Assembly: GCA_963704155.1 (NCBI GenBank) | Contig: CAVPHF010000041.1 | Coordinates: 16,457-80,456 of the forward strand | Direction of reading: 5' to 3' | Length of the DNA: 64,000 nucleotides | Source: an uncultured Gammaproteobacteria bacterium | GTDB taxonomy: Bacteria > Pseudomonadota > Gammaproteobacteria > Chromatiales > Chromatiaceae | Shown here: positions 1 through 64,000 of the stretch, piece after piece | Layout: each line of letters starts with the position of its first letter | Numbering within the stretch: position 1 is the stretch's first letter | The notes under the pieces: generated by a model | The model's input: the letters and a program-made list of their open reading frames with translations, nothing else | What the model was told of the DNA's origin: nothing | Database searches by the model: none | Translations under genes and position numbers: made by a program

Positions 1-99
1 CGGCCCGCATGAGCCCCTAGCGCGAGCGCCGTCGGGGCAAGGGCGCCGCGCCTATACCAGCGACCGAGAGCTGATTCATGAGAAGCTGAGGCTGGCCGA

Positions 100-1182
100 T
101 CAGGACTGGTCTTTCGCGGCGAATCCTTCAAGCTTGGCGAGACGCTCACGCAGTTCGGCGAGTTCGCGGGACTGGCGCTTGAAGGCTCCCAGCTGCTGCG
201 GCAACTTGGACAGGGCGGCCAACTCGCGCAGCGTGTCTTTGATGGCACGGGCAGGGGTGCCGAACACCGCGGCGCCAGCGGGGACGTCTTTAGTGACGCC
301 GGATTGACCGCCAATACGCGCGCCGGGACCAACCTTGACGTGGTCGGAGATAGCGACCTGTCCGGCGATCACAGCGCCGGCGCCGACGCTGCTGCTGCCA
401 GCGACACCCGCTTGACTGACCAGGATGACGTGCTCGCCGATGTCGGTGTTATGGGCAATCTGCACCAGGTTGTCGATCTTGGTGCCGCGGCGGATGCGCG
501 TCTCGCCGAGAGTCGCGCGGTCGACGCAGCAGTTGCAGCCGATATCGACGTCGTCCTCGATGACGACGCGGCCGAGCTGCGGGATCTTGCGGTGCGCGCT
601 GCCGTCCCAGCTGAAGCCGAAGCCGTCGCCGCCGACGACGCTGCCGGAGCGCACAATGCAGCGGTGGCCCAGAAGGCTGTCGCGCTGGATGGTGACGTTG
701 GCCTCGATCACGCAGTCATCGCCGAGCACGACACCGGCAGCAATGCTGCAGCCTGGACCAATGACGCAACGGGCGCCGACGCGAGCACCAGCCGCGATCA
801 CGGCGCAGGCGCCGACGGCAACCTCCTCGCCAAGCTCCGCGGCCGGGTCGATGACCGCACGCGGATGGATACCCTCAATGTCAGGCTGAGGCAGAAAGTG
901 CGCGGCAACCTGGAAGAATCCGATGCGCGGCTGCGCGATGCGGATCAGACAACGCAACGGCAAGTCCGGAAAGTCCGCCGGCACAATAACGGCGCCGGCG
1001 CGACTCGCCCGCACCGCGTCGGCCTGATCAGCGCCCTCGGCGAAACACAGATCAGTGGGTTCCGCCAGCTGCAGTGTATTGACGCCGCGGATCTGCACCG
1101 GCGGCTGTTGGTCGGCCACGGCCGGGAGCGGCGTCCGCAACAGAGCGCAAAGTTGCGAGAGATCGAGGACGACGGCGCTCAA
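100..1182 (-). CDS. lpxD: UDP-3-O-acylglucosamine N-acyltransferase (LpxD)
   Basis: 360-aa ORF with left-handed beta-helix hexapeptide repeats (e.g. [32 protein letters not shown]) and an LpxD-like N-terminal domain and C-terminal helical tail. The start is a TTG overlapping the dnaJ stop (TTGA, 1179-1182). Confidence 0.85.
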
Positions 1183-2312
1183 AGCCCCATCTTCTCGAAA
1201 AAGCTCTTGACACCGTCGAGCCAGCTGCTCGAGTGCGGGCTATGGTGCTTACCGCCGGCGGATACGCTCTCATCGAACTCGCGCAGGATGTCTTTCTGGC
1301 GCTCGGTCAGATTGACCGGCGTCTCCACGAGCACACGGCAGATCAGGTCGCCGACCGGGCCGCCTCGCACTGGTTTCACGCCCTTGCCGCGCATGCGGAA
1401 CATCTTGCCGGTTTGCGTGCCCCCAGGGACCTTCAGCATGACTTTGCCGCTCAAGGTCGGCACCGCCATCTCGCCGCCGAGCGCGGCGGTGACGAAGCTG
1501 ATCGGCACCTCGCAGAACAGGTTGTTCTCTTCGCGGGTGAAGATGGGGTGCGGCTGGACGCCAATCTGCACGTAGAGGTCGCCGGGTGAGCCGCCCTGCT
1601 CACCGGCCTCGCCCTCACCGGACAGGCGGATACGGTCACCAGTGTCGACGCCCGGCGGCACCTTGACCGACAGCGTCTTCTCCTCGCGCAAGCGCCCTGC
1701 CCCGCGGCAGTGGCCACAGCTCTCCTCGATCACCTTGCCCGTGCCGCGGCACTGCGGACAGCTCTGCTGGATGGAGAAAAACCCCTGCTGCATGCGCACC
1801 TGACCGGCACCATGGCAAGTCGGGCACTCCTTGGGCTTGGTGCCGGGCTTGGCGCCGCTACCGCCGCAGTGATGGCACTCCACGGTCGTCGGGATGCGGA
1901 TCTTGACGTCCTTACCGGCGACCGCGTCCTCGAGCGTCAGCGACAGGTCATAGCGCAGGTCGGCGCCGCGATGGGTTCGCCGGCCGCCGCCCCGCCCGCC
2001 GAAGATATCGCCGAAGACGTCACCGAAGATGTCGGAGAAGCCGCCGGCGCCGAAATCTGCCGAGCCACCGCCGAAGCCACCCTGACCACTGACGCCGGCA
2101 TGTCCGAACTGATCATAGGCGGAGCGCTTGCGGGCGTCGGACAGCACATCATGCGCCTCTTTGGCCTCCTTGAACTTGGCAAGGGCTTCAGCATCGTTGG
2201 GGTTGCGGTCGGGATGGTGCTTCATCGCCAGCCGCCGAAACGACTTCTTGATGTCCTGCTCACTGGCGTTGCGGCCGACACCGAGGACTTCGTAGTAATC
2301 GCGTTGGGACAT
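1179..2312 (-). CDS. dnaJ: Co-chaperone DnaJ
   Basis: J-domain with HPD (KHHPDRNP), a Gly/Phe-rich linker and four CxxCxGxG zinc-finger repeats ([32 protein letters not shown]). ATG at 2312. Confidence 0.97.
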
Positions 2313-2655
2313 GGGTGTCTATTGCGGACAGTCAGCGAGTATCGGGCTTTAGGACGCGATCTCGTCCGATCGCGCCTTGGGCGCCGCCCGCGGGCTCAAG
2401 AAAAACGGAGATCCGTTCAGGACAGCCAGGCACCGGCGGCGGCTAAGTCATCGCCGCCGGCGAGCTGTCCGCGGCGTCTCGGCTCAACGCTTCGGCGCCG
2501 GACGATGCCTGCGCCCTGCTGAGGTCGGAACCGTTGCGATCGCGCGCAAGAGTCAGGACAAGCCCGCTGAGCCGATCGCGCGGCAAGCGCGAGCAGCAAG
2601 GCTGCACTGGGCTTGAAGCCGATCAGCGAGCGCCCCCCGCGCATGCTCCACGCGA

Positions 2656-4614
<1,959 letters not shown>

Positions 4615-4710
4615 GATATTTCTCCACTGCAAATTCGTTAGTAAACCGATAACAGGCTCGCGCGTGCGGCCCTGGACCGACCCTGCCCCAGCCTGACCAA
4701 ATTGGTCGAG

Positions 4711-4739
4711 ACGTGGGGCAAAACCTTGTGATTCTCAAG
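4711..4739 (-). promoter_or_regulatory. Sigma32 (RpoH)-type heat-shock promoter upstream of dnaK
   Basis: Minus strand reads CTTGAGA (4739-4733), a 14-nt spacer, then CCCCACGT (4718-4711). The E. coli sigma32 consensus is CTTGAAA-N13-14-CCCCATNT. It lies about 97-125 nt upstream of the dnaK ATG. Confidence 0.6.
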
Positions 4740-4850
4740 CCTACTGCCGACCCAGAAACGGAAAACCGGCCGTCGCGCCGCCGCGGACAGGGCGCGCGGC
4801 CGGCGTTGCCCGACCGAAGCACGCGCCGCGCGCAGCCCGGTCACGCCGCG

Positions 4851-5510
4851 CTAAGCCGATTTCGAAACCATCACCATCGCCGGGCGCACCAGGCGACCGT
4901 TCAGAAGGTAGCCGCTCTGAATCACCGCGGTGACGGTGTTCGGCGGCAGATCAGCACGCGGCTGAATCGACATGGCCTGATGGTATTCCGGGTTGAACGG
5001 CTCGCCCTCGGGGTACACGCGCTCGACGCCAAATTTGGCCATGACATCGCCGAGCTGCTTCAGTGTCAGCTCGGTCCCCTCAAGCAGCCTGGCGACGTCC
5101 GCGTCGGGCTCACGCGCGGCGGCGAATCCAAGCTCCAGGCTGTCGCGCACCAACAGCAATTCTTTGACAAACCCCTCCAGCGCGAACTTGTGCGCGTTCT
5201 CCAGCTCCTTCGCCTGGCGCCGTTTCATGTTCTCCATCTCGGCACGCGTGCGCAGCAGCTGGTCGTGCGTCTGATCGGCCTTGGCACGAGCGTCCTCGAG
5301 CAACATGGTCAGCTCGGACGCATCGCCAGCAGCGGGGGGGTCATCGGCGGCCGGCCGCTGCGCCTGTGCGGCGTCCTCGCCCGATATCGCATCGGCCCGG
5401 TGGTCGGCCCAAGCACCGGGCTGGGCGTCATCCGCGGCCGAATTCCAGGCATCTGGCGCATCACCCGGACGCACCTCGCCTTGTTCCTGCTGGTGTGGAT
5501 CCTTTGTCAT
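4851..5510 (-). CDS. grpE: Nucleotide exchange factor GrpE
   Basis: 219-aa ORF with an acidic/Ala-rich N-terminus, a long helix (LLRTRAEMENMKRR) and a GrpE C-terminal beta domain (GYLLNGRLVRPAMV). It sits between hrcA and dnaK. Confidence 0.93.
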   Translation of the reverse strand: MTKDPHQQEQGEVRPGDAPDAWNSAADDAQPGAWADHRADAISGEDAAQAQRPAADDPPAAGDASELTMLLEDARAKADQTHDQLLRTRAEMENMKRRQAKELENAHKFALEGFVKELLLVRDSLELGFAAAREPDADVARLLEGTELTLKQLGDVMAKFGVERVYPEGEPFNPEYHQAMSIQPRADLPPNTVTAVIQSGYLLNGRLVRPAMVMVSKSA

Positions 5511-5580
5511 CTGTTACCTCTCCAGGGACGATTCGAAAGCGCGGGGCCAAGCCGCCGCCTCGCGATCTCTGTCGCATGAA

Positions 5581-6711
5581 TTACTGTTGTCTCAAGGCCG
5601 CCGCGAGCAGCTTCGCGGTGACGTCGACCACCGGGATCACGCGCTGATAGTCCATCCGCGTCGGCCCGATCACGCCGAGCACACCGAGGATCTGATCCTC
5701 GACCCGGTAGGTCGTGGTGACCAGGCTGCAGCTATCCAGCAGCGCGTAGCCCGACTCGTAACCGACGAAGATCTGCACACCGTCCGCCGCGATACAGCGG
5801 TCGAGCAGATCCAAGATCTGACGCTTTTCGTTGAAGGCGTCGAACAGCGACTTCAACCGCTCGACGTTGGCCAATTCCTCGAATTCCATCAGATTGGTCT
5901 GCCCGGCGATGAGCAGATCGTCCTTGTGCTCGGCGAACGCCACCACACGCTGTGCCATCGAGATGGCGCGCATCATGAGTTCATCCATGTTGCGGTGGGT
6001 GAGCTTCAAGTCATCGACTAGACGCCGACGAACGTCGCGCATGTCCTGGCCGGTGAACATCTCGGTGAGATAGTTCGACGCCTGGACCAACTGCGCCGGC
6101 GTGCAGGGCTTCTCGGTATGGATGATGCGGTTGTGCACCTCGCCCTCGCCAGTGACGAGGATGGCCAGCACGCGAGTCCCGGACAGCGGCAGAAACTCGA
6201 TCTGACGAAACAGATCGCGCTCGTGCCGCGGCACCATGACGATGCCCGCCAGATGGGTCACGCCCGACAACAGGCGCGATGCGGTCTCGATCAGCGCCTT
6301 GGAGTCCCCCGGCGACTCGCCCGGGAGACTAAAGCTCGAGCGCAGCGAGTCGATGTCGGCGTCGGCCAAGGGCGAGATGGTCAGCAGGCTGTCGATGAAC
6401 AATCGGTAGCCCGACACCGTGGGTACGCGCCCGGAGGACGTGTGCGGCGAGGACACGAGCCCCATGTCCTCGAGGTCTGCCATGACATTGCGAATCGTTG
6501 CCGGACTTAGATCGAGGCCGGCATCCTTGGCCAGCGTGCGCGAACCGACGGGCTGACCATCGCGGATGTGGCGCTCGATCAGGGCCTTGAGAAAATGCAG
6601 CGCGCGCTCGCTGATCTCGCCGCCGCCTTTCAGCGCGACGGTCGCATCGCCAGCTCGGGTGGTGCCGCTCACGTCAGTCACAGAGACCCTAAAAGTGTCA
6701 TCAACAATCAC
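5581..6711 (-). CDS. hrcA: Heat-inducible transcriptional repressor HrcA
   Basis: N-terminal winged-helix region (PVGSRTLAK...SPATIRNVMADLEDMGLVSSPHTSSGRVPTVSGYRLF) and an HrcA C-terminal domain. The start is uncertain: GTG at 6711, with alternative GTGs at 6681 and 6672. Confidence 0.92.
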   Translation of the reverse strand: MIVDDTFRVSVTDVSGTTRAGDATVALKGGGEISERALHFLKALIERHIRDGQPVGSRTLAKDAGLDLSPATIRNVMADLEDMGLVSSPHTSSGRVPTVSGYRLFIDSLLTISPLADADIDSLRSSFSLPGESPGDSKALIETASRLLSGVTHLAGIVMVPRHERDLFRQIEFLPLSGTRVLAILVTGEGEVHNRIIHTEKPCTPAQLVQASNYLTEMFTGQDMRDVRRRLVDDLKLTHRNMDELMMRAISMAQRVVAFAEHKDDLLIAGQTNLMEFEELANVERLKSLFDAFNEKRQILDLLDRCIAADGVQIFVGYESGYALLDSCSLVTTTYRVEDQILGVLGVIGPTRMDYQRVIPVVDVTAKLLAAALRQQ

Positions 6712-6724
6712 TATCGGCAGCCTG

Positions 6725-6751
6725 TTAGCACTCTAAGCCAAAGAGTGCTAA
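6725..6751. promoter_or_regulatory. CIRCE operator (HrcA binding site)
   Basis: Perfect match to the CIRCE consensus TTAGCACTC-N9-GAGTGCTAA: TTAGCACTC (6725-6733), TAAGCCAAA, GAGTGCTAA (6743-6751). It lies 14 nt upstream of the hrcA ORF start. Confidence 0.92.
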
Positions 6752-6972
6752 GCCCGATCAATCTAGGGCGTATGCCTGGCAGTGTCAAGCGCTGGGCGAG
6801 GCCGACAGCGTGCGCGCGGCAAGGCCGTGTTTGAAAGCGAACGCTTCGTTCATCGCGCCGGAGGCGACGCGCCTGCGCTCGGGGCAGCGATGCGTGCGAG
6901 GCGCCGGCGGCCGCAGTTGGCGGCACGATGGCCGCATGCTAACGTTCCTGCAGACAACAACGACGGCGGCCG

Positions 6973-7872
6973 ATGGCCCGGGTTCTCAATAACGGCATGG
7001 CAGCGTTTCAAACGGCAGGCATCATCGGCAAACAGCAAGATGACGCACGTATCGCGGCCACCATCGGCCGACTCGCATCGCATCTGCGCCGGCGCGGACT
7101 GAAGATTCACTATGAGCAGGAGACCGCGCACTCTGTCGGTCTGGACGACGGTCTCCCGCTGGCCGAGCTCGGCCGGCACTGCGATCTCATCGTGGTCGTC
7201 GGCGGCGACGGCACGCTGTTGCACGCGGCGCGCGAGACGGCCGGACAGGATGTGCCGCTGGTGGGCATCAATCTTGGACGGCTCGGCTTCTTGGTCGATG
7301 TGTCCCCGAACGATCTCGAACAGGCACTGGACGGCATCCTGGGCGGCGAGTTCGATGTCGACCACCGCGCGCTGCTCGACGCCCGCATCAACGGCGCCAC
7401 CGGCCGCGCCGTCAACGACGTCGTCGTGCACAAATGGAATTCGGTGCGCATGATCGAATTCGAGACCTATATCGACGGGCAGTTCGTTAACGCCCAGCGC
7501 TCCGACGGCATCATCGTGTCCACCCCCACCGGTTCGACCGCCTATGCCCTGTCCGGCGGCGGCCCCCTGATCCACCCCAGCCTAGACGCCTTGCTGTTGG
7601 TACCCATCTGCCCGCACACGCTGAGCAATCGGCCGCTCGTCGTGGCGGGCGACAGTTGTATCGAGATACACATCTGTGACGACGAGATAGACCAGGTGCG
7701 TCTGACCTGCGACGGCCGCATCGACCTGCCGATGGCCGACCGCGCGCCGATACGCATCACGCGCAGCACGCATCGCGTGCGCCTGCTGCACCCGCGCGGC
7801 CACGATCACTACGGCATCCTGCGGGCAAAGCTCGGCTGGGGCGGACATACGCGCGCGGACACCCCATGCTGA
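6973..7872 (+). CDS. nadK: NAD kinase
   Basis: GGDGTLL motif (VVVGGDGTLLHAAR), NLGRLGFL, and the C-terminal STPTGSTAYALSGGGP motif. The start is either ATG 6973 or ATG 6997 (MAAFQT...). Confidence 0.93.
   Translation: MARVLNNGMAAFQTAGIIGKQQDDARIAATIGRLASHLRRRGLKIHYEQETAHSVGLDDGLPLAELGRHCDLIVVVGGDGTLLHAARETAGQDVPLVGINLGRLGFLVDVSPNDLEQALDGILGGEFDVDHRALLDARINGATGRAVNDVVVHKWNSVRMIEFETYIDGQFVNAQRSDGIIVSTPTGSTAYALSGGGPLIHPSLDALLLVPICPHTLSNRPLVVAGDSCIEIHICDDEIDQVRLTCDGRIDLPMADRAPIRITRSTHRVRLLHPRGHDHYGILRAKLGWGGHTRADTPC
7656..7671. promoter_or_regulatory. Candidate LexA (SOS) box upstream of recN, inside the nadK CDS
   Basis: TTGTATCGAGATACAC contains the perfect palindrome TGTATC-GA-GATACA, which fits the TGT-N8-ACA core of the gammaproteobacterial CTGT-N8-ACAG box. 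It lies about 195 nt upstream of the recN ATG. The outer C/G positions do not match the consensus. Confidence 0.3.
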
Positions 7873-9560
7873 CCCATATCCTGATCAATGACCTGGTCAT
7901 CGTCAGCGCCCTGGAGCTGGACCTGGGAGCCGGCATGACGGCGCTGACCGGCGAAACCGGCGCCGGCAAGTCCATCCTGATCGATGCGCTCGGGCTGGTG
8001 CTCGGCGACAAGGCCGACGCGTCCATGATCCGCATCGGCAGCGCGCGCGCCGAGGTCAGCGCCGGCTTCGATCTTGGACACTGCGACGAGGCACGGGCCT
8101 GGCTCGCGGAGCAGGCAATGGATGACGGCGATGACTGTCTGATCCGCCGCGTGCTGGTGCGCGGCGGCCGCGCCCGGGCCTTTATCAACGGCCAATCGGC
8201 GAGCGGTACCCAGCTGCGCGAACTCGGCGACTTACTGGTCGACATCCACGGCCAGCACGCCCACCAGTCGCTGCTGCGGCCGGCGGCTCAGCGCAGCCTG
8301 CTGGACGGCTACGGCGGCCATCAGGCAATCACCGCCGAGGTCGGCGAACTCTATCGGCAGTTCAAGGATCTCGACGGCCGCTGGCGTCTATTGACCAGCG
8401 CGCGCGACGAGCGGGCATCGCGCATCGAGCTGCTGCGCTTTCAGGTCGACGAGCTGGACGATCTCGCGCTCACCGACGGCGAATTGGAGTGCCTGGACGG
8501 CGAGCAGCGCCGGCTCGCGAACCTCGGCAGCCTACAGGCGACGGCCGCGGCGCTGGTGGAGCTTCTCTATGAGGGCGAAGGCGCGCTGCGCGACCAGCTC
8601 GGCCATGCGGAGAGCGAGCTGGCGGGTCTGGCGCGCATCGACGATCAGCTCGGCGACACGCGCGAGCTGATCGCGGGCGCCACCTTACAGGTGCAGGAGG
8701 CGGCCACGAACCTGCGCCGTTACCTCGACGGCCTCGACCTGGACCCGGCCCGGCTGGCCGAGGTCGAGCTGCGGCTGAGCCGGCTGCACGACATGGCGCG
8801 AAAATACCGCGTGCTGCCGGCCGAGCTGCCCGGCACGCTGGCGCGCCTGAAAGCCGAGCTGTGTGAGCTCGAGCAGGCGGATCAGTCCATCGGCAGCCTC
8901 GGCGATGAGCGCGACGCCGCCCGCGCAAGCTTGCTGGCGCGCGCCGAGGCACTGAGCGCCGAGCGCCGGGCGGCCGCACAACGTCTGAGCGACACGGTGA
9001 GCGCTGCAATGCAGGAGCTGGGAATGACCGGCGGGCGCTTCGCGGTCGAAGTGACCACTGGCGATGCCGAGCAGATCGGCGGCGGCGGTCTCGACAGCAT
9101 CGCCTTCCAGGTCAGCGCCAATCCGGGCCAGCCGCTGCGGCCGCTGGCCAAGGTCGCCTCGGGCGGGGAGCTGTCGCGCATCAGCCTCGCCATTCAAGTG
9201 GCAACGGCCGAGGTCGGGCGCATCCCGACGCTGGTCTTCGACGAAGTCGATGTCGGCATCGGCGGCGGCGTCGCCGAGATCGTCGGCCGCCTGCTGCGCC
9301 GCCTCGGCGAAGCGCGCCAAGTCCTCTGCGTCACCCATTTGCCGCAGGTGGCGGCCCAGGCAAACCAGCAACTCAAGGTGCAGAAGCAGGCGGTCGACGG
9401 CGAGACCTTCACCGAGATCGAATCGCTCGCCGCCGCGCAGCGGGTCGACGAGATCGCCCGCATGCTCGGCGGCACCGAAATCACGGCAACGACCCGCGCA
9501 CACGCCCGCGAGATGCTTGGCACGGCGACTGGAGCCGAACCTTCGCAGCCTGTAGGCTAG
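7866..9560 (+). CDS. recN: DNA repair protein RecN
   Basis: SMC-like protein with Walker A GETGAGKS at the N-terminus, a long coiled-coil middle, and C-terminal signature/Walker B (SGGELSRISLAIQ, LVFDEVDVGIGG). Overlaps the nadK stop. Confidence 0.95.
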   Translation: MLTHILINDLVIVSALELDLGAGMTALTGETGAGKSILIDALGLVLGDKADASMIRIGSARAEVSAGFDLGHCDEARAWLAEQAMDDGDDCLIRRVLVRGGRARAFINGQSASGTQLRELGDLLVDIHGQHAHQSLLRPAAQRSLLDGYGGHQAITAEVGELYRQFKDLDGRWRLLTSARDERASRIELLRFQVDELDDLALTDGELECLDGEQRRLANLGSLQATAAALVELLYEGEGALRDQLGHAESELAGLARIDDQLGDTRELIAGATLQVQEAATNLRRYLDGLDLDPARLAEVELRLSRLHDMARKYRVLPAELPGTLARLKAELCELEQADQSIGSLGDERDAARASLLARAEALSAERRAAAQRLSDTVSAAMQELGMTGGRFAVEVTTGDAEQIGGGGLDSIAFQVSANPGQPLRPLAKVASGGELSRISLAIQVATAEVGRIPTLVFDEVDVGIGGGVAEIVGRLLRRLGEARQVLCVTHLPQVAAQANQQLKVQKQAVDGETFTEIESLAAAQRVDEIARMLGGTEITATTRAHAREMLGTATGAEPSQPVG

Positions 9561-9716
9561 CGAAGAAGTATCGAGGCGCGAGTCGCGAGGCCATCCGTAC
9601 ATCGGGCAAAGATTTCGGCGCGAGACGCACATCGACAGATTCGACAGCCATCGCGGCAATGAAGCAACGGCAGTCGTGTTTCACCCGCTTCCTGATGCAT
9701 CCCCGGCGGCGACAAG

Positions 9717-11945
9717 ATGATCCCCAGCGACCAGCCTCTCTATATCGTTCTGATCAGCGTCCACGGCCTGATCCGCGGCAGCAATCTCGAACTCGGGCGC
9801 GATGCCGACACCGGCGGGCAAACCCTCTATGTGGTGGAACTCGCCCGCGCGCTGGCCGCACGTGACGATGTCGACCGCGTCGACCTGTTCACGCGACTGG
9901 TGGACGACCACCATGTCAGCGCCGACTACGCGAAGCCACTCGAGGACATCGGCAACGGTGCACGCATCGTACGCATCAACGCCGGCCCGCCGGGTTATCT
10001 ACCCAAGGAGCAGCTCTGGGACCATCTGGATGCGTTCTCCGACAGCATGCTGAGCTTTCTGCGCGAGGCCGATAAGCTGCCGAACCTGATCCATAGCCAC
10101 TACGCCGACGCCGGTTATGTCGGCTCGCGGCTGTCGGCGCAGCTCGGCGTCCCGTTGGTCCATACCGGCCACTCCCTGGGCCGAGTCAAGCGCCAGCGAC
10201 TGCTGGCATCGGGCATTAAGCAAGAGAGCATCGACGCCCGTTACCAGATGAACCGGCGAATCGACGCCGAGGAGGAGACGCTCGGCGCCGCCAGCCTGGT
10301 GGTCACCAGCACCACCCAGGAGATCGAGGAGCAATACGGGCTCTACGATCACTACCAGCCCGAACGCATGTCCGTCATTCCTCCGGGCACCGATCTGAAG
10401 CGTTTTCATCCGGCCGACGGCAGCGAGCAGAAGGCCGGAATCAAGAAGGAGCTGGAACGCTTCCTGAACTCACCCAAGAAACCCATCATCCTGGCACTGT
10501 CGCGTCCGGACGAACGTAAGAACATCGGTACGCTGATCGAGGCCTTCGGCGAGTCGAAGGAACTCCAGCGCAGCGCCAATCTGGTCATCGTCGCCGGCAA
10601 CCGCGACGACATCCACGACCTCGACAGCGGCGCCCAGCAAGTGCTGACCGACATCCTGCTGTTGATCGACCTGTACGACCTGTACGGCCGGGCGGCCTAC
10701 CCGAAACACCACGGCTCGGACGACGTGCCCTTGCTGTATCAGATCGCAGCGGCTTCACGCGGCGTGTTTATCAACCCGGCATTGACGGAGCCGTTCGGGC
10801 TGACGCTGATCGAGGCCGCCGCCAGCGGGCTGCCTATCGTCGCGACCGAGGACGGTGGCCCGACCGACATCATCAGTCATTGTCGCAACGGCATTCTGAT
10901 CGATCCGCTCGACAAGCAAGACATTACCAAGGCGCTTCTGAAGGTGATCAGCGACGCCGCCGGCTGGCGCCGGATGGCCAAGAACGGCCTCGCCGGCGTC
11001 AAGGAGCACTATTCCTGGGAGGCGCATGCCGAGAGCTACATGGAGGCCATCGCGCCGCTGCTGGAAAAGGTGCAGCCGCCGCCGCGGGCGCCGGTCTCAC
11101 GCCGGCCGCTGCTCTATCACGACCGCGCCATCTTCACCGACCTGGATCAGAATCTGCTGGGCGACCCAGACTCACTGGCGGATTTCATCCGCATCGTCCG
11201 CGAGAATCGCAAGTGCACCAGCTTCGGCATCGCGACTGGCCGACGGCTGGACTCGGCTCTGGCCATCATGCGCCGCTACGGCATCCCGCGCCCCGATGTA
11301 CTGATCACGGCGCTCGGCACCGAGATCTACTATTCGCCACAACTGACGCATGACTACGCCTGGACCCGGCACATCGACTATCTGTGGCATCCGCGCCGCG
11401 TACGCGATGCGCTCGCCGACCTACCCGGCATCAAGAGACAGCCGAACAGCGAACAGAGCCGGTTCAAGGTCAGCTTCTATATCGACCCGGGGCATGCACC
11501 CAGCCTCGAGGAGATCTCGAGCCTGCTGCATCAGGCCGACCTCAGCGTGCATCTGAACCTGTCCTTCGGGCAGTTTCTCGATGTGGTGCCGGCGCGTGCG
11601 TCCAAGGGGCTCGCGCTGCGGTATGTGGTCGACCAATGGGGGATTCCGTTAGAGCACTGCCTGGCCGCCGGCGGTTCGGGTGCCGATGAGGACATGATGC
11701 GCGGCAACACACTGGCGGTCGTGGTCGCCAACCGGCACCATGAAGAACTCTCGCAGCTCACCGACACCGCGAGCATCTACTTCGCCGAGAAACCCTATGC
11801 CGCCGGACTCCTCGAGGCCATAGACCATTACCGTTTCTTTGATGCCTGCCAGGTGCCCATCGATCCGAGCCTGGTGCCGAGCACCGATGTAACCCAGGAT
11901 GGCGGCACCGATACCCAGACGACAATCGCGGAGACGCAGACATGA
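9717..11945 (+). CDS. Sucrose-phosphate synthase (GT4) with a C-terminal SPP-like HAD domain
   Basis: 742 aa. The N-terminal GT4 domain has SPS-type motifs (ISVHGLIRG..ELGRDADTGGQTLYVVELARAL; EPFGLTLIEAAASGLPIVAT). The C-terminal ~250 aa is an HAD-IIB-like fold with a variant first motif, DLDQN, instead of DxDxT. Confidence 0.85.
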   Translation: MIPSDQPLYIVLISVHGLIRGSNLELGRDADTGGQTLYVVELARALAARDDVDRVDLFTRLVDDHHVSADYAKPLEDIGNGARIVRINAGPPGYLPKEQLWDHLDAFSDSMLSFLREADKLPNLIHSHYADAGYVGSRLSAQLGVPLVHTGHSLGRVKRQRLLASGIKQESIDARYQMNRRIDAEEETLGAASLVVTSTTQEIEEQYGLYDHYQPERMSVIPPGTDLKRFHPADGSEQKAGIKKELERFLNSPKKPIILALSRPDERKNIGTLIEAFGESKELQRSANLVIVAGNRDDIHDLDSGAQQVLTDILLLIDLYDLYGRAAYPKHHGSDDVPLLYQIAAASRGVFINPALTEPFGLTLIEAAASGLPIVATEDGGPTDIISHCRNGILIDPLDKQDITKALLKVISDAAGWRRMAKNGLAGVKEHYSWEAHAESYMEAIAPLLEKVQPPPRAPVSRRPLLYHDRAIFTDLDQNLLGDPDSLADFIRIVRENRKCTSFGIATGRRLDSALAIMRRYGIPRPDVLITALGTEIYYSPQLTHDYAWTRHIDYLWHPRRVRDALADLPGIKRQPNSEQSRFKVSFYIDPGHAPSLEEISSLLHQADLSVHLNLSFGQFLDVVPARASKGLALRYVVDQWGIPLEHCLAAGGSGADEDMMRGNTLAVVVANRHHEELSQLTDTASIYFAEKPYAAGLLEAIDHYRFFDACQVPIDPSLVPSTDVTQDGGTDTQTTIAETQT

Positions 11946-12799
11946 CGAACACTGGACGCCGAGTCCTCATTTGCACCGACCTCGACCGCACCTTGCTGCC
12001 GAACGGCTCGCAGCCCGAATCGCCGGCCGCACGGCCACGCTTCAGTGCCCTGGCCGCGCACCCGGAAGTGCGCACCGCCTATGTCACCGGCCGTCACCGG
12101 GAACTGGTGCACGAGGCAATCGAAGAGTTCGGCGTGCCCGTGCCGGACTTCTTGATCGGCGACGTCGGCACCAGTATCTACCGCGTCCAGAACGGCGACT
12201 GGAGCCCATGGCAGGAATGGGGCGAGCACATCGGACACAGCTGGTCCGGGCAGGGAGCGGATGTGCTCGCGGCGCTTCTCCATGGCATCGACGGTCTGTT
12301 GATGCAGGAGCCGGCCAAGCAGGGGCCCTACAAGCTCAGCTACTACACGCCCCAGGACTGGGACCGCGGCGCGCTATTGCCGCAGATCGAGGCACGGCTG
12401 CAAGACAATGGCATTTCCGCCAATCTCATCTGGAGCCTCGACGAACATAGCGGTACCGGCCTGCTCGACGTGCTGCCGGCCACCGCAAGCAAGGACTCCG
12501 CCATCGAGTTCCTGATGCAGCGCGAGGGCTTCGCTCATGCGGACACGGTCTGCTCCGGCGACAGCGGCAACGATCTCGCCATGCTCACCGGTGAGCTGCA
12601 AGCGGTGTTGGTCGCCAATGCCACTGCCGACGTCCGCGCCGATGCCGCCGCCTTGGTCGACGCCGCCGGACTCGGTCACCTGCTCTACCAGGCGCAGGGC
12701 GACTTCCACGGCATGAACGGCTTTTACGCCGCCGGCATCCTCGAAGGCGTCGCACACTACCTGCCGGAAACAGTGGATTGGTGGAAGGGAGGAGAGTAA
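11942..12799 (+). CDS. HAD-IIB phosphatase, probable sucrose-6-phosphate phosphatase
   Basis: 285 aa with the canonical DxDxT (ICTDLDRTLL) and a C-terminal GDSGND motif. ATGA overlap with the SPS stop. The substrate is inferred from context only. Confidence 0.7.
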   Translation: MTNTGRRVLICTDLDRTLLPNGSQPESPAARPRFSALAAHPEVRTAYVTGRHRELVHEAIEEFGVPVPDFLIGDVGTSIYRVQNGDWSPWQEWGEHIGHSWSGQGADVLAALLHGIDGLLMQEPAKQGPYKLSYYTPQDWDRGALLPQIEARLQDNGISANLIWSLDEHSGTGLLDVLPATASKDSAIEFLMQREGFAHADTVCSGDSGNDLAMLTGELQAVLVANATADVRADAAALVDAAGLGHLLYQAQGDFHGMNGFYAAGILEGVAHYLPETVDWWKGGE

Positions 12800-12808
12800 C
12801 TAGAATCA

Positions 12809-13459
12809 ATGAGCGACGACAGTTTGGAACCAATGCTGACGGCCGCGGAGGCGCGCGTGCTCGGTGCGCTGATGGAGAAACAGCGCGCGACGCCCGATCA
12901 GTATCCGCTGACGTTGAACGCCCTGGTCAACGCCTGTAATCAGAAGAGCAGCCGTCATCCGGTCATGCGCATGGAGCCCGGCGAGGTCGGTCATACCGTC
13001 AACGCATTGCGCGACCGTGGTCTGATCCACGCCAGTTTCAGCGGCCGCACCGAGCGCTACGACCACAAGCTGGCCGGCACCTTCATGCTCGACCGCCGCC
13101 AACAGGCCCTACTCTGTGTGCTGATGCTGCGCGGTCCGCAGACCCCAGGCGAGCTGCGCACCAATAGCGCCCGGCTGGCGGACTTCAACGACCTCGGCGC
13201 GGTGCAAACGGCGCTGACGGAGATGGAGCAGCACAACCCGCCTCTGGTGCGCGAGCTTCCGCGCCAGGCCGGCATGCGTGAGCAGCGCTTCGCGCATCTG
13301 CTCTGCGGAGAGCCCAAGATCGAGCAGCAGGCGCCTGACGCCGCGTCGGCCCGCTCAAGCAAGTCATCATCGGCGCTCGAAGCACGTGTCGAGCAGCTTG
13401 AGTCAGAGGTCTCGGCGCTGCGCGACGAGATCGCGGCGATGCGTCAGGCGCTGGAATAG
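12809..13459 (+). CDS. yceH: YceH/DUF480 family protein
   Basis: The N-terminus LTAAEARVLGALMEKQRATPDQYPLTLNALVNACNQKSSR... is characteristic of the UPF0502/YceH family. It has a C-terminal coiled coil. Confidence 0.8.
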   Translation: MSDDSLEPMLTAAEARVLGALMEKQRATPDQYPLTLNALVNACNQKSSRHPVMRMEPGEVGHTVNALRDRGLIHASFSGRTERYDHKLAGTFMLDRRQQALLCVLMLRGPQTPGELRTNSARLADFNDLGAVQTALTEMEQHNPPLVRELPRQAGMREQRFAHLLCGEPKIEQQAPDAASARSSKSSSALEARVEQLESEVSALRDEIAAMRQALE

Positions 13460-13568
13460 GCGCGAGCGCGGCACCCGGGGAGAGACACCCCCAGTCGCCG
13501 CGAGGCATGGCTCCCACCGGCCAGCGGCCAGCACCAATAACCCGCCGGGTGTACCGCCAACGGCGATC

Positions 13569-14369
13569 CTAGTGGGCTCGCGGCGCCTTTGTCCGGCTTG
13601 CGCTCGCCAGGGCAAAGCCGAGCAGTATCGAGACGAAGGTCGGGCCGAAAGGCTGGTCGAGCAGCAATGCCGCCGCGAAGCCCAGCAGGTAGCCCAGCAG
13701 GCCTATCGCGGCGGACAAGAGCAGCGTCCAGCGCCAGCCGGTCGCGATGCGAAATGCGATCCAAGCAGGCACCAGCACCAACGCGAAGGCGGCCATCAGC
13801 CCGATGCTGGCGGTTGCGACGGCCATGCCGGTTGCCGCGAGCAGGTCGAAACCCAGGTGCCAGCGTCGCGACGGCAATCGGTTGGCCAGCTCGTGCTGCG
13901 GCAGGAGGCGTGCGCGCAGCAGTCGCGGCGTTAGCCAGGGCAGCGCCAGGGCGCAGAGCAGCACCAGGAAGACGGCGGCGCCAAGATCCATTGGACCGGC
14001 GAAATAGAGCTGCCCCTCGACCAGCGCTTGCCCCAACTGCTCGCCATGTCCGGAGTTGGCAGCGACAAGCATTAGCACCGCCCAGCCACCGAGGATCATG
14101 AAGCCGAAGGCGGTATTGCCGCTGACCATGCCAAAGCCCTTGGCGAAGGCGCCGCCGCCAGCGGCGACGAGCCCGCCGAAGAGCACGGGCAGCCCGATCG
14201 AAAGCCCCAGCAGCGCACCGGCTGCGGCCAGGTGCGCAAAGCCGAGCGCCGCAAGCCATTCGTCCCTGAGCATCAAGAGCGCGCCCAGCACGGGCAAGAC
14301 ACAGGCCAGCAACAGGCCCACCGCAAGCGGCAGGCGGAAGATCGGATCAGTGAGCGCGGTCAGGTCCAT
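13569..14369 (-). CDS. Metal ABC transporter permease (ABC-3/ZnuB-like)
   Basis: 266-aa polytopic membrane protein with ZnuB/TroCD-like hydrophobic architecture. It is the last gene of the SBP-ATPase-permease array and overlaps the ATPase stop. Confidence 0.8.
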   Translation of the reverse strand: MDLTALTDPIFRLPLAVGLLLACVLPVLGALLMLRDEWLAALGFAHLAAAGALLGLSIGLPVLFGGLVAAGGGAFAKGFGMVSGNTAFGFMILGGWAVLMLVAANSGHGEQLGQALVEGQLYFAGPMDLGAAVFLVLLCALALPWLTPRLLRARLLPQHELANRLPSRRWHLGFDLLAATGMAVATASIGLMAAFALVLVPAWIAFRIATGWRWTLLLSAAIGLLGYLLGFAAALLLDQPFGPTFVSILLGFALASASRTKAPRAH

Positions 14370-14991
14370 CGGCGGCAGCCAAGGTTGCGAGCGCCCCGTC
14401 GTGATCCGAGCTCGTGGAGAGCTCCAACACGCGCGTGCAATGGGCGTCGAGGAAGGCCCGTTCGTGACTCACCAGCAGCACGGCGCGGTCCGCGGCGCGC
14501 GCCGCAAGCATCTGCGCGAGCAGGGCCATGTGGGTCGGGTCCAAATTGTTGGTGGGCTCGTCCAGCAGCACCAGCCGGCCAGGCCCGGCCAACGCCGCCC
14601 AGACGCACAGCAACTGGTGCTGCCCCCCGCTCAGGCGGTCGAGCCGCTGCGGCAGGAGCCGCACCAGGGTCTCGGGCAAAGCGCCAGCGTCAGCATGGGC
14701 GCTCGGATCGGCACCGGCGATGGCGAGCAGCTCCCTGCCGGTGACCGGCAAGGGTGCGAAACGCACCGGTGCCTGCGGCTGCACCGCCAGCTCGATGCCG
14801 GGCGCCAAGTCTATGCTTCCGCCGAAACAGCGCGCCTGCCCGGCGACGGCCGCGAGCAGCGTCGACTTGCCGCTGCCGTTGGCCCCCCAAAACCCGACGA
14901 TGTCGCCCGCCGATACCCGCAGCGACACCGGCCCCACCACCGGCTGCGACCAGCCGGCAACGAGGCCGTTCAGGGACAACAACGGGGTCAA
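14347..14991 (-). CDS. Metal ABC transporter ATP-binding protein (ZnuC-like)
   Basis: Walker A GANGSGKST, signature LSGGQHQLL and Walker B LVLLDEPTNNLD. The track ORF (to 15699) is an over-extension through the SBP gene. No in-frame ATG fits; a TTG at 14991, 14982 or 14979 is plausible, so the start is uncertain. Confidence 0.8.
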   Translation of the reverse strand: MTPLLSLNGLVAGWSQPVVGPVSLRVSAGDIVGFWGANGSGKSTLLAAVAGQARCFGGSIDLAPGIELAVQPQAPVRFAPLPVTGRELLAIAGADPSAHADAGALPETLVRLLPQRLDRLSGGQHQLLCVWAALAGPGRLVLLDEPTNNLDPTHMALLAQMLAARAADRAVLLVSHERAFLDAHCTRVLELSTSSDHDGALATLAAADGPDRAH

Positions 14992-15019
14992 TAGCGCGGC
15001 CGTTAGCGGCGGTTCGGCT

Positions 15020-15895
15020 TCAGTCGGCGCTGGCAACGGCGCTGACCCAGCGGTCGATGTGGCGCAAATAGCCGTTGCCGTCGGCATCCACCGGCGGCTC
15101 CAGTGGGAGCTCACGAACCGGCCACCCCAGCTCCCGGCCCAGCTTGCGCGGCCCCTTCGGCGATTGATAGGGCGCGTAGACAATGACACCTTCGCGCCCC
15201 CGCAGCTTGCCGGCCAAGTTCCGCAGAGCGCGCCCGCTCGGCGGCACCCCGGGCACCGGCTCGATGGTGCCGAGCAGCGGTACGTCGAAGCGCTCCAGCA
15301 GGTAGATGGCGTCGCGGTGGTAAAGCACCACGCCCGGTGCTTCCGCGAGTCGGGCCTGCCAATCCGGAACGCGACGCTCGACGGCAGCGGCGAAGCGCTC
15401 CGCGTTGCGGCGATAGGCGGTTGCATTGGCCGGGTCCAGCAGAGCCATCCGCCCGCCCAAGGTCTCCGCGACCTGCGCCATGCGCACGGGGTCCAGATCC
15501 ACGTGCGGATTACCCGCCGGGTGCACATCACCCTGGGCGCGGTCCGCCGCGCCGCCGACGTCCAGCAGCGGCACCTGCGCCGCCGCCTCGAAGTAGCCCT
15601 CGCGCCCGGGGAGGATGTCGGGGTTCGCGGAGCTTGAGCTCGCCGCCGGCAACCAGCCCACCTCCAGCTCGGCACCCACGGCGACCACCAGGTCGGCACC
15701 GCGCAGCGCGCGGATCATGCTCGGCTTGGCCTGCAACATATGCAGATCCTGCTCCGGCCCGGAAAGCACCGTGAGATCGGCTTCAGGCGCCACGGCGCGC
15801 ACCAGGGCGCCCATGCTCGTGCTGGTGGCGACCACGTCGAGCGCCAGCGCGGGGCCTGCGAGCACCGCGAGCAGGCCAAACAACCATCGTCTCAT
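15020..15895 (-). CDS. Metal ABC transporter substrate-binding protein (ZnuA/TroA-like)
   Basis: Signal peptide MRRWLFGLLAVLAGPALA, with the ATG at 15895 preceded by AGGAG. Cluster-9 SBP-like motifs are present (DLHMLQAKPS, GDVHPAGNPHVDLDP). Unlike many ZnuA proteins, there is no His-rich loop. Confidence 0.8.
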   Translation of the reverse strand: MRRWLFGLLAVLAGPALALDVVATSTSMGALVRAVAPEADLTVLSGPEQDLHMLQAKPSMIRALRGADLVVAVGAELEVGWLPAASSSSANPDILPGREGYFEAAAQVPLLDVGGAADRAQGDVHPAGNPHVDLDPVRMAQVAETLGGRMALLDPANATAYRRNAERFAAAVERRVPDWQARLAEAPGVVLYHRDAIYLLERFDVPLLGTIEPVPGVPPSGRALRNLAGKLRGREGVIVYAPYQSPKGPRKLGRELGWPVRELPLEPPVDADGNGYLRHIDRWVSAVASAD

Positions 15896-15938
15896 GCCGT
15901 TGCTCCTTCTGAGTTTGGGTTTGGACATGCGGTGCACC

Positions 15939-17678
15939 TCAGAACTTATGGGCGCCATGGCTGCCCAGGCTCATCAGGAACTGCATGTAGAAGGCGTTGA
16001 AGCGCTCGCGCTCGTCCTCCGTCACCAGGATGTCGTTATAGGCGTACTGGGCGCGCAGCTTCGAGAATTCGGACAGGGTCCAGGTGATGTCCGCCGTCCA
16101 GCGGTCCGAGCTGCCGAAACCCTCGTTGACCGCACCGGTGACCTTGTTGGTCAGGCCCAGCACGTCGTAGCGCAGTCCGGCCTTCCACTTCGGCAGGAAG
16201 CCGTAGGTCGCCTGGGCGTAGAGGCCGTCGGTGGTGTAGTTCCGGCTGCTGCCGATCTGCTCCGGATGGGCACTGGAGCGCACCTTCATGTATGAGAGGG
16301 AGCGCAGGTATTCGGCTTGGAAGGTGATATCGCCCTGCCCGTGGGCCCCGGCGCCGTCGTACTTGTAGACGAGGTCGAGCCCCCAGAGGTCTGCATTGCC
16401 GGCAAGTCCCGTCTCGTGCAGCTCTTCGGTGATGCCGTTGCCGTGGGCGTGCATATGGTCGTGGTCCGCGTCCTCATGCTCGTGATCCTCGTCGTGGGCG
16501 TGTCCTTCGTCGTGCTCATGGTCATGCCCGTGATCCGCCTCGTGCGCATGATCCTCTTCATGCGCATGCCCATGCTCATCTTCGTGCCCATGGTCATCTT
16601 CATGCTCGTGCGCCATCGCATGGGTATGCGTGCGTACCGCTTGCTGCTGATCCGCATGCGCGTAGGACACGCCAAACTGGAGCGCGTGCTTGCGACCGAG
16701 GTCCGGCGCGACCTTGGCGAATGCAGTGAAGAGTCGGGGGCCGTCCTGGGTCTGGCCGAGGTTCAGCGCCTCCTGCTCGGCGTCGCCGACGGTGGCGCCG
16801 AAGATCTCCTGGTTGCCCTGCAACGCCTCGCCGCCGATGAGGGCGTAGAAGGGCAGGTCGTCCGGCACCCAGGTGAGCTGCAAGCCCGTGTCCTGCAGGC
16901 CATGGAAGCCGAGGAGGTTCAGGTACGGCAGGTTCTGGTCTACGAAGTCCCACTGGTGCGGGTGCTGATCGTTGACGTAGCCGAAGCCACTGAGGAACTT
17001 ACCCCCCTTTACTTTGAGACCGTACGGGAGCGACCGGGTCTCGAAGTAGGCCTCCTCGAGGGTGACGTCGCCGTCGCCACTGACGGTGACATAGGTCGCC
17101 GCATCGAAGTACGGGTCAACGGTCGCGCTGAAATAGAACTCGGCCGAGCGTAGGTTGAACCCCGGCTCTGCCACGGCATGCGCATGGCCGCCATCGCCAT
17201 GATCGTGCGCATCGCCCCCCTCGCCATGATCATGGGCGAGGCTGCGCCCTGGCCAGAATGCCTCGCCCACCAGCGCGGCGCCATCACCTTCCGAAGTGTC
17301 GTCCTGGTAGTAGTTGCCGTCCAGGATCACCGAGATCTGTGGATTGAAGGCGCTGCCGGAGGTGACGGCGTCGAACACCCCGCCGCGCTTGGTCGCCGAG
17401 CCCGCGCCAGCGCTCGCCTGGCCTTGCGACCGCAACACCCGCGGCGCGGTCATCGGCAGCGACAGCGCATCGGCACCGGCCGCCTGGCGCGCGACCCGGG
17501 CGGTCTGCTCGGCGTCGGACAGGCGCGACTCCAGCGCCTGGATACGGTCTTCATATTGGCTGCGCATGGCCTCGAGTTCCGCGCGCAACGCGTCGATGTC
17601 GGCGTCGCCGGCGGCAGCCGCGGCGACCGGGGACAGTAGGGCACCCAGAAAGGCGCCCGGCAACAGTGATTGGTTCAT
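15939..17678 (-). CDS. Outer-membrane beta-barrel protein with an N-terminal coiled coil and two His/Asp/Glu-rich insertions
   Basis: Signal peptide MNQSLLPGAFLGALLSPVAAAAAG (ATG 17678, GGAG upstream), then a coiled coil (IDALRAELEAMRSQYEDRIQALESRL). The remainder shows alternating beta-strand-like sequence ending in aromatic ...HGAHKF. His-rich inserts are encoded at nt 17178-17237 and 16440-16631. No TonB plug or TonB box was recognised. Confidence 0.7.
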   Translation of the reverse strand: MNQSLLPGAFLGALLSPVAAAAAGDADIDALRAELEAMRSQYEDRIQALESRLSDAEQTARVARQAAGADALSLPMTAPRVLRSQGQASAGAGSATKRGGVFDAVTSGSAFNPQISVILDGNYYQDDTSEGDGAALVGEAFWPGRSLAHDHGEGGDAHDHGDGGHAHAVAEPGFNLRSAEFYFSATVDPYFDAATYVTVSGDGDVTLEEAYFETRSLPYGLKVKGGKFLSGFGYVNDQHPHQWDFVDQNLPYLNLLGFHGLQDTGLQLTWVPDDLPFYALIGGEALQGNQEIFGATVGDAEQEALNLGQTQDGPRLFTAFAKVAPDLGRKHALQFGVSYAHADQQQAVRTHTHAMAHEHEDDHGHEDEHGHAHEEDHAHEADHGHDHEHDEGHAHDEDHEHEDADHDHMHAHGNGITEELHETGLAGNADLWGLDLVYKYDGAGAHGQGDITFQAEYLRSLSYMKVRSSAHPEQIGSSRNYTTDGLYAQATYGFLPKWKAGLRYDVLGLTNKVTGAVNEGFGSSDRWTADITWTLSEFSKLRAQYAYNDILVTEDERERFNAFYMQFLMSLGSHGAHKF

Positions 17679-17755
17679 TCGTGCACTCCGATAGACGAAC
17701 AGACGACGACCCGCGACCCTATGAGGTCGTCGGGCAACCAAGCCGTAGGCAGGGC

Positions 17756-18085
17756 TCAGTAACCGTCAGTTGGCGGCGGCGCACGCGCGCGATGCGCGTT
17801 GAAGATCGTTCGAAGTGGGGGGCGTGCGATTGCGAACAGTGGCAATCGGAGCGGGCCGAGGCAGTCCGTGAAATCGAGCACTGCCGTGTTGAGCACCGCA
17901 CCGAGCGGGGCACCGGCCAGGCAGATCTCGCACTGTTCCTCGTCCACATGCCCGAGGTGCTCGACGTCGTGGAGCCACAGCAGCGTCTGCGCCAGCACCA
18001 AGAGGCAGGCCAGAAGGAGGCACCCGGACGCCGCAAGACGGGAGTGGGAACTGGACGGGCGGGGCTGAGCAACACAGCGGGACAC
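17756..18085 (-). CDS. Small membrane-anchored His/Cys/acidic protein (DUF2946-like?), first gene of the putative Zur operon
   Basis: 109-aa GTG-start ORF with one predicted TM helix (LAASGCLLLACLLVLAQTLLWL). The helix is followed by HDVEHLGHVDEEQCEIC, a candidate metal-binding motif. Its position between the Zur-like box and the OM barrel gene supports it. The family assignment is tentative. Confidence 0.45.
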   Translation of the reverse strand: MSRCVAQPRPSSSHSRLAASGCLLLACLLVLAQTLLWLHDVEHLGHVDEEQCEICLAGAPLGAVLNTAVLDFTDCLGPLRLPLFAIARPPLRTIFNAHRARAPPPTDGY

Positions 18086-18120
18086 GAGTCGACCGAGACC
18101 TTGGGCAAGCTGTTTGGCAG

Positions 18121-18140
18121 AATGTTATATAATAACAAAC
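18121..18140. promoter_or_regulatory. Candidate Zur box
   Basis: AATGTTATATAATAACAAAC has the core TGTTATATAATAACA (18123-18137), with 6 of 7 arm positions self-complementary. It resembles the gammaproteobacterial Zur consensus GAAATGTTATANTATAACATTTC. It is the only strongly AT-rich patch locally and lies 38 nt upstream of the GTG at 18085. Confidence 0.6.
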
Positions 18141-18151
18141 GAAGGTGTTGC

Positions 18152-18430
18152 TTGTTGCAGATCAAATACAAACCGCGAAGCACGATACTGACGGTCTTCG
18201 GATTCTTCTTTATCTCCGGCTTTTGCGCCCTGCTGCTGCAGGTGGATGCGGGAGCTAGCGCTGCTCTTCGGCGCCACCGCTCAGGCCGCGGTAGCCACCC
18301 CGGCGGCCTTGGTTCTCGGCCTTGCCGTACGCCGCGCCCGCAGGGGACAGCGGAGTCGCCGCATCGCCCGGCCGCTCCAGGGCCATGCGCTGCGGGAAGC
18401 CGGCGTCCTGGTGGTATCGCTGGACTATTT
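18152..18430 (+). pseudogene. Frameshifted N-terminal remnant of a spermidine-synthase-like / fused-MFS membrane protein
   Basis: Frame 1 gives ...TVFGFFFISGFCALLLQV and a shifted frame continues WMRELALLFGATAQAAVATPAALVLGLA. Together they reproduce the FFxSGxxALxxQVxWxRxLxLxFGxT signature of that family's first two TM helices. The frame break is at about 18240-18246, and no recognisable continuation follows. Confidence 0.3.
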
Positions 18431-18999
18431 CCTTCTCGCAAAGGCCTCCGCGACCACAGACGGCGCGCTCTGCGACAAACGGGTATCGACCGAGCCAGGG
18501 CTGCTGGTGCTCGTCAAGCTGCTGCTCGTGCTGGTATTCTTGTCGCCGACGTCTCCTCCTTGGCTGCTTGGCTCGCGCGACGGAGATGGGCCCTCGTGCC
18601 AATGCCACCGTTGTCCCGATGGTATCGGTGCTGCTGTGCGCGTCAGCGCTGCTTGTAGCGGCGACACCACACGCCTTGGCTCGACGTATGGGCAGCTTGG
18701 ACTCCCTAAGCGCCCAGCGCTGGAAGCGCTGCGCGCCGAGCGGGACGAGGCGATGCAGCGTCGCACCGAGGGCCTGCCAGACGGCTGATTGAAGATCGCG
18801 CGGACTCGGCTTGACCGCACGCAACGCGATCTGCCGCGCCGGCGTCTATCCTTCCCAGGGCATTCATGGAATCCGCTCGGAATCGGCGGTGTCTTGCCGT
18901 CGTAACCCTCGACGGGGCGCCTTCCGAAGCGGCGCTGCCGATGCCAGCGGCCACCGCGTAGTGAATGCCCGAAACAAACATGCAAGCGGAGTGAGCCCA

Positions 19000-19359
19000 A
19001 TGACCGAGCCCTGCCAGACCCATCTAGATCACGACCACGAACACGGCCCCGGCTGCGGTCACCAGACCGTCCGCCATGGTGACCACCTCGACTACCTGCA
19101 TGACGGCCATTTGCACCACCCGCACGAGATGGATGGCAAGGTGCACTACGATGAGCACGTGATCGAGGTCAGCGAGACCAACCCCGACGGCTGCGAGCGG
19201 CGCATCGCCGACTGCCAAGCGAGCGGCCATGTGCACGGCCCAGACTGCGGGCACGAGGCCATCCCCCACGGAGACCACGTGGACTACATCGTTGGCGGGC
19301 GCCTGCATCATCCGCACGGCGACCATTGCGACGATCATGGTCCGGTGAGCCTGACCTGA
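19000..19359 (+). CDS. Small cytoplasmic His/Cys-rich protein with two histidine-triad-like repeats
   Basis: The ATG at 19000 (GGAG 9 nt upstream) gives 119 aa. It has two repeats, HGPGCGHQTVRHGDHLDYLHDGHLHHPH and HGPDCGHEAIPHGDHVDYIVGGRLHHPHGDHCDDHG. There is no signal peptide. The upstream part of the track ORF (18811-18999) is rejected. Confidence 0.65.
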   Translation: MTEPCQTHLDHDHEHGPGCGHQTVRHGDHLDYLHDGHLHHPHEMDGKVHYDEHVIEVSETNPDGCERRIADCQASGHVHGPDCGHEAIPHGDHVDYIVGGRLHHPHGDHCDDHGPVSLT

Positions 19360-19416
19360 GTGAGGGTCAGACAGCGCCCAACCTGTAGCACCGCCTTCTG
19401 GTCTCAGCCGTCCTTA

Positions 19417-19573
19417 GGCGATTTCTGTCAAATCTCATACCAGCTGACTTGTCTTGACGCCCGCCTTCTGTGTCGCACCGCCAGTCACATAGCCCGGCTA
19501 TGCTCCTGGCAGCGCTTCTTGAAGGCGAGCCTCAATCCGGCGCCATCTGGTATGAGATCTTCCGGCAATCGCC
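19417..19573. repeat. Imperfect inverted repeat pair (27-nt arms, 103-nt spacer), REP/REPIN-like
   Basis: The left arm GGCGATTTCTGTCAAATCTCATACCAG (19417-19443) matches the reverse complement of the right arm CTGGTATGAGATCTTCCGGCAATCGCC (19547-19573) at 22 of 27 positions. Three CGCCTTCT(N)TGTC-like direct motifs occur at about 19392, 19462 and 19570. A third arm copy lies at 54491-54514. Confidence 0.6.
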
Positions 19574-19629
19574 TTCTATGTCTCGTCTGGACTGCGGCCA
19601 GACCTCAATAAAGGTGCCGAGGCAGCTCC

Positions 19630-19786
19630 TCGGATGAGAGAGCGAGTGCGCGACGCCGCCGAGGAAGCCGCCGCCATCGACAAACACATGCGTGAGAGAC
19701 GGATGCGCTAGGGCAATCGTGCTAACCAACGCCGGCAATACGGCAGCGGCCTGGCCGCTCGCGGCAGCCAGTGTCCGGCTGCTCAT
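19630..19786 (-). pseudogene. Truncated second HupE/UreJ-like gene (N-terminal ~52 codons only)
   Basis: The ORF starts with an ATGA overlap on the hupE stop (19783-19786). It encodes a signal-peptide-like segment plus ALAHPSLTHVFVDGGGFLGGVAHSLSHP, resembling the HupE N-terminus (AH...GFxxGxxHP). Similarity ends where the repeat-bearing region begins. Confidence 0.35.
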
Positions 19787-20433
19787 CCAGCGCCGAGCTG
19801 CCGAAACAAAAAATAGCCGCCCACCGCGGCAACCAGACCGCCGCCGACGCGGATCAGGCGGTCACCGGCGGGCCAGCGGTTGGCAGCGCCGATGACGATG
19901 CCGCACAGATGCAGCGCTCCGGTGGCGGCGACAAACCCACTCGCGTAGAGAATCGGAACGCCGAAATCCGGCAGCGCCGTGCCGTGGGCATGACCATGGA
20001 AGACGGCAAAGATTGCCACCAATGGCAGAGCGACCCAGAGCGGCGGCCGCACCTTGAACGCCACCATCAAGCCAAGCAGCAGACCCGACAGCGCAATCCC
20101 GGTTTCGACTTGCGGCAGTGCAAACCCGGTGACACCGAGCACGCCGCCGACCGCCATTATCAGTGGAAAGGCGATCGGCAGCAGCCAGATCGCCGGCGCA
20201 CCGAGCTGCGCGCCCCAGAGGCCGACCGCTACCATCGCGACGACATGGTCGATTCCGGAGACCGGGTGCAGCAGCCCGGAGACGAGTCCGCCATCGCCGG
20301 CGCGGCTGGACTCGACGTGGGCGGCAACGATCCGCGGCCAAAGCCACAGCAGGGCCGCGGCGAACAAGCCAATGGACCACCAGCGCGACTTCGGCAGCCG
20401 GCATCGCCGCCACTGTCGATCAACAAGACGCAT
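19783..20433 (-). CDS. hupE: HupE/UreJ family metal (Ni/Co-type) transporter
   Basis: Signal peptide ending ...IVAAHV, the signature GLVSGLLHPVSGIDHVVAMVAVGLW, and an internal FHGHAHG motif within 5-6 TM helices. Confidence 0.85.
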   Translation of the reverse strand: MRLVDRQWRRCRLPKSRWWSIGLFAAALLWLWPRIVAAHVESSRAGDGGLVSGLLHPVSGIDHVVAMVAVGLWGAQLGAPAIWLLPIAFPLIMAVGGVLGVTGFALPQVETGIALSGLLLGLMVAFKVRPPLWVALPLVAIFAVFHGHAHGTALPDFGVPILYASGFVAATGALHLCGIVIGAANRWPAGDRLIRVGGGLVAAVGGYFLFRQLGAG

Positions 20434-20445
20434 TCTGGACTGGCG

Positions 20446-21462
20446 TCAGAACAGCGCCGAAACGGTCAGGATCAGCCGGTAGCGTTCGGTTCCCTCGCCG
20501 CCCTGCTGCTCGTCCTGCTCGTTCAGATCCTTCCAGAGGACCGACTTGTAGCCCAGACCGACACTGACTCGATCCCAGTACAGACGCACACCTGGGAGCC
20601 CGTAGATCATGTCACCGCCGGTGGCCAGCTCGGATTCGCCATTGGTGCGGTCGCGCCCTAGATGCAGGTAGTGCGCCTCGATCGCCAGGTCGAGCCGCAA
20701 GCGGCGCTCGACGTTGGTGTAGAGACGGTAGACCAAGGAACTGTTTGCCCGCAGTTCTTCGCCGAACCGCGTCCGATTGCCGTCGGAGTAGCGATACTCT
20801 TGGAAGCCGATGTAGGACAACTCCTGATTGAAGGTGAGCTTGGTGCCGATCATCTTGGTCGCGGTCAGACCCAGTGCGTAGGCTGGATTGCCGAAGCCGG
20901 TCGACTTGCCAGGGTCGATCTCGCCGTTGCGGTCGCGCAGGTTCGGGTTGCCCGTCGGCAGTGAAAAGCCGCCGAATAGCGTGAAATGCCAGTCCTCCAG
21001 GTCGTCCAAACTTTCGTTCTCTGGGATCAGACGCAGCCCCTGGTCGTACTTGAAGCCGAACTGTCCGAAGAGATTGACGTCGGCAAAGCCATGGGTGTCG
21101 AAACCGCCGTCCTCGTCCACCTTGCTGTGATAGGGCAAAAAGACGTAACCGGACAGCCAGGACTGGAACCCGTACCCGATGCCGAGCATCCAGTAGTTGG
21201 CGTAATCGCTTTCCGGGTTTTTCGGGTCCGGATCGAAGGTCTTGTATTTGGCATGATCGAGCTTGGCGTAGAGCAATGTGCTGCCCTTTGGCAAGGTAGC
21301 CGAGGTCGCCATCTCGATGGGTGCACCGGGGCCTTCCAGCGCCGCCGCGCCGAGACCGGCCACGCCATGATGGGCAGCGGCCTTGCCGCTGCCGAGCGCC
21401 AGCAAGGCCAGCGCAATGATCCTCCGCCCGTTGCGTGCTCGGCCGAGTGCGCGGTTCCTCAT
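20446..21462 (-). CDS. Outer-membrane beta-barrel 'transporter' family protein (MetA-pathway-like OMP)
   Basis: Signal peptide (IIALALLALGSGKAAA), alternating amphipathic strands and a terminal ...LILTVSALF. ATGA overlap with the upstream DUF4198 gene. Confidence 0.7.
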   Translation of the reverse strand: MRNRALGRARNGRRIIALALLALGSGKAAAHHGVAGLGAAALEGPGAPIEMATSATLPKGSTLLYAKLDHAKYKTFDPDPKNPESDYANYWMLGIGYGFQSWLSGYVFLPYHSKVDEDGGFDTHGFADVNLFGQFGFKYDQGLRLIPENESLDDLEDWHFTLFGGFSLPTGNPNLRDRNGEIDPGKSTGFGNPAYALGLTATKMIGTKLTFNQELSYIGFQEYRYSDGNRTRFGEELRANSSLVYRLYTNVERRLRLDLAIEAHYLHLGRDRTNGESELATGGDMIYGLPGVRLYWDRVSVGLGYKSVLWKDLNEQDEQQGGEGTERYRLILTVSALF

Positions 21463-22175
21463 GGCTGGCGCCCTCTAGGCAGTTCGAAGATAAGGGCCGC
21501 GGAGCGCACCAGCTTGTCAGTGCCGGGCTCCGTGGAAGGCTCGTCGATACTGGCGGAGATGACCTGGGTGCCGCCGTGACGAAGACGGATGTTGATCCGC
21601 CCATCGCGGCCCGTCATGCCACGTGTACTGCCGTCGTAGGCGACTGCGACACCCTCACGCGGTTGCCTCTTCCAGGTCACCTGCAGGCGCAGCTTATCGC
21701 CGGGGTGAAGTCGCCGCGGATCATCGCGGCTGACCAATTCCAGCCCGTCAGACAGCGGACGCTCCAGCGCCGGCATCCAGGTTTCGATCAGCTTCACGCC
21801 CTCGATTGCCTGCCAGCTCCGAAGCGCACCCTTGACCTCGTTGCGCGGCTGGTTCTTCGTGCCGAGCAGGGTCTGCGTCCAATGCCCGGAGTCGGCCTCG
21901 ACCAGCACCGCCGCACATGGCCCGGAGATGCGCAGCGGATAAACCGCTTCGGGTGTCACGCGTTTGGTCCGGCCCGACGCGGTGACACAAAGGACACGCT
22001 GAACGATGGCGGAATCATAGGGTACGATCGCCTCGCCCTTGTGCTGCGAAAAGCGATGACCACGAAAGAGCAGATAATCCGAGCCGTCGGCCTCGAGCCA
22101 GTAGTCGTGCGCGGCGGCAGCCGAGGTGAGCAATAGTAGACCGACCGCAACGACGGATAGCAAAGGGCGTCTCAT
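21459..22175 (-). CDS. DUF4198 periplasmic metal-uptake-associated protein
   Basis: Signal peptide followed immediately by the family hallmark AHDYWLE, then a beta-rich body with a C-terminal Ig-like segment (GDKLRLQVTWKRQPREGVAV). Confidence 0.75.
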   Translation of the reverse strand: MRRPLLSVVAVGLLLLTSAAAAHDYWLEADGSDYLLFRGHRFSQHKGEAIVPYDSAIVQRVLCVTASGRTKRVTPEAVYPLRISGPCAAVLVEADSGHWTQTLLGTKNQPRNEVKGALRSWQAIEGVKLIETWMPALERPLSDGLELVSRDDPRRLHPGDKLRLQVTWKRQPREGVAVAYDGSTRGMTGRDGRINIRLRHGGTQVISASIDEPSTEPGTDKLVRSAALIFELPRGRQP

Positions 22176-22180
22176 GCGCG

Positions 22181-22207
22181 ACCTCGCCGAATATGACGTT
22201 TTTATTT
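22181..22207. promoter_or_regulatory. Palindromic operator candidate (NikR-operator-like)
   Basis: ATATGA-N15-TCATAC; the extended palindrome is TATGACG-N11-CGTCATA (22182-22206) with a T-rich centre. It lies 6 nt upstream of the DUF4198 ATG. The E. coli NikR operator is GTATGA-N16-TCATAC, so the spacing differs by 1 and one arm base differs. Confidence 0.4.
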
Positions 22208-22380
22208 TTCGTCATACTAGCCTTGGCGTCGCCGTGAACGCAACCCGTTCGTAACGGTCCAGAGGAAACGAGGAATGCGCGAGTTCGAGATGCTAGGCTT
22301 TGGCGATGACACCAAGCAATCGATATAGACGCGAAACGGAGCACCATGCGATGGGTCCGCCCAAGATCGACAGGAGAACC

Positions 22381-23568
22381 ATGATGCAGACAAGAACAGA
22401 GCCTAGTCGTAACCGCGGCGCCGCCGTCGCGGCGCTGGTCGCCGTGTCGCTGGCCGGCTGCTCGCCGCAGGTCGGCTCGATCGAAGCGAGCGGCGATGTG
22501 CCGGAGGCCAGCGGTTGGCGCAGCGAGCTGGTGACAGGCGGACTGGTCCATCCCTGGTCCATCGCCTGGCTTCCGGACGGCTCGGCGCTGATCACCGAGC
22601 GACCGGGCAGACTGCGTCTGCTCAGCGACGATGGCCGGCTCGACCCGGAACCGATCAGTGGCCTACCCAAAGTGTGCACCGACTGCGGCCAGGGTGGACT
22701 GCTGGATGTCGCACTGCATCCCGACTTCGCGCAAAACCGGCTGGTCTACCTGACCTTCGCCGAGGGCACCCGCGATGCGAACCGCACTGCACTGGCGAGA
22801 GGGCGGCTCGACGGCAAGCGGCTGCGCGATGTCGAGGTGGTCTTCCGCAATGCCGACAGCAAATCCGGCGGTCAGCACTTCGGTTCGCGCCTGGTCTGGC
22901 TCGCCGACAAGACCTTGCTGATGAGTATCGGTGACGGCGGCAATCCGCCGACGGCCTTCGACGGCGACGTCATCCGCAAGCAGGCGCAGAACCTCGGCAC
23001 CCACTTCGGTAAGGTCGTGCGCCTGACCGAGGATGGCGGGACGCCGCCGGACAATCCCTTTGTCGACGAGCCCGGCGCCAAACCCGAGATCTACAGCTAC
23101 GGTCACCGGAATATCCAGGGCATGGTGCGCGACGCGGCCAGCGGGCAAGTCTGGGCCAACGAGCACGGCTCACGCGGCGGCGACGAGCTGAATCGGATCG
23201 AGGCCGGCAACAACTACGGCTGGCCCGAGGTCACCTACAGCATGGAATATTCCGGACCGCGCATCTCAGATGAAACCAGCCGTCCCGGCGTCACCCAGCC
23301 GGTTGTGGTGTGGACGCCGTCGAAGGCGCCGAGCGGCTTGGCCGTCTATACGGGCCCGGAGTTTCCCGCCTGGCAGGGCGACCTGTTCAGCGGCGCACTC
23401 AAATTCCAAGAGGTGCGATGGCTCGACCTCGAGGGTGGGCGCATCGTCGGCGAACAGAAGCTCAGCATTGGCCAACGCGTGCGCGACGTCCGCCAGGGCC
23501 CGGACGGGGGCCTCTACGTATTGACTGATGAGGCAGACGGGCAACTACTGCGGATCGTGCCGGATTAA
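22381..23568 (+). CDS. PQQ-dependent soluble sugar (aldose/sorbosone) dehydrogenase, lipoprotein
   Basis: The ATG at 22381 is preceded by AGGAG, and there is a lipobox LAGC. YliI/sGDH-type beta-propeller motifs are present (GLVHPWSIAWLPDGSALITERPGRLRLL, GGLLDVALHPDF, YSYGHRNIQG, DELNRIEAGNNYGWP). Confidence 0.85.
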   Translation: MMQTRTEPSRNRGAAVAALVAVSLAGCSPQVGSIEASGDVPEASGWRSELVTGGLVHPWSIAWLPDGSALITERPGRLRLLSDDGRLDPEPISGLPKVCTDCGQGGLLDVALHPDFAQNRLVYLTFAEGTRDANRTALARGRLDGKRLRDVEVVFRNADSKSGGQHFGSRLVWLADKTLLMSIGDGGNPPTAFDGDVIRKQAQNLGTHFGKVVRLTEDGGTPPDNPFVDEPGAKPEIYSYGHRNIQGMVRDAASGQVWANEHGSRGGDELNRIEAGNNYGWPEVTYSMEYSGPRISDETSRPGVTQPVVVWTPSKAPSGLAVYTGPEFPAWQGDLFSGALKFQEVRWLDLEGGRIVGEQKLSIGQRVRDVRQGPDGGLYVLTDEADGQLLRIVPD

Positions 23569-23668
23569 GCTGCTTGAGGCCGGAGGAGTTGTTTGGATGC
23601 CTCAGGTCTAGGTCGACTCAAAGGCTAGAGTAGAGAGAGCACCGCGTACCGAGCACCGAGGGCTGAGG

Positions 23669-25231
23669 TCAGCCGCCTGGCATTGTGCCCTCGGCTAACG
23701 CGGCGGAACTACCGCCGAACTGCGCCACCAACTCCAGCATGGCGCGCGCCTTGATGGCGATCTCGTCCCACTCGGCCTCGCAGCGCGAGTCGGCCACTAG
23801 ACCGCCGCCAGCCAAGAAGGTCAGGCGCGCCTCGCCACGCGGCCCTCCGACAGCCGCGCCCTCGACCGACAAGGTTCGGATGGCGATGTTGCTGTCCATG
23901 GCGCCGTCGAAGCCCAGGTAGCCGATACTGCCGCAATAGACGCCGCGCGCCTCGCCCTCAAGCTCATCAATGATCTGCATGGCCCGCAGTTTGGGCGCAC
24001 CGGTGATGGAACCGCCCGGAAAGCAGCAGCGCAGCAAGGTCAAGGCATCGGCATCCGACCGCAGGCGGCCGTTCACCGTGCTGACCAGATGGTGCACGCC
24101 GGCGAAGGACTCCACATCGAAGAGACGCGGTACCTGCACGCTGCCGAGCGCGCAGCAACGGCCGAGGTCGTTCCTCAGCAGGTCCACGATCATGAGGTTC
24201 TCGGCGCGGTCCTTGAGGCTTGCAGCAAGCGCGGCGGCCAGCGCGCGGTCGCGCACTGGGTCACTGTCGCGGCGCATCGTGCCCTTGATCGGATCGGTGG
24301 CGACCGCGCCGTCGCGCACCGCCAGGAATCGCTCAGGTGAAGCGCTCAACACGACCATGCCCGGCGTGTTCAGATAGGCGGCGAAGGGCGCTGGGTTGAT
24401 CGCGCGCAGGTGCAGGTAGGCTCGCCACGGATCGCCGCGTACCGGCGCGGAAAAGCGACGCGCCAGGTTAACCTGATAGCAATCTCCGGCCTGGATATAG
24501 CGCTGGGCTCGGTCGAAACGCTCGCGGTAGGCGGCGCGATCGAGATTGCTGGTCAACTCACCGACGACAGCGAACGGGCCGGGTTCCACCGCTGAGCGAA
24601 GCCGCGTGCCTTGTCCGGTGCCGGCCAAGGCCGCCGCGCGCAGCCGCAGACGGCCCGGATGCCCCTGCGCGCTCAGGCCCGATGCCGCCCAGCCGACCAG
24701 CCGCGTGCTCTGCTCGACATGGTCGGTTACCAGCGCCCAGTCATAGATGCCAACGGCCATCTGCGGCCGCTCAATAGGCAGCGCGGACCTCAGGCCAAGC
24801 CGCTCGAAGCGGCGCGCGAGATCATAACCGTACCAGCCGATGGCACCGCCGATGAAGGGCAGCGCAGGGTGCGCCGCCCGAACCGGACCGAGCGCCTCTC
24901 GCAAGACGTCGAGCGGGTCGGCATCGCTATGGCGGATTCCGCGGGCGGAGTGCAAGCGGGTGAGCGGGCCATTGCTGGTGAGCGTGACTCGCGGGAGAGC
25001 GACCAGGATATCGAAGCGTCCACCCCCGGCGCCGCCGGCACCGCTGTCGAGCAACATCGACCAGGGCTCGGCGGCGATCTCGGCAAAGGCCTCGGCACTG
25101 TCGCGCCGGTACGGCAAGGATTCGACAAAGAGGCGCGGCGTTTCGCTGTCGCAGACGGCGGATGACCTCTGTCTACAGGCTGCCGCGGCCCCTGAGCCCC
25201 CGGCCGCCTGAGCCCCCGGCGAGGCCGGCAT
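23669..25231 (-). CDS. pabB: Aminodeoxychorismate synthase component I (PabB; chorismate-binding enzyme family)
   Basis: Chorismate-binding domain motifs (SPERFL, PKLRAMQIIDELE, RGVYCGSIGYLGFDGAMDSNIAIRT). PabB versus TrpE is judged from length and lack of a trp context. The start is uncertain: ATG 25231 preferred over the TTG at 25252. Confidence 0.8.
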   Translation of the reverse strand: MPASPGAQAAGGSGAAAACRQRSSAVCDSETPRLFVESLPYRRDSAEAFAEIAAEPWSMLLDSGAGGAGGGRFDILVALPRVTLTSNGPLTRLHSARGIRHSDADPLDVLREALGPVRAAHPALPFIGGAIGWYGYDLARRFERLGLRSALPIERPQMAVGIYDWALVTDHVEQSTRLVGWAASGLSAQGHPGRLRLRAAALAGTGQGTRLRSAVEPGPFAVVGELTSNLDRAAYRERFDRAQRYIQAGDCYQVNLARRFSAPVRGDPWRAYLHLRAINPAPFAAYLNTPGMVVLSASPERFLAVRDGAVATDPIKGTMRRDSDPVRDRALAAALAASLKDRAENLMIVDLLRNDLGRCCALGSVQVPRLFDVESFAGVHHLVSTVNGRLRSDADALTLLRCCFPGGSITGAPKLRAMQIIDELEGEARGVYCGSIGYLGFDGAMDSNIAIRTLSVEGAAVGGPRGEARLTFLAGGGLVADSRCEAEWDEIAIKARAMLELVAQFGGSSAALAEGTMPGG

Positions 25232-25244
25232 CGGCCAGGACTCG

Positions 25245-26714
25245 CTAGCCAACGCGAATGTGCTGGTAGATGTCGAGATAACGCTGCGCCGGCCGGCCCC
25301 AGGAATTGTCCATGCGCATGCCGTTCAGGCGCAGCTGGCGGAAGTAGTCCGGGTGTTGCTTCCAGAGACCGATCGCGCGCCCAAGGGCGGACTCCAGTCC
25401 GGCATAGGTCGGATCATCGAAGACGTAGCCATTGCGCTCGGCGAACGGGCGATCGCTGTAATTTGCGTCGAACACCGTGTCGGCCAGACCGCCGACCCGC
25501 CGCGCCACCGGCACACAGCCATACTTCATAGCAATCATCTGCGTCAGCCCGCAGGGCTCATAGAGGCTGGGGATCAGGATGAGGTCGGCGCCTGCATAGA
25601 TCAGGTGTGCCAATTCCTCGTCGTAACCCACCTCTAGATGGCAGTCGGCGTTGCCATCCATGTCTTGCTGGATACGCTCAAAGTCGGCATGCACGGCGGG
25701 GTCCATCGCGCTGCCCAGCAGCACGACCTGGCAGCCCTGCTCCAGTGCGTAGAAGATGCCGTGACGAATCAATTCAACGCCCTTTTGCCGCTCAAGCCGG
25801 GTAACGACGGCGACCAGCGGCTTGCGCGTGTCCGCAAGGCCGGTGCGCTCGCGCAGCGCAACCCGGCAGTCCGCCTTTCGCTCCAGGTCATCCGGACCAA
25901 AGTGACAGGGGATCAGCGGGTCGGTCAGCGGGTTCCAGGTCGCGTAATCGATGCCGTTCAATACACCGCCGAACTTGTGGTCGTGACGCCGCAGCACCTC
26001 TTGCAGACCGACGCCTTGCTCGGTGTGCTGGATCTCCCAAGCGTAGCGCGGCGATACCGTGGTGACGAAGTTCGAGAACACGATCCCGCCCTTCAGCAGG
26101 TTGACCTCATTGGGATTGCCCGCGTCCTGGAGCCGGTCCGGGGTCATCAACCGGCTCACGTCGAGACCGTTCATGTGCAGCACTTGGGGGCCCGTCCACC
26201 CCTGATAGCCAAGGTTATGCAGCGAGAAGCAAACCCGTGTAGCGTCCATGCCGAGCCGGGCATAGATCTCGAACAACAAGACAGGTATCAGACCCGTCTG
26301 CCAGTCGTTGCAATGGATGATGTCCGGGCGCCTGCCGCTCTTGAACAGAAATTCCATCAATGCCCGCGAAAAGAACGCAAAGCGCTCGTGATCATCGGAC
26401 TCGCCGTAGATCCGCCCACGGTTGAAGAACGCATGCTCGGAATGCGATTCGATGAAGAAGCAGCTCAGACCATCGACCTCGCCATGCTCAACGTCGCAAC
26501 GGATCTGGCGGTCATAAAACGGCACCCACAGATCCGTGAATACCCTTTGCAAGCCTTGCACATGGTCGAGGCGCATGCTGTCGTACTTGGGCAGAACGAT
26601 CTCCACCGATTGACCGCGAAGCGCCAGCTCGCGCGATAGGCCGTGCGCGAAGTCGCCGAGTCCACCGGCCTTGGCAACGGGTGCACACTCTGGGCTGGCC
26701 ATGATGATCTGCAT
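25245..26714 (-). CDS. glgA: Glycogen (starch) synthase GlgA
   Basis: N-terminal MQIIMASPECAPVAKAGGLGD (KxGGL motif) with a GT5 two-domain layout. ATG at 26714. Confidence 0.92.
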   Translation of the reverse strand: MQIIMASPECAPVAKAGGLGDFAHGLSRELALRGQSVEIVLPKYDSMRLDHVQGLQRVFTDLWVPFYDRQIRCDVEHGEVDGLSCFFIESHSEHAFFNRGRIYGESDDHERFAFFSRALMEFLFKSGRRPDIIHCNDWQTGLIPVLLFEIYARLGMDATRVCFSLHNLGYQGWTGPQVLHMNGLDVSRLMTPDRLQDAGNPNEVNLLKGGIVFSNFVTTVSPRYAWEIQHTEQGVGLQEVLRRHDHKFGGVLNGIDYATWNPLTDPLIPCHFGPDDLERKADCRVALRERTGLADTRKPLVAVVTRLERQKGVELIRHGIFYALEQGCQVVLLGSAMDPAVHADFERIQQDMDGNADCHLEVGYDEELAHLIYAGADLILIPSLYEPCGLTQMIAMKYGCVPVARRVGGLADTVFDANYSDRPFAERNGYVFDDPTYAGLESALGRAIGLWKQHPDYFRQLRLNGMRMDNSWGRPAQRYLDIYQHIRVG

Positions 26715-26860
26715 GCAGCTATCCTGGATTGGATGTCTAGTCAATTGAGTGCTGCCGAGCCTCGACGGACGGTCCGGGCACCGCGGCTACTGGGATACCG
26801 GCTTAGCCATTTGCTTGAATCCATTCTCTGGGCTCTGCTCGGACCGCAGCGGGAACCGGC

Positions 26861-27955
26861 TCAGATGTCGGACTCGCCATCTTCGCGCTCGCGGGCGACC
26901 ACCGGCAGTTCGGGCAAGCCAGATAACAAGGTCATGACCAAGTCCGGATCATCGATTGGCAGTCGAAAAACAAAGCGCCCGCCGCTGCCGATCTGATACC
27001 GATGGCCGCCGAGGTCCAGAAACGCGCCCGGTGCGCCGCTTCCGGAAACCACCAGTTCGGCATGGATCTCGGCACCGTCATCCGCGTGCGCACGACGTAT
27101 CGGTCCGCTGCCGGCCCGAATTCGACCAGACGGCCCATCGATTCCCGGGGCCTCCACGACGCCATCGGCTCCATCGACCTCATGGCCAATTGCCTGCTCG
27201 ACCGTCGTCGGCACAGTCGTGTCCCCGCTGCTCACAGGGTCCGGCATCCGATCGAATTGGCCCTCCGAACCGATGCCGGCGTCGACCCGATCGAATACAG
27301 ATTGGTCCGAAGCTTGATCCGCCAGGGCACGAAAGGCCTCTAGGCGGGGTTCTACTCGGCCGATCACATCCGCGGCCGGGCGAGCCTGACGCACGTCCAT
27401 CGCGGGTAACAGTGGCGGCTCGACATCCGCTGTCGGCGACGCATGCAGAAAAGCAGCCCCAACCGGTCTGGCCGCCTGCAGGCGATTGGAGCGCGCCACG
27501 AGCACCCAACCGCCAGTGGGACTGATCAAGCCGATCTCCGCCATCAGCAATCCTTCGCCGCCTTGATCATAGCGTGCGACACCATCAGCCCCGGCCTCGT
27601 CCGCCGGCAAGGGCGCGTCGGCAATCATCAGGGCCTTGCCGCCATCATCCACTTTCAGCAGGCGTAATTGCGCCATCGGCGACGCTGCGTTGCCAAAGAC
27701 CGCCCGGGCGTGCTCGAGTGCCTCGGGTTGCAGGTGCCAGCGTAGATCCAGACCGCCGCTTTCCGTTTGGTACAGCACGAAACGGGTAACGTCCGAGGTT
27801 TCCGGAAACGCCCTCGAGTCCGGCTCGCCGGTCGCTGCGATCAGCGTCCGATCATTTGGCGGCTCGGCCAGCGAATCGCCAGACAGGTTCTCTACGTCCG
27901 GCACAGGCACCGGACCCCGCTCAATCGGCACGCCCGCACCCCCATCCCGCGGCAT
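26861..27955 (-). CDS. DUF4912-like protein
   Basis: N-terminal segment RFVLYQTESGGLDLRWHLQPEALEHA, a low-complexity acidic middle, and a C-terminal beta segment AELVVSGSGAPGAFLDLGGHRYQIGSGGRFVFRLPIDD. This resembles the DUF4912 layout often found next to glucan genes. Recalled by pattern only. Confidence 0.5.
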   Translation of the reverse strand: MPRDGGAGVPIERGPVPVPDVENLSGDSLAEPPNDRTLIAATGEPDSRAFPETSDVTRFVLYQTESGGLDLRWHLQPEALEHARAVFGNAASPMAQLRLLKVDDGGKALMIADAPLPADEAGADGVARYDQGGEGLLMAEIGLISPTGGWVLVARSNRLQAARPVGAAFLHASPTADVEPPLLPAMDVRQARPAADVIGRVEPRLEAFRALADQASDQSVFDRVDAGIGSEGQFDRMPDPVSSGDTTVPTTVEQAIGHEVDGADGVVEAPGIDGPSGRIRAGSGPIRRAHADDGAEIHAELVVSGSGAPGAFLDLGGHRYQIGSGGRFVFRLPIDDPDLVMTLLSGLPELPVVAREREDGESDI

Positions 27956-28282
27956 CCGCGGACGGCTTGCTCAATATCGACTCCCGGGTGAATGCGGCAA
28001 GACAGTGGTCGCGATCATCGAATCGGTAACAAACGGCGGACAAGCCTGTAATTGTGCCTGATCATATGGGGAAAAGACCATCGGCGCGGCACCGACAGTG
28101 CGGCCAAAGCCGTTTGTTCGGTCCAGCCCCGACGGTCGCAGCAGCAAGCTCACACGGGTGGCATGGCGGCTGTCGATGGAAACGCCGAGCCGCCATCGCG
28201 GACGCCGGCTCCCGGCGGATAACGCCGGCCGGGCCATTAGAGCCGCTAGGCGCTAGGAGCCATGCCTGCCAATTGCCCTTCC

Positions 28283-28303
28283 TAGCCGCTAGCCGCTAGC
28301 CGC
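28283..28303. repeat. Tandem heptamer (TAGCCGC)x3 abutting the ppk2 stop codon
   Basis: cc-TAGCCGC-TAGCCGC-TAGCCGC-TAA read directly. A related GCCGCTAGGCGCTAGGAGCC lies about 35 nt upstream. Confidence 0.8.
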
Positions 28304-29268
28304 TAAACCGTAAATCGACCCTCGCGGAGCATCTGCGCTTCCATGATCTCGAGCTCGCGTGCACCGGACACCACAACCTGCGGATCGGGGACAAAGTCAA
28401 GCCCCGGGTCCAGGCGGTCATATGGCACGGCGTTGAGAATGACCTTAATCGCGTTCAATCGCGCCTTCATCTTGTTGTTGGAGCGGATGATGGTCCAGGG
28501 CGCCCAGGAGGTATGGGTCCGGCGCAACATCTCGTATTTCTGGTGCGTGAAGTCGTCCCATCGGTCCTGTGCCTGCACATCGATCTCGGAGAGTTTCCAT
28601 TGGCGCAGCGTATCGGTCTTACGGCGATCGAATCGTCTCGCCTGCTCGTCCTTGGTGACACTGAAGTAGAGCTTGACGAGAATCGTGCCTTGCCGAACAA
28701 GGTCCTTTTCGAAGCCCGTAACGCCATACATGAAGTTGTCATACTCTTCCTGCGTGCAGAAGCCGAACACGGGCTCCACCATGGCGCGGTTGTACCAGCT
28801 GCGGTCGAACAAGACCTGCTCACCCCCGTGCGGGAACTGCTCGACATAGCGCTGAAAGAACCATTGGGTGCGCTGGTGCTCCGTAGGCCGACCAAGCGCG
28901 ACGACGCGATAGTGCTTTTCATTCATGTAGCGCGTGACGCGACGAATCGTCCCGCCCTTGCCGGCGGCATCGCGCCCCTCGAACAGAATGATCATGCGCT
29001 TCTTAGTCGCCTCCAGGTGCTTCTGCATCCGGATCAACTCCGCCTGAAACGGCTTCAACGCCTGCTCGGCACGACGCTTGATCACGGCGCCGCGCGTCTC
29101 CTTCTTGACCTTCGCCAGCCGGCTGCGCATCTCGACATGTTCGGTCAGCAGTTGCTCCAGCGGCATGCGCTTGCCGTCTACCTGGACCCATTGGTCTGCC
29201 TGTTCTTCCGGGCCTTCCGCCCCTGATCGGTCGACCGACGCCTGGATGCGCTCTTGATCCGATGCCAT
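28303..29268 (-). CDS. ppk2: Polyphosphate kinase 2 (PPK2)
   Basis: Walker-A-like FEGRDAAGKGG, the DRSWYNR motif and a PPK2 lid region. The ATG at 29268 (MASDQERIQ...) is chosen because the track ORF extension to 29577 runs into the upstream MFS gene. Confidence 0.9.
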   Translation of the reverse strand: MASDQERIQASVDRSGAEGPEEQADQWVQVDGKRMPLEQLLTEHVEMRSRLAKVKKETRGAVIKRRAEQALKPFQAELIRMQKHLEATKKRMIILFEGRDAAGKGGTIRRVTRYMNEKHYRVVALGRPTEHQRTQWFFQRYVEQFPHGGEQVLFDRSWYNRAMVEPVFGFCTQEEYDNFMYGVTGFEKDLVRQGTILVKLYFSVTKDEQARRFDRRKTDTLRQWKLSEIDVQAQDRWDDFTHQKYEMLRRTHTSWAPWTIIRSNNKMKARLNAIKVILNAVPYDRLDPGLDFVPDPQVVVSGARELEIMEAQMLREGRFTV

Positions 29269-29344
29269 AAGTACCGCTCTCCGATAGGTTTGTTGCCCTG
29301 CGCATCGTACCACGGCAGGCATGCGCCGCCGGCAGCAGCAGAGC

Positions 29345-30505
29345 TCAGAATTGGCGGCCGCGGTCGACCTGGCGATAAACCGCGATCCAGCCCAAGGCCG
29401 CGGCTGCGGCGGCCGTAACGAAGGTTGCAGTGGCCCCGGCGCTCGACCAGAGCGCACCGCTGACCAGACTGCCGGCGGCCCCGCCGACACCGAAGCCAAC
29501 GCTGTTGTACAGTGCCTGTCCACGCCCCTGGGTGCGGCCGGGGAAGTAATGGTGCGCCAAGTGGATGGCGGCGGCATGAAAGCTGCCGAAGCTCGCCGCG
29601 TGCAGGCTTTGCGCCAGGATCTGAACCGCGGGCAGCTTGATAAAGAACCCGATCAGCAGCCAGCGAACCACCGCCAAGGCGAGGCTGATCAGCAGCATCC
29701 GACGGGCACCGAAGCGCTCGAGCAGCCAATGCATGCGCAGAAAGACAATGACCTCGATCGTGACACCCAGTGCCCATAAGGCGCCGACAGCGGTGCTGCT
29801 GTAGCCGTTGGACTCCAGATAGATCGAATAGAAGGCGTAATAGGCGCCATGGCTCGCCTGCATCAGCAGACAGGCGACGAGGAAGTAGATGATCTCCGGG
29901 CGGCGGAGCAGACCGCGCAGCGAGAGCTGGACCGGATGCGTGCCGTCCTGGTCGCGGTCAGGGATCAGCAGACAGCTCACCCAAACGCCAACGAACAGCA
30001 CCAGCACCACGGCGGGAACGACCTGCCTGCCGGACGGTCCGGCGCCATCGCTGGCCTGGTCGAGCCACCAGCCGATAATGCCGACGCTCAAAATGAATCC
30101 GACGCTGCCCCAGACCCGCACGCTGGCATAGCGGTTGGCGCGTGCGCCAAGGTGATTGAAGGTCACCGACTCCATCAGCGGCAGCGGCGCATTCCAGAAA
30201 AAGCTGAACGCCGCCATTACCAGCGCCATGGACCAGAACCCCTCGGCCCAGAACACGCCGGCGAAACAGACAACGGCCAACGCCGAGCCCAGACGCACAA
30301 TCGGCATACGTCGGCCGGCACGGTCGGCGAGCAGGCCCCAAACGTTGGGCGCGACGATCTTGGTGCCCATCAAGATGGCCATCAGCACCCCGATAGCGGC
30401 CGGCGCGAAGCCCCGCTCCAACAGGTAGGGCCCCCAGAACGGCACCAACGCACCGAGCGCGCCGAAATGGAAGAAGTAGTAGCTGGAGAGTCGAGCGTAG
30501 GGCAT
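29345..30505 (-). CDS. MFS transporter (PPP/HcaT-like family)
   Basis: 12-TM MFS protein. Its N-terminus, RLSSYYFFHFGALGALVPFWGPYLLERGF, resembles the HcaT/MFS_1_like family. Confidence 0.8.
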   Translation of the reverse strand: MPYARLSSYYFFHFGALGALVPFWGPYLLERGFAPAAIGVLMAILMGTKIVAPNVWGLLADRAGRRMPIVRLGSALAVVCFAGVFWAEGFWSMALVMAAFSFFWNAPLPLMESVTFNHLGARANRYASVRVWGSVGFILSVGIIGWWLDQASDGAGPSGRQVVPAVVLVLFVGVWVSCLLIPDRDQDGTHPVQLSLRGLLRRPEIIYFLVACLLMQASHGAYYAFYSIYLESNGYSSTAVGALWALGVTIEVIVFLRMHWLLERFGARRMLLISLALAVVRWLLIGFFIKLPAVQILAQSLHAASFGSFHAAAIHLAHHYFPGRTQGRGQALYNSVGFGVGGAAGSLVSGALWSSAGATATFVTAAAAAALGWIAVYRQVDRGRQF

Positions 30506-30756
30506 TGATCATCTCAACGAGACTAGGCCGCTGACCGACGAGCGCGGGGGCTGGTCGCTGGAATGTCGCGGCCAACACGAGAACCAGGAGCTAGGAGCCG
30601 GTGGAGGGTGCGCAACCTCGACCCTCGGCGCTAGGCACTCGGCCCTGTTACAGCGGCCATCGGGATACCCACCCCGGCCTCAACGAGGGCAAAGCGCAGT
30701 CGAAGCGAAAAGCTCAGTCCGACTAACCGGGACCGGCGGCAGCGGAGGCGGGAACG

Positions 30757-31872
30757 CTAGCCGACTCCCGCGGGCACCGCGGTCAGAGGCGGGATCACCT
30801 GCGCATTCTGGGCGCGCTGGCGCAGCAGATGATCGGCCAGCACCAGGGCCAGCATGGCCTCGGCGATCGGCGTCGCGCGGATGCCGACGCAAGGATCATG
30901 GCGACCCTTGGTGATCACCTCGGCGGCCTTCCCGTGCAAATCCAGGGTGCGTCCCGGCAGCCGAATACTGGAGGTCGGCTTCAGCGCCAGGCGTGCAACG
31001 ACGTTTTGCCCGGTCGAGATACCGCCGAGCACGCCGCCGGCATTGTTGCTGAGAAAGCCCTCAGGCGTGATCTCATCGCGGTGCTCGGTACCCTTCTGCG
31101 CAATGCTGGCGAAACCGGCACCGATCTCGACGCCCTTGACGGCGTTGATGCTCATCAGCGCATGTGCGATGTCGGCATCTAGCCGGTCGAAGATGGGCTC
31201 GCCCAGTCCGGGCGGCACGGCCTCGGCGACCACCGTCACCTCGGCGCCGATGGAGTCACCCTCCTTGCGCAGCGCATCCATGAAGGCCTCCAGCTCGGGC
31301 ACGCGCGCGGTGACCGGGCAGAAGAACGGGTTGCGCTCCACCTCGGCCCAATCGAAGCCCTGCTCGCCGGGGCTGGCGGTGGCGATGTCGCCGAGCCGGG
31401 AGAGGAAGCCGCGCACCTGCACGCCCGCGAGTTCGCGCAGACAGACCTTGGCGACGCCGCCGGCGGCAACGCGCACCGCGGTCTCGCGGGCCGACGAGCG
31501 ACCGCCGCCGCGATAGTCGCGCACACCGTACTTCATGGTGTAGCTGTAGTCGGCATGGCCAGGTCGGAACTTGGCGGCGATCTCGGCATAGTCCTTCGAG
31601 CGCTGATCCTCGTTCTGGATGATCAGGCCGATCGGCGCCCCGGTGGTAAGCCCTTCGAACACGCCGGAAAGGATCTGCACCCGATCGGACTCGCGGCGCT
31701 GCGTGGTATGACGCGATTGCCCGGGCTTGCGCCGGTCCAGGTCGCGTTGCAAGTCCGCCTCGGACAAGGGCAGGCCGGGCGGGCAGCCATCGACGATGCC
31801 ACCGATCGCCGGTCCATGACTCTCACCGAAACCGGTGAAGACGAAAGACCTGCCAATGCTGTTTCCTGACAT
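30757..31872 (-). CDS. aroC: Chorismate synthase
   Basis: N-terminal [19 protein letters not shown] and other AroC motifs ([16 protein letters not shown]). Confidence 0.96.
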
Positions 31873-31912
31873 CGAAGTAACGGGGAGCGGTATCGAGTAA
31901 CGAGGAGCGGTA
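31873..31912. repeat. Tandem 20-bp direct repeat immediately upstream of the aroC ATG
   Basis: CGAAGTAACGGGGAGCGGTA (31873-31892) and TCGAGTAACGAGGAGCGGTA (31893-31912) match at 18 of 20 positions. On the aroC mRNA strand the repeat reads TACCGCTCC(T/C)CGTTACT(C/T)CG(A/-), i.e. CUCC-containing rather than SD-like. Confidence 0.75.
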
Positions 31913-32000
31913 AACGCTATACAGCGGCCAAGAGAGTGGGCGCGAACAGAAACCTCACGGATCGCCTCCCCGCTAGATACTCGTCACTCGCAACTCTCAT

Positions 32001-33353
32001 TCAGTAGGCCGGAGGTGGAACCGTGTCCGCCTCGGTCAGCCAGGCGTTGCCCTTGGCCAGCACCTCTCGGGTCAGCGTGCTGGTCGCCTGGTGCAGCAGG
32101 ACGCCGTTGATGATGTAGTTGTAGCGCGAGGACAGGTAGTCGAACTCGGCCTGGAACAGCGCGCGCTGCGCGTTCAGCACGTCGACCTGGGTACGGGTGC
32201 CGACCTCGAGCCCCGCCTGAGTTGATTCGAGCGAGCTGCGCGCCGAGACGATCGCGGCCTGGCGCGCGTTGACGTCGCTGATGCTGGACAGAATTCCGCG
32301 GAAGGCGTCCTTGACCTGATTGATGACAGCGCGCCGCTGCTGGTCGAGCCGGTCCTGCGCGGCGCGAAAGTTATGCCCGGCCTGGCGCGTGCGCGAGGCC
32401 ACTGCGCCGCCTTGATAGATCGGAATGTTCACATTCAACCCGACAAACCCGGTGTCGCTATCGGTATTGAATCGGGCGCCCGAGCGCGCGACATCGTATC
32501 CCGCTTGCATATCGACGCTTGGATAGTAGCCGGAGCGCTCGATCTCGATGTCCTTGCGCGCCGCCTCGGCGGCCTGCTTGGCGGCGACGATGCCAAAGTT
32601 ATTGGCCAGCGCGGTCTCCGCCCAGACGTTGATGTCGTTCGGCTCCGGCGGCGCCAGCGGCAGTCGGTCGCCGAGGCGCGCGAGCGGCACCGATACCGGG
32701 CCGATGATACGGCGCAGCGCCTCCCAGGCATTGTTCAGGTCATTCTCGGCCGTGATGAGGTTCGCACGTGAGCGGTCGAACGCGGCCTGACTGTCGTTGA
32801 CGTCTGTGATCGCGACCAGCCCGACCTCGAAGCGTTGCTGCGACTGCTCGAGCTGACGCTCGTCCGCCGCGACCAGCGCCTGGCCGACACGCACCGCGTC
32901 GGCCGCCCGCAATACCTCGAAGTAGGCTCGCGTGGTGCGCACCATCAGCTCGATCTCGGCATCACGGTACTGCGCCGTCGCCTGCGCAATGGTGTTGTCG
33001 GACTGGCTGAGCCGCACCCAGTCGCCGCGGTTGTAGACAGATTGCGACACCACCGCGGCGGCACCATAGGTATCAAAGCTGTCGCTGCGGCTGAAGCTGC
33101 CAAGTGTCGAATTGCCGCTGGACTCGACATTCTGGTAGGTCAGGTCGCCGGTGACGCCGAAGTTGGGCAAGAGCAGCGCGCGCGCCTGCGGCTTGACCTC
33201 ACGGGTTGCATACAGGATCTGCTCCGCCTCACGCAAGGTCGGATCGCTGTTGACCGCCAAGTCGTAAATGGCGATCAGGTCTTCCGCAGAGGCAAGGGTC
33301 GGAAGTGCGATACAGACGGCGAGCGCGAGGGCCGAAAGCGGCTGAGTCATCAT
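32001..33353 (-). CDS. tolC: Outer-membrane efflux channel TolC
   Basis: Signal peptide MMTQPLSALALAVCIALPTLASA followed by EDLIAIYDLAVNSDPTLREAE, with internal duplication typical of TolC. The ATG at 33353 or 33350 is chosen over the long track ORF. Confidence 0.9.
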   Translation of the reverse strand: MMTQPLSALALAVCIALPTLASAEDLIAIYDLAVNSDPTLREAEQILYATREVKPQARALLLPNFGVTGDLTYQNVESSGNSTLGSFSRSDSFDTYGAAAVVSQSVYNRGDWVRLSQSDNTIAQATAQYRDAEIELMVRTTRAYFEVLRAADAVRVGQALVAADERQLEQSQQRFEVGLVAITDVNDSQAAFDRSRANLITAENDLNNAWEALRRIIGPVSVPLARLGDRLPLAPPEPNDINVWAETALANNFGIVAAKQAAEAARKDIEIERSGYYPSVDMQAGYDVARSGARFNTDSDTGFVGLNVNIPIYQGGAVASRTRQAGHNFRAAQDRLDQQRRAVINQVKDAFRGILSSISDVNARQAAIVSARSSLESTQAGLEVGTRTQVDVLNAQRALFQAEFDYLSSRYNYIINGVLLHQATSTLTREVLAKGNAWLTEADTVPPPAY

Positions 33354-33571
33354 GCGATAGTTCCGTCGGGGCCAATGGCTGTTTGACATGCCGGCATGCC
33401 AAAGCGGCGTAGTATAGGTGACGATGTCCAATCGCCACAATCGGGACACCGCCGGCAACATCCCGCCATATCCTGGCAGAAGCGCTGGAAAACAATAATT
33501 ATCAAGCCAATATGACCGAATCGGAGGCAACTCCCGAGACCGCTTAGGCAAAAATACAACGCCGGGAACAC

Positions 33572-35380
33572 ATGCAGGACTCGACGAAACAACTCCCCGC
33601 CAATGTCGCGTATCGCTGGACCGACCTGATCAAAATGGTCGCCACGCACCGCCGTGAACTGGTCCTGGCAAACGTCATCGCCGTGCTCGGTACGCTGGCG
33701 GCGGTGCCGGTGCCCTTGTTGATGCCGATCCTGGTGGATGAGGTCCTGCTGCAACAGCCGGGCGCGGCCGTGGCAGCAATCGATCGGGTCTTCCCAAGCG
33801 CCTGGCATGGACCGGTGCTCTACATCCTCGCGGTGCTCGCGCTAACGATCGTGCTGCGCCTGACCTCGGTGACGCTCGGCGTCTGGCAGACACGCGAGTT
33901 CACGATCATCGCCAAGGACTTGATCTATCGTATGCGGCGCGACCTGCTGTTGCGCCTGCGGCGCGTCTCGATGGCCGAGTACGAGACGCTGGGCAGCGGC
34001 ACCGTTGCCTCACACCTGGTGACCGACCTGCACGCGATCGACCAGTTCGTTGGCAGCGCCGTCTCCAAATTCATCGTCGCCGCGCTCAGCATCGCCGGCA
34101 CCGCGGCGGTGCTGCTATGGATGCACTGGCAACTCGGGTTGTTCATCCTGCTGCTGAACCCGTTCGTGGTCTACGTCACCATCGTCTTCGGCCGCCGAAT
34201 CAAGGAGATGAAGCGGCGCGAGAACAGCGCCTATGCGACCTTCCAAGAGAGCCTGTCCGAAACCTTGGACGCGATCCAGCAGATCCGCGCCAGCAACCGC
34301 GAGCAGTTCTACATCGGACGCAGCATCGACAGCGCAGACGCCATCCGTCGCTTCAGTTGCGCCTTCACCTGGAAGAGCGACGCCGCCAACCGGCTGTCAT
34401 TCATGGTCTTTCTGCTGGGCTTCGATCTGTTTCGCACCGTCAGCATGCTGATGGTGGTGTTCTCCGATCTCAGCATCGGCGAGATGCTGGCGGTGTTCGC
34501 CTACCTCTGGTTCATGATGGGGCCGGTGCAGGATGTGCTGAATGTGCAATACGCCTTCCACAGCGCGCAGGCGGCGCTGAATCGCATCAACAGCCTGACC
34601 CAGATGCCGCTCGAGCCGCGTTTCCCCCACCACCGCGACCCCTTCGCGGGCAAGCGCACGGTCGGCGTCGCCTTCGAGCAGGTCAGCTTCGCCTATGGCG
34701 ACGGACCACCGGTGCTCGATCAGGTCTCGTTCTCGGTCGCGCCCGGTGAGAAGGTGGCCGTCGTCGGCGCCAGCGGTGGCGGCAAGACGACCCTGGTCCA
34801 GGTGCTGCTCGGGCTGTATCCGCCGCGTTCGGGACGCATCCTGTTCGACGGCGAGCCCGTGAACGAGATCGGCATGGAGGTGGTACGGGACAACGTCGCC
34901 ACCGTGCTCCAGAGTCCGGCGCTGTTCAACGACACCGTCAGGATGAACCTGACGCTGGGCCGTGACCTGCCGGACACGGCACTCTGGAGCGCCCTGCGCG
35001 TCGCGCAGTTGGCGGACATCGTCGCCGACCTGGAGCGGGGCCTGGACACGGTCGTCGGGCGCGGCGGCGTGCGCCTGTCCGGCGGCCAGCGTCAGCGCCT
35101 GGCCGTGGCCCGCATGGTGCTGGCCGATCCAAAGGTCGTCATCCTGGACGAGGCGACCTCGGCGCTGGACAGCGAAACAGAAGGCCGGCTGCATCAGGCC
35201 TTGGAGACCTTCCTGGCTGGGCGCACCACCTTGATCATCGCTCACCGCCTGAGCGCCGTGCGCCAGGCCGACCGTGTACTAGTGCTAGAGCACGGCCGCG
35301 TTGCCGAGGAGGGCCGCCACGAGGATCTGATCGATGCGGCCGGACCCTACGCGAACCTCTACGCCGCGCAGGCGAGCTGA
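33572..35380 (+). CDS. ABC exporter, fused TMD-NBD (MsbA/type-1-exporter-like)
   Basis: 602 aa. Six-TM ABC_membrane domain, then Walker A GASGGGKTT, signature LSGGQRQRLAVAR and Walker B VVILDEATSALD. Divergent from tolC. Confidence 0.88.
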   Translation: MQDSTKQLPANVAYRWTDLIKMVATHRRELVLANVIAVLGTLAAVPVPLLMPILVDEVLLQQPGAAVAAIDRVFPSAWHGPVLYILAVLALTIVLRLTSVTLGVWQTREFTIIAKDLIYRMRRDLLLRLRRVSMAEYETLGSGTVASHLVTDLHAIDQFVGSAVSKFIVAALSIAGTAAVLLWMHWQLGLFILLLNPFVVYVTIVFGRRIKEMKRRENSAYATFQESLSETLDAIQQIRASNREQFYIGRSIDSADAIRRFSCAFTWKSDAANRLSFMVFLLGFDLFRTVSMLMVVFSDLSIGEMLAVFAYLWFMMGPVQDVLNVQYAFHSAQAALNRINSLTQMPLEPRFPHHRDPFAGKRTVGVAFEQVSFAYGDGPPVLDQVSFSVAPGEKVAVVGASGGGKTTLVQVLLGLYPPRSGRILFDGEPVNEIGMEVVRDNVATVLQSPALFNDTVRMNLTLGRDLPDTALWSALRVAQLADIVADLERGLDTVVGRGGVRLSGGQRQRLAVARMVLADPKVVILDEATSALDSETEGRLHQALETFLAGRTTLIIAHRLSAVRQADRVLVLEHGRVAEEGRHEDLIDAAGPYANLYAAQAS

Positions 35381-35536
35381 CTGACACCTACCCAGATGAT
35401 CGGGGCGAATCACATGGCCGAACCACAAGCCGCGGGCGACCCCAGCAGAAGGAACGGCGCCCTCGGCGCGGGGATGCAAGCGTCAGCCATGCATCCGTCA
35501 GGCCGCGGTGGGGGCGCCGCTGCTGCGAGCAACGCC

Positions 35537-36643
35537 ATGCCGTCGAGCCCTCGACCGACGGGGCGCATCGTCCAAAGCGCATTCAAACCGGCGTGGTGGC
35601 TGCCCGGCGCCCACCTGCAAACCATCGGGCCGACGCTGGCCCGGCCGCGGCCGCAACCGGCGTTGATCCGCCGCCGGATCGAACTCGCCGATGGCGACTT
35701 CATCGACCTCGCGGTCGGCGATAGCGACGGCGAGCGCGTGCTGATCGTGCATGGACTCGAGGGCGACCTGAACTCGCACTATGCGGGCTCGCTGGTCGGG
35801 CGACTCGCCAGAGAGGGCTTCCGGCCGGTGTTCATGCATCTGCGCGGGTGCAGCGGCGAGCCGAACCGGCTCGATCGCTCCTATCACTCCGGCGCCAGCG
35901 AAGATCTCGCCGAAGTCTTATCGGCGCTGGCCGCCGATCCTGAGGGGCCGCCGGCGGCGGCCGTCGGCTTCTCGCTCGGCGCCAATCTGCTGCTGAAATA
36001 CCTTGGCGAGCGCGACCAGCCGCTGCTCCGCCATGCACTGGCGGTGTCGGTCCCCTTCGTGCTGCGCGACGCCATGCTGCGCCTCGACATCGGGCTGTCG
36101 CGTGTCTACCGGCGTTATCTGATCACGCGTCTGAAGGCGGCCTATGAGCACAAATTTAGCGCTCGGCCATCGCCGCTCGAGGTCGAACTCGATGCGATCA
36201 ATGGCTTCAACGCCTTCGACGACCGCATCACAGCCCCCTTGAGCGGCTTCGCCGGCGTCTATGATTACTACAACCGGGCCAGCTGCCGCCAGTTTCTGCC
36301 AAGCATCCGCACACCGACTCTGATCATCCAGGCACTGGATGATCCCTTCATGTTCCCGAGCACGGTGCCCTTCGAGCACGAACTCGGCCCGGGCGTGACG
36401 CTGGAGCTGGCGCGCCGCGGCGGCCATGTCGGCTTCATCGCCGGCCATCTCCCCTGGCGACCGCGGTACTGGCTGGAGGAGCGCATCATCGCGCATCTGC
36501 GCGACGCCATCCCAGCGCGGACGGTCGCGCTCGCACCGACCGCTGAGCCGGCCGCCGAACCAATGGCCGAATTGGCCGCCCAGCCGGTCTCCGCCGTTCA
36601 GGCGCCGAGCGCCGAGCGCAGCTCCGCCCACAGCAAGCGATAG
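35537..36643 (+). CDS. Alpha/beta hydrolase, YheT-like
   Basis: Collinear similarity to E. coli YheT (FKPAWWLPGAHLQTIGP, VHGLEGDLNSHY, MHLRGCSGEPNR..YHSG, GFSLGAN). The ATG at 35537 is chosen by alignment logic. The Ala/Pro-rich C-terminal tail overlaps the parA-like 3' end. Confidence 0.8.
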   Translation: MPSSPRPTGRIVQSAFKPAWWLPGAHLQTIGPTLARPRPQPALIRRRIELADGDFIDLAVGDSDGERVLIVHGLEGDLNSHYAGSLVGRLAREGFRPVFMHLRGCSGEPNRLDRSYHSGASEDLAEVLSALAADPEGPPAAAVGFSLGANLLLKYLGERDQPLLRHALAVSVPFVLRDAMLRLDIGLSRVYRRYLITRLKAAYEHKFSARPSPLEVELDAINGFNAFDDRITAPLSGFAGVYDYYNRASCRQFLPSIRTPTLIIQALDDPFMFPSTVPFEHELGPGVTLELARRGGHVGFIAGHLPWRPRYWLEERIIAHLRDAIPARTVALAPTAEPAAEPMAELAAQPVSAVQAPSAERSSAHSKR

Positions 36644-37347
36644 GCAGCCGACGCGGGATCGGACGGCGCGTAGGCCGGCAGCGGCATCCGGTGCAGGCCC
36701 ATGCGCTCCACCTCCGGCGCTAGCGGGACCACCGAATCCAACAACTGTGGATACTCGCCGGCAAGCCGTTGCATGGTCTCGGTGTGCAGAACGCGATCGC
36801 AATCGACCATCGAGAAGAACGGCAGGATGCGCAACTTGCCGTGACCATCGTCTGCCGTCAGAAAGTCGCTCAGCTGGGCCAGCGTCCGAGCCGACAGCGT
36901 GCTCGGGATCAGCGGTACGAGCAGGGCGTGGGCCGCGCGGAAGACATTCTCGGACATCAGCGAGATGCTGGGCGGGCAGTCGAGGAAGACCAGGTCGTAT
37001 TCCCGGCGTAGCGGTTTCAGTAGCCGCTCGAGCTGGCGCACCGGTTTCTTTTCGCCCTCCAGCAGAATATCCATGTTGCGGTAAGAGAAGTCCGCCGGCA
37101 GCAGGTCCAGCAGCTCGAAATCGGTCCCCTTGATGACGTCGTCGAGTTCGCGCCGGCCGCTCAGCAGTGCCCGACCTCCGCCCTTCACCTTGGGCCTGAC
37201 GCGAAAGTAGTAGCTGGTCGCGCCCTGGGGATCGAGATCCCAGACCAGCGTGCGGTTACCGGCCGCGGCCGACAGATAGGCCAAATTGACCGCGGTCGAG
37301 GTCTTACCGACGCCGCCCTTGATGCTGTAGACACCGACGATCTTCAA
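36598..37347 (-). CDS. ParA/MinD-family ATPase (orphan ParA-like)
   Basis: Deviant Walker A KIVGVYSIKGGVGKTS with a ParA-like fold through 249 aa. The TTG start overlaps the stop of the upstream CHAD gene (TTGA at 37344-37347). Confidence 0.88.
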   Translation of the reverse strand: MKIVGVYSIKGGVGKTSTAVNLAYLSAAAGNRTLVWDLDPQGATSYYFRVRPKVKGGGRALLSGRRELDDVIKGTDFELLDLLPADFSYRNMDILLEGEKKPVRQLERLLKPLRREYDLVFLDCPPSISLMSENVFRAAHALLVPLIPSTLSARTLAQLSDFLTADDGHGKLRILPFFSMVDCDRVLHTETMQRLAGEYPQLLDSVVPLAPEVERMGLHRMPLPAYAPSDPASAAYRLLWAELRSALGA

Positions 37348-39137
37348 TTGACCGCCTCCTTGCCAGACACATCGATGGGCGGCGACATCACCCGCTGCCT
37401 GTCGCCGGCGCCGCCGCTCGCGGCCCCACTGCCGTTGTCGGAAGCCCCGACAGAAGCGGCATCGCCACCGGCCTTGAATAAGGCTCGAAAGCGTTTGCCG
37501 TTGGCCTTGTTGTCGAAGCCGGCGAAGATCTGCGCGAACTCCCGACGCGCCTGCTCCTGCCCCTGCAACAGATTGCTGGTGAGTGCCCCCATCGCCAACA
37601 GCACACCGGTATTGGCGGCATGCTCCGCACGCATGAGTTCGGCTGTCTCGCGCAAGTGATTGGCCTGGACCTCCAGATCCTGAAAACCGCCCAGGTTCTC
37701 GAGCAGCAGCTTGGTCTGCTTGATCAACGCGCGCACCTCGTCAGCCGGATACAGGCTTTGGAAGAACTCCATCATGTAGCGCAGTTTCTTGCAGCTCTTG
37801 CGCAGCTCGTGAAGAGCTTCGGCCGGCGATGCGTCATTAATGCAGCGGCCTTCCTCGAGCAGACGCTTGAATAATCGCCAAATGCGCTGATCCGCGAGCG
37901 CCTTGATAGGCAAGGCGGCATGCGGTTCGGCCGTCGCGCGGGGCAGCGGCGACTCGAGGAAGGCCCGCCAGTCGCGCATCAGAGACCCGAACCGGGGCGA
38001 GTCCAGTGCCTCCACCAAGCGGCGCTGCTCACCGTCGTAGTGAGCGCTAAGCCAGGCGCGCAAAGGCTCCAGATCGTCGCGCATGGCAGGGGGCAAACGA
38101 CCGCGGAGCGACGGAAAACCGAGTAGATGCACATCCAGGTCGCGCACTGGCCCGGTAATCTGCTGGATCCAGGCGAACCCGGCCTTGAAGTCCTCGACGA
38201 TACGCGGTGCGAAGACACCCTTGATTTGACTCAGCGCCGAGCGCGTGCGCCGCGTGGCAACACGCAGATCGTGCAGGAATTCCGGGTCCAGGTTGCGGCG
38301 GCTGCCGTCGATATTCGCCTCCAGGGTATCCAGCAGACCGAGCAGGATACCCTTGGTGGCGGCATCGGCCCGCTGGCTCGGGTCGAGCTGATAGTCGAGC
38401 TGCGATGAGTAGGTCCCCGGTCGCCGACCGGTCGCGGCAAGCGCCTCCAGCACCAGCGGCGCCTGTTCCGGCTCGAGCGTCAGGACCTCGGACAAGGCCG
38501 AGGCCGTCGCGGCAAGCTCGGCATCATAGCCGCGGACCGGCAGCAACAGCAGACGTGCGGGCAGCGCGTCCTGTCGTCCGCGGGCGACCACAGCCAGCGT
38601 ATTGTGCTCGACGACGATCCGCGCGACCGTCTTATCGTCCTCGTTGAGCACACGTAAAGTCTGCGAGCGCGTATCGATCTCCACCATCGGCAGCAGCCGG
38701 CGGATGCCGAGGACTGGGGCCAGCAATTGCTGCACCGCACCAGGCGGCAGCTCGCTAGCGAAGCCCGGGTCGCTGGAGATCGCCTGACGGGCGAGCGCGG
38801 CGCCCTGATTGGCAAGATCGAGCCAAATCAGCTCGCGAACGGCTTGTTGACTGAGGTCTGGTCCCCGATTTGAATCCAGATCCGGACCCTGGTGCGGAGT
38901 TTGGTCGAGGCCGGGTTGCTGGCCGAGCCGCAGCCCGGCCGGCGGCACATGCCCATCGGCACAATCCTCCAGCGCGGCCCCCGCGTGGTACAGACTCCAA
39001 TCGAAGCTATCGAGGAACCGCCGCCGCGACGCGACTGAAGGGTCAAGTTCGCAGTGCAGACGGCTACGGATACTGGCCAGGGTAGACGCCGCATCGGCGC
39101 CCCGCGGCAGCAGAAAACTCATCGGGCCGGTGATCAT
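37344..39137 (-). CDS. CHAD domain protein with an N-terminal CYTH-like region
   Basis: 597 aa. The central/C-terminal part is helical with conserved His/Arg motifs typical of CHAD (FLHDLRVATRRTRSAL, LHELRKSCKKLRYMMEFF). The N-terminal ~200 aa has the size and position of the CYTH-like module seen in many CHAD proteins, but no EXEXK was recognised. Confidence 0.75.
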   Translation of the reverse strand: MITGPMSFLLPRGADAASTLASIRSRLHCELDPSVASRRRFLDSFDWSLYHAGAALEDCADGHVPPAGLRLGQQPGLDQTPHQGPDLDSNRGPDLSQQAVRELIWLDLANQGAALARQAISSDPGFASELPPGAVQQLLAPVLGIRRLLPMVEIDTRSQTLRVLNEDDKTVARIVVEHNTLAVVARGRQDALPARLLLLPVRGYDAELAATASALSEVLTLEPEQAPLVLEALAATGRRPGTYSSQLDYQLDPSQRADAATKGILLGLLDTLEANIDGSRRNLDPEFLHDLRVATRRTRSALSQIKGVFAPRIVEDFKAGFAWIQQITGPVRDLDVHLLGFPSLRGRLPPAMRDDLEPLRAWLSAHYDGEQRRLVEALDSPRFGSLMRDWRAFLESPLPRATAEPHAALPIKALADQRIWRLFKRLLEEGRCINDASPAEALHELRKSCKKLRYMMEFFQSLYPADEVRALIKQTKLLLENLGGFQDLEVQANHLRETAELMRAEHAANTGVLLAMGALTSNLLQGQEQARREFAQIFAGFDNKANGKRFRALFKAGGDAASVGASDNGSGAASGGAGDRQRVMSPPIDVSGKEAVN

Positions 39138-39632
39138 TGCAGGTGTTGTGGAGGAAATCCGCAGTGTTAAATCATTAGTTGTCGTTATCGGCTGGGGAAA
39201 TTCGACGGGCCCAGATCATTCGCCAGTGCCTGGATCTGAAGCGATTCACCCCGAAGGGATTATGTCAGAGTTGTTACAACCGATGAAATCGCTTTTTCTA
39301 CAATGGGATAACGCGGGAAGATGAACGTCGGCAATACAATGGCGGCGAGATCGCTGCCGTCGACCTGCGTAACCCTTGGGGAAAACCCAGGCTTTCAATT
39401 CCGCGAAACGGTCACGACAATGAAAGACGTTGCCGATGACGGGGTTTCACCGAACACAAATGCATGCCTGCCTCGGAACCGCCCCAGCACGAGGCCTGAC
39501 CTCGTCGCAGGACCGCGATAGCGATTGAAACGCAGCGCGTTTAGGACGGGCCAGCGCTTCCCGGATGGGTTCGTTGTCGCCAGACCGCTCCAGGCGACGC
39601 CGTTACGGCAACCTACAGCCAGAGGTGACAGC

Positions 39633-40601
39633 ATGAGCAAACTCGACCAACTCAAGACCATGACCACCGTGGTCGCCGACACCGGCGACTTCGAGGCCAT
39701 CGCCGAGTACAAACCCCAGGACGCCACCACCAATCCGTCGCTGCTCTACAAGGCAGCACAGATGACGCAGTACCGCGACCTGGTCGAGGACGCGGTGACC
39801 TTCGGTAAGGACAAGGGTGTCGATGGCGACGCGCAAGCCCGCTGGACCATGGACAAGCTCGCCGTGAACTTTGGCGCCGAGATCCTGAAGATCGTGCCGG
39901 GGCGCGTTTCCACCGAGATCGACGCGCGACTGTCGTTCGACACCGAGGCCACCATCGCTCGCGCCGACGGCCTGATCGCGCTCTACGACGAGATCGGCAT
40001 CGACGCCCGCGAGCGCGTGCTGTTCAAGATCGCGTCCACCTGGGAGGGTATCCGCGCCGCGGAGCAGCTTGAGCGGCGCGGCATCCACTGCAATCTGACC
40101 CTGTTGTTCGGCTTCGCGCAGGCGGTGGCCGCCGCGGAGGCGGGCGCCACGCTGATCTCGCCCTTCGTCGGGCGCATCCTCGATTGGCACAAGAACGCCG
40201 AGAACGCGGTCGGTTATCCGGCCGATGAGGATCCGGGCGTGCAATCCGTCACGCGCATCTTCAACTACTTCAAGCGCCACGGCTACGACACCATCGTCAT
40301 GGGCGCGAGCTTTCGCAATGTCGACGAGATCCTGGAACTGGCGGGCTGCGACTACCTGACCATCGCACCAAAGCTATTGGCCGAGCTCGCCGAGACGGAC
40401 GGTGATCTGCCGCGCAAGCTCGACGCCGAGGCCGCACGCGGCATGGACATCCCGACCGAAAGCTTCGACGAGCAACGCTTCCGCTGGGACCTGAACGAAG
40501 ACGCGATGGCGACCGAAAAGCTGGCCGAGGGCATCCGCCTGTTCGCTGAAGATACACGGCGGCTGGAAGAATTCACTCGCGAGATCTGCCGCACCTGCTG
40601 A
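39633..40601 (+). CDS. tal: Transaldolase (TalB type)
   Basis: [23 protein letters not shown]...DATTNPSLL, with the active-site Lys region [10 protein letters not shown]. The ATG at 39633 follows AGAGGTG. Confidence 0.95.
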
Positions 40602-40951
40602 GCGGCTCGCCCCGACCAGGTCCATCGACCAGGCCCGGCACCGACCAACCCCGCCCGCGAGGCAGCCCGGATGTCGCCGGGCGCCCCGCCTGCTATTTCG
40701 CCGTACGCGCGACCGCACGCAGAATTCGCTCGTTATCCGCGCCGCCTGTGCTTATCATTTACCTACCACCCGCGCGGATAATGCGCACGCCACGCCGGCC
40801 CCTCATCCGGGCCGCTCTCCAGGATTCAGTCGTCGATGTCATTACCCCCGACTTCCAAATCCTCGCGCCGCGACTGCGGCAACAGCCAGCCTCGCTCCTG
40901 CCGCGCCCCAATGTCCGTTGCCTCTCCGCCCGATGAAACCCGGGAGACGCT

Positions 40952-43645
40952 GTGAGACGCTCGCTTGGCATCCTCATTCCGCTGCTGATCGCATTGCTGA
41001 CAATCGCCCTGTGGGCGATGTTGAACCGCCCGACGGTCGAGCCGCCCTGGCCGACGCGCATCCAGGGCTACTCGTTTTCGCCGATGCGCGCCGACGATGA
41101 CCCGACCCGACAGATCTATCCCTCGATCAGCGAGGTCGATGAAGACCTCGCCCTGCTGCACGGCGAAGCGCACGCGATCCGGACCTACACGCTCGACGGC
41201 CCCATGCAGCAGGTGCCGCGACTGGCAGCCGCGCATGGGCTCAATGTCACGCTCGGCGCCTGGATCGGCCCGGAGGCGGACGATAACCAGGCCGAACTCG
41301 AGCGGCTGACCGCGATCCTGCGCCAGTGGAATAAGAACATCGTGCGTGTCATGGTCGGCAACGAGACCATTCTGCGCGGCGATGTCTCGGTTAAGGAGCT
41401 CGGCGGCTACTTGGATCGCATCCGCCGCATCACCGATATCCCGGTCGGCACCGCGGAGCCTTGGCACATCTGGCTCACCAACCCGGGCCTGGCAAAGCAC
41501 GTCGACTTCATCGCCGTGCATCTGCTGCCTTACTGGGAGGGTCTGCCGATCGACAAGGCCGTGGACTTCTCGTTCGAGAAGCTCGAGCTGGTGCGCGAGG
41601 CCTTTCCGGGCAAGGAAGTCATCGTCGGCGAGGTCGGCTGGCCGAGCAACGGCCGGCGCAATCGCGGCGCCGAGGCGAATCAGGCCAACCAAAGCACCTT
41701 CCTGCGGCGTTTCCTGGCGCGCGCCGAGGCCGAAGGACTCACCTACTATGTGATGGAGGCATTCGACCAACCCTGGAAGGTCAAGATCGAGGGCGGCATC
41801 GGCTCTTACTGGGGCATCTACAATGCCGAGCGTGACCCTAAACTGACACTGACCCAGCCGGTCGTGCGCATCCCGGACTGGCAGGAACTGGCCGCGTTAT
41901 CGGTCGGTATGGCGGTGCTGCTGCTGGTGCTGTTGTATCGGGACAGCGCCACGCTGTCGTCATCAGGAAAGGGCTTCCTGGCGCTAATAACCTATGCCCT
42001 TTCGACCGCGGCGGTCTGGCTGGTATATGACTACACACGCCAGTACATGACGCCGGCCACCGCCATCGTCGGCGTGCTGCTGCTGATCGGCGGTTTCGGC
42101 GTTTTGGTGCTACTCTCGGCGGAGGCGCACGAGTGGGCAGAGTCCCTTTGGCTGAAGCGCTGGCGCCGCGCCTTCCCCCGCCACGATGTGCCGGACGCAT
42201 GGCTGCCGATGGTATCGGTGCAGGTTCCGGCCTACAACGAGCCGCCGGAATTGCTGATCGAAACGTTGGACGCCTTGGCGACGCTCGACTACCCGAGCTT
42301 CGAGGTCCTGGTTATCGACAACAACACCAAGGACCCGGCCGTCTGGCAGCCGGTGCGCGACCACTGTGAGCTGCTGAACAGCCGGCACCCCGGCCGGTTC
42401 CGCTTCTTTCACGTCGAACCGCTGGCCGGATTCAAGGCCGGCGCGCTGAACTTCGCGCTGCGTGAGACCGACCCGCGTGCCGGCATCGTCGCCGTCATTG
42501 ATGCCGACTACATCGTTACGCGGCGCTGGCTGCGAGACCTGGTACCGGCCTTCCTCGATGACGAGGTCGGCATCGTGCAGGCACCGCAGGACTACCGCGA
42601 CGGCCACGAGAGCATGTTCAAGGCCATGTGTCTCGCCGAGTACCGCGGCTTCTTCCACATCGGCATGGTCACCCGCAACGAGCGCAACGCCATCATCCAG
42701 CATGGCACCATGACCATGATCCGGCGCAAGCCCTTGGATGAGGTCAACGGCTGGGCCGAATGGTGCATCACCGAGGACGCGGAACTCGGCCTGCGCCTGT
42801 TCGAGACGGGCTACAAGGCGCTCTACATCCCGGCTACCTATGGCCGCGGACTGATGCCGGACACCTTCGCCGACTTCAAGAAGCAGCGCCTGCGCTGGGC
42901 CTATGGCGCAGTGCGTATCCTGCTCGCACACCGGCGCGAGCTGCTCGGGCTGCGTCGCACCAAGCTGGATGCCGGCCAGCGCTGGCACTTTCTGGCCGGC
43001 TGGCTGCCCTGGTACGCGGACGGCTTTAACCTGTTGTTCAATTTTGCCGCGCTCGCCTGGAGCGTCGCAATGGTCGCGGCGCCAGACATCATCACACCGC
43101 CTTACATCACCATCGCGCTGATCCCTTTGGTGCTGTTCGCGTTCAAGATGATCAAGAGCCTGGCGCTCTACCGGCGCCGGGTTGCCGCAACCTGGCGCCA
43201 GAGTTTCGGTGCCGGCCTGGCCGGGCTGGCGCTGTCACACACCATCGCGCGCGCTATGTGGGCGGGTGTCGTCTCCGGCCGGCTCGGTTTCTTCCGTACA
43301 CCGAAGCTCGCCGGCACCAGCACGCTGCTCCGGGTGCTCGGCGACGCGCGCGAGGAAGTATTGCTGATGCTCGCGTTCTGGCTCGGCGCCTTTGCGGTCC
43401 TGCAGCGCGAAGACGCCTATATGCTCGACGTCCGGGTCTGGGCCGCGGTGCTGCTGGTGCAGTCGGTGCCCTACTTCGCGTCGCTGGTGATGTCGTTGAT
43501 CAGCGCCATGCCTCGGCTGCCGGCAAGCCTGATAGGACCGCTGGCGGAGATGGAGGACGGAGCCCGGCCCGCCGATACGACGCCCAGCGCCGCTCGCGCA
43601 TCCGCGAACATCTCCCCCTCGGCCGCGCGCACCGCGGACAGCTGA
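40952..43645 (+). CDS. ndvB: NdvB-like bifunctional GH17 glycoside hydrolase / GT2 beta-glucan synthase
   Basis: 897 aa with a GTG start after GGGAG. The N-terminus has a TM helix and a GH17-like TIM barrel (VMVGNETIL, GEVGWPSNG). After several TM helices comes a processive GT2 domain (VQVPAYNEP, VIDADY, QRLRW) and more TM helices. P. aeruginosa/Bradyrhizobium NdvB has the same architecture. Confidence 0.8.
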   Translation: MRRSLGILIPLLIALLTIALWAMLNRPTVEPPWPTRIQGYSFSPMRADDDPTRQIYPSISEVDEDLALLHGEAHAIRTYTLDGPMQQVPRLAAAHGLNVTLGAWIGPEADDNQAELERLTAILRQWNKNIVRVMVGNETILRGDVSVKELGGYLDRIRRITDIPVGTAEPWHIWLTNPGLAKHVDFIAVHLLPYWEGLPIDKAVDFSFEKLELVREAFPGKEVIVGEVGWPSNGRRNRGAEANQANQSTFLRRFLARAEAEGLTYYVMEAFDQPWKVKIEGGIGSYWGIYNAERDPKLTLTQPVVRIPDWQELAALSVGMAVLLLVLLYRDSATLSSSGKGFLALITYALSTAAVWLVYDYTRQYMTPATAIVGVLLLIGGFGVLVLLSAEAHEWAESLWLKRWRRAFPRHDVPDAWLPMVSVQVPAYNEPPELLIETLDALATLDYPSFEVLVIDNNTKDPAVWQPVRDHCELLNSRHPGRFRFFHVEPLAGFKAGALNFALRETDPRAGIVAVIDADYIVTRRWLRDLVPAFLDDEVGIVQAPQDYRDGHESMFKAMCLAEYRGFFHIGMVTRNERNAIIQHGTMTMIRRKPLDEVNGWAEWCITEDAELGLRLFETGYKALYIPATYGRGLMPDTFADFKKQRLRWAYGAVRILLAHRRELLGLRRTKLDAGQRWHFLAGWLPWYADGFNLLFNFAALAWSVAMVAAPDIITPPYITIALIPLVLFAFKMIKSLALYRRRVAATWRQSFGAGLAGLALSHTIARAMWAGVVSGRLGFFRTPKLAGTSTLLRVLGDAREEVLLMLAFWLGAFAVLQREDAYMLDVRVWAAVLLVQSVPYFASLVMSLISAMPRLPASLIGPLAEMEDGARPADTTPSAARASANISPSAARTADS

Positions 43646-43770
43646 ACTGACAGGTCCAGTGAGAGCGCCGCCCCGGCGCGATGATCGCAGCGGCTCCAGG
43701 CCCGACCGCCAAATCGCGGCGAGGGCGCGACCCCACTATTGGTCTGCGGCTCGGCATCGAGCTGAGCCGC

Positions 43771-45378
43771 ATGTCCGCGACCGATCAACGCGCTTCCGAA
43801 CACCCATTGAGCCCCGCTGAGCGACAAGGAGCAAGACCAACCGTGTTCATCGACGCCCGAACACTCGACGACGGCAGCCGCCTCGACGCCGACCTGGCGA
43901 TCATCGGTGCCGGCCCGGCCGGCATCAGCATTGCCCGCGCTTTCGCCGGCAGCCAAACACAGGTCTGCCTGATCGAATCCGGCGGCCTAAGCTTCGACGC
44001 CGCCACGCAAGACCTCTATCAGGGCACTAATGCCGGCATCGAGTATCCGCTGATCGCCAACCGACTGCGCTTCTTCGGCGGCAGCTCCAACCACTGGGGC
44101 GGCTATTGCCGCTCGCTCGACCCGATCGACTTCGAGCCGCGCGACTGGGTGCCGCTGAGCGGCTGGCCCTTCGGTCGCGAGGCGCTCGACCCCTACTGGG
44201 AGGCGGCGAGCGCGGCCGCCGAGGTCGCACCGGCGCGCTACGAGGATACCGACTATTGGGCCGCACAGACCGGCGAACCCCTGGTCGACTGGCGCGCGGG
44301 CCGCATCATGAACCGCTTTTTCCAGTTCAGCCCGCCGACCCGTTTCGGCGAGCGCTACCGCACCGAGCTGGAGCGGGCGCCCAACGTCAGCGTGCTGCTG
44401 AACGCCAACGTCTGCAAGATCGCGGCGACCAGGTCCGCTCAGTCGGTGGACGGGCTCGACATCCGCACCCTCACCGGCCTCCGCCACGCTGTGCGCGCAC
44501 GGCGTTATGTACTCGCCGCGGGCGCCATCGAGAATGCGCGCCTGCTGCTGCTGTCGAACGACGTGCTGCCGGCCGGCCTCGGCAATCAGCACGACATGGT
44601 GGGGCGCTGCTTCATGGAGCACCCTCACCTCGGCGGCTTTGCCGAGCTGGTGATCGCCGACCTCAGGCGGCTACAACCGATCTACCGTGATCGACTGATC
44701 TTCGACGGTCGCCCGGCCAAGGTCGCCTTCGTGCCGGCACCGGACTACCTGCGGCGCGAGCGTCTGCTGTCGGCATCATTCACGATGTCGGTCGCAGGCG
44801 AGTACTGGCAGGACCGCGCGCCGAGCAATGCCATGGGCGAGGCCCACCGCGATATGCTGCAGGCCGCACGGCCATTCATTGCCGACGGCCGCGGCGCGAT
44901 CCGTGCCGACGACCCGAGCTTCAGCGGTGTCTGGATGGGCATCGGCTGCGCCTGCGAGCAGGCGCCAAACCTCGACAGCCGCGTGCTGCTCGGCGACGAA
45001 ACCGACGCGCTCGGTCTGCGTCGCACCCGCCTCGACTGGCGGCTGACGGCACAAGACCGCCGCAGCCTAGTCGCCAATATCGAATCACTGGGGCAGGAGT
45101 TCGCCGCCGCCGGCATCGGCCGGATGGTCGTCAATCTGCCGGACAACGATCAATGGGAGCCAGTTGTCTCAGGCGGCAGCCACCATATGGGCACCACCCG
45201 CATCAGCGATGACCCGCGCCTCGGCGTCGCCGACCGCAACTGCCGCGTGCACGGCATCGACAACCTATGGATCGCCGGCTCGTCGCTATTCCCGACCTGC
45301 GGCTCGGCCAACCCGACCCTGAACCTCCTTGCACTGGCCTATCGGCTGGTGGATCACCTGAAGGGGCTGCCGGCATGA
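43771..45378 (+). CDS. GMC-family FAD oxidoreductase
   Basis: Rossmann motif DLAIIGAGPAGISIA and a GMC C-terminal region (GSHHMGTTRI...HGIDNLWIAGSSLFPTCGSANPTL). ATG at 43771. Confidence 0.85.
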   Translation: MSATDQRASEHPLSPAERQGARPTVFIDARTLDDGSRLDADLAIIGAGPAGISIARAFAGSQTQVCLIESGGLSFDAATQDLYQGTNAGIEYPLIANRLRFFGGSSNHWGGYCRSLDPIDFEPRDWVPLSGWPFGREALDPYWEAASAAAEVAPARYEDTDYWAAQTGEPLVDWRAGRIMNRFFQFSPPTRFGERYRTELERAPNVSVLLNANVCKIAATRSAQSVDGLDIRTLTGLRHAVRARRYVLAAGAIENARLLLLSNDVLPAGLGNQHDMVGRCFMEHPHLGGFAELVIADLRRLQPIYRDRLIFDGRPAKVAFVPAPDYLRRERLLSASFTMSVAGEYWQDRAPSNAMGEAHRDMLQAARPFIADGRGAIRADDPSFSGVWMGIGCACEQAPNLDSRVLLGDETDALGLRRTRLDWRLTAQDRRSLVANIESLGQEFAAAGIGRMVVNLPDNDQWEPVVSGGSHHMGTTRISDDPRLGVADRNCRVHGIDNLWIAGSSLFPTCGSANPTLNLLALAYRLVDHLKGLPA

Positions 45379-45836
45379 GCAGACAGCAACACAACCACCG
45401 CGGCGGCAGCGCGCTGACACGCCGGCAGTTCATCGCGGCCGCACTCAGCCTGACCGCCGGCGGGCTGTCTATGTCGCTGGCGGAAGCCACCGCGGCGCGC
45501 GGCAGTGAATCGAACGCACCGCTTTCGGCCTCGGCCGACATGCTCGAGGTGCTCTCCGACCCAGCGGCCTCCGCGCGCTTCGGCAGGGCCTATCTCGCCG
45601 AGCATCCTGCCGAGGCCGATGTGAAGGTGCTGATCGAGCAACTAAGCGCCGCCGTCGGCAGCCGACGCGGCACTGTGCCGACCGACCCGGACGCACTGAC
45701 CGCCGCATTGGTCGCGGTGATCGAACATGAGTATGCGACGCTGCCGCCCAGGCGCATCGGCGGCTGGCTGCTGGCGCCCAGCGAGGCCCGGCTGTATGCG
45801 CTCGCTGCACTGGCGGGCGCTCCATCCGGTGTCTAA
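45375..45836 (+). CDS. Tat-signal small subunit (sorbitol/gluconate-2-dehydrogenase small-subunit-like)
   Basis: ATGA overlap with the GMC stop and a twin-arginine signal (TRRQFIAAALSLTAGG). About 150 aa, as for the small subunits that pair with membrane-associated FAD dehydrogenases. Family recalled by pattern only. Confidence 0.5.
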   Translation: MSRQQHNHRGGSALTRRQFIAAALSLTAGGLSMSLAEATAARGSESNAPLSASADMLEVLSDPAASARFGRAYLAEHPAEADVKVLIEQLSAAVGSRRGTVPTDPDALTAALVAVIEHEYATLPPRRIGGWLLAPSEARLYALAALAGAPSGV

Positions 45837-45939
45837 CAGCCAACCGCAGCGGCCTCCCAGCAACAGGCAATCCGAACAACAGTCCGAGCGCGCCGCACCC
45901 GAGCGCCGACCAGGCGCGCCTAACGCGCACCCGGCAAGC

Positions 45940-47565
45940 ATGTCCGCCTGCACCGCCGCGCCGCGAACTCGGGCCTGGACGCGCGGCGGCATGGTCGCCC
46001 TGCTGGCGCTGATCGCGGCGATCACCAGCGCCCGGTTGCTCGGCCTGGACCAACTGCTGCTCTGGCATGATGAGGTCTACACCCTGCTGCGCGTGTTCGG
46101 ACACCCGGCCGAGCAGGGCTGGGCGGTGCTGTTCAACGGCACCGTCATGACACCGGACCAGGTGCTCGTCTTCCAGCGGCCCGACCCGGCGCGCGGCCTT
46201 GCCGACACCTGGCGCGAGCTGATCGGGCACCCGGAGCACGCACCCTTGTATTACCTGCTCGGCTGGTTGGCCACGCGGCTACCGCTGGAGCCGATCATCG
46301 CGCTGCGCGGCACCGCGGCGCTCTTTGGACTGCTGCTGCCCGCCGCCGCCTTCTGGTTGATGCGCGAGTTGTTCGGACGCGGGCCGATCCCCTGGGTCGC
46401 GGCGCTGATTATCGCCAGCTCGCCGCTGCATCTGCTGTACGCGCAAGAGGCCCGCCAGTACGCGCTCTGGACCCTGCTGATCCTGGCATCGAGCGCGGCG
46501 CTGGTGCGCGCGCTGCGCGAGCGCCGGCCGCGCGATTGGTGGCTGTACGGCGGCCTATTGGCGCTTGGCCTCTACACCCACCTGCTGTTCGCGCTGATGT
46601 TGGCGGTGCACGCGGCCTATGGCTGGCTGGCCGCGGCGCACCGATCCGGTAACCTGCTGCGCCCACGCGACCTGCCGCTGCGGCCCTGGCTGTTTGCCGC
46701 CGGCACGGCATCGGTGCTGTTTCTGCCCTGGGTGGCCGTCGTCCTGCTCGGGCTCGACAAGGCCATGGACTATACGGGCTGGATGAACCGGCCCGCCGGA
46801 GCCGCGGCGAATCTGCTCGCCTGGGGGCAGTTCCTGGTTCGAACGGTGCTGGACGTCTGGCCGGAACAACCGCCGGCGCGAGCCCTGGCATTGCTGCTGC
46901 CGATGGCCGCCAGCCTACTGTATTACCTGCGCCAGGCGCCGCGCCCGGCAGTCTGGCTGCTGCCGCTGATCGCGCTCACCTATCTCGGCGTCGTACTGGG
47001 TCCGGACCTGCTGCTCGGCGGCGTGCGCTCCCTCCATGGCCGTTACGGGCTGCCGGCGTTGCTCGCGGCGCAGTTAATGATCGCTTGGACGCTCGGCGCT
47101 CTAGTGCAACGCCGGGGTGCCGGCCGAATCGTCTCCGCCGGGGCGCTGGCGATGCTGGTCTGCCTCGGTCTCGCCTCGCAGCTGCGCATCGGCCAGGCCG
47201 ACACCTGGTGGACCAAGAACCCAAACCTCAGCGCGCTGACGCCGCGCGCCGTGCAGACGCTGAACGCGCAGCCGCGGCCCTTCCTAGCGGCCGGTGCAAA
47301 CGGCCTCGCGCTCGGTCAACTCCTGTCGGTTGCGCATCGGCTCGACGACCACGTCCGCGTCCTCGGCTTCCGCCGCCAGACACCTCCGAGCACGCTGCCG
47401 GCGGATCTCGAGCAGGTCCTGCTGCTAATCCCGACCAAACCACTGCTCGCCGCCCTGGGCCCGGGCTTCGTCATCGAGCCCTGGGGCGACGGCGAGAACT
47501 GGGCGCTGGCGACGGCGAGCTTGGACCAATCGCATGCTCGGCCCGGCTCATCGTCGACGCCCTAG
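45940..47565 (+). CDS. GT39/ArnT-like (PMT_2) membrane glycosyltransferase
   Basis: Polytopic protein whose first loop has the acidic DE motif (LLWHDEVYT). The layout is typical of GT-C/PMT_2 (LYYLLGWL, SPLHLLYAQEARQYALW). The start is ATG 45940 or 45991. Confidence 0.75.
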   Translation: MSACTAAPRTRAWTRGGMVALLALIAAITSARLLGLDQLLLWHDEVYTLLRVFGHPAEQGWAVLFNGTVMTPDQVLVFQRPDPARGLADTWRELIGHPEHAPLYYLLGWLATRLPLEPIIALRGTAALFGLLLPAAAFWLMRELFGRGPIPWVAALIIASSPLHLLYAQEARQYALWTLLILASSAALVRALRERRPRDWWLYGGLLALGLYTHLLFALMLAVHAAYGWLAAAHRSGNLLRPRDLPLRPWLFAAGTASVLFLPWVAVVLLGLDKAMDYTGWMNRPAGAAANLLAWGQFLVRTVLDVWPEQPPARALALLLPMAASLLYYLRQAPRPAVWLLPLIALTYLGVVLGPDLLLGGVRSLHGRYGLPALLAAQLMIAWTLGALVQRRGAGRIVSAGALAMLVCLGLASQLRIGQADTWWTKNPNLSALTPRAVQTLNAQPRPFLAAGANGLALGQLLSVAHRLDDHVRVLGFRRQTPPSTLPADLEQVLLLIPTKPLLAALGPGFVIEPWGDGENWALATASLDQSHARPGSSSTP

Positions 47566-47575
47566 TTGCGACGCT

Positions 47576-48439
47576 ATGGCTTTGCGCGCCTCGTGCCTCG
47601 CGCGGGCGAACGGTGACGAAGACCGCGGCCGACTGCGCGCCGGTCGCCCAATCGCGCAGCTGGACTACCGCGTGCTGGAGCAACTTGCCGGCACCACGCC
47701 GTTCCGTAACTTCCCGCCGGAGGTCTCGATACCGCGGCGGGTAGACGTAGGCGCCTTCGCCGAGGACGTGGCAATCCGAGAGCGCTCCCGGTTGCACCTG
47801 GGCGACCAACCGGTCTATGAGTTGCGCACCCTCGTCGAGCAGTCCGGCGTGCATGTCTTCTACGGCAGCCTGCCGTCACGGCTCGCGGGCCTTTACGCCT
47901 TCGTGCCGGACCTCGGCTACTGCATCATGGTGAACCGCAAGCACCCGCCCGAGCGTCGCCGCTGGACGCTGTCCCACGAATACGCGCACTTTCTCGCCGA
48001 CCGGCACAAGCCCGGCGTGGACTACGTTCAAGAGCCCAAGCGCAAACCGCTGTCCGAGCGCTTTGCCGATGCCTTCGCGGCGAGTTTCCTGATGCCGGAG
48101 ACGGCCATGCGCCGCTACTTTCTCGCCGTCACCGAGCGCACCAGCGATTTCCGGACCGCCGACCTGAGCCGCCTCGCGCACCACTTTTACGTCTCCGTGC
48201 ACACGGCGGCGCTGCGCCTGGAAGACCTGGACCTGCTTGGCCGCGGCACCTGGGACGCCTTGACGGAGCGCGGATTCAAGCCCGGCGCGGCGCGCCAGTT
48301 ACTCGGATTGCCGAGCCGCCCGAACCCCGGAGGATCCCTTCCCGGAGCGTTACCGGTACCTCGCCGTGCAGGCGTATCTGCAGGAGGCCATCAGCGAAGG
48401 CCAGCTCGCCCGCTTTCTGCGCACGAACCGAGCGAGTGA
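47576..48439 (+). CDS. ImmA/IrrE-family (COG2856) metallopeptidase, apparently frameshifted at its 3' end
   Basis: HEXXH zinc motif (SHEYAHFL) and downstream ADAFAASFLMPE. No clear N-terminal XRE HTH. The conserved C-terminal part continues in two other frames up to 48552 (see findings). Confidence 0.65.
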   Translation: MALRASCLARANGDEDRGRLRAGRPIAQLDYRVLEQLAGTTPFRNFPPEVSIPRRVDVGAFAEDVAIRERSRLHLGDQPVYELRTLVEQSGVHVFYGSLPSRLAGLYAFVPDLGYCIMVNRKHPPERRRWTLSHEYAHFLADRHKPGVDYVQEPKRKPLSERFADAFAASFLMPETAMRRYFLAVTERTSDFRTADLSRLAHHFYVSVHTAALRLEDLDLLGRGTWDALTERGFKPGAARQLLGLPSRPNPGGSLPGALPVPRRAGVSAGGHQRRPARPLSAHEPSE

Positions 48440-48548
48440 CGGCGCGGGAGATCGTCGACGCTACGCTGACCTCCAAGGACCTCGATGAACAAGGACACCA
48501 GCGGTCTGTGCAGATGCCGAAGCAGCTCTCGCTGTTCGACCTGGCGTC

Positions 48549-49133
48549 GTGACGCAGGCGGCAAGCACGGCAGACGCGGTCGCACTCGACGCCTGCTGCC
48601 TCATCAAGCTTGCCGCCGCCGACGCGCTCGACCCCTGGTTCGGCGACCTCGGGCTAGCTTGGAAGCTGCCCGAGGCGGTTCTTAACGAGGCCCTATTCCT
48701 GCGCGTCGCCCCCGATGCCGTTGCCAGTGGCCCCGGCTGGGAACACGGCGATAACGCGCGCGAACCCATCCTGCTCGGGCAGTACATCGACAGCGGACTA
48801 CTGACAGTAGTCCGGCCTGAAACCGATGCCGAACTCGCCGGCTACGTCGCCCTCGCCCGGGAACTGGACGATGGCGAAGCCATGGCGCTTGCCGTCGCGC
48901 AGACCCGCGGGTGGCAGGTCGCCACCGACGACCGCAAGGCGATTCGGCTCGCTCCCGAGGCGGGCATATCGGTGCGTTCGACGCCGGCGATTGTGAATCG
49001 GTGGGTGGATAGGTCCACGCCTTCTCCGGCCGAGATCAGATCCGCACTAGTCGCAATCCGGGACCGCGCCAGATTCCTGCCGAGCCCGCGCGATCCGCTT
49101 TGCGATTGGTGGATGGCGCTGCTGGCGGATTAG
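48549..49133 (+). CDS. PIN-domain (DUF3368/VapC-like) protein
   Basis: GTG start in a GTGA overlap with the shifted-frame stop of the upstream gene. Contains an N-terminal VALDACCLIKL, a central DDGEAMALAVA and a TDDRKA motif, i.e. PIN acidic residues in the expected order. Confidence 0.6.
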   Translation: MTQAASTADAVALDACCLIKLAAADALDPWFGDLGLAWKLPEAVLNEALFLRVAPDAVASGPGWEHGDNAREPILLGQYIDSGLLTVVRPETDAELAGYVALARELDDGEAMALAVAQTRGWQVATDDRKAIRLAPEAGISVRSTPAIVNRWVDRSTPSPAEIRSALVAIRDRARFLPSPRDPLCDWWMALLAD

Positions 49134-49590
49134 GCAGGTTGCGGCGACGCCGATCTGCACCGGGATTTCAGTGCGGCTGCCCGCAAAGCCGGCCAGCTAT
49201 CAGCCACCAAACTCAAGCTGTCGCAGTTCCGCGAAATGTGACCCGTCTCCGATTTCCCGCACTAGATTCGCGATTTGATCGTGCAGAACAGCTCGAGAAC
49301 AGCCCGATTCCGCCTCGATCCGCGACTGGATATTCGTCGTTCCGATAACTATGGCTCAGACTTGACGCTGCGTCCCAGCTCGCGAATTACCATTTCGCGC
49401 CAACTGGCCGCAACGGCTATGTCAGTTTAGGCTGTGTGACTTAGGATCGTCGCTGAAGGCCGCTTGTTCTCTTTAGAGTCGGCGTCAGCAACATGCGGCG
49501 CCCCGCCACGCTTTGCGGCCACAGTGATGTTGGATGGAGGGCGTATGCCGATGGAGATGCCGCCACCTCGTTATCGAATCGGGCTAACGC

Positions 49591-50334
49591 ATGCCTGAGA
49601 ATAGCCAACCCGGTAGCGAGATGACGCCTGTCGCCTGCCATGAGTGCGACCTGCTGCAGCTGCTGCCCGACCTTTCGGCTGGCGGCAAGGCAAGCTGTTC
49701 TCGCTGCGGTTGCACGCTCGCAACCCGCCCCGTCGACCCGATCGAACGCCCTCTCGCGCTCGGCATCGCTGCCTTGCTGGTGTTGGTCGTAGCCAATACG
49801 TCGCCGTTGATGGGGCTGTCCGCCGTGGGTCGGCATGCGAGCACAACGATCATCGGCGGCGCCTACCAGATGTGGCTCGAGGGGCAGGAGGTGACTGCCG
49901 TGATCGTGGCCTTTTGCGCGGTCATCGCCCCCGCCGGCTATCTGTTGTGCCTATTGATCGTGCTGTTCGCGGTGCGTCGACCACCCGCGCCAAGCTGGGT
50001 CGGCGGCATGCTGCGCTGGGCCGAGCGCGCGCGGCCTTGGGCGATGACCGAGGTGATGATGCTCGGCATCATGGTGGCGCTGATCAAGATCGCGGACCTG
50101 GCCAAGGTGGAGGCCGGCATCGGAATGTATGCGGTCGGCGTGTTGATGCTGCTCTTTCCCGCGATCCTGAGTAGCGTCGATACCGAGGAGCTGTGGGCGA
50201 GAGTGGCCTGGCACGAATCCGAACCAGAAGCCGACCCCGCTACCGAACGGGAACGCATATCCCGGCAAACACCTGATGTGATAGGCAGCTCAGAACGCCA
50301 CCCCGGCGAGCCCCCATCCGAACGAGCCCCTTGA
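49591..50334 (+). CDS. pqiA: PqiA-family membrane protein (first half-gene)
   Basis: N-terminal Cys pairs (CHECDLL...CSRCG) followed by 4 TM helices, forming one PqiA domain. Confidence 0.85.
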   Translation: MPENSQPGSEMTPVACHECDLLQLLPDLSAGGKASCSRCGCTLATRPVDPIERPLALGIAALLVLVVANTSPLMGLSAVGRHASTTIIGGAYQMWLEGQEVTAVIVAFCAVIAPAGYLLCLLIVLFAVRRPPAPSWVGGMLRWAERARPWAMTEVMMLGIMVALIKIADLAKVEAGIGMYAVGVLMLLFPAILSSVDTEELWARVAWHESEPEADPATERERISRQTPDVIGSSERHPGEPPSERAP

Positions 50335-51017
50335 TGACGGCAGCACCCCTCACCGCGATCAAGGCCGGACTAGTGTCCTGTGAGACCTGCGGACTCTTGA
50401 CGCAACCGGCGAGCCTGGCCGAGCCCGGGTTCTGTCCCCGCTGTGGAAGCGAGCTCGAATCACGCCGTCACCGCTCCATCGAGCGGACCTGGGCGCTCGT
50501 CATTGCTGCTGCAATCTGCTACATCCCGGCAAACATGCTGCCGGTGCTCGGCACCACCACGCTCGGGTCGACCGAGTACGACACCATCATGGGCGGCGTG
50601 GTGTTCCTCTTTACCTCCGGGTCCTGGCCGCTGGCGCTGATCGTCTTGATCGCGAGCGTGATGGTTCCGCTCGGTAAGTTGGTCGCGCTAGGCTATTTGC
50701 TGATCACGGTCCAGCGGGGCTCGATACAGGGCGGCAGGCAGCGAACCCGGCTCTACCGCATGGTGGAGCTTGTCGGCCGCTGGTCGATGCTGGATGTCTT
50801 CGTCGACACCTTCACGGTCGCGCTGGTGCAACTGAACCCACTGATGTCCGTGCACCCCGGCCCTGGCGTGCTGTTTTTCGCCGCCGTGGTGGTACTGACG
50901 ATGATCGCCGCGAGCACCTTTGATCCCCGCCTCATTTGGGATGCCACTTCGGAAGCCGGTTCTGAACCGGCCCCACTCAAAGAGAACGGTCCGCAACAGG
51001 AGTCCAACCTTGGCTGA
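50334..51017 (+). CDS. pqiA: PqiA-family membrane protein (second half-gene)
   Basis: Second PqiA domain (CETCGLL...CPRCG, then TM helices). The start ATG at 50334 overlaps the preceding stop. Confidence 0.85.
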   Translation: MTAAPLTAIKAGLVSCETCGLLTQPASLAEPGFCPRCGSELESRRHRSIERTWALVIAAAICYIPANMLPVLGTTTLGSTEYDTIMGGVVFLFTSGSWPLALIVLIASVMVPLGKLVALGYLLITVQRGSIQGGRQRTRLYRMVELVGRWSMLDVFVDTFTVALVQLNPLMSVHPGPGVLFFAAVVVLTMIAASTFDPRLIWDATSEAGSEPAPLKENGPQQESNLG

Positions 51018-52680
51018 AGTCATCGACGGCCAGCAACTGCCGCGCGCAACCCTGACGCCCAAACGGCGTGGCCGGCTCTCGGCGGTTTGGCTCATTCCGC
51101 TCTTTGCCGCCCTGGTCGCGGTCGGCATCGCGGTCAATCGGATACTGAACGAGGGACCGACAATCAGCATCCTGTTCAAAACCGCCGAGGGCGTCGAGGC
51201 CGGCAAGACCTTCATCAAGTACAAGGATGTCAAGATCGGCGAGGTCTCCGCGGTGGAGCTGCACGACAACTTCTCCAAGGTGCTGGTCACCGCGAAGATC
51301 GACAAACATGCCGAGGACCTGATGGTGAAGGACGCCAGTTTCTGGGTGGTTCAGCCGCGGGTCACGCTGAGCGGCGTCTCCGGTCTGGGCACGCTGTTGT
51401 CGGGCAACTACATCGGCTTCGAGCAGGGCAAGTCCAAGGAGAGACACCGCCGCTTTACCGGGCTCGAGGTCGCGCCGGTGATCACGACCGATCAACCGGG
51501 CCGTCAGTTTGCGCTGACGGCCGACGATCTGGGCTCGCTCGGGATCGGCTCGCCAGTCTATTTTCGTCGTCTCCAGGTCGGGCAGGTCATCGCCTACAAG
51601 CTTGCCGCCAACGGCGAGTCAGTCGAGTTCCAGGTCTTCGTCAACGCCCCCTACGACCGCTTCATCAGCGCGGAGACACGCTTTTGGAATGCCAGCGGCC
51701 TGGATGTCTCGCTCGGCGCGGATGGCGTCGATGTGCGCACCCAGTCACTGGTGTCGGTGCTGATCGGCGGGGTTGCCTTCGAGACGCCGACCTTCGTCGC
51801 TGAAGGCGAGCCCGCGGCCGCAGACAGCACATTCGCCCTGTTCGCGGACCGGGCCACCGCGATGAAGCAACCGCAGGCCATCGCAAGACGCTACATCCTC
51901 TATTTCAACGACTCCCTGCGAGGATTGTCCGTCGGTGCCCCGGTCACGCTGCTCGGTCTGCAGGCCGGCGAGGTCACCGACGTCGGCTTTGAGATGGACC
52001 CCGAGACCCTGGTGCTGCGTGGCCGCGTCGAGTTTGTCGCCTATCCGGAGCGGCTCGTCGCACGTCTGCGCACCGCGGAGGCCGCGAAGACGCAGCAGGT
52101 GGTCGGCAACGAGCAGCAAAGCCACGCCTTCTTGCAACGGCTGATCGAAGAGCGCGGACTGCGCGGCCAATTGCGCAGCGGCAGCCTGATCACAGGGCAA
52201 CTCTACGTCGCCTTCGACTACGTTCCGGATGCCCCCAAGGTCAAGATCGACTGGAGCGCACCGATACCGGTGATCCCGACCGTCCCAAGCACCCTGCCCA
52301 ATCTCGAGGACAAGGTGACGGGCATTCTGGACAAGGTCGACAAGATCCCATTCGAGGCGATCGGCACAGAGGTCCAACAGGTCTTGGCGACCATTGACAA
52401 CGCGATCAAGGACATCGACAAGGCGGTAGATCACATCGACACCGACGTCACCCCGGAGCTGAAGTCCGCTCTCGTCGAGTTCCGACGCGCCTTGGCCTCC
52501 GCCGACCGCGTGTTGAAGAACACCGATGCCACTTTGCTAGGGCCGGATGCCCCCGTTCAGATCGAGTTGAGCAATGCCTTGCAAGAGGTGTCACGCGCCG
52601 CCCGTGCGGTGCGCGTGCTTGCCGACTACCTCGAACGCAACCCGGACGCGCTGATTCGCGGCAAGGGCAAGATGCCCTGA
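51010..52680 (+). CDS. pqiB: PqiB (multi-MCE-domain intermembrane transport protein)
   Basis: N-terminal TM helix (SAVWLIPLFAALVAVGIAV), three MCE repeats (e.g. FWVVQPRVTLSGVSGLGTLLSGNYIGF) and a C-terminal helical needle region. The start is probably the TTG at 51010; the upstream part of the track ORF overlaps pqiA. Confidence 0.88.
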   Translation: MAEVIDGQQLPRATLTPKRRGRLSAVWLIPLFAALVAVGIAVNRILNEGPTISILFKTAEGVEAGKTFIKYKDVKIGEVSAVELHDNFSKVLVTAKIDKHAEDLMVKDASFWVVQPRVTLSGVSGLGTLLSGNYIGFEQGKSKERHRRFTGLEVAPVITTDQPGRQFALTADDLGSLGIGSPVYFRRLQVGQVIAYKLAANGESVEFQVFVNAPYDRFISAETRFWNASGLDVSLGADGVDVRTQSLVSVLIGGVAFETPTFVAEGEPAAADSTFALFADRATAMKQPQAIARRYILYFNDSLRGLSVGAPVTLLGLQAGEVTDVGFEMDPETLVLRGRVEFVAYPERLVARLRTAEAAKTQQVVGNEQQSHAFLQRLIEERGLRGQLRSGSLITGQLYVAFDYVPDAPKVKIDWSAPIPVIPTVPSTLPNLEDKVTGILDKVDKIPFEAIGTEVQQVLATIDNAIKDIDKAVDHIDTDVTPELKSALVEFRRALASADRVLKNTDATLLGPDAPVQIELSNALQEVSRAARAVRVLADYLERNPDALIRGKGKMP

Positions 52681-52917
52681 TCCTCGGTTCGAGACCTGCT
52701 CACGCGAAGACGCGGACTGATCGATAACACATTGAAATCCTCTCGCATACTTCGCGGCTTCGCGTGGGAACTGCTTTCTCTTGGCCGTAGGACCGGCCCC
52801 GTCTTACGGCGCTGCGCGAGGCCAAGACCCAGCGCTGTGTTGCGCGGACAACCGGGTCCTTTAACGCGACGCCAGACTCCAACGCCTCCTTTCCCATCTA
52901 ACCGACGATAATCCGCC

Positions 52918-54480
52918 ATGCCTCAAATCACCCGTTTCGGCCCCGGAAAAGCCTCGGATAACACGGGTGCCGGTGGCGTCACCTGGTTCGATATCGACAT
53001 GGCCGTCGACGCCAATCGCGAATGGCTGGTGGCCTGGCAAGAGATCAACGAGCAGACTAGAACGGCCTTGTTGGAGCCGGTGCGTTTCAACCACTACGAA
53101 CAAGTCCCTGACGGCACATTGCTAAGCATCAAGATGCTTCGTCCCGGGCAGACGGATGATGTCACCGACCTCGCCGACTTGAAGCTGCTGATTGGCTCGA
53201 CCAGGGCGGTTACGGTGCGATCCGGAACGATCGTCGCCGTGGACCAGTTACGACAGCACCTGTTGTCGGACAAGACGCTGGTGACGGCGGTGGATCTGTT
53301 GGGATTTCTGGTGTCGGCGATGACCAACCGGATGGAAGCGGTCATTTACGATCTGACGCAAGACATCGATGACGTCGAGGATGCATTACTCGACGGCAAT
53401 ACGGTGCCACCCCCGCAGTCGCTGAGCGAGCTGCGACGCCGAATCTTCCGCACCCGACGGCAAGTGAATGGCACGCAGCAGGTGCTTGCTCCGATGACCA
53501 CCGATCCCGCCCTGGCGCTGGATGCAGACGATCGTGAAACGCTTAACAGAGCGTCGAGTCATGTGGCCCGCTACTTGGGGAGTCTGGATGAATGCCGCAC
53601 GCGGGTGGAGATGCTGGAGGACCAGATCGAGGAGCAACGCTCGGACACCATGACCCGTTCCAGCCTCAATCTGAGCATCGTCGCCACCGTGTTCCTGCCG
53701 CTGAGCTTCATCACCGGCCTGCTCGGGATGAACGTCGGCGGCATCCCCGACGAGCATAACCCGCTTGGTTTCTGGCTGGTGACGGGGTTGTCTATCGTCA
53801 TTTCCGTGGTCGCTTGGCACTGGCTGCGTCGCAAGACGTACGATCGCTATCTGCCTCAGACAAGTGATGGCCAGAAAGCAATTGAGCGATCGATGGAGCC
53901 CCGTTCAATCAATGACTCAGGGTTGACGCCCGCCGTCAAGGAGGTAACCGAGGGTCCTAGCAAGCACCTTGACACCCTTCCCGACACCGAACTCGGGCGT
54001 CAAAACCAGCCAGATGGGAAGAACGTTCACAAACATCGCACTTTCTCCCGCAGCAAGCTTGTTAGCGTTCATGTCTTTGCACTGCTGCTGGCACTTGTGC
54101 TGTTCCTTTTTCACGTTGTGATCATCATCGATGTCGCTGGCGAGTTGATTCATCGCGAGGCATGGATGTCGGCGCATTTTGGTCAATATGCTGGCAAGGT
54201 CGCCCTGCTTGGCAGCTTTTTTGTTTTGTTCGCGGCTCACATGGCGGAATCCGCGGCATGGGGCCTGTTTCTGCGGGGGGCGCGGCTCATACAGAGCGTG
54301 ACGGAAGGCATCTACTTCACGGCCGCTTCGATCACGACGCTCGGTTACGGCGACGTCGTACTGAAATATCCTTGGCGACATCTCGGGACATTGATCGCGA
54401 TCACGGGGGTGCTGATGTTTGGCTGTTCGACGGCGTTCTTGTTCCTGGTCTTACAGGAAGTCTGGAAAATACACATCTAG
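52918..54480 (+). CDS. CorA/ZntB-family divalent-cation transporter fused to a C-terminal K+-channel pore domain
   Basis: Single 520-aa ORF. Residues 1-305 are a CorA-like cytoplasmic domain plus 2 TM helices with the GMN motif (LLGMNVGG, nt 53725-53733). Residues ~306-377 form a hydrophilic linker. Residues ~378-520 are TM helices flanking a pore helix and selectivity filter TTLGYGD (nt 54334-54354). Confidence 0.7.
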   Translation: MPQITRFGPGKASDNTGAGGVTWFDIDMAVDANREWLVAWQEINEQTRTALLEPVRFNHYEQVPDGTLLSIKMLRPGQTDDVTDLADLKLLIGSTRAVTVRSGTIVAVDQLRQHLLSDKTLVTAVDLLGFLVSAMTNRMEAVIYDLTQDIDDVEDALLDGNTVPPPQSLSELRRRIFRTRRQVNGTQQVLAPMTTDPALALDADDRETLNRASSHVARYLGSLDECRTRVEMLEDQIEEQRSDTMTRSSLNLSIVATVFLPLSFITGLLGMNVGGIPDEHNPLGFWLVTGLSIVISVVAWHWLRRKTYDRYLPQTSDGQKAIERSMEPRSINDSGLTPAVKEVTEGPSKHLDTLPDTELGRQNQPDGKNVHKHRTFSRSKLVSVHVFALLLALVLFLFHVVIIIDVAGELIHREAWMSAHFGQYAGKVALLGSFFVLFAAHMAESAAWGLFLRGARLIQSVTEGIYFTAASITTLGYGDVVLKYPWRHLGTLIAITGVLMFGCSTAFLFLVLQEVWKIHI

Positions 54481-54490
54481 GCAGCAAAGC

Positions 54491-54514
54491 GTATCAGATG
54501 CTCCGGCAATCGCC
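54491..54514. repeat. Third copy of the REP-like arm
   Basis: GTATCAGATGCTCCGGCAATCGCC matches 19550-19573 (GTATGAGATCTTCCGGCAATCGCC) at 21 of 24 positions. It sits in the 34-nt gap between two convergent stop codons. Confidence 0.6.
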
Positions 54515-55717
54515 CTAGAAACTCAGGCTCAGAGCAGTGCCCAGCTTGTAGTAGTTGTAATCGACGGGTACGGAAAAATCCACGTAGACGGCGTAGCCGC
54601 TGAGCGAGACTTGCTTGGTGATCGGCAGGTCGAAGAGCAGGTCGATCTCCAACGAATCGGCATCGACGGCGTTATTTCGGCCGATGCCAATGGCTGGGCT
54701 CAGCGTCAGCTGGCCGAGCTTCGCCGACCCGTTCAGGTAGAACTCGTAGGCGTTGTTGAGGTCGTTCAGCGGATAGAGGTTGTCCTCCACGAGCGGGTCG
54801 AAGACGTCGAACAGGCCGGCGGTGAGGTCGATGCGGCCGTTGCCGAGCCAATAGACGCCGCCACCGGCCGAGAATCGCTCACCGACCACTCCGGTATGCA
54901 CGCGGGCGGACCAGACATCTTCGTACTCGGGCTCGATCCGGCTCGGCACCAGGTTGTGGTGATAGGCCAGAATCAGCTCAGTGTCCCAACGCCGCTTGCC
55001 GCGTGCCGGCGGCAGATGTAGCGACAGGTCCAAGGTCGAGCCGACCACGGCCATAACCCCTTGCTGCCAGTTGACGAACGGCGATGCCTTGAACCGGCGG
55101 CCGACGGCCAAGTCCGCGACCTGCGCGGCGACAAAGACGGCCCCGGCGCCATCGTTAGCCTTGTCGACGTTCTGCCAGCCCGTGATGCCGCGGGCCTCAT
55201 AGCCGGTCTCAGAATACTTGATCCAGTGGTTCAGCGCGGCGACATGGATCGTGGCGCCCCTGGTTAGGGGCAGGTTCAGGGGCAGGTTCAGCCCGAGGCC
55301 CTGCTGGCTGTCGCCGTCGAGGACCGGGTTACCGGGAAAGGCACGCCGGCCCAAGGTCGCAGACAGTTCACTGGTGTCGGAATCGAAGTCGAGATAGAAC
55401 TCACGCAGGTCCGTCGGCACCGTGAAGACCTGCTCGAAGTCGCCCGGCTGTTGGCTCCAGAGGTCGACGATGCCTAACCCGGTGGCACCGGCGCCGAGCC
55501 CGTGCCAGCGCGGCGTCGTTGCCGTAGCCTCGAAGAAGCCCCAGGCCAGCCCGGCATCGGGTCCATTCTGGTCGAGCGTCGTATGCACCCCGGCGCCGAC
55601 CTTGCCGGAGAGTTCGCCGTTGTCGAGCATGGGCCAACGCCCATCGTCGGCGACGCTCGAGCCTAGGGCACACCAGAGTCCGCCGACGAGCACGAATTGA
55701 AAATACGCGTTCGGCAT
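54515..55717 (-). CDS. Outer-membrane beta-barrel protein, family unassigned
   Basis: 400 aa with a signal-like N-terminus (FQFVLVGGLWCALGSSVA), alternating strand patterns, Gly/aromatic girdle residues and a terminal ...LGTALSLSF. Confidence 0.55.
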   Translation of the reverse strand: MPNAYFQFVLVGGLWCALGSSVADDGRWPMLDNGELSGKVGAGVHTTLDQNGPDAGLAWGFFEATATTPRWHGLGAGATGLGIVDLWSQQPGDFEQVFTVPTDLREFYLDFDSDTSELSATLGRRAFPGNPVLDGDSQQGLGLNLPLNLPLTRGATIHVAALNHWIKYSETGYEARGITGWQNVDKANDGAGAVFVAAQVADLAVGRRFKASPFVNWQQGVMAVVGSTLDLSLHLPPARGKRRWDTELILAYHHNLVPSRIEPEYEDVWSARVHTGVVGERFSAGGGVYWLGNGRIDLTAGLFDVFDPLVEDNLYPLNDLNNAYEFYLNGSAKLGQLTLSPAIGIGRNNAVDADSLEIDLLFDLPITKQVSLSGYAVYVDFSVPVDYNYYKLGTALSLSF

Positions 55718-56166
55718 CGGCAGCTTCGGGGACAGGGCAGTTTCGGGAACAGCATACTAAGCTCGATTCGCGTCTGAGTCGGCGTCGTACCGCCATCCGC
55801 GGTGGCGCCGAAAACGTTGCTTGGAGTTGGCCGCGTCGTGCTCGATCACGGATGACCATTCTACGCCAAATGGACTCGCCGGCCGTGTCAGTTCGGGCGA
55901 TGTGGGGTAGGATCTAGGCTGAACAGTTTCCCATAGCCTCAATTTCAACCGTCTATTGTGCGTCGCCGTTGAATAGCTGGCAGACGCTATAGCCATCGAG
56001 ATTCCGCTGTCGTCACCGGGGTTTTTTCAACCTTGGCACGGATGAATGACAGGGCGTATGCCGATAGCGATGCGGCACTGGCTGCGGTTCCATTACTCTA
56101 AGAGCGATAAGGGCAGAAACGCGTCTGATGACGCTGAAAGACGCAGAGGGAAAACTCAACGTCTTG

Positions 56167-56194
56167 CTCCTAGCCATCACCTCCTAGCCATCAC
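56167..56194. repeat. Tandem 14-bp repeat (CTCCTAGCCATCAC)x2
   Basis: Read directly in the 550-bp lower-GC spacer upstream of asmA. Confidence 0.8.
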
Positions 56195-56268
56195 CTCGGC
56201 TACCCGACGGCCTTGTGTCGGTCATGCCGCCATTCCATCCGATTGCGCGGCTTCCGTAAACCACTGAG

Positions 56269-56562
56269 ATGAAAACCCTTCGCGTTCTTGCCTGGCTGCT
56301 GCTGTCGGTGTTTCTGCTGGTGGTGGGCGCCGTCGGCTTTCTGCCGTTCTATCTGCAGACCCACAAGGCGGACCTGGAGGCCGCGGCGGCTGATGCCCTT
56401 GGGCGGCCGGTCGCGATCGACGGCCTGAAGTTGGGCTGGTTATCGCATCCACGGCCGGGCCTGTCGATCGTGCTGAACGGGCTGCGGGTGTCGAATCCGG
56501 AGTGGGACACCGACCAAGACGCTGGGGCCGCACCTGCTGGAGGCCAGAGCGGGTCGATGTGA
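56269..56562 (+). pseudogene. asmA: AsmA-family protein, N-terminal fragment split off by a frameshift
   Basis: MKTLRVLAWLLLSVFLLVVGAVGFLPFYLQTHKADLEAAAADALGRPVAIDGLKLGW... is a typical AsmA N-terminus (TM anchor plus first beta-taco strands). The frame ends at 56562, while the continuation (ERVDVTWQLSALLHRQVRIDQLVIRG) is in the frame of the 56502 ORF. Confidence 0.7.
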
Positions 56563-59546
56563 CATGGCAGCTGAGCGCCCTGTTGCACCGACAGGTCCGC
56601 ATCGACCAACTGGTGATCCGTGGTGCGCACTTGATGCTGCAGAAGACCGCCGATGGCCGCGACAACTGGCAACTCGGCAAAGACAAGGACAAAGGCAAGG
56701 GCCCTAGCAAGATCAGCCTTCGGATTCCGACGGTGCAGCTGATCGATTCGCAGATCACCCTCGCGTCCCCGAAGGCGCCGGTGCGACGCGCCGACATCAC
56801 GCGGCTTCAGCTTGACGGGCTGGGCGCAGAACCCTTGGTCCTCCAGGCGGAGCTATCAATCAATGATACGCCGCTGACAGTGAGCGCTCGCGCCGGTGCC
56901 GCGGATGCGCCGGCCGGCGCCCGCTGGCCCTTCCAGCTACAGGCGCAGAGCGGCGAGACCCGCGTCGAGCTCAATGGCAGCGCACCCGCCCCGTTCGCGA
57001 CCACCGGGCTGGACGCCAAACTCCAGATGCAGGGGCCGACGATCGTACCGCTCGGGAAGATCGCCGGGGTCAATGGGCTGCCGCCGGGGCCCTTTCAGCT
57101 CAAGACGAACCTGAGCTGGGACGGCAAGACCTTTGAGGCCAGTAAGATCACCGGATCATCGCAGGCGCATGTCCTTCCCGCGCCGCTGACCATCAGCGAT
57201 GGTGCGATCAGCGTCCCCTTGCATGACCCCTGGTCCGTGCAAGTGACGGGCAAGCTCGGCGACCAGCCGGCGACGCTGCAACTGACACCGGTCGCCGTGC
57301 CTAGGGGCGACACCCAGACTCCGAAGTCCCAGACCGCCGGCGCCCTGAAAATCGAGGCAACGCTCGCCGACGGCCGCTTCGACGGCGAACTGCGGCCGGC
57401 ATCGGGTGATACCCGGGCGTTGCTCAGCGGCAAGCTCAAGGCCGGGGCGATCACCTTGCCGGAAGGCACGCAGGCGAAAGCGCCCAAGCCCGATGCAAAA
57501 GCAACCTCGGCGCCCGCGCCAACCAAGACCAAGGCGAACACCAAGGTGCCTGAGGCTCCGACCTGGGCCGACAGTCCGCTGCCGTTCTCATCGCTGACCC
57601 GGCTCGACGCGGACCTGGATCTCGCCGTCGAGGCCCTGACCTTGCAGCGGATCACCCTGCGCGGACTGCAGGCCCAGGCCAAACTCAGCGATGGCCGGCT
57701 CCAGCTCGACGGGGTCAGGCTCACGCTACCCGGATTGACCGTCAGCGGCCAGGCAGTCGTGGACGCCGGCCCCAAGGTCCCCGCGCTCCAACTCAAGCTG
57801 AACACGGACCGCATCGACTTGCCACAGGCCCTGTCGATGCTGGCCCAGGGCCCGAAGCTGGGCGGCAGCATCGACGGTTTGAGTCTGGAGGCCACGGCCA
57901 GCGGCGCGACGCCGGCGACACTGATCCGCGCCCTGAGCGGCACCCTGGAGGCCAAATCCGTCCAGCTGCTGCCGCCCGCCAAGCCGGGTCAAAAGGCCAC
58001 GGCAATCGATCTCACCAGCCCCAGCCTGCACGTCGACGCCGGCCAGGCGGTGAGCTTCAAGACCGGCTTGGCGCGGGCCAGTCAGGACCAAAAGAGACAG
58101 GCCATGGACCTCACACTGACCGGCGGGCCGCTGGCCGACCTGCTGCCCGGCGGGCGGTCCTGGCCTCAGGTCGACGTCGTTGCCCAGACCCGCATCGACC
58201 AGCAGCGGCTCAGCATCCGCGGCCACGTGGGGCCGCTCGCGGCCATCCGCACCGGCCGCGACCTGACGCTCGACTTTAGCCTGTCCGACGAGACCGACCT
58301 CAGCGGCACCCTGACCGGCACCCTCGCCCGCCTCAATGACCTGACGGGGAGCCAACTCCAGGCGCAGGTCAGCGGAACGAGCCTGGCGGCATTGCACCCC
58401 GGGCTGCCCGCGCAAGCCTTCTCGGCGAAGGCGCGCCTGCGGGGGCAGGCCAAACAGCTCGAGTTGCTCGACATCGAGGCCAGCAGCGGCAGCAGTGATC
58501 TCGCCGGAGAGGTGCGCATCGGCCTCGGCAAGCCTTTGCGCATCGACGCGGATCTAAACGCTAAAACGCTGGACCTCAGCCCATTCCTGGCCCGGAAATC
58601 AGACTCGAAAACGGCTCCCGCTGGGGCAGACACGTCCACCCGCGCGGACGCCGGCAACGCCCAGACGCTGCCGTTGGATAATCTGAAAGCCCTCGACGGC
58701 TCGCTCAAGCTGAGCGCAGGTAAGGTCGAGTTCAGCGACTTCGCCGTCGACCAAGGCACGCTCGATGTCAAGCTCGACGCCGGGCATCTCGTCCTGTCCG
58801 CCAATGCCGCCGAGGGCGGCCTGTCACTAGATCTGGAATTGCGGCCCGGCCAAACCGACTGGCAGTTCGACTTGCACCACAAGGGCAAGCTCAACCTGGG
58901 TCGGCTGATGAAGTCGAAGAATCAACAGGCACTCTCCAGCGTACCCGTCGCCGTCGAGATCCGCATGAACGCTGTCGGTGCCTCGGTGCCTGCACTGCTG
59001 GGCTCTGCCGATGGGCGCATCGAGCTGGTCTTGGGTGCTGGGCAGATCGACCGAAGGGCATCCAAGCTGCCGTTCGGGGGCGTTATGGTCAAGCTGCTCG
59101 ACACCGTCAATCCGACCCAACTCAGCGCGATCCGCGTCCGCAAGGACCTCCTCAGCCTCCAATGCGCGGTGCTGCAGTTCGATATCGCCGACGGCATCGC
59201 CACCAGCAAGCACGGGCTGGCGCTGCAAACCGACAAGCTCAATGTGCTCGGCGGCGGTGCCATCAAGCTTGAGACTGAAGAGATCGAACTGCGCTTTAAG
59301 ACCGTCAAGCGCACCGGGGTCGGCCTCAGCCTGCTCGGCGTCGCCGATAGCTTTGTCATCATCGACGGCACGCTGAGGCACCCACGCGCCAGAATCGACA
59401 AGGGCGATCTACTCATCGACGGTGCCGCCGCCTGGGCCACCGGCGGCCTGAGTCTGGTGGCCGACCAGCTCGTCCAACGCCTGACCGCCTTCGGCAGCCC
59501 CTGCGAGAAGGTGCTGCGGCGGGATGCGTCGGACCCACAACCCTGA
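56502..59546 (+). CDS. asmA: AsmA-family outer-membrane biogenesis/lipid-transport protein (main body)
   Basis: 1014-aa ORF with repetitive beta-rich AsmA-like sequence and a conserved C-terminal region (LNVLGGGAIKLETEEIELRFKTVKRTG). It lacks its own plausible N-terminal anchor, consistent with being the downstream part of a gene starting at 56269. Confidence 0.8.
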   Translation: MGHRPRRWGRTCWRPERVDVTWQLSALLHRQVRIDQLVIRGAHLMLQKTADGRDNWQLGKDKDKGKGPSKISLRIPTVQLIDSQITLASPKAPVRRADITRLQLDGLGAEPLVLQAELSINDTPLTVSARAGAADAPAGARWPFQLQAQSGETRVELNGSAPAPFATTGLDAKLQMQGPTIVPLGKIAGVNGLPPGPFQLKTNLSWDGKTFEASKITGSSQAHVLPAPLTISDGAISVPLHDPWSVQVTGKLGDQPATLQLTPVAVPRGDTQTPKSQTAGALKIEATLADGRFDGELRPASGDTRALLSGKLKAGAITLPEGTQAKAPKPDAKATSAPAPTKTKANTKVPEAPTWADSPLPFSSLTRLDADLDLAVEALTLQRITLRGLQAQAKLSDGRLQLDGVRLTLPGLTVSGQAVVDAGPKVPALQLKLNTDRIDLPQALSMLAQGPKLGGSIDGLSLEATASGATPATLIRALSGTLEAKSVQLLPPAKPGQKATAIDLTSPSLHVDAGQAVSFKTGLARASQDQKRQAMDLTLTGGPLADLLPGGRSWPQVDVVAQTRIDQQRLSIRGHVGPLAAIRTGRDLTLDFSLSDETDLSGTLTGTLARLNDLTGSQLQAQVSGTSLAALHPGLPAQAFSAKARLRGQAKQLELLDIEASSGSSDLAGEVRIGLGKPLRIDADLNAKTLDLSPFLARKSDSKTAPAGADTSTRADAGNAQTLPLDNLKALDGSLKLSAGKVEFSDFAVDQGTLDVKLDAGHLVLSANAAEGGLSLDLELRPGQTDWQFDLHHKGKLNLGRLMKSKNQQALSSVPVAVEIRMNAVGASVPALLGSADGRIELVLGAGQIDRRASKLPFGGVMVKLLDTVNPTQLSAIRVRKDLLSLQCAVLQFDIADGIATSKHGLALQTDKLNVLGGGAIKLETEEIELRFKTVKRTGVGLSLLGVADSFVIIDGTLRHPRARIDKGDLLIDGAAAWATGGLSLVADQLVQRLTAFGSPCEKVLRRDASDPQP

Positions 59547-59624
59547 GCTGGCCTTTGCGGTCCGAAACCCAACGATGGCGGCGTTGTAGACGAACAGGAG
59601 CTTCATCGTGCGTGCTCGGGCTGC

Positions 59625-60413
59625 TCAGCGGACCGATCGCTCGGGCGTGTCGGCCACCAGCGGCAGCCGCAGCAGGGCCAGCGGGCGCTGCCAGGCGTCA
59701 TCGCCGTAGCGGCCGATGCCGAAGCGGATGGCCTGCGGATCGGCGCGGCGGCGGAAGCTGCCGAGCAGCTGATCCCAGAAGGAGAACAAGGTGCCGTAGT
59801 TGGAATCGGTCTCGGCTCGGACCTCCGAGTGGTGTACCCGATGCATCGACGGCGGCACGACCACCCGGCCGAGCGCTCGATCAAGGCGCGACGGGATCGC
59901 GACGTTGCTGTGGTGGAACAGGATCACGGCGATCATCACCGCCTTGTAGACGATGAACACCCCCAGCGTCATACCGAGCAGTACCAGCACGACGGCATTG
60001 GCCAGGCTGGAGATCAGAATCTCGCCGGGATGGAAGCGCAACGCGGTGGTGGTGTCCATGGCTGGATCGGTGTGATGGACCCGATGCAGCCGCCAGAGCA
60101 GGTCGATGCGGTGGTTGGCGCGGTGCCAAAGGTACATCCACAGGTCGAACAGGACGAAGACGGCCAGCGCACCGCCGACCGGGCCGAAGCCCAGCAGGTG
60201 ACGCAGCCCGACGCCCGCGGCGTCTGCCCAGGCCATGGCCAGCACCAGCAGCGGCGCCATCAGCGTGCCGACCAGGCCGCTGATCAGCCCGAGTCCAATG
60301 TTGCGCGCACCATGACGCCAGCGCCGACCAGACGCGGTGTAGAACGGCCGCAGCCCTTCGAGCAGGAACAGCAAAGGCAGCACGACGAGCCCGACCCAGA
60401 CATCCGCGGTCAT
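59625..60413 (-). CDS. Fatty acid hydroxylase / sterol desaturase family membrane protein
   Basis: His boxes HRANH, HRVHH, FHHSN and HRVHH in a 4-TM protein. The ATG at 60413 forms an ATGA overlap with the upstream GT2. The track extension to 60911 is rejected. Confidence 0.85.
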   Translation of the reverse strand: MTADVWVGLVVLPLLFLLEGLRPFYTASGRRWRHGARNIGLGLISGLVGTLMAPLLVLAMAWADAAGVGLRHLLGFGPVGGALAVFVLFDLWMYLWHRANHRIDLLWRLHRVHHTDPAMDTTTALRFHPGEILISSLANAVVLVLLGMTLGVFIVYKAVMIAVILFHHSNVAIPSRLDRALGRVVVPPSMHRVHHSEVRAETDSNYGTLFSFWDQLLGSFRRRADPQAIRFGIGRYGDDAWQRPLALLRLPLVADTPERSVR

Positions 60414-61108
60414 CCCTCGCCCCCGCTGCCGGGCTGGACCTCGTAGACGGCGGCCAATCGCCGCGGCGGCGTGCCGAGCAGGAAGCGCAGCATGCGCAGC
60501 GCATTGCCGAGCTGCTGGCGTACGATGCCGTTGGCGCGGTAGCGGGCGGCCGAGGTAGTCACGGCCAGACGCAGCTTGACGACGCCTGAGTTGCGCCGCA
60601 GCCGACGCGCCAGCTCGACGTCTTCGAACAGCGGCCAGTCGGGCATGCCGCCGACGGCATCGAAGGCGCCGCGGCGCACGACCATGGCCTGGTCGCCGAA
60701 GGTGCTCCAGACGGTCTCGTAGCGGGAGAACCAGCCGTAGAGCGCCAACAGCCAGTGGTGCTGGTCGAACCGCAGCCGAAAGCAGGTCATCTGCACGCGC
60801 GGATCGACGAAGGCGTCTTCGATAGCCGCGAGGGCACCGTCCGGCAGCTCGGTGTCGTCGTGCAGGAACATCAGCAGCTCGCCCCTGGCCCCGGCTGCAC
60901 CGGCGCTGCATTGGGTGCCGCGACCGCGGCGGGCCCGGGTTAGGCCGACACCCGAGGGCGCCTTGCCCGCGCCGGCGTCGGCGGGCAGGTCGTCGGGCTC
61001 GACGACCACGATCTCCGCGGTCGGCAGCAGCCGGCGGGTGCGCTCGATACGGTCGAGCAGCGCGGTGTCGAGGCGGCGTGTTGGGATGATGACGGACAGG
61101 GTCGGCAT
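60410..61108 (-). CDS. Family-2 glycosyltransferase (small, soluble type)
   Basis: MPTLSVIIPTRR... with a DxD-type LHDDTEL, about 230 aa. ATG at 61108 preferred. Confidence 0.75.
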   Translation of the reverse strand: MPTLSVIIPTRRLDTALLDRIERTRRLLPTAEIVVVEPDDLPADAGAGKAPSGVGLTRARRGRGTQCSAGAAGARGELLMFLHDDTELPDGALAAIEDAFVDPRVQMTCFRLRFDQHHWLLALYGWFSRYETVWSTFGDQAMVVRRGAFDAVGGMPDWPLFEDVELARRLRRNSGVVKLRLAVTTSAARYRANGIVRQQLGNALRMLRFLLGTPPRRLAAVYEVQPGSGGEG

Positions 61109-61282
61109 GGCGATGGGGCCGGTAGCTGGGAGGTGAGCGGCGGTTGCCTTCGATGCGGGAGAAAGCCCCACCTCAGGCCGCGACGACACCAGTCGCCCTG
61201 GGCGAGCCCGGAACAGACCAAGTCTGGACGCAGCGAATGCGGTTCAACCCGACCCGGGGAAGAGGTTTCGTCGCCGTGGGAC

Positions 61283-61602
61283 TCAGATCGCCAGGCTGCA
61301 TGCAAGCTGCGAGAGGTTCAGCAACCCGCCTTGGCAATGCGCGAGCATGGTCCGAAAGCGCCGCAGCGTCGTCGCCGGAATATGCGGGCCGAGCTGCGCC
61401 AACTCGCGCAACCCGATGACCTCGGCCCCGTCCGCAACCGGATAGCGCTCACTGCCCTAGTAGACGCAGTATGGGCGCTCCGGCGCCAGATCACCGACGG
61501 CGATGCGGAAGCCACGGGGCTCAGCTTCGGCGCGCGGCCGAGCTTGATCTCGACGGCCCAGCGCCGGCCTCGTGGCAGGTCGAACACCAAGTCGATCTCG
61601 GC
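61283..61602 (-). pseudogene. Fragments of a DUF4143/AAA+ (COG1373-type) ATPase gene
   Basis: The minus strand encodes AEIDLVFDLPRGRRWAVEIKLGRAPKLS. After a frameshift it continues RGFRIAVGDLAPERPYCVY, an in-frame TAG, then GSERYPVADGAEVIGLRELAQL (C-terminal DUF4143-type motifs). An out-of-order mid-gene piece follows (LRRFRTMLAHCQGGLLNLSQLA). Confidence 0.5.
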
Positions 61603-61639
61603 GCCGGCGGAGTGCGTTGGATCGATCAGGCAGACAACT

Positions 61640-61822
61640 CATGGCTGCAGAGAGAGGCCGCACGGCTTCAGTTGTCGATGGAGAAGATGGTGCGACGGGA
61701 AGCGCTACAAGTCCTCTTTGGTTCAAGCGGAAACCTGTCTGCTGCTGTTCCAGCACCAGGTCGAACTCAATCCCGTCCGCTCCGAAATGGTGGCCTATCC
61801 CACCCAAGACCGCTAGTCCGGG
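61640..61822 (+). mobile_element. C-terminal remnant of a RAYT / IS200-like (COG1943) tyrosine transposase
   Basis: ...GKRYKSSLVQAETCLLLFQHQVELNPVRSEMVAYPTQDR-TAG-S matches the family motif GxLWxGRYKSxLVxxExYLLxxxRYIELNPVRAxMVxxPxxYxWSS. The expected Trp codon is TAG here (TGG to TAG). Upstream parts are in other frames or absent. Confidence 0.55.
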
Positions 61823-61942
61823 TGAGTTGCCTTTCTGATTTAATGAAGCGTGGCTCCTTTTTCCCTCCTTTGCCCCCTGAGCTGCACGCTTGGCAACTCT
61901 AAGAGGTATCTGTGCATCAACTCGTCGATAACGGCGGGCTAG

Positions 61943-62116
61943 ACGATCGATAGCAGGGAGCGATGGACCGTATCGGTCGGCGTCGGCGTCGGCAAATTCC
62001 TCAACATCGGTAAGCAGTCTGCTAATATTATTTTCCAGGGCGTATCGAAAGTCGGGCGCCCGAACAAAACGCCGAGCTGGGCGTTGAACTTCCAGTTCGC
62101 GCTGCTCTTTCCATAA
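61943..62116 (+). pseudogene. Orphan 3' tail of an outer-membrane beta-barrel gene
   Basis: The open frame after a TAG encodes ...WTVSVGVGVGKFLNIGKQSANIIFQGVSKVGRPNKTPSWALNFQFALLFP-stop. This is a typical C-terminal strand set of a porin-like family (ends ...LFP). There is no upstream body. Confidence 0.4.
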
Positions 62117-62135
62117 CTACAAAAGAGATCAACAA

Positions 62136-62342
62136 ATGGCAGAAATCATCACCGCCGTGTATCCATCGGCAGGCACCCTCACCAATGTGCGTAATGACCT
62201 GGTCTCAGTGGGCATCCCGCAGGAGAAGATCCGCGTCGACCACGACAAGAAGCAGGTCCAGGTGATGGGCCCGACGACGGCCGAGGCCGAGATTGAGGAA
62301 ATTCTGAAGCGACATTCACCTACCGAAATCCACACAAGCTGA
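62136..62342 (+). CDS. Hypothetical small protein (68 aa)
   Basis: ATG ORF in a lower-GC stretch with only a weak SD (AAGAG). No family recognised. Confidence 0.35.
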   Translation: MAEIITAVYPSAGTLTNVRNDLVSVGIPQEKIRVDHDKKQVQVMGPTTAEAEIEEILKRHSPTEIHTS

Positions 62343-62469
62343 CCCCGCATCGGGGCACATCACCAACCGCGAGAGCGCGCAAGTTCAGGCCGAACAGGCT
62401 TGACGCGCGGCTCTCGATAGCCGCATCGCACTGAAGCAGTCCTGAGAGCAACCCGACAGGAGACCCGCA

Positions 62470-62661
62470 ATGACCGACATCGAAAATATCGAGATGGAGC
62501 GCTATCACCGGGAGATCGTCGAGGACCTTCGGCACATGTTGAAAAAATACAGCCGCATCATGGAGTGGGATGTACCCGACGCGGTAGACGAGGGCGCCAC
62601 GCGTAAGCTGATCCTCCAGTCGCTGCGGGACGCCCTCGCCGAGGTTGAAGCCGAAGGCTGA
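62470..62661 (+). CDS. Hypothetical small acidic helical protein (63 aa)
   Basis: ATG preceded by AGGAG with a 7-nt spacer. Predicted helical sequence (MERYHREIVEDLRHMLKKYSRIMEWD...). No family recognised. Confidence 0.45.
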   Translation: MTDIENIEMERYHREIVEDLRHMLKKYSRIMEWDVPDAVDEGATRKLILQSLRDALAEVEAEG

Positions 62662-62723
62662 CGGCGCTGGACAGGGTGCTGCAAGCATCCGCCAAACGGG
62701 CGATCAGGATCGTCGAGAAGCCG

Positions 62724-63016
62724 CTAACGCCGCCGGCTTGCACGCCACCCGGTAGGGATCGGTCCAGTCCACCGCTGGAATGCCCGCGTATGCATGCAGA
62801 GTCCGCATATCCAAGGATTTCGCCAATATCGGTAACCGCCGTCCGCGTGTTCTCCAGTAACTGACACCCCGGTTCCCGGCGCGCTTCCCCGCGTTGCTGA
62901 TGGAAGATGGTTCCCGCCGCTGCCAATTTCCGATTCAGCGTACGACGGTGCACGCCAATTCGTTCTGCTGTCGCACTGACCGAGCATCTCGGCGCACTGA
63001 CCATGGTCCCTGCCAT
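62724..63016 (-). pseudogene. Truncated, frameshifted AraC-family regulator (C-terminal HTH only)
   Basis: ATAERIGVHRRTLNRKLAAAGTIFHQQRGEARRE..QLLENTRTAVTDIGEILGYADS in one frame continues as HTRAFQRWTGPIPTGWR-stop in another (shift near 62788-62800). Only about 175 bp separates it from the next gene, so the N-terminal sensor domain is missing. Confidence 0.5.
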
Positions 63017-63189
63017 TCGGCGAATCCGCTCCCCCCGACGTCGCCCTAGGATGCCGCTTGAGTTCGTGTACGCACTCCTCTACCAGAGGATTCCTGGCCC
63101 CGGAACTTCGCGAAACTTCGACATCCCTCTGGAGCTGGAGCGGCCTGAGCGGCGCTTGGCCGTGATCGCCGCCGCCAATGAGCAGCTAC

Positions 63190-63774
63190 CTACCAGATAT
63201 CTTTGACCGGCACGCGCAAGCCCGGTAACAGCACTGGCGAGATGACCTCGGTGGGGTCGGGTCGCAGAATCAACCGGTATCCGTCGGTCCCTGGCTCTCT
63301 GTAGATCTCCAGTCGCTGATGCTGCAAGTCCACCAGCCAGACCTCCGGAACGCCGTGGGCTGCATATAGGGGCACCTTGACCTCTTGGTCGTAGCGCAGC
63401 GAGCTGTCGCAGATCTCGATCACCAGCAGCGTGTCGTTCCGCGTCGGATTGGCACGCTCGTAGAAGTCATCGCGCGGGCGCAACAACATGAGGTCCGGTT
63501 CGGGCTCCGAATGGGGCGGCAGAGTGAGGGGATTCTGCACGGCAACCAGCGCTTCGTCTCCAACGCGCCGGTTAAGCAACCGATTCAAGCGATTGTTCTT
63601 GCCGGCGTGATCGGGCTTGATAGGGGGCATTGCGCGCAGCTCTCCTTCGATCAGCTCGACGCGATCGTTTTCGTCGAAGATCCCGTTGTCGATCATTTGA
63701 TGGTACGCGTCTACACCCAGCCGAAAGACAGGGCGTGCATCTGCGAGGGTTGGCTGCGCTTTGGCGACAGGCAT
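63190..63774 (-). CDS. Uma2-family (DUF820) putative endonuclease
   Basis: Uma2 pattern: GIFDENDRVELIEGEL..M, PEPDLMLL, LLVIEICDSSLRYDQEVKVPLYAAHGVPEVWLVDL. The ATG at 63774 is preferred over the longer track ORF. Confidence 0.8.
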   Translation of the reverse strand: MPVAKAQPTLADARPVFRLGVDAYHQMIDNGIFDENDRVELIEGELRAMPPIKPDHAGKNNRLNRLLNRRVGDEALVAVQNPLTLPPHSEPEPDLMLLRPRDDFYERANPTRNDTLLVIEICDSSLRYDQEVKVPLYAAHGVPEVWLVDLQHQRLEIYREPGTDGYRLILRPDPTEVISPVLLPGLRVPVKDIW

Positions 63775-64000
63775 GGTAGAACCTTTGGTCGACATGCAGG
63801 GAGACGAACGGACGACTGCGCGATTTACGTCGCGTCGTACCAATCAATTACCCCCGCAACAGTATCAGATGAACAGAGGCGTCGCAGCTTGTGCGGTCGT
63901 CGGAAGCTGCACAAAGCTCTTCCGGAACGCGCAAGACCTCAGCCCGTTGAACGGGCGACCTGTCTCGTACACTGACGAGAGGTTGTCTGTCTCCGTGTGA

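Follow-up and report, generated by a model that had tools for sequence, protein, structure and literature searches.

The locus described here raises the question of how an outer-membrane route for zinc may be joined to an importer of the inner membrane without a TonB-dependent receptor. In a stretch of 64,000 nucleotides (hereafter the window) from a purple sulfur bacterium of the Chromatiaceae (Thiohalocapsa-like), an earlier note had read a palindrome and the five genes that follow it as a complete metal route from the outer membrane to the cytoplasm, formed by a small His/Cys membrane protein, a porin-like barrel and a ZnuABC-like importer. We consider it fairly probable that the locus is a zinc-starvation operon, in which a porin and an ABC importer are controlled by Zur and by an arrest leader; of the route that had been proposed, the linkage between the porin and the importer has stood, while the small membrane protein as a transport component probably has not.

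Organisation of the operon and the importer genes

The gene calls and the spacings agree that five closely spaced, co-directional genes follow the palindrome, all of them located on the minus strand (Table 1) and separated, in order, by 77 nt, 43 nt, 28 nt and a 23-nt overlap, the last being formed by the permease gene with the ATPase gene. The palindrome is situated 5' of the operon, as had been noted, but it ends 35 nt before the first GTG, instead of 38 nt. The best start of the binding protein is the ATG at 15895, with AGGAG ahead of it, and the 312-aa ORF that starts at 15958 is probably too long. A weak terminator-like hairpin is located at 13563-13542, after the permease gene.

Table 1. 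Features of the putative zinc-starvation operon (positions in the window).
Feature	Position	Strand	Remarks
Zur-box-like palindrome	18121..18140	.	Within the 160 nt that separate the operon from a divergent gene relic
Leader ORF, 109 aa, GTG start, contains HDVEHLGHVDEEQCEIC	17756..18085	-	Putative divergent DUF2946 (CruR/CutF-like)
Leader-porin spacer, 77 nt, with porin Shine-Dalgarno GGAG	17679..17755	-	GGAG inside clade-conserved GGAGTGCAC
Outer-membrane protein of 579 aa with signal peptide, coiled coil and predicted barrel	15939..17678	-	
Binding protein, ZnuA/AztC-like, cluster A-I, periplasmic, 291 aa	15020..15895	-	PF01297, E 4e-36
ABC ATPase, AztA/ZnuC-like, TTG start, 214 aa	14347..14991	-	PF00005 (ABC_tran), E 2e-16
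ABC-3 permease, ZnuB/AztB-like, 266 aa	13569..14369	-	PF00950, E 1.8e-12

The Pfam matches listed in Table 1 bear out the assignment of the last three genes to a ZnuABC/AztABC-like importer. Among the NCBIfam models, the top match of the binding protein is AztC, below the cut-off (62.8 vs 350 bits), followed by MntC (E 1.3e-13); AztA is the second-best named match of the ATPase (E 5e-26, also below the cut-off) and AztB is the best named match of the permease, with all of these scores being far under the equivalog cut-offs. Nearly all of the top PDB sequence matches of the binding protein are proteins that bind zinc (Synechocystis ZnuA, Lbp/Lmb, AztC, and the ZnuA proteins of E. coli and Salmonella), and its histidines are located at three positions (DLH, NPH and YHRD) which we take to be the canonical ones of the ZnuA and PsaA motifs. 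The binding protein, ATPase and ABC-3 permease families are thus those of the AztABCD/ZnuABC cluster A-I zinc importers; the operon differs from them in that it has no AztD, in that the long His-rich loop seen in proteobacterial ZnuA is missing from its binding protein, and in that, in the related loci, the importer is always preceded by a porin gene.

This linkage of porin and importer, with the porin gene immediately ahead of the importer genes, was kept in all of the related loci that were examined, across several phyla: the order of porin, binding protein, and ATPase with permease occurs in 78 of the 78 related loci that have downstream sequence (from Chromatiaceae, Competibacteraceae, Steroidobacteraceae, Achromatium, Thiodiazotropha, Thiohalomonas, Holophagales and Vicinamibacteria), and it is also kept in Geoalkalibacter and Thermoanaerobaculia.

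The palindrome upstream of the operon

The palindrome AATGTTATATAATAACAAAC is the sole match in the window when up to three mismatches are allowed, and it does not occur in 100 dinucleotide shuffles, so that the near-palindromic site that had been reported is real; its two arms of 6 bp are perfect (TGTTAT-ATA-ATAACA). With a weight matrix built from the related loci, it scores 27.8 bits and is the only site of at least 12 bits in the window. It is identical at 16 of 19 positions to the Zur box of Caulobacter crescentus znuK, GATGTTATATCATAACAAT, given in the source alongside a gene with 41-fold derepression (PMC4176598).

The consensus of the motif among the related loci is AAATGTTATAATATAACATTT, with 70 matches in 55 kb upstream of porin genes vs 17 matches in 1064 kb elsewhere, i.e. 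an enrichment of about 80-fold at the 5' end of the homologous operons, which is partly circular, as the matrix was trained on upstream sites. The site is present in 40 of the 69 eligible related loci, while a recognisable box was not found in the other 29. Its position is conserved: in all 16 of the box-containing loci that bear the leader ORF, the box is located upstream of the leader, and in all 24 of those without the leader, it is located at most 230 nt from the porin start. Several of the sites elsewhere precede genes of cobW/COG0523, a DksA paralog, ZrgA and DUF1826, confirmed with Pfam in the related loci, and one further site precedes a second znuA-like gene. On its conserved position and on these gene associations in related genomes, the box behaves as a putative Zur box, and the first tier of control would be the repression of the promoter by zinc-bound Zur on the palindrome. 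A search for a sigma-70-like promoter around the box found none, and no zur gene is located within the 64-kb window; Fur-family genes are found near four of the related operons.

The dependence of the operon on zinc, which this reading implies, has to be weighed against a box of another Fur-family regulator and an operon that would import Mn, Fe, Ni, Co or Cu, or whose porin would be a general cation channel. Mn and Fe are also among the substrates of cluster A-I importers, MntC is the second NCBIfam match of the binding protein, the characterised leaders of the DUF2946 type sense copper, with some being linked to Ni/Co HupE genes, and a HupE/DUF4198 cluster is located 2 kb from the operon. 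This alternative is unlikely in view of the Zur-type consensus with its associated genes in related genomes, the zinc proteins that make up almost all of the top PDB matches and the three histidines of the binding protein at presumably canonical positions. Zinc is therefore the metal that we assume below, while the imported metal could be another divalent cation.

The outer-membrane protein

The 579-aa protein was described earlier as having a signal peptide, a coiled coil and a porin-like barrel without a plug, and this description agrees with the profile searches, the AlphaFold2 model and the Foldseek comparison: the signal peptide is followed by a coiled coil (residues ~25-66), a linker and a predicted 16-strand porin barrel (residues ~114-574). 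The model of residues 101-579 (pLDDT 86.3, pTM 0.83) has 16 strands and no plug, and its top Foldseek matches are all porins (VhChiP, OmpT, DcaP, OprO, Omp32 and PhoE, E 1e-12 to 1e-8), the best of them being trimeric. The family has no Pfam model; across its members, the only profile matches to the barrel are weak ones to BBP2, PF00593 and Porin_O_P, in addition to weak matches to Sugarporin_N and, for the coiled coil, to the FapF N-terminus profile.

Both of the His/Asp/Glu-rich insertions that had been noted are real (residues ~148-167 and ~357-415), and loops L1 and L5 are rich in histidine; the second insertion, with 21 His in 59 residues, occurs only in the Thiohalocapsa-like lineage. 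What the whole family shares is instead the His-rich loop 1 (10-13% His, vs 2-3% in the remaining barrel) and the motif QHPHQWDF, which is invariant in loop 3; the length of loop 3 is kept at 31-33 residues (32 in the window protein), with H239 and H241 being invariant even in distant relatives. The protein ends with GSHGAHKF.

NCBI and UniRef label many of the homologs as “TonB-dependent receptor” or “Zinc-regulated TonB-dependent outer membrane receptor”, the PF00593 barrel weakly matches 8 of 39 and 4 of 65 family members, and in one Geoalkalibacter genome the module is located directly after an ExbB-ExbD-TonB cluster. Active zinc uptake by a receptor of this type, as with ZnuD, is nevertheless highly improbable: no Plug domain was found in 104 family members and no TonB-dependent receptor within the top 50 of the structural matches, the strands of the confident model number 16 and not 22, the N-terminus consists of a signal peptide and a coiled coil instead of a TonB box and a plug, and there is no room for a plug, since only ~470 residues follow the coiled coil, ~80 of which belong to disordered loops. 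The database label is a mislabel, and the modelling supports a porin-type barrel of 16 strands that has no plug and is preceded by a coiled coil, and through which uptake would be independent of TonB. The Zur-box-regulated zinc receptors ZnuD, ZnuK, ZnuL and TdfH are similar in their regulation, their location in the outer membrane and their often His-rich surface loops, but they have 22 strands, a plug and TonB energy.

Among porins, a close parallel is found in OprP and OprO of Pseudomonas aeruginosa, starvation-induced, substrate-specific, trimeric porins of 16 strands that feed an ABC importer with a periplasmic binding protein. The strand number and the logic, i.e. a starvation regulon that induces a specific porin paired with a high-affinity ABC system, are the same, OprO is among the highest query-normalised TM-scores (0.50), some UniRef homologs bear names of this kind and Porin_O_P matches 4 of 39 family members (best E 2.5e-6). 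That the protein is itself a phosphate or anion porin, with ZnuABC an incidental neighbour, is however very doubtful: the window protein has no Porin_O_P match and no significant sequence match to OprP/OprO, the invariant residues of the pore region are His and Glu/Asp, suited to a cation, without the Arg/Lys ladder that serves an anion, and the linkage to ZnuABC occurs in 78 of 78 loci, along with Zur boxes. The coiled coil, the His-rich surface loops and the location of the porin gene within the operon of the importer also set it apart. DcaP of Acinetobacter baumannii (rank 8 among the structural matches), ScrY and FapF have the same succession of signal peptide, coiled coil, linker and barrel, but their substrates are unrelated to zinc (dicarboxylates, sucrose and amyloid subunits), they have neither a metal context nor His-rich loops, and FapF has 12 strands. 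MspD of Mycobacterium smegmatis is reported to have an accessory role in zinc homeostasis (PMC13098993) and is, similarly, a non-TonB porin proposed to pass zinc across the outer membrane towards ZnuABC; it differs in its unrelated, octameric MspA-type fold, in its location in the mycomembrane and in being a paralog of a general porin instead of a member of a dedicated, His-lined family.

A probable function as a zinc-selective, starvation-induced porin of an uncharacterised family would give the operon a passive but substrate-tuned entry through the outer membrane, linked to ATP-driven transport across the inner one. The porin would probably form trimers, with the periplasmic coiled coil holding the subunits together; Zn2+ would be concentrated by the extracellular loops L1 and L5, which are rich in His/Asp/Glu, and the invariant His-Pro-His of loop 3, facing Glu residues that are invariant in strands 2 and 4, may form a cation-selective eyelet, as suggested by the strands and loops that carry these residues. 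Zn2+ would then enter by diffusion, following a gradient maintained by the high-affinity ZnuA-type protein of the periplasm, which would hand it on to the ABC-3 permease and the ATPase.

The putative leader ORF and the porin Shine-Dalgarno

The first gene had been taken for a small His/Cys membrane protein of the transport route, a view which is not supported: its product has the sequence hallmarks of DUF2946 leaders of the CruR/CutF type, and of 74 related loci, 49 have the ORF and 25 lack it but keep both the porin and the importer. Its absence from about a third of the related operons argues for a regulatory rather than a structural function. The product contains a hydrophobic export signal or transmembrane segment (residues ~20-38), H39-x3-H43, C52-x2-C55 and R101-A-P-P104. 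PF11162 (DUF2946) matches it with E 0.018 and 16.2 bits, under the Pfam gathering threshold of 23.7, and matches 17 of 26 leader homologs (best 2.8e-5), among which CxxC and R-[AGS]-P-P are invariant; homologs also occur in Acidobacteriota and Desulfuromonadota. The spacing from the Cys to the Arg is 46 residues, within the 45-48 seen across 22 loci, and the ~45 residues in between are unconserved, though their number is fixed.

A periplasmic metallochaperone, anchored in the membrane and relaying zinc from the porin to ZnuA, would suit the hydrophobic segment, the His2Cys2 ligand set and the conservation of the ORF beside the porin over three phyla, and AztD-type chaperones are a precedent for accessory periplasmic zinc carriers. 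We regard it as quite unlikely, given the 25 operons that lack the ORF, the unconserved stretch of fixed length and the invariant RAPP, a structurally characterised arrest motif (PMC10951233). The same 46-residue spacing is found in Bordetella pertussis CruR (Bp2923, C93 to R139; PMC9426467), and CruR and Rhodobacter capsulatus CutF are scarcely detectable as proteins and act in cis (PMC9426467, PMC9973294). By analogy, the 109-aa ORF most likely encodes a metal-sensing ribosome-arrest leader peptide, not a part of the transporter.

The export signal, CxxC, C-terminal RAPP and first position in the operon are common to CruR, CutF and the window leader; CruR, with BfrG, also shares a following gene for an outer-membrane uptake protein. 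The differences are the conserved H-x3-H just before the CxxC, which completes the His2Cys2 set, the target, a porin instead of a TonB-dependent transporter or an oxidase, and the metal: the context of CruR and CutF is copper and the DUF2946 partners in the two published surveys are Cu and Ni/Co only, whereas here the Zur box and ZnuABC point to zinc. The locus probably combines an arrest-peptide leader in a zinc context with a porin-importer operon.

Following the published CruR/CutF mechanisms (PMC9426467, PMC9973294, 10.1101/2025.02.05.636593), a second tier of control may be envisaged, in which transcription would begin with the leader ORF, the nascent chain would be exported through its N-terminal hydrophobic segment and the ribosome would arrest at R101-A-P-P104. 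The arrest would permit downstream expression by freeing the porin Shine-Dalgarno from the RAPP-coding segment or, alternatively, by blocking Rho, as in CruR. At the arrest, the metal motif would just have emerged, as it is located 46 residues before the arrest point; under zinc sufficiency, H39, H43, C52 and C55 would bind the metal and release the arrest, and the porin and the importer would be rapidly shut off.

Regarding the Rho alternative, a rut-like composition (C-rich, G-poor) was not found in the leader-porin spacer (C 0.33, G 0.32). Regarding the Shine-Dalgarno, the conserved GGAGTGCAC is complementary to the R-A codons of RAPP (CGUGCGC). In two MFE folds of the window sequence, the spacer between the Shine-Dalgarno and the AUG is base-paired to the RAPP codons, and the duplex energy is -17.3 kcal/mol (rank 0.07), where the other segments have a median of -12.0; the sequestering fold is however unstable for the window itself, with a pairing probability of 0.02 in the partition function of a longer fragment and a z-score of only -0.77 for the fold. 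Across the related loci, pairing between the porin Shine-Dalgarno and the RAPP footprint is predicted in 13 of 22, the RAPP segment ranks among the best 10% of segments in 10 of 22, and the natural codons outpair synonymous variants (Fisher p ~1e-4, the loci not being independent). In the Geoalkalibacter leader, the codons CCU CCU form a perfect anti-Shine-Dalgarno.

The predicted fold of the 579-aa outer-membrane protein

Relatives of the 579-aa outer-membrane protein, which we refer to as "the porin" for the reasons that follow, appear in public databases under the names "TonB-dependent receptor", "porin", "phosphate-selective porin O and P" and "zinc-regulated TonB-dependent outer membrane receptor". 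The family is without a Pfam model, and neither Pfam nor NCBIfam assigns the window protein to a family: its sole match is a weak one, between residues 13-96 and the N-terminal coiled coil of FapF, and 104 relatives give only scattered weak matches to BBP2, the TonB-receptor barrel and Porin_O_P. Porin_O_P (PF07396) is not matched by the window protein and is weakly matched by 4/39 and 1/65 relatives; the search of PDB sequences with the porin-family profile has returned only coiled-coil noise. The family is nonetheless large: a word-indexed search retrieves 603 proteins with the window porin and 988 with a relative from the Holophagales, and the profile search retrieves, for clusters formed at 50% identity, at least 459 at E ≤ 1e-30 and 2128 at E ≤ 1e-10.

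The full-length protein has been modelled poorly by AlphaFold2 from a shallow alignment of 39 close homologs (pLDDT 55), with a long helix at residues 25-66; residues 101-579, modelled with 85 diverse sequences, form a barrel of 16 strands (pLDDT 86.3, pTM 0.83). The comparison of this model with the PDB by Foldseek has retrieved 16-stranded trimeric porins, namely VhChiP, Vibrio OmpT, DcaP, OprO, Omp32, PhoE and OmpC, with E-values of 1e-12 to 1e-8 and target-normalised TM-scores of up to 0.68; the eighteen-strand specific channels rank after them, and there is no TonB-dependent receptor among the best 50 matches. The protein ends in ...GAHKF, i.e. in the terminal Phe that is usual for outer-membrane barrels, so that both the 16-strand barrel and the C-terminal aromatic beta-signal of this class of porins are present in the prediction. 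The barrel of TonB-dependent receptors has 22 strands, and the Plug domain (PF07715) is found neither in the window porin nor in 39 + 65 relatives, even at E ≤ 1 and 0.01. Since two defining features of the TonB-dependent receptors have been sought and neither is found, the 579-aa protein is, by its model, a porin and not a TonB-dependent receptor. The earlier note had described a porin-like barrel that lacks a plug and had suggested profile searches and structure prediction as a check; both agree with its description, and they add that the two His-rich segments are the only disordered parts of the barrel model.

The mature N-terminus consists of a coiled coil of ~40 residues, followed by a low-complexity linker; on reading the sequence, we have seen no beta-strand-type TonB box at this end. 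The coiled coil (helix 25-66) would be consistent with trimer formation, like that of FapF and DcaP, the model itself being that of a monomer. Trimerisation, selectivity and independence from TonB are putative properties of the porin. In one related locus, from Geoalkalibacter (L084, 1-5000), the genes of the leader ORF, the porin and ZnuABC directly follow a DUF3450-ExbB-ExbB-ExbD-TonB-TPR cluster on the same strand, and a Zur-like box, AATGTTATTACATAATAT, is located between the two; this adjacency, which bears on the independence from TonB, is the only case seen and may be a coincidence. The periplasmic linker between coiled coil and barrel carries an S-x-P-M-(T/S)-A-P motif that is invariant in the Chromatiaceae, while the acidobacterial relatives have neither this motif nor the coiled coil; the motif might act as a plug or serve for docking or processing.

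Conserved residues of the porin barrel

In the most distant full-length relatives (29-52% identity), residues E180, E208, H239, H241, G265, G336, R503 and G572 are invariant, and H574 and H577 are nearly so (full-length numbering). H239 and H241 are part of the invariant sequence QHPHQWDF in the loop between strands 5 and 6, which contains short helices and, in almost every member, spans 31-33 residues (the window porin has 32); by standard porin topology, this loop would be the constriction loop L3. E180 is located on strand 2 and E208 on strand 4, and in general porins these two strands belong to the barrel wall that faces L3. With the two histidines in loop 3 and the two glutamates on strands facing it, we propose that the porin has a His/Glu eyelet, as judged from the strands and loops that carry these residues in the model.

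The same topology would place the His-rich segments on the extracellular side, at loop 1 (residues ~127-172) and loop 5 (~357-415). The His content of loop 1 is 10-13% across the family, vs 2-3% in the remaining barrel. The 59-residue insertion of loop 5, with 21 His, is limited to a Thiohalocapsa-like lineage, the median length elsewhere being 0-10 residues; the large second His-rich insertion has therefore been rejected as a hallmark of the family.

The importer and the layout of the operon

A ZnuA-type gene directly follows the porin gene in all 78 loci that have downstream sequence (78/78), and is itself followed by the genes of an ATPase and an ABC-3 permease wherever the contig allows. 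This order occurs in Chromatiaceae, Competibacteraceae, Steroidobacteraceae, Achromatium, Thiodiazotropha, Thiohalomonas, Holophagales and Vicinamibacteria, and look-ups add Geoalkalibacter (Desulfuromonadota) and Thermoanaerobaculia with an identical order. Among culturable relatives, Thiocapsa roseopersicina, Thermochromatium tepidum, Marichromatium gracile and Thiohalocapsa halophila have the operon. In the window, the three importer proteins match PF01297 (4e-36), PF00950 (1.8e-12) and PF00005 (2e-16); the ZnuABC-like importer of the earlier note is thus recovered as a ZnuA-type binding protein (SBP), an ABC-3 permease and an ATPase that are encoded together. All NCBIfam scores stay below the equivalog cut-offs (AztC 62.8/350, AztA 91.5/220, AztB 19.3/280 and ZnuA 26.8/268 bits), and since all three proteins fall so far below those of AztABC and ZnuA, they form a subfamily of their own. 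The best matches of the SBP among solved structures are almost all zinc-binding proteins, and, on reading its sequence against the ZnuA and PsaA motifs, it has His at the three canonical ligand positions. From the association with a regulon, described in the next section, and from the relatives of the SBP, we infer that the cargo of the operon is probably zinc rather than another cation.

The features of the window are listed in the following table. The five genes share the minus strand, with intergenic spacings of 77, 43 and 28 nt and then an overlap of 23 nt. The genes and the box are as the earlier note had placed them; one gene start and the distance from the box to the GTG of the leader have been corrected. 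At up to 3 mismatches, the box has no second match in the 64-kb window, and it was never seen in shuffled sequence.

Features of the porin operon and of its surroundings in the window
Feature	Position	Strand	Remarks
Zur-type box	18121-18140		AATGTTATATAATAACAAAC; 35 nt before the leader GTG
Leader ORF, 109 aa	18085..17756	-	GTG start
Public gene call of the leader (P0399), 80 aa	17756-17998	-	begins with an internal GTG, truncating the hydrophobic export segment
Porin ORF, 579 aa	17678..15939	-	
S-x-P-M-(T/S)-A-P linker motif	17380-17480	-	porin residues ~70-80
ZnuA-family binding protein, 291 aa	best start ATG at 15895	-	AGGAG six bases before; clear signal peptide
ABC ATPase	14991..14347	-	
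ABC-3 permease	14369..13569	-	
Relic of the 914-aa gene	18176-18500	+	frameshifted and truncated; only residues ~6-115 left, over two frames
His-rich protein, 120 aa	~19000-19359	+	no signal peptide
Second putative metal-uptake cluster	19783-22175	-	
DUF4198-like periplasmic protein	within 19783-22175	-	E 1.3e-7, just below threshold
Outer-membrane-like protein, 338 aa	within 19783-22175	-	no Pfam match
HupE/UreJ	within 19783-22175	-	E 1e-53

A sigma-70 promoter scan around the box has found nothing, and terminator-like matches are no more frequent than expected by chance. The Rfam scan of the window was empty as well, which indicates that the window holds no riboswitch or known leader RNA. 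A zur gene, which the earlier note had suggested looking for, is not found in the window by a search with E. coli Fur, nor is any other gene of the Fur family; a Fur-family gene occurs within a few kb of the operon in four related loci. On the other side of the box, Thiohalocapsa halophila (L005, 788..3532) has an intact, divergently transcribed gene of a 914-aa membrane protein, which from its sequence we take to be spermidine-synthase-like. In the window only a relic of this gene is left, so the box is located in a divergent region of 160 nt, the other gene of which is dead in this genome. Two further ORFs, at 18246-18788 (+) and 18255-18824 (-), were weighed as partners of the operon and were rejected, the plus-strand ORF being the frameshifted relic of this unrelated gene.

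The Zur-type box across related genomes

One genome per species has been scanned, giving 80 loci with relatives of the 579-aa protein; sites that resemble the box of the window were gathered upstream of their porin genes and combined into a weight matrix, with the consensus AAATGTTATAATATAACATTT. A site is present in 40 of the 69 loci that have enough upstream sequence, and 29/69 operons are without a detectable box; in the window, the matrix finds exactly one site, with 27.8 bits. There are 70 matches in the 55 kb that lie 0-750 nt upstream of porin genes vs 17 in the other 1064 kb, a fold-enrichment that is inflated by the training of the matrix on the same upstream sites; the rarity of matches away from porin genes is still informative. 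Several of the 17 matches elsewhere have been examined and precede recognised zinc-regulon genes: Pfam confirms two cobW/COG0523 GTPases, two DksA paralogs, a ZrgA protein and a DUF1826 protein, and another match precedes a second znuA-like gene. These families are all included in the classical predicted Zur regulon (PMC2770081). The box of the window is also identical at 16/19 positions to the Zur box of Caulobacter znuK, which is listed beside a gene that is 41-fold derepressed in a zur mutant (PMC4176598). The resemblance to a Zur box had been claimed by the earlier note, with the prediction that the same box would precede znuA- and cobW-type genes; such boxes do occur in related loci, and, on these sequence comparisons, the box is a Zur-type operator at the 5' end of the operon across many genomes, with putative binding of Zur.

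The position of the box depends on the leader ORF: it lies within 230 nt of the porin start in 24/24 leaderless operons, and 400-590 nt upstream, ahead of the leader, in 16/16 operons with a leader. The Thiocapsa group (loci L022, L026, L028, L030, L033 and L059) has two Zur-type boxes, at ~-470 to -506 and at ~-59 to -68 from the porin start, with no recognisable CxxC/RAPP leader between them.

The small ORF upstream of the porin gene

The leader ORF is found in 49 of the 74 loci with enough sequence. As the first gene of the operon, it is in every case the direct upstream neighbour of the porin gene, across a spacer of 41-153 nt; each homolog that was found is either unnamed or "hypothetical". 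The alignment begins with a hydrophobic N-terminal segment, followed by a nearly invariant Q, by H-x3-H and by an invariant C-x2-C; beyond it come ~45 unconserved residues and then, a few residues short of the stop, R-[A/G/S]-P-P, which is invariant. Residues C52, C55, R101, P103 and P104 are invariant in 26 homologs, and the hydrophobic stretch of residues ~20-38, which we judge to be an export signal on reading the sequence, is conserved. In the public gene call, the protein is shorter (P0399, 80 aa); the 109-aa ORF is likelier, since P0400, a homolog with 70% identity, has a gene call of 109 aa and conservation at the protein level extends to the N-terminal region.

The window leader matches DUF2946 (PF11162) below the gathering threshold (16.2 bits, E 0.018, vs a cut-off of 23.7), and 17 of the 26 homologs match it at E ≤ 10 (best 2.8e-5), always with the half of the profile that extends from CxxC to RAPP; on this evidence the leader is a divergent relative of DUF2946, not a formal member. 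Two upstream ORFs of the DUF2946 family are arrest peptides that respond to copper. CruR (Bp2923) heads the bfrG operon of Bordetella pertussis, where ribosome arrest on RAPP prevents Rho-dependent termination and the sensing of copper via CxxC relieves the arrest (PMC9426467). CutF of Rhodobacter capsulatus acts in the opposite direction: copper-induced stalling in the course of export melts a stem-loop that conceals cutO's ribosome-binding site (PMC9973294; 10.1101/2025.02.05.636593). RAPP is a structurally characterised arrest motif, according to the available part of the source (PMC10951233). In Bp2923 the distance from the second Cys to the Arg (C93 to R139) is 46 residues, and the CxxC-RAPP spacing, a conserved one, is important for regulation (PMC9426467). 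The window leader has the same distance of 46 residues, the 22 loci scored have 45-48, and hand counts give 47 in Geoalkalibacter and 48 in an acidobacterial genome, both with CxxC and RAPP.

The earlier note had read the 109-aa membrane protein as a part of the transport route. Against a structural role of this kind are the 25/74 operons that do without the leader, the position of the box ahead of the leader where it is present and near the porin start where it is absent, and the segment between the two motifs, the length of which is conserved and the sequence not. We therefore consider this role unlikely, and the small ORF, with its DUF2946-type CxxC and RAPP, is best read as a regulatory leader, a function predicted from the hallmarks that it has in common with CruR and CutF.

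Possible modes of action of the leader

In the Thiohalocapsa clade, the Shine-Dalgarno sequence (SD) of the porin lies inside a conserved GGAGUGCAC, and in minimum free energy folds it pairs with sequence at or just before the RAPP codons: in the window, CGUGCGC pairs with GUGCACG, and locus L078 has a perfect 8-nt complement, GCACUCCG. In Geoalkalibacter, the Pro-Pro codons, CCU CCU, are a perfect anti-SD. The SD is predicted to pair with the region that a stalled ribosome would cover in 13/22 loci, and the RAPP window is among the best 10% of windows for SD pairing in 10/22; pairing is better with the natural codons than with synonymous variants (combined p ~1e-4, a significance that is overstated by the kinship of the loci). 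For the window itself, the SD/RAPP duplex has rank 0.07, its pairing probability on a longer fragment is 0.02, and the leader-porin spacer has a fold that is unremarkable in thermodynamic terms (z = -0.77). Sequestration of the SD by the RAPP region is, in these predictions, supported family-wide and ambiguous for the window. The spacer of the window also has no rut-type bias of C over G, as might accompany termination by Rho. With the evidence from the window being mixed, both the unmasking of the SD and Rho anti-termination are kept as candidate routes. As regards the direction of the response, we would favour, by analogy, that of CruR for an uptake operon: the metal would release the arrest and the operon would be turned off.

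The 45-48 residues between the motifs approximate the length of the ribosomal tunnel plus the translocon, and the His2Cys2 motif would therefore lie at the periplasmic face when arrest sets in. Zur would sense cytoplasmic zinc and act at the promoter, while the co-translationally exported His2Cys2 arrest peptide would sense periplasmic zinc, the direct product of the porin, and stalling at RAPP would gate the expression of the porin and ZnuABC. The joint reading, i.e. a TonB-independent zinc device with two sensors, Zur and the arrest peptide, whose porin would be the first dedicated zinc-selective diffusion channel of a Gram-negative outer membrane, with a His-Pro-His/Glu eyelet, is one that we put forward tentatively and consider, as a whole, rather doubtful.

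Comparison with known systems

The closest functional analogues are OprP and OprO, substrate-specific 16-strand porins that are induced by starvation and supply an ABC importer with a binding protein; the window porin has the inverse chemistry, with His/Glu where OprP/OprO have Arg/Lys. DcaP, ScrY and FapF share the periplasmic coiled coil, and CruR and CutF share the sequence hallmarks of the leader, which differs from them in scoring below the Pfam threshold and in its zinc context. To our knowledge, TonB-dependent receptors are the only established route for zinc across the Gram-negative outer membrane, its passage being otherwise vaguely ascribed to "non-specific porins". The porin family would fill this gap with a candidate that always precedes a ZnuABC-type importer and is often located behind a Zur box. 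It has hundreds of clusters, from several phyla, and its recognition would also correct the systematic misnaming of homologs as "TonB-dependent receptor".

In our literature searches, neither a His-rich porin of this family under the control of Zur nor a DUF2946 leader with a link to zinc has come up. The nearest case, in the available part of its source, is the unrelated mycobacterial porin MspD (PMC13098993); the available parts of two surveys of DUF2946 contexts list copper and nickel/cobalt partners and do not mention ZnuABC, porins or zinc (PMC9426467, PMC9973294). The system, as predicted from its sequences, is a combination of a metal-specific porin with a zinc-type arrest-peptide leader, and is not categorically new. 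If the prediction is true, the leader extends the recently discovered mechanism of CruR and CutF from copper to zinc, and a classical repressor and a nascent-peptide sensor act on one uptake operon; the invariant HPH, CxxC and RAPP residues are precise targets for mutagenesis.

Metal-related genes near the operon

The 120-aa protein encoded close to the operon is very rich in His, contains the motif HGDHxDYxxxGxLHHPH twice, as well as GCGH/DCGH, and has no Pfam or NCBIfam match; the related loci L001, L005 and L076 have homologs a few kb from the operon, as does L052, where the homolog is partial. The protein may buffer or chaperone metal in the cytoplasm. A second putative metal-uptake cluster comprises a DUF4198-like periplasmic protein, from what we take to be the family of the Neisseria zinc-capture protein Zcp, an outer-membrane-like protein and HupE/UreJ; no Zur-type box of at least 6 bits and no riboswitch is found near this cluster. 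In L052 (170-2425), a locus from the Competibacteraceae, a Zur-type box of 30 bits is located between two genes that, on reading their sequences, we take to encode an ArsR/SmtB-like regulator and a 502-aa secreted protein; the latter has HGDH-type motifs and no Pfam match, and might be an AztD-like periplasmic zinc chaperone.

What the first reader, a model, noticed from the sequence alone, without database searches (positions are those of the whole stretch)
36598..39137. CYTH/CHAD protein translationally coupled to an orphan ParA ATPase: candidate polyphosphate-granule positioning module
The CHAD gene stop and the ParA-like TTG start overlap (TTGA), implying co-expression at fixed stoichiometry. 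CHAD domains are known to bind polyphosphate and localise to polyP granules. ParA/MinD ATPases position large cytoplasmic cargos (plasmids, carboxysomes, chemoreceptor arrays) through a cargo-bound partner. A CHAD protein would be a natural adaptor linking polyP granules to a ParA gradient. I am not aware of such a system being described. A PPK2 gene lies 8 kb away in the same window.
Basis: inference. Interest (0 to 1): 0.65.

Follow-up and report, generated by a model that had tools for sequence, protein, structure and literature searches.

The report
CHAD–ParA polyphosphate granule module
A polyphosphate-binding CHAD protein and its own ParA-type ATPase form a translationally coupled gene pair conserved in at least 13 bacterial phyla and often next to polyphosphate kinase, which makes it the best available candidate for an ATP-driven system that positions polyphosphate granules, something not yet described.

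Summary
A 597-aa CHAD gene (37344-39137, minus) ends in TTGA, which overlaps the TTG start of a 249-aa ParA/Soj-like ATPase gene (36598-37347). An AAGGAGG ribosome-binding site lies 7 nt upstream of that start.

The pairing is not local:
- Anchored on the ParA subfamily, 163 of 186 species-level loci with enough upstream DNA carry the same CHAD gene immediately upstream, mostly with 4-nt or 1-nt overlaps.
- Anchored on the CHAD motif, 71-85% carry this ParA immediately downstream.
- The pair occurs in at least 13 phyla.

PPK1 recurs beside the module, and in Methylophaga it takes the CHAD gene's place upstream of the ParA.

The crystallised polyP-binding CtCHAD of Chlorobaculum belongs to this family and sits in a ppk1-orf-CHAD-parA cluster. 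All six of its polyP-contact residues are invariant in the family.

The N-terminal domain has a CYTH fold but has lost the catalytic motifs. No conserved basic ParA-stimulating peptide was found. The PPK2 gene about 7 kb away is not part of the module.

Reviews from 2024-2026 name no ParA for polyP granules. Only the gene adjacency in Acidithiobacillus had been noted, and it was read differently.

Function is inferred from gene context. No localisation or biochemical data exist.

The parts
37344..39137 (-). Gene for the 597-aa CYTH-like/CHAD protein, the proposed polyP-granule adaptor
   Evidence: ORF. Pfam CHAD E 1.4e-60. AF2 model pLDDT 84. Foldseek matches CtCHAD+polyP (6qva) at TMt 0.93 and the N-terminal domain to TTM/CYTH folds.
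38388..39137 (-). N-terminal domain (about residues 1-250): degenerate CYTH/triphosphate-tunnel fold, predicted catalytically inactive
   Evidence: Foldseek hits to ygiF, ThTPase and SaTTM at E 1e-9 to 1e-3. BLASTP alignment to L158, a Pfam-positive CYTH-CHAD protein, at E 2e-25, with the ExExK, RxR and ExE positions replaced. No Pfam CYTH hit. Family-invariant residues are D43, F45, W47, R146, K169, R173, G203 and Y204.
38850..38939 (-). Disordered insertion (residues 67-96) inside the CYTH-like domain; absent from most orthologues, though a few carry inserts at the same site
   Evidence: pLDDT below 50. The segment is a gap in most rows of alignment A1; L009, L074 and the Microthrixaceae-type rows have shorter or longer inserts there.
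37470..38372 (-). Long-type CHAD domain (residues 256-556) with an invariant polyP-contact set
   Evidence: phmmer to CtCHAD (3e0s/6qv7) over residues 243-554, E 1e-48. H289, R292, R296, R332, R453 and Y454 are invariant. They map onto CtCHAD His253, Arg256, Arg260, Arg296, Arg418 and Tyr419, whose mutation lowers polyP binding (PMC6537752).
37347..37469 (-). Disordered C-terminal tail (residues 557-597); holds the ParA ribosome-binding site at the DNA level
   Evidence: pLDDT 30-42. Tails in orthologues are short (median 9 aa), variable and only weakly basic.
37355..37361 (-). Shine-Dalgarno AAGGAGG for the ParA gene, inside the CHAD coding sequence, 7 nt before the TTG
   Evidence: Sequence read directly.
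37344..37347 (-). TTGA overlap: TTG start of ParA and TGA stop of the CHAD gene
   Evidence: Sequence. An NTGA overlap is found in 56 of 78 orthologous pairs and a 1-nt overlap in 14.
36598..37347 (-). Gene for the 249-aa ParA/Soj-like ATPase, a dedicated subfamily
   Evidence: Pfam AAA_31/CbiA. No NCBIfam model reaches its cut-off. Closest solved relatives are chromosomal ParA/Soj (8ray E 8e-34 by profile; TM 0.79). Subfamily alignment has 67% mean column identity across phyla.
37300..37320 (-). Deviant Walker A KGGVGKT (residues 10-16) with signature lysine K10
   Evidence: Invariant K10, G11, G12, G14, K15 and T16. Also D37 and D39 (Walker A') and D123 (Walker B).
37174..37206 (-). Subfamily-specific basic loop FRVRPKVKGGG (residues 48-58; consensus FRVKPKVKGGG), a candidate polyanion or partner contact
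   Evidence: F48 and R49 invariant, K55/G56/G57 nearly invariant. Low pLDDT suggests a flexible loop. A role in binding is inference.

Best explanation
The two genes form a self-contained bicistronic module that couples polyphosphate (polyP) granules to a ParA-type ATPase.

Proposed mechanism:
- The CHAD protein coats the granule through its basic CHAD surface.
- Its degenerate CYTH domain no longer hydrolyses anything. It serves as a binding or adaptor surface, either for a polyP chain end or for the ATPase.
- The ParA-like protein binds ATP, dimerises and attaches to a cellular matrix, most likely the nucleoid.
- Granule-bound CHAD protein stimulates its ATPase locally. Granules then move up ParA gradients, stay spaced apart, and are shared between daughter cells, as McdAB does for carboxysomes.

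Shown here: the gene pair, its coupling, its conservation, its link with ppk1, intact ATPase motifs, conserved polyP-contact residues, and transcription of both genes in nature.

Inferred: the physical interaction of the two proteins, the matrix, and positioning as the output.
For: 1. Coupling. TTGA overlap with AAGGAGG upstream. 70 of 78 orthologous junctions overlap by 4 or 1 nt. A metatranscriptome contig at 37292-37635 spans the junction with no mismatch.

2. Conservation anchored on ParA. 78/80 loci and 89/111 loci with room. After removing 4 duplicate contigs this is 163/186.

3. Conservation anchored on the CHAD motif. 89/105 loci with room have the ParA downstream; among newly fetched loci alone, 39/55.

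4. Breadth. Alpha- and Gammaproteobacteria, Desulfobacterota-type lineages, Actinomycetota, Acidobacteriota, Chlorobiota, Rhodothermales, Planctomycetota, Chloroflexota, Dormibacterota, Dadabacteria, Poribacteria, Latescibacterota and KSB1. Flanking genes differ between clades.

5. Links to polyP enzymes.
- Methylophaga has PPK1 directly upstream of the ParA with a 2-nt spacer.
- PPK1-CHAD-ParA occurs in L078 and L182. CHAD-ParA-PPK1 occurs in L120.
- Chlorobaculum has ppk1-orf273-CHAD-ParA.
- PPK1 lies within 19 of 285 held loci and PPK2 within 10.
- Acidithiobacillus has folD-ppk-parA-CYTH/CHAD (PMC6416229, PMC10892726).
- Paracoccus has CHAD-ParA-CYTH-NUDIX-CYTH.

6. Cargo binding. CtCHAD, an orthologue, binds polyP with KD 147 nM and 1.9 uM and was crystallised with polyP (PMC6537752). 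Its six contact residues are invariant in this family.

7. ATPase. Walker A, A' and B residues are invariant. The fold is ParA/Soj-like. It is not a known equivalog.
Against: - There is no experimental evidence for an interaction, for ATPase stimulation or for any effect on granules.
- No conserved basic N- or C-terminal peptide of the kind that stimulates other ParA ATPases was found.
- The arginine equivalent to Soj R189, used for non-specific DNA binding, is present in the subfamily consensus (VDRRK). It is replaced in the window protein (VDCDR) and in its closest relatives. Nucleoid binding is therefore uncertain here.
- About 12% of ParA-subfamily loci and 15-29% of CHAD-family loci lack the adjacent partner.
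- Deletion of other CHAD proteins in Ralstonia and of E. coli ygiF gave no obvious phenotype (PMC6537752 discussion).
- The ParA model is only moderately confident: pLDDT 76, and low over residues 45-110.
Confidence: 0.6

Rival explanations
1. The ATPase acts on polyP granules or on polyP synthesis, but as an ATP-dependent switch or assembly factor rather than a spacing motor. It might control where or when granules nucleate, recruit or release PPK1 or the CHAD coat, or anchor granules at a pole. BcsQ, FlhG/FleN and MipZ work this way for their targets.
For: In Methylophaga, PPK1 rather than CHAD precedes the ParA, which suggests a link to the synthase itself. No ParB- or McdB-like basic peptide was found. 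BcsQ, FleN and MinD are also structural neighbours. Polar polyP granules exist in some species (PMC13052382).
Against: By sequence and fold the nearest relatives are chromosomal ParA/Soj proteins, which work by gradients on the nucleoid. No C-terminal membrane-targeting helix follows the conserved core. The 1:1 coupled expression with a granule-coat protein fits a cargo-adaptor pair.
Confidence: 0.2
2. The roles are reversed: polyP is the matrix and not the cargo. ParA-ATP binds the polyanionic granule through its conserved basic loop, and the CHAD protein regulates that binding. The granule then serves to organise something else, such as the chromosome or proteins, during starvation.
For: The lysine-rich loop FRVKPKVKGGG is conserved and specific to the subfamily. 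The Soj-R189-equivalent arginine is lost in the window clade. PolyP is reported to influence nucleoid structure (PMC13556221, PMC11894788).
Against: No data show ParA proteins binding polyP. No third cargo gene is conserved beside the pair.
Confidence: 0.1
3. The operon is enzymatic or signalling. The CYTH-CHAD protein is a class IV adenylate cyclase or tri/polyphosphatase, and parA links it to cell division. This is how the Acidithiobacillus cluster was read.
For: The published interpretation of the Acidithiobacillus folD-ppk-parA-CYTH/CHAD cluster, where active-site residues are reported as conserved (PMC6416229). L158 has a Pfam-positive CYTH domain.
Against: In the window family the first strand reads SFLLP in place of ExExK. 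The RxR and ExE positions seen in L158 are replaced. Pfam CYTH is not matched in the window protein or in the precomputed domains of the 120 listed homologues. This reading does not explain the need for a dedicated, very highly conserved ParA.
Confidence: 0.04
4. The ATPase is an ordinary DNA-partition ParA, of a chromosome, plasmid or mobile element, that merely happens to lie beside a CHAD gene.
For: ParA/Soj-like fold. Sources annotate it as a chromosome partitioning protein. Some copies lie on secondary replicons.
Against: No ParB or centromere-binding gene lies nearby. The neighbours are housekeeping genes that differ by clade. Typical plasmid ParAs are at most 39% identical, and the 44-50% identical hits on large secondary replicons that were inspected again sit beside CHAD where an upstream gene could be seen. 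The pairing is conserved in at least 13 phyla.
Confidence: 0.03

Closest known systems
McdA/McdB carboxysome positioning system
   Same: A small ParA-type ATPase encoded beside a cargo-bound adaptor, with no ParB or centromere. The proposed logic is the same: the adaptor on the cargo stimulates matrix-bound ATPase, which gives even spacing and inheritance of a large cytoplasmic body.
   Different: The cargo would be an inorganic polymer granule. The adaptor is a folded 520-600-aa CYTH-like/CHAD protein, not a small, largely disordered McdB. No basic stimulatory peptide was found. The ATPase keeps the signature lysine and is closer to Soj than to McdA (McdA E about 1e-13 against ParA 8ray E 8e-34).
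ParABS (Soj/Spo0J) chromosome and plasmid partition
   Same: The closest sequence and structural relatives (8ray, 1wcv/2bek, 6iub). Deviant Walker A and Walker A'/B motifs are intact.
   Different: No ParB or parS. The partner is a polyP-binding protein. About 25-29% identity to Soj-type ATPases in the structural alignments. A subfamily-specific basic loop is present. No NCBIfam partition model reaches its cut-off.
CHAD 'phosins' (R. eutropha PptA/PptB; CtCHAD of Chlorobaculum tepidum, PDB 3e0s/6qv7/6qva)
   Same: The same domain, of the long type. CtCHAD is a family member: E 1e-48, TMt 0.93, 35% identity in the structural alignment, and a 522-aa architecture with an N-terminal domain. The polyP-contact residues are invariant.
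   Different: Phosins have been treated as stand-alone granule-surface proteins of unknown function. The dedicated downstream ParA, which is also present behind the CtCHAD gene, has not been discussed in what I could read.
AlgP-dependent spacing of polyP granules in Pseudomonas aeruginosa
   Same: [quoted passage not shown]
   Different: AlgP is a histone H1-like DNA-binding tether with no ATPase. Reviews state that it is unknown whether energy is spent on polyP positioning (PMC13052382).
E. coli YgiF (CYTH/TTM-CHAD tripolyphosphatase)
   Same: The same two-domain order, CYTH fold followed by CHAD (Foldseek 5a60, E 5e-9).
   Different: YgiF has an active TTM and a short CHAD (PMC6537752); that it has no ParA partner is from my own knowledge and was not checked here. 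The window protein has a long CHAD and a CYTH domain that has lost the catalytic motifs.
Acidithiobacillus folD-ppk-parA-CYTH/CHAD cluster ('ACAci operon')
   Same: The same kinds of genes lie side by side, with ppk1 (PMC6416229, PMC10892726).
   Different: It was interpreted as cAMP signalling or copper resistance, with parA described as a plasmid or chromosome partition gene. The CYTH is reported to be catalytically intact there. I could not fetch the locus to confirm that its parA belongs to this subfamily.

Membership tests
ParA/MinD (deviant Walker A) ATPase family | Deviant Walker A KGGxxK[ST] with the N-terminal signature lysine | tested here: met
   IKGGVGKT; K10, G11, G12, G14, K15 and T16 are invariant in 29 sequences from several phyla.
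ParA/MinD (deviant Walker A) ATPase family | Walker A' (DxD) and Walker B aspartates | tested here: met
   D37 and D39 in WDLDPQ, and D123 in FLDCPP, are invariant.
ParA/MinD (deviant Walker A) ATPase family | ParA/Soj/MinD fold | tested here: met
   AF2 model pTM 0.79. Foldseek TM 0.75-0.79 to ParA 8ray and Soj 2bek/6iub. MinD, FleN, BcsQ and McdA also match.
ParA/MinD (deviant Walker A) ATPase family | ATP-dependent dimerisation and binding to a matrix (nucleoid or membrane) | tested here: inconclusive
   No C-terminal amphipathic extension beyond the core. The Soj R189-equivalent Arg is present in the consensus VDRRK but replaced in the window protein, VDCDR. The biochemistry cannot be tested here.
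ParABS DNA partition system | Adjacent ParB/centromere-binding partner gene | tested here: not met
   The upstream gene is the CHAD protein. The other neighbours are an alpha/beta hydrolase and transaldolase. No ParB was seen in related loci.
ParA-adaptor cargo positioning systems (McdAB-like) | Dedicated adaptor encoded next to the ATPase and bound to the cargo | tested here: met
   Adjacency and coupling are conserved in 163/186 loci. The adaptor orthologue CtCHAD binds polyP (PMC6537752). Binding of the adaptor to ParA is not tested.
ParA-adaptor cargo positioning systems (McdAB-like) | Positively charged terminal peptide on the adaptor that stimulates the ATPase | tested here: not met
   The N-terminus is not basic and not conserved. 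C-terminal tails have a median of 9 aa and are variable; net charge is positive in 75, zero in 31 and negative in 33 of 139.
CHAD domain (phosin) family | Pfam PF05235 match above the gathering score | tested here: met
   205.5 bits against a cut-off of 25.6, E 1.4e-60.
CHAD domain (phosin) family | Two four-helix bundles with conserved basic polyP-contact residues | tested here: met
   TMt 0.93 to 6qva. H289, R292, R296, R332, R453 and Y454 are invariant and map onto the mutated CtCHAD contacts.
CHAD domain (phosin) family | Binding to polyP and localisation on granules | not testable with these tools
   Shown for the orthologue CtCHAD in vitro and for other CHAD proteins in vivo (PMC6537752). 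Not shown for this protein.
CYTH / triphosphate tunnel metalloenzymes | Eight-stranded tunnel fold | tested here: met
   Foldseek hits to ygiF, ThTPase, SaTTM and class IV cyclases. Alignment to the Pfam-positive CYTH of L158.
CYTH / triphosphate tunnel metalloenzymes | ExExK motif on strand 1 and the acidic/basic catalytic set | tested here: not met
   Strand 1 reads SFLLP, and DFQLP, RFAVD and similar in orthologues. The RxR and ExE positions of L158 are replaced. No Pfam CYTH hit.

The most novel reading that the evidence does not exclude
This would be a widespread ATP-driven ParA system, found in at least 13 phyla, whose cargo is an inorganic polymer granule. A CHAD coat protein with a catalytically dead CYTH domain would serve as the adaptor. 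It would be the first known energy-consuming positioning and segregation machinery for polyphosphate granules, and the first physiological role assigned to a large class of CHAD 'phosins'. The crystallised CtCHAD would turn out to be half of such a machine.
Probability: 0.5. Interest if true: 0.82.

Novelty: new variant of a known kind. Interest (0 to 1): 0.72.

Why it matters
How bacteria space and inherit polyphosphate granules is an open question. Two recent reviews and a 2026 study say that the proteins responsible are unidentified in most species. They also say it is unknown whether ATP is spent on the process (PMC13052382, PMC11407121, PMC13556221).

The physiological role of CHAD proteins is also undefined (PMC6537752).

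This module offers a concrete two-gene candidate that can be tested. It is present in cultured organisms, some of them genetically tractable: Chlorobaculum, Sedimenticola, Paracoccus, Rhodothalassium, Prauserella, and reportedly Acidithiobacillus. A structure of the adaptor's CHAD domain is already solved.

It would add a new cargo and a new class of adaptor to the ParA/MinD family. It is also relevant to polyP-accumulating organisms, since relatives of Microthrix and sulfur oxidisers carry it.

Tried and rejected
- **Pfam CYTH and NCBIfam on the CHAD protein.** No hit. Fold search and alignment to a genuine CYTH-CHAD protein resolved the N-terminal domain instead.
- **Basic ParA-stimulating peptide.** The N-terminus is not conserved or basic. 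C-terminal tails are short, variable and only weakly basic. Rejected as a family feature.
- **A conserved third gene.** Clustering ORFs from 80 loci found only clade-specific neighbours: PepN, transaldolase, ABC transporter, rRNA dimethylase, GGDEF-EAL. ParA-only loci share no alternative partner apart from PPK1 in Methylophaga.
- **Window PPK2 as part of the module.** Five unrelated genes separate them. PPK2 was seen in only 10 of 285 loci. Not treated as part of the module.
- **Plasmid-partition origin.** Rejected.
- **Promoter and terminator scan.** Uninformative.
- **RNA evidence.** Only metatranscriptome contigs were available. They carry no strand information and could include DNA, so they are supportive and not decisive.
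- **Tumlirsch & Jendrossek 2017.** The paper could not be read because it is not held.

Full report
**1. The observation**

On the minus strand, a 597-codon ORF (37344-39137) is followed by a 249-codon ORF (36598-37347) that starts with TTG. Plus-strand bases 37344-37347 read tcaa, which is TTGA on the coding strand. The TTG start and the TGA stop therefore overlap.

Pfam places a CHAD domain at residues 264-496 of the first protein (E 1.4e-60). It assigns the second protein to the ParA/MinD-type P-loop families AAA_31 and CbiA (E 8e-32).

The TTG start is credible for two reasons. First, AAGGAGG lies 7 nt upstream of it, inside the CHAD reading frame. Second, in 183 orthologues the aligned first codon is a start codon: 142 ATG, 34 GTG and 7 TTG.

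Contigs from two salt-marsh metatranscriptomes cover both genes. One 344-nt contig (37292-37635, no mismatch) crosses the junction. This fits co-transcription, with a caveat: such contigs are unstranded and could contain DNA.

**2. The two proteins**

*The CHAD protein.* The AlphaFold model has mean pLDDT 84 and contains two domains.

Residues from about 256 to 556 superpose on the crystal structure of the Chlorobium/Chlorobaculum tepidum CHAD domain bound to polyphosphate (6qva; TMt 0.93, 35% identity). By sequence the match covers residues 243-554 at E 1e-48.

The residues whose mutation weakens polyP binding in CtCHAD are His253, Arg256, Arg260, Arg296 and Arg418/Tyr419 (PMC6537752). They map to H289, R292, R296, R332, R453 and Y454. 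All six are invariant in both family alignments.

Residues 1 to about 250 have a CYTH/triphosphate-tunnel fold, with Foldseek hits to ygiF, thiamine triphosphatase, archaeal TTM and class IV cyclases. They also align with a relative whose N-terminal domain does match Pfam CYTH (L158). However, the first strand lacks ExExK: it reads SFLLP here, and orthologues are similar. The RxR and ExE positions are also replaced. Pfam CYTH matches neither the window protein nor any of the 120 listed homologues.

Two segments are disordered: an insertion at residues 67-96 that most orthologues lack, and the tail at residues 559-597.

*The ATPase.* It keeps every catalytic hallmark of the ParA/MinD family. 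The deviant Walker A with signature lysine (K10, K15), Walker A' (D37, D39) and Walker B (D123) are all invariant.

Its nearest solved relatives are chromosomal ParA/Soj proteins (8ray by profile E 8e-34; TM about 0.78). Plasmid ParAs, MinD, FleN, BcsQ and McdA are more distant. No NCBIfam model reaches its cut-off.

The subfamily is unusually conserved, with 67% mean column identity between Gammaproteobacteria and Actinomycetota. It carries its own basic loop, FRVKPKVKGGG, and has no C-terminal membrane-targeting extension.

**3. Conservation of the pair**

*Starting from the ParA.*
- 78 of the 80 closest species-level loci have the same CYTH-like/CHAD gene directly upstream on the same strand. 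One exception is cut by a contig end.
- Among those 78 junctions, 56 overlap by 4 nt (NTGA), 14 overlap by 1 nt, and the others are within 18 nt.
- A DNA pattern built from two subfamily-invariant motifs (WDLDPQ ... All scored as subfamily members. Of these, 89 have the CHAD gene adjacent upstream, 9 have no room, and 22 lack it.
- Removing four duplicated contigs gives 163 of 186 loci, or 88%.

*Starting from the CHAD family.* A pattern for EFLHDxRVAxRRxR was used. 89 of 105 loci with room have the ParA directly downstream. Counting only loci not held before, the figure is 39 of 55.

*Taxonomic breadth.* The pair occurs in:
- Alpha- and Gammaproteobacteria
- Desulfobacterota-type lineages (Trichloromonas, Desulfobulbus, Desulfocapsaceae, Desulfosarcina, Deferrisomatales)
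- Actinomycetota (Acidimicrobiia including Microthrixaceae, Mycobacterium sp., Prauserella, Streptosporangiaceae, Solirubrobacterales)
- Acidobacteriota, Chlorobiaceae, Rhodothermales, Planctomycetota, Chloroflexota, Dormibacterota, Dadabacteria, Poribacteria, Latescibacterota and KSB1

*Other points.*
- The degenerate N-terminal domain alone finds 556 clusters (50% identity) at E<=1e-10 and 1,420 at E<=1e-3 among 1.84 billion representatives. Most are 510-560 aa long.
- Flanking genes differ from clade to clade: transaldolase, PepN, ABC transporter, rRNA dimethylase and others. The unit is therefore the two-gene cassette itself.
- In Methylococcales both genes exist but are mostly unlinked.

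**4. Independent links to polyphosphate**

- In Methylophaga the gene directly upstream of this ParA, with a 2-nt spacer, is ppk1 and not CHAD.
- PPK1-CHAD-ParA occurs in a Pseudomonadales MAG and in Trichloromonas. CHAD-ParA-PPK1 occurs in a Chromatiales MAG. PPK1 is divergent or convergent neighbour in a delta-proteobacterial MAG and an Acidobacteriota MAG.
- PPK1 lies within 19 of the 285 short loci held, and PPK2 within 10. With about one ppk1 per genome, fewer than one would be expected by chance (my estimate).
- A Paracoccus marcusii replicon carries CHAD-ParA-CYTH-NUDIX-CYTH.
- In L158 a SixA-like phosphatase gene sits between CHAD and ParA.

The most useful case is CtCHAD, the crystallised polyP binder. 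It is the C-terminal part of a 522-aa protein. In all six Chlorobaculum/Chlorobiaceae loci fetched, its gene lies in the order ppk1, a 273-aa ORF, CYTH-like/CHAD, then this ParA. In L206 (98% identical to the PDB sequence) the spacer before the ParA is 2 nt.

By contrast, the window's own PPK2 (28303-29577) is separated from the pair by five unrelated genes. That arrangement is seen only in close relatives. It is not part of the module.

**5. Mechanism**

The best reading is a cargo-adaptor/ParA system for polyP granules. The CHAD surface binds the granule. The ParA-ATP dimer binds a matrix, probably the nucleoid. Granule-bound adaptor triggers ATP hydrolysis, which gives spacing and inheritance by a diffusion-ratchet, as in McdAB.

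The parts that are shown are the genetics and the conservation. The rest is inference.

Three points count against a simple copy of known systems:
- No conserved basic stimulatory peptide is present.
- The arginine equivalent to Soj R189 is present in the family consensus but replaced in the window clade.
- The adaptor is a large folded protein.

The conserved, family-specific but catalytically dead CYTH domain is the obvious candidate for the ParA contact, or for holding a polyP chain end. That is speculation.

Rivals, in order of likelihood:
- A regulatory or anchoring ATPase for granule biogenesis or for PPK1, rather than a spacing motor.
- PolyP as the matrix and not the cargo.
- An enzymatic or cAMP operon.
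- An ordinary DNA-partition ParA.

The last two are poorly supported. The catalytic motifs are lost. No ParB is present. Typical plasmid ParAs are at most 39% identical, and closer hits on secondary replicons again sit beside CHAD where the upstream gene could be seen.

**6. What is known**

- Full-text searches found no paper that proposes or shows a ParA-type ATPase for polyP granules.
- The 2024 ParA/MinD review does not mention polyP as a cargo.
- A 2025 review of organelle positioning lists only AlgP and chromosome dependence for polyP. It says it remains to be seen whether energy is needed.
- A 2026 cyanobacterial study says the mechanism is undefined in E. coli and Caulobacter and is ParA-independent in Synechococcus.
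- The adjacency of parA with a CYTH-CHAD gene and ppk was drawn for Acidithiobacillus in 2019 and 2024. It was read as a class IV adenylate cyclase operon, or with parA as a plasmid-partition gene.

So the adjacency is not entirely unseen. Its breadth, its coupling and the positioning interpretation appear to be new.

**7. Verdict**

This is a real, strongly conserved two-gene module. It is a new variant of a known kind of system: ParA with a cargo adaptor, here with a new cargo and a new class of adaptor. Function is unproven. Confidence in the positioning model is about 0.6. Confidence that the module acts on polyP granules in some way is higher.

Noticed in passing
window 40952-43645 (+): An 897-aa protein combines a weak GH17-like N-terminal match (below Pfam's cut-off) with a family-2 glycosyltransferase domain. 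The architecture resembles beta-glucan synthases of the NdvB type. That comparison is from memory and was not tested.
   Followed up: no
window 36598-36643: The 3' ends of the ParA gene (minus strand) and of the convergent alpha/beta-hydrolase gene (35396-36643, plus strand) overlap by 46 nt, so there is no room for a terminator between them.
   Followed up: no
L083 3642-6487; L111; L149: In Methylophaga, ppk1 takes the place of the CHAD gene directly upstream of the ParA-subfamily gene, with a 2-nt spacer in L083. This suggests the ATPase can be coupled to the polyP synthase itself.
   Followed up: partly
L206 153-5694 (Chlorobiales MAG, 98% identical to the PDB CtCHAD sequence): The gene for the crystallised CtCHAD protein lies in a ppk1 / 273-aa ORF with no Pfam match / CYTH-like-CHAD / ParA cluster. 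Two metallophosphoesterase-like genes follow in convergent orientation.
   Followed up: partly
L208 4473-8249 (Paracoccus marcusii plasmid NZ_CP157012.1): An extended operon: CHAD, ParA-like ATPase, CYTH protein, NUDIX protein, second CYTH protein. Here separate, presumably active, CYTH proteins accompany the pair.
   Followed up: no
L158 2228-5315: A variant order: a Pfam-positive CYTH-CHAD gene, then a His_Phos_1 (SixA-like) gene, then the ParA.
   Followed up: no
L055, L101, L119, L153, L201 (ParA only); L223, L228, L234 (CHAD only): In Methylococcales both family genes exist but are usually unlinked, although L098 and L192 keep the pair. An MgtE-type Mg2+ transporter gene lies downstream of the ParA in L055 (Pfam-confirmed), and ORFs that cluster with it lie downstream in L101 and L201.
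   Followed up: partly
L044 and L165 (same MAG, HKST-UBA178): Two separate CHAD-ParA pairs lie on different contigs of one genome bin, so paralogous modules may coexist.
   Followed up: no
P0252 (3373 aa): A very long protein matches residues 193-252 of the CYTH-like domain in 17 separate stretches. This is an unexplained repeat protein.
   Followed up: no
L034, L035, L038, L039, L049, L086, L156 (Microthrixaceae): Relatives of the wastewater polyP accumulator Microthrix carry the pair. Their ParA is about 60% identical to the gammaproteobacterial one, which is striking conservation across phyla or a sign of horizontal transfer.
   Followed up: no

What the first reader, a model, noticed from the sequence alone, without database searches (positions are those of the whole stretch)
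52918..54480. CorA-family transporter fused in frame to a minimal K+-channel pore
One uninterrupted 520-aa ORF joins two normally separate channel types.
- Residues 1-305 look like a complete CorA/ZntB protein, with a cytoplasmic funnel domain and two TM helices carrying the GMN signature (LLGMNVGG).
- A hydrophilic ~70-aa linker follows.
- The last ~140 aa contain TM helices flanking a pore helix and a canonical K+ selectivity filter (SITTLGYGD).

CorA channels are pentamers and K+ channels are tetramers, so a covalent fusion is symmetry-mismatched, and I do not know of a characterised example. The 3' third of the gene is visibly lower in GC than the CorA part. That suggests a recently captured standalone Ion_trans_2 gene whose stop and intergenic region were read through.

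Internal Met codons could also yield a free minimal channel: Met326 at nt 53893, and Met417 at nt 54166, which would give a 104-aa M1-P-M2 protein.
Basis: partly seen in the sequence, partly recalled or inferred. Interest (0 to 1): 0.75.

Follow-up and report, generated by a model that had tools for sequence, protein, structure and literature searches.

The report
Conserved CorA–potassium channel fusion gene
One real, conserved gene joins a magnesium/zinc-type (CorA) channel to a small potassium channel through a floppy tether; relatives show it arose from two neighbouring genes and has since been split or trimmed again, and the way it is joined suggests the potassium pore sits upside-down in the membrane.

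Summary
The 520-aa ORF (52918-54480, +) is real, and both halves pass curated thresholds: CorA at 168 bits and Ion_trans_2 at 36 bits, with filter TTLGYGD. It is not an indel artefact. The same fusion occurs in at least 10 genomes, including the isolates Thiorhodovibrio frisius and Thiocystis violacea, in conserved pqiAAB/asmA synteny. Both modules are under purifying selection (ω about 0.14-0.42). The roughly 74-aa linker is disordered and nearly neutral (ω about 0.5-1.5), yet it stays open.

Relatives show the history. An adjacent corA + channel gene pair came first, then fusion. A clade then re-split by a single in-frame TAA at the codon aligned to K368. After that the CorA part decayed or was deleted, leaving standalone channels that keep linker relics and now occur in many phyla. 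"Recent capture" and conserved internal Met starts are not supported.

The channel module has three TM helices, not two. An extra conserved helix precedes M1, so tethering to CorA's cytoplasmic C-terminus predicts a pore whose filter faces the cytoplasm. Consistent with this, K+R charge bias flips sign between this subfamily (+4) and distant 3-TM relatives (-3).

The most likely mechanism is two independently assembling channels (pentamer and tetramer) that are co-expressed and co-localised by a flexible tether. The architecture is uncharacterised, and no experiments exist.

The parts
52918..54480 (+). Whole fusion gene, 520 codons plus TAA
   Evidence: ORF list. Full-length homologues of 509-527 aa at 66-93% identity carry both Pfam domains. 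Fused in at least 10 genomes.
52918..53664 (+). CorA/ZntB-type cytoplasmic funnel domain and stalk helix (residues 1-249)
   Evidence: Pfam CorA 20-305. AF2 pLDDT mostly above 90. Foldseek hits CmaX 7nh9 (E 1e-13) and ZntB 5n9y. ω = 0.14-0.27.
53665..53733 (+). CorA TM1 (residues 250-269) ending in the GMN motif (residues 270-272, nt 53725-53733)
   Evidence: Translation check. LLGMNV[GA]GIP is conserved in all relatives listed.
53764..53835 (+). CorA TM2 (residues 283-303) plus basic RRK (residues 304-306); the C-terminal end is cytoplasmic by homology with all solved CorA/ZntB structures
   Evidence: The orientation comes from established CorA structures (own knowledge).
53836..54057 (+). 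Hydrophilic linker, residues 307-380, with no hydrophobic segment. Its second half is homologous to the N-terminal tail of derived standalone channels.
   Evidence: AF2 pLDDT below 50 for residues 326-367. ω = 0.5-1.5, but no stops or frameshifts in 9 fused genes. Neutral simulation gives P(open) of 0.24 or less per lineage at 0.3 substitutions per site. Tail homology is shown.
54019..54021 (+). Codon K368 (AAG): the position where the split relatives carry the single in-frame TAA
   Evidence: In-frame translations of L001-L004, junction DNA, coordinate check.
54058..54135 (+). Extra transmembrane helix 'TMa' (residues 381-406) preceding M1, with conserved His399 and Asp405
   Evidence: Invariant or near-invariant columns in A1 and A3. 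AF2 gives a 35-residue helix in a tight hairpin with M1, pLDDT 82-94.
54199..54273 (+). M1 (outer helix) of the K-channel pore, residues 428-452, with conserved His441-x2-Glu444
   Evidence: KcsA alignment over 423-508. AF2 models. Conservation.
54298..54354 (+). Pore helix (residues 461-472) and selectivity filter TTLGYGD (residues 473-479, nt 54334-54354)
   Evidence: Pfam Ion_trans_2. Profile alignment to the Kv1.2 pore helix and filter, E 3e-4. The filter is conserved in 118 homologues.
54376..54474 (+). M2 (inner helix), residues 487-519, with the family-invariant FGCSTAFLF motif; only about 3-7 residues follow the membrane
   Evidence: AF2. Invariant columns. Mean C-tail length 7.1 aa.

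Best explanation
This is a genuine, long-conserved gene that encodes one polypeptide made of two autonomous ion-channel modules. The first is a CorA-superfamily divalent-cation channel closest to ZntB/CmaX, with an intact GMN motif. The second is a small 3-TM K+-channel module (TMa-M1-P-M2, filter TTLGYGD). A disordered cytoplasmic tether of about 74 aa joins them.

The gene arose from an adjacent corA-channel gene pair by loss of the corA stop codon. In this window the channel module has no start codon of its own, so the fusion is what expresses it.

I infer that each module folds and oligomerises with its own symmetry: CorA as a pentamer and the K+ pore as a tetramer. The tether then gives 1:1 synthesis and forced co-localisation or cross-linking, not rigid allosteric coupling. 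The physiological link is probably ion homeostasis, with K+ conductance accompanying electrogenic divalent-cation flux. This fits the ClC/MscS/K-channel-rich neighbourhoods seen in relatives.

Exactly one TM helix (TMa) lies between CorA's cytoplasmic C-terminus and M1. I therefore infer that M1 runs from outside to inside and that the selectivity-filter mouth faces the cytoplasm, which is an inverted K+-channel orientation.

Shown: the gene, the domains, conservation, selection, evolutionary order and charge bias. Inferred: oligomeric states, independence of the modules, ion specificities, orientation and physiological role.
For: - Domains and fold.
- Conserved fusion in at least 10 genomes, including isolates.
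- Synteny: pqiA-pqiA-pqiB upstream at 77-92% identity, asmA downstream.
- Selection: ω is 0.14-0.27 for CorA, 0.23-0.42 for the channel and 0.5-1.5 for the linker, with the frame kept. An open linker is unlikely under neutrality.
- Disordered linker.
- Ancestral pair: outgroup 309-aa CorA with an adjacent or nearby channel gene of the same family, one in-frame TAG between them in L007/L008.
- Split forms equal the fused gene plus one TAA, with a restart codon and Shine-Dalgarno sequence.
- The split/alone clade is nested within the fused forms in the channel tree (fused forms monophyletic in 0/200 bootstraps; fused plus derived in 179/200) and in the CorA tree.
- Deletion relics: P0118 begins MPEITR and then jumps into the linker; CorA remnants in L014 and L040.
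- No in-frame start between codons 337 and 393.
- Orientation: conserved hydrophobic 26-aa TMa. K+R bias is +4.0 in this subfamily (n=145) versus -3.1 in distant 3-TM relatives (n=58, 76% negative), which have basic C-tails up to 107 aa.
- Ion-channel neighbourhoods.
Against: - There is no experimental evidence of any kind: no protein, topology, oligomer or ion-flux data.
- The near-neutral linker and the repeated undoing of the fusion (split, frameshift, CorA deletion) argue that covalent linkage itself brings little benefit. ORF maintenance may only reflect the need to translate the channel.
- The 5:4 stoichiometry leaves unpaired subunits unless complexes cross-link, and that could be costly.
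- Orientation rests on one hydrophobic helix, the positive-inside rule and monomer AF2 models. The TMa-M1 loop still carries about 2-4 K/R residues. A few distant relatives have conflicting charge signals, for example P0306 with both a basic N-tail and a basic C-tail.
- Foldseek E-values for the channel model are weak, 0.2-2.
- Only 2 of the 5 outgroup CorA loci inspected have the channel nearby, so ancestral pairing is likely but not certain.
Confidence: 0.6

Rival explanations
1. Artefact or very recent accident: a sequencing or assembly indel, or a fresh stop-codon loss, joined two ordinary genes, and the fusion has no biological standing.
For: The linker evolves almost neutrally. GC and GC3 are lowest in the linker. 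Some relatives are two genes separated by one stop.
Against: The same fusion with the same junction occurs in at least 10 independent genomes, including isolate assemblies of Thiorhodovibrio frisius and Thiocystis violacea, and in about 25 protein clusters at 66-93% identity. Synteny is conserved. Both halves are under purifying selection with matching dS.
Confidence: 0.02
2. The fusion is only a translational vehicle. The polypeptide is cleaved in the linker, or the channel is also made from an internal start such as Met417, so the working proteins are separate, as in the split relatives.
For: The linker is disordered and protease-accessible. Split relatives function with a coupled restart. 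GAGG lies 5 nt before ATG417 in the window. The linker sequence is near neutral.
Against: Codon 417 is CTG in 6 of 9 fused genes, and a start there would drop the highly conserved TMa. There is no in-frame start between codons 337 and 393. No conserved protease motif was identified. The linker length is conserved at 64-77 codons.
Confidence: 0.2
3. A truly coupled hetero-symmetric machine: the CorA cytoplasmic funnel senses divalent cations and gates the tethered K+ pore (or the reverse) through the linker, possibly using the conserved P-[DE]-T-E-x-G-[RH]-Q-x(2,3)-D-G segment.
For: The ORF is kept open across lineages. The second half of the linker is recognisably conserved even in derived standalone channels. 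The gene pair is associated in three arrangements.
Against: A disordered, near-neutral linker of about 74 aa is a poor force or allostery transmitter. The 5:4 symmetry mismatch argues against it. The channel survives and spreads widely after losing CorA. Most of the channel family is standalone.
Confidence: 0.12
4. The C-terminal module is not a conducting K+ channel in the fusion. It may be mis-oriented, or serve as a membrane anchor or oligomerisation tag, and only the CorA part works.
For: The forced N-in topology could be incompatible with function if the family is canonically oriented. One relative (P0028) has a degenerate filter, TMLGCDG.
Against: In the fused genes the channel ω is 0.23-0.42, and the filter, pore helix and M2 motif are conserved. 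The subfamily's charge bias matches the N-in orientation even in standalone members.
Confidence: 0.06

Closest known systems
ZntB / CmaX branch of the CorA (MIT) superfamily (PDB 5n9y, 7nh9)
   Same: Residues 1-306 share the funnel domain, stalk helix, two TM helices and a basic C-terminal end. Sequence E-values are about 1e-25 and Foldseek target TM-scores are 0.73-0.74.
   Different: It carries GMN, as Mg2+/Co2+ CorA does, rather than the GVN/GIN seen in the ZntB and CmaX alignments. It scores below the NCBIfam equivalog cutoffs for both ZntB (141 vs 292) and CorA (91 vs 200.75). It has a 214-aa C-terminal extension that no characterised member has. Its substrate is unknown.
Small prokaryotic K+ channels of the KcsA/NaK/MthK-pore type (Pfam Ion_trans_2, TC 1.A.1)
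   Same: M1, pore helix, TTLGYGD and M2 are present. The Pfam hit is above threshold. The best structural matches are K-channel pores.
   Different: An extra conserved N-terminal TM helix makes it 3 TM. It has a family-specific intramembrane His / His-x2-Glu / FGCSTAFLF signature. There is essentially no C-terminal tail. The inferred orientation is opposite (N-in, C-out). It is covalently attached to a pentameric channel family.
GluR0 / ionotropic glutamate receptor pore (an 'inverted K+ channel' inserted into a binding protein)
   Same: The P-loop is inferred to enter from the cytoplasmic side. GluR0 is K+-selective, and the literature postulates a free inverted K+ channel as its ancestor (PMC6385376).
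   Different: There is no periplasmic ligand-binding S1/S2 domain. No detectable specific sequence relationship to iGluRs was found in the PDB profile search. Orientation here is inferred, not measured.
Adjacent corA + small-channel gene pairs in relatives (L007/L008, L094; split forms L001-L004)
   Same: The same two protein families occur in the same order and strand. In L001-L004 and L007/L008 they even share the reading frame, with a single stop between them.
   Different: They are two polypeptides instead of one. The split forms use a coupled restart, for example AGGAGG 9 nt before a TTG that directly follows the TAA in L002.

Membership tests
CorA / MIT superfamily (Pfam PF01544) | Profile match above the curated threshold over the whole domain | tested here: met
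   168.3 bits vs cutoff 27, residues 20-305, profile positions 3-292 of 292.
CorA / MIT superfamily (Pfam PF01544) | G-x-N (GMN) motif at the periplasmic end of TM1, followed by a second TM helix | tested here: met
   GMN at residues 270-272, TM1 at 250-269, TM2 at 283-303. Conserved in relatives.
CorA / MIT superfamily (Pfam PF01544) | Cytoplasmic alpha/beta funnel domain and long stalk helix fold | tested here: met
   AF2 model with pLDDT mostly above 90. Foldseek hits CmaX at E 1e-13 (TMt 0.73) and ZntB (TMt 0.74).
CorA / MIT superfamily (Pfam PF01544) | Homopentameric assembly | not testable with these tools
   Only monomer prediction is available. The PDB homologues are deposited with 5 chains.
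ZntB equivalog (NCBIfam NF007092) | Score at or above the equivalog cutoff | tested here: not met
   141.1 bits vs cutoff 292.
CorA Mg2+/Co2+ transporter equivalog (TIGR00383) | Score at or above the equivalog cutoff | tested here: not met
   91.1 bits vs cutoff 200.75.
K+ channel pore (Pfam PF07885 Ion_trans_2; TC 1.A.1) | Profile match above the curated threshold | tested here: met
   36 bits vs cutoff 22.5, residues 457-512. Family members score 28-51 bits.
K+ channel pore (Pfam PF07885 Ion_trans_2; TC 1.A.1) | T-x-G-[YF]-G-D selectivity-filter signature after a pore helix | tested here: met
   TTLGYGD at residues 473-479. G and D are invariant and Y is at least 90% conserved in 118 homologues. 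It aligns to the Kv1.2 filter.
K+ channel pore (Pfam PF07885 Ion_trans_2; TC 1.A.1) | M1 - pore helix - M2 fold | tested here: inconclusive
   The AF2 channel-only model has pLDDT 89.2 with the expected helices. All top Foldseek hits are K-channel pores (probability up to 0.97, TMt about 0.6 to NaK), but E-values are only 0.2-2.
K+ channel pore (Pfam PF07885 Ion_trans_2; TC 1.A.1) | Canonical orientation: both termini of M1-P-M2 cytoplasmic, P-loop entering from outside | tested here: inconclusive
   Connectivity (cytoplasmic linker plus a single TMa) and K+R bias of +4.0, versus -3.1 in distant relatives, argue against it. No experimental topology exists.
K+ channel pore (Pfam PF07885 Ion_trans_2; TC 1.A.1) | Tetrameric assembly and K+ selectivity | not testable with these tools
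   Needs a multimer model, a structure or electrophysiology.
iGluR / GluR0-type channels | Periplasmic bilobed ligand-binding domain (S1/S2) flanking the pore | tested here: not met
   There is no such domain. Only CorA and Ion_trans_2 are detected, and no iGluR appears in the profile search of PDB sequences.
Anti-phage defence CorA-like effectors (PADLOC) | Significant match to a defence-system CorA model, and a defence-gene context | tested here: not met
   Only a 19-bit match to the TM region (E 1.4e-4). The neighbours are pqiAAB, a beta-barrel-like ORF and asmA.

The most novel reading that the evidence does not exclude
The CorA fusion acts as a natural topology reporter. It would reveal a subfamily of small bacterial K+ channels (TMa-M1-P-M2, basic N-tail, almost no C-tail) that sits in the membrane upside-down relative to all characterised K+ channels and relative to its own distant 3-TM relatives. 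That is the kind of free-living 'inverted K+ channel' long postulated as the ancestor of glutamate-receptor pores. In the fused form it is also covalently tied to a pentameric channel, so the protein must resolve a 5:4 symmetry mismatch, for example by forming cross-linked channel clusters.
Probability: 0.45. Interest if true: 0.82.

Novelty: new variant of a known kind. Interest (0 to 1): 0.62.

Why it matters
Both domains are textbook families, but I found no description of their fusion. This gene offers three things that can be tested.

1. It is a natural single-chain fusion of a pentameric and a tetrameric channel. This asks how cells assemble symmetry-mismatched fusions and whether forced co-clustering of a divalent-cation channel and a K+ channel has a physiological role.

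2. It is a well-resolved case of gene-pair to fusion to re-fission to partner loss, with the junction changes visible at single-codon resolution.

3. It predicts a K+-channel subfamily with inverted membrane orientation, backed by a sign flip of the positive-inside bias within one homologous family. If confirmed, this would give an experimental model for how P-loop channels can invert, which is the step assumed in the origin of glutamate-receptor pores (PMC6385376).

The proteins are small and bacterial, and they occur in cultivated purple sulfur bacteria, so the experiments are feasible.

Tried and rejected
- Indel or assembly artefact: rejected, because the fusion is present in many independent genomes.
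- Recent capture explaining the lower 3' GC: rejected. Synteny is conserved and both halves have similar dS. The GC3 dip is strongest in the relaxed linker, and the whole gene is below its neighbours.
- Conserved internal initiation at Met326 or Met417: rejected.
- Defence-system CorA effector: only a weak TM-region PADLOC hit and no defence context.
- Literature: three searches for a CorA-K-channel fusion or a 3-TM K+ channel found nothing relevant. The first was swamped by 'coral' word-start matches.
- Specific sequence link to iGluR pores: none seen in the PDB profile search.
- Foldseek of the channel model: all top hits are K-channel pores, but none is statistically strong.
- Using extra domains on family members as orientation reporters: no Pfam domains were found in the N- or C-terminal extensions. 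Their charge composition was informative.
- The trees are neighbour-joining on 146 and 305 columns only. Support for the exact sister group of the derived clade is moderate (148/200).
- A simple promoter and terminator scan around the gene found nothing above the shuffled expectation. No clear Shine-Dalgarno sequence precedes the ATG at 52918.
Full report
**Observation**

The window holds an uninterrupted ORF at 52918-54480 (+) of 520 codons.
- Pfam places CorA on residues 20-305 (E 3e-49; 168 bits against a cutoff of 27).
- Pfam places Ion_trans_2 on residues 457-512 (E 6.6e-9; 36 bits against 22.5).
- NCBIfam scores the N-terminal part below the equivalog cutoffs of both ZntB (141 vs 292) and CorA (91 vs 200.75). 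It is therefore a distinct CorA-superfamily branch.
- The closest solved proteins are CmaX (7nh9) and ZntB (5n9y), each at E about 1e-25. KcsA aligns weakly over residues 423-508.

I verified the landmarks by translation:

| Feature | Residues |
|---|---|
| CorA TM1 | 250-269 |
| GMN motif | 270-272 |
| CorA TM2 | 283-303 |
| RRK | 304-306 |
| Hydrophilic linker | 307-380 |
| Hydrophobic helix TMa | 381-406 |
| M1 | 428-452 |
| Pore helix and TTLGYGD filter | 461-479 |
| M2 | 487-519 |

The modest GC drop in the 3' third is also real: 0.60-0.61 in CorA, 0.545 in the linker and 0.551 in the channel.

**Structure**

AlphaFold2 on a 144-sequence alignment gives a confident CorA body and a disordered stretch at 326-367 (pLDDT below 50). 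After that comes a helical hairpin (H378-412, H414-454), a pore helix (461-473) and M2 (487-519).
- Foldseek matches the model to CmaX (E 1e-13, target TM-score 0.73) and ZntB (0.74).
- The channel module modelled alone on 118 sequences reaches pLDDT 89.2.
- Its best PDB matches are all K-channel pores (Kv1.2-2.1, MlotiK1, KcsA, NaK at TMt about 0.6). They cover about 90-105 residues, and the E-values are weak at 0.2-2.
- A profile of the family hits the Kv1.2 pore helix and filter at E 3e-4.

**Is the fusion real?**

Yes. About 25 protein clusters of 509-527 aa at 66-93% identity carry both Pfam domains.

A scan of species-representative genomes with the channel alignment, classified by tblastn, finds a complete CorA and the channel in one ORF in the following:
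- the window;
- Thiorhodovibrio frisius (L005);
- Thiocystis violacea DSM 208 (L022);
- several gammaproteobacterial MAGs (L009/L010, L012, L018);
- Desulfobacterales and deltaproteobacterial MAGs (L030, L032, L033).

The closest fused loci share pqiA-pqiA-pqiB upstream at 77-92% identity. asmA lies downstream in L005 and L011. The window is therefore from a Chromatiaceae-like genome, and the fusion sits in a stable chromosomal context. An indel artefact and a 'recent capture' are both excluded.

**Selection**

In nine fused genes ω is 0.14-0.27 for CorA, 0.23-0.42 for the channel and 0.5-1.5 for the linker. The linker nevertheless stays in frame and stop-free at 64-77 codons. A neutral simulation gives a probability of 0.24 or less of staying open per lineage at 0.3 substitutions per site.

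In the window gene there is no in-frame ATG, GTG or TTG between codons 337 and 393. The complete channel module can therefore only be made as part of the fusion. This alone could explain why nonsense mutations in the linker are purged. Codon 417 is ATG in 3 of 9 fused genes and CTG in 6 of 9, so internal initiation there is not a conserved feature.

**History**

Relatives of 367 aa (CorA plus tail) are followed by a separate 139-143-aa Ion_trans_2 gene.
- Translating in the CorA frame runs straight into the channel through one TAA, aligned to window codon K368.
- In L002 an AGGAGG lies 9 nt before a TTG that directly follows the TAA.
- In L001 a GGAAGG precedes a GTG.

The outgroup CorA proteins of 309-312 aa vary:
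- the same channel family lies immediately downstream in L007/L008, with one in-frame TAG and 35 open codons between the genes;
- it lies one gene away in L094;
- it is absent in three other loci.

A channel-domain NJ tree puts standalone forms deepest. Fused forms come next as a grade. A large clade of split, CorA-remnant and 'alone' forms is nested within them. In bootstraps, fused plus derived forms are monophyletic in 179/200 replicates, and the fused forms alone are monophyletic in 0/200. The CorA-domain tree agrees: the 309-aa forms are the outgroup and the 367-aa 'tail' forms are nested inside the fused forms.

Relics confirm the direction of change:
- many 175-aa standalone channels start within a segment homologous to the second half of the linker;
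- P0118 begins MPEITR, which is the CorA N-terminus, and then jumps to the linker. This is an in-frame deletion of CorA codons 7 to about 357;
- L014 and L040 retain CorA fragments;
- P0259 joins PqiB to the channel's filter-M2 region.

These derived channels occur in Verrucomicrobiota, Planctomycetota, Acidobacteriota and other phyla at 60-70% identity, which implies horizontal spread.

An exhaustive profile search finds 573 channel clusters (at 50% identity) at E of 1e-10 or better. Only one CorA-fused representative appears among the best 150. The fusion is therefore rare and essentially of single origin.

The likely sequence is: gene pair, then fusion by stop loss, then one nonsense re-fission, then CorA decay and deletion.

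**Topology**

In all solved CorA/ZntB structures the C-terminus after TM2 is cytoplasmic (established knowledge). The linker has no hydrophobic segment. One conserved 26-residue hydrophobic helix (TMa) precedes M1 and forms a tight antiparallel hairpin with it in both AF2 models. This connectivity puts the N-terminus of M1 in the periplasm and the P-loop and filter mouth on the cytoplasmic side.

As an independent test I counted K+R on the two sides.
- In the window's subfamily the side holding the N-tail, the M1-P loop and the post-filter loop carries about 7.7 K+R. The other side carries 3.9.
- Per protein, the bias is +4.0 (n=145).
- Distant 3-TM relatives show the opposite pattern. They have an absent or neutral N-tail, a basic TMa-M1 loop and basic C-tails of up to 107 aa.
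- A hydropathy-based parse of the 50%-cluster representatives gives +2 to +5 for the six closest. For the 58 more distant ones the mean is -3.1, and 76% are negative.

The sign flip supports an inverted orientation for this subfamily. It remains an inference, and a few proteins give mixed signals (for example P0306).

**Mechanism**

I favour two autonomous channels joined by a flexible cytoplasmic tether. Purifying selection acts on each module, and the linker is disordered and near neutral. The channel persists and spreads after losing CorA. These points argue against rigid allosteric coupling and for co-expression and co-localisation.

The pentamer/tetramer mismatch is inferred from homology. 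It would be resolved by independent assembly with leftover or cross-linking subunits.

Relatives sit in neighbourhoods rich in ClC, MscS/MscK and other K+ channels. This suggests a role in ionic or osmotic homeostasis, perhaps K+ movement accompanying electrogenic divalent-cation flux. That role is speculative.

Rivals are ranked in the report: cleavage or internal initiation, true allosteric coupling, and a non-conducting anchor.

**Comparison and novelty**

The N-terminal part is a member of the CorA superfamily but not a ZntB or CorA equivalog. The C-terminal part is a member of the Ion_trans_2 K+-channel family by profile and signature. It has an extra TM helix and a family-specific His / His-x2-Glu / FGCSTAFLF signature.

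It works like, but is not a member of, the GluR0/iGluR pore class. The literature derives that class from an 'inverted K+ channel' (PMC6385376). This protein has no ligand-binding domain and shows no specific sequence link.

I found no paper describing the architecture. Public annotations call it a 'CorA family divalent cation transporter' or a 'zinc transporter'.

I rate it a new variant of known kinds and moderately to highly interesting. Everything beyond sequence, conservation and evolutionary order awaits experiment.

Noticed in passing
window 54058-54474 (channel module); alignments A1 and A3: The whole 3-TM channel family keeps a set of membrane-embedded polar residues: His399 in TMa, Asp405/Glu409 at its end, His441-x2-Glu444 in M1, and an invariant FGCSTAFLF motif with Cys503 in M2. 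These are classic metal or proton ligands and could form a Zn2+/pH-sensing or gating site, which is suggestive next to a ZntB-like partner.
   Followed up: partly
window 53968-54021 (linker residues about 351-368): Within the otherwise near-neutral linker, a short segment (LPDTELGRQNQPDG; consensus P-[DE]-[TN]-[EG]-x-G-[RH]-Q-x(2,3)-[SD]-G) is recognisable in fused, split and derived standalone forms. In split forms it ends the CorA protein. In 'alone' forms it starts the channel protein. It may be a short linear motif.
   Followed up: partly
window 49591-52680: PqiA is encoded as two separate single-domain genes (247 aa and 228 aa, overlapping by 4 nt), followed by a 586-aa MlaD-domain PqiB. 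The arrangement is conserved in relatives (L009, L012, L022, L095).
   Followed up: partly
window 54515-55717 (-): A convergent 400-aa ORF has no Pfam hit, a signal-peptide-like N-terminus and a C-terminal ...LSLSF, which looks like an outer-membrane beta-barrel. It is conserved at 80-85% identity in L011 and L012.
   Followed up: partly
L001-L004, L089, L091/L092, L005, L090: Relatives of the gene sit in 'ion-channel islands'. A voltage-gated ClC gene lies directly upstream, and MscS/MscK-type channels, DUF3302 and a further Ion_trans/Ion_trans_2 channel lie nearby. L090 has two copies of the derived channel about 3 kb apart.
   Followed up: partly
P0028 (479 aa, close to Thiorhodovibrio P0025): A fused homologue has a degenerate filter (SITMLGCDG instead of SITTLGFGD). 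This is either a decaying copy or an assembly error in a read-derived contig.
   Followed up: no
P0259 (269 aa); L011; L028, L037, L050, L056: There are further decay states of the locus. P0259 is a chimera of the PqiB N-terminus joined to the channel's filter-M2 region. L011 is an ORF with only CorA residues 166-310 plus the channel. L028, L037, L050 and L056 have frameshifted CorA and channel parts.
   Followed up: partly
L009 and L010 (one gammaproteobacterial MAG, HOU_bin.0101): Two contigs of the same MAG carry near-identical pqiAAB-fusion loci. This is either a true duplication or strain heterogeneity in the bin.
   Followed up: no
window 52918-54480 versus flanks: The whole fusion gene has lower GC (0.579; GC3 0.716) than its neighbours (0.63-0.67; GC3 0.77-0.83). 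dS to a Desulfobacterales MAG copy is only about 0.45-0.7. Both are compatible with past horizontal transfer of the gene despite its current stable synteny.
   Followed up: partly
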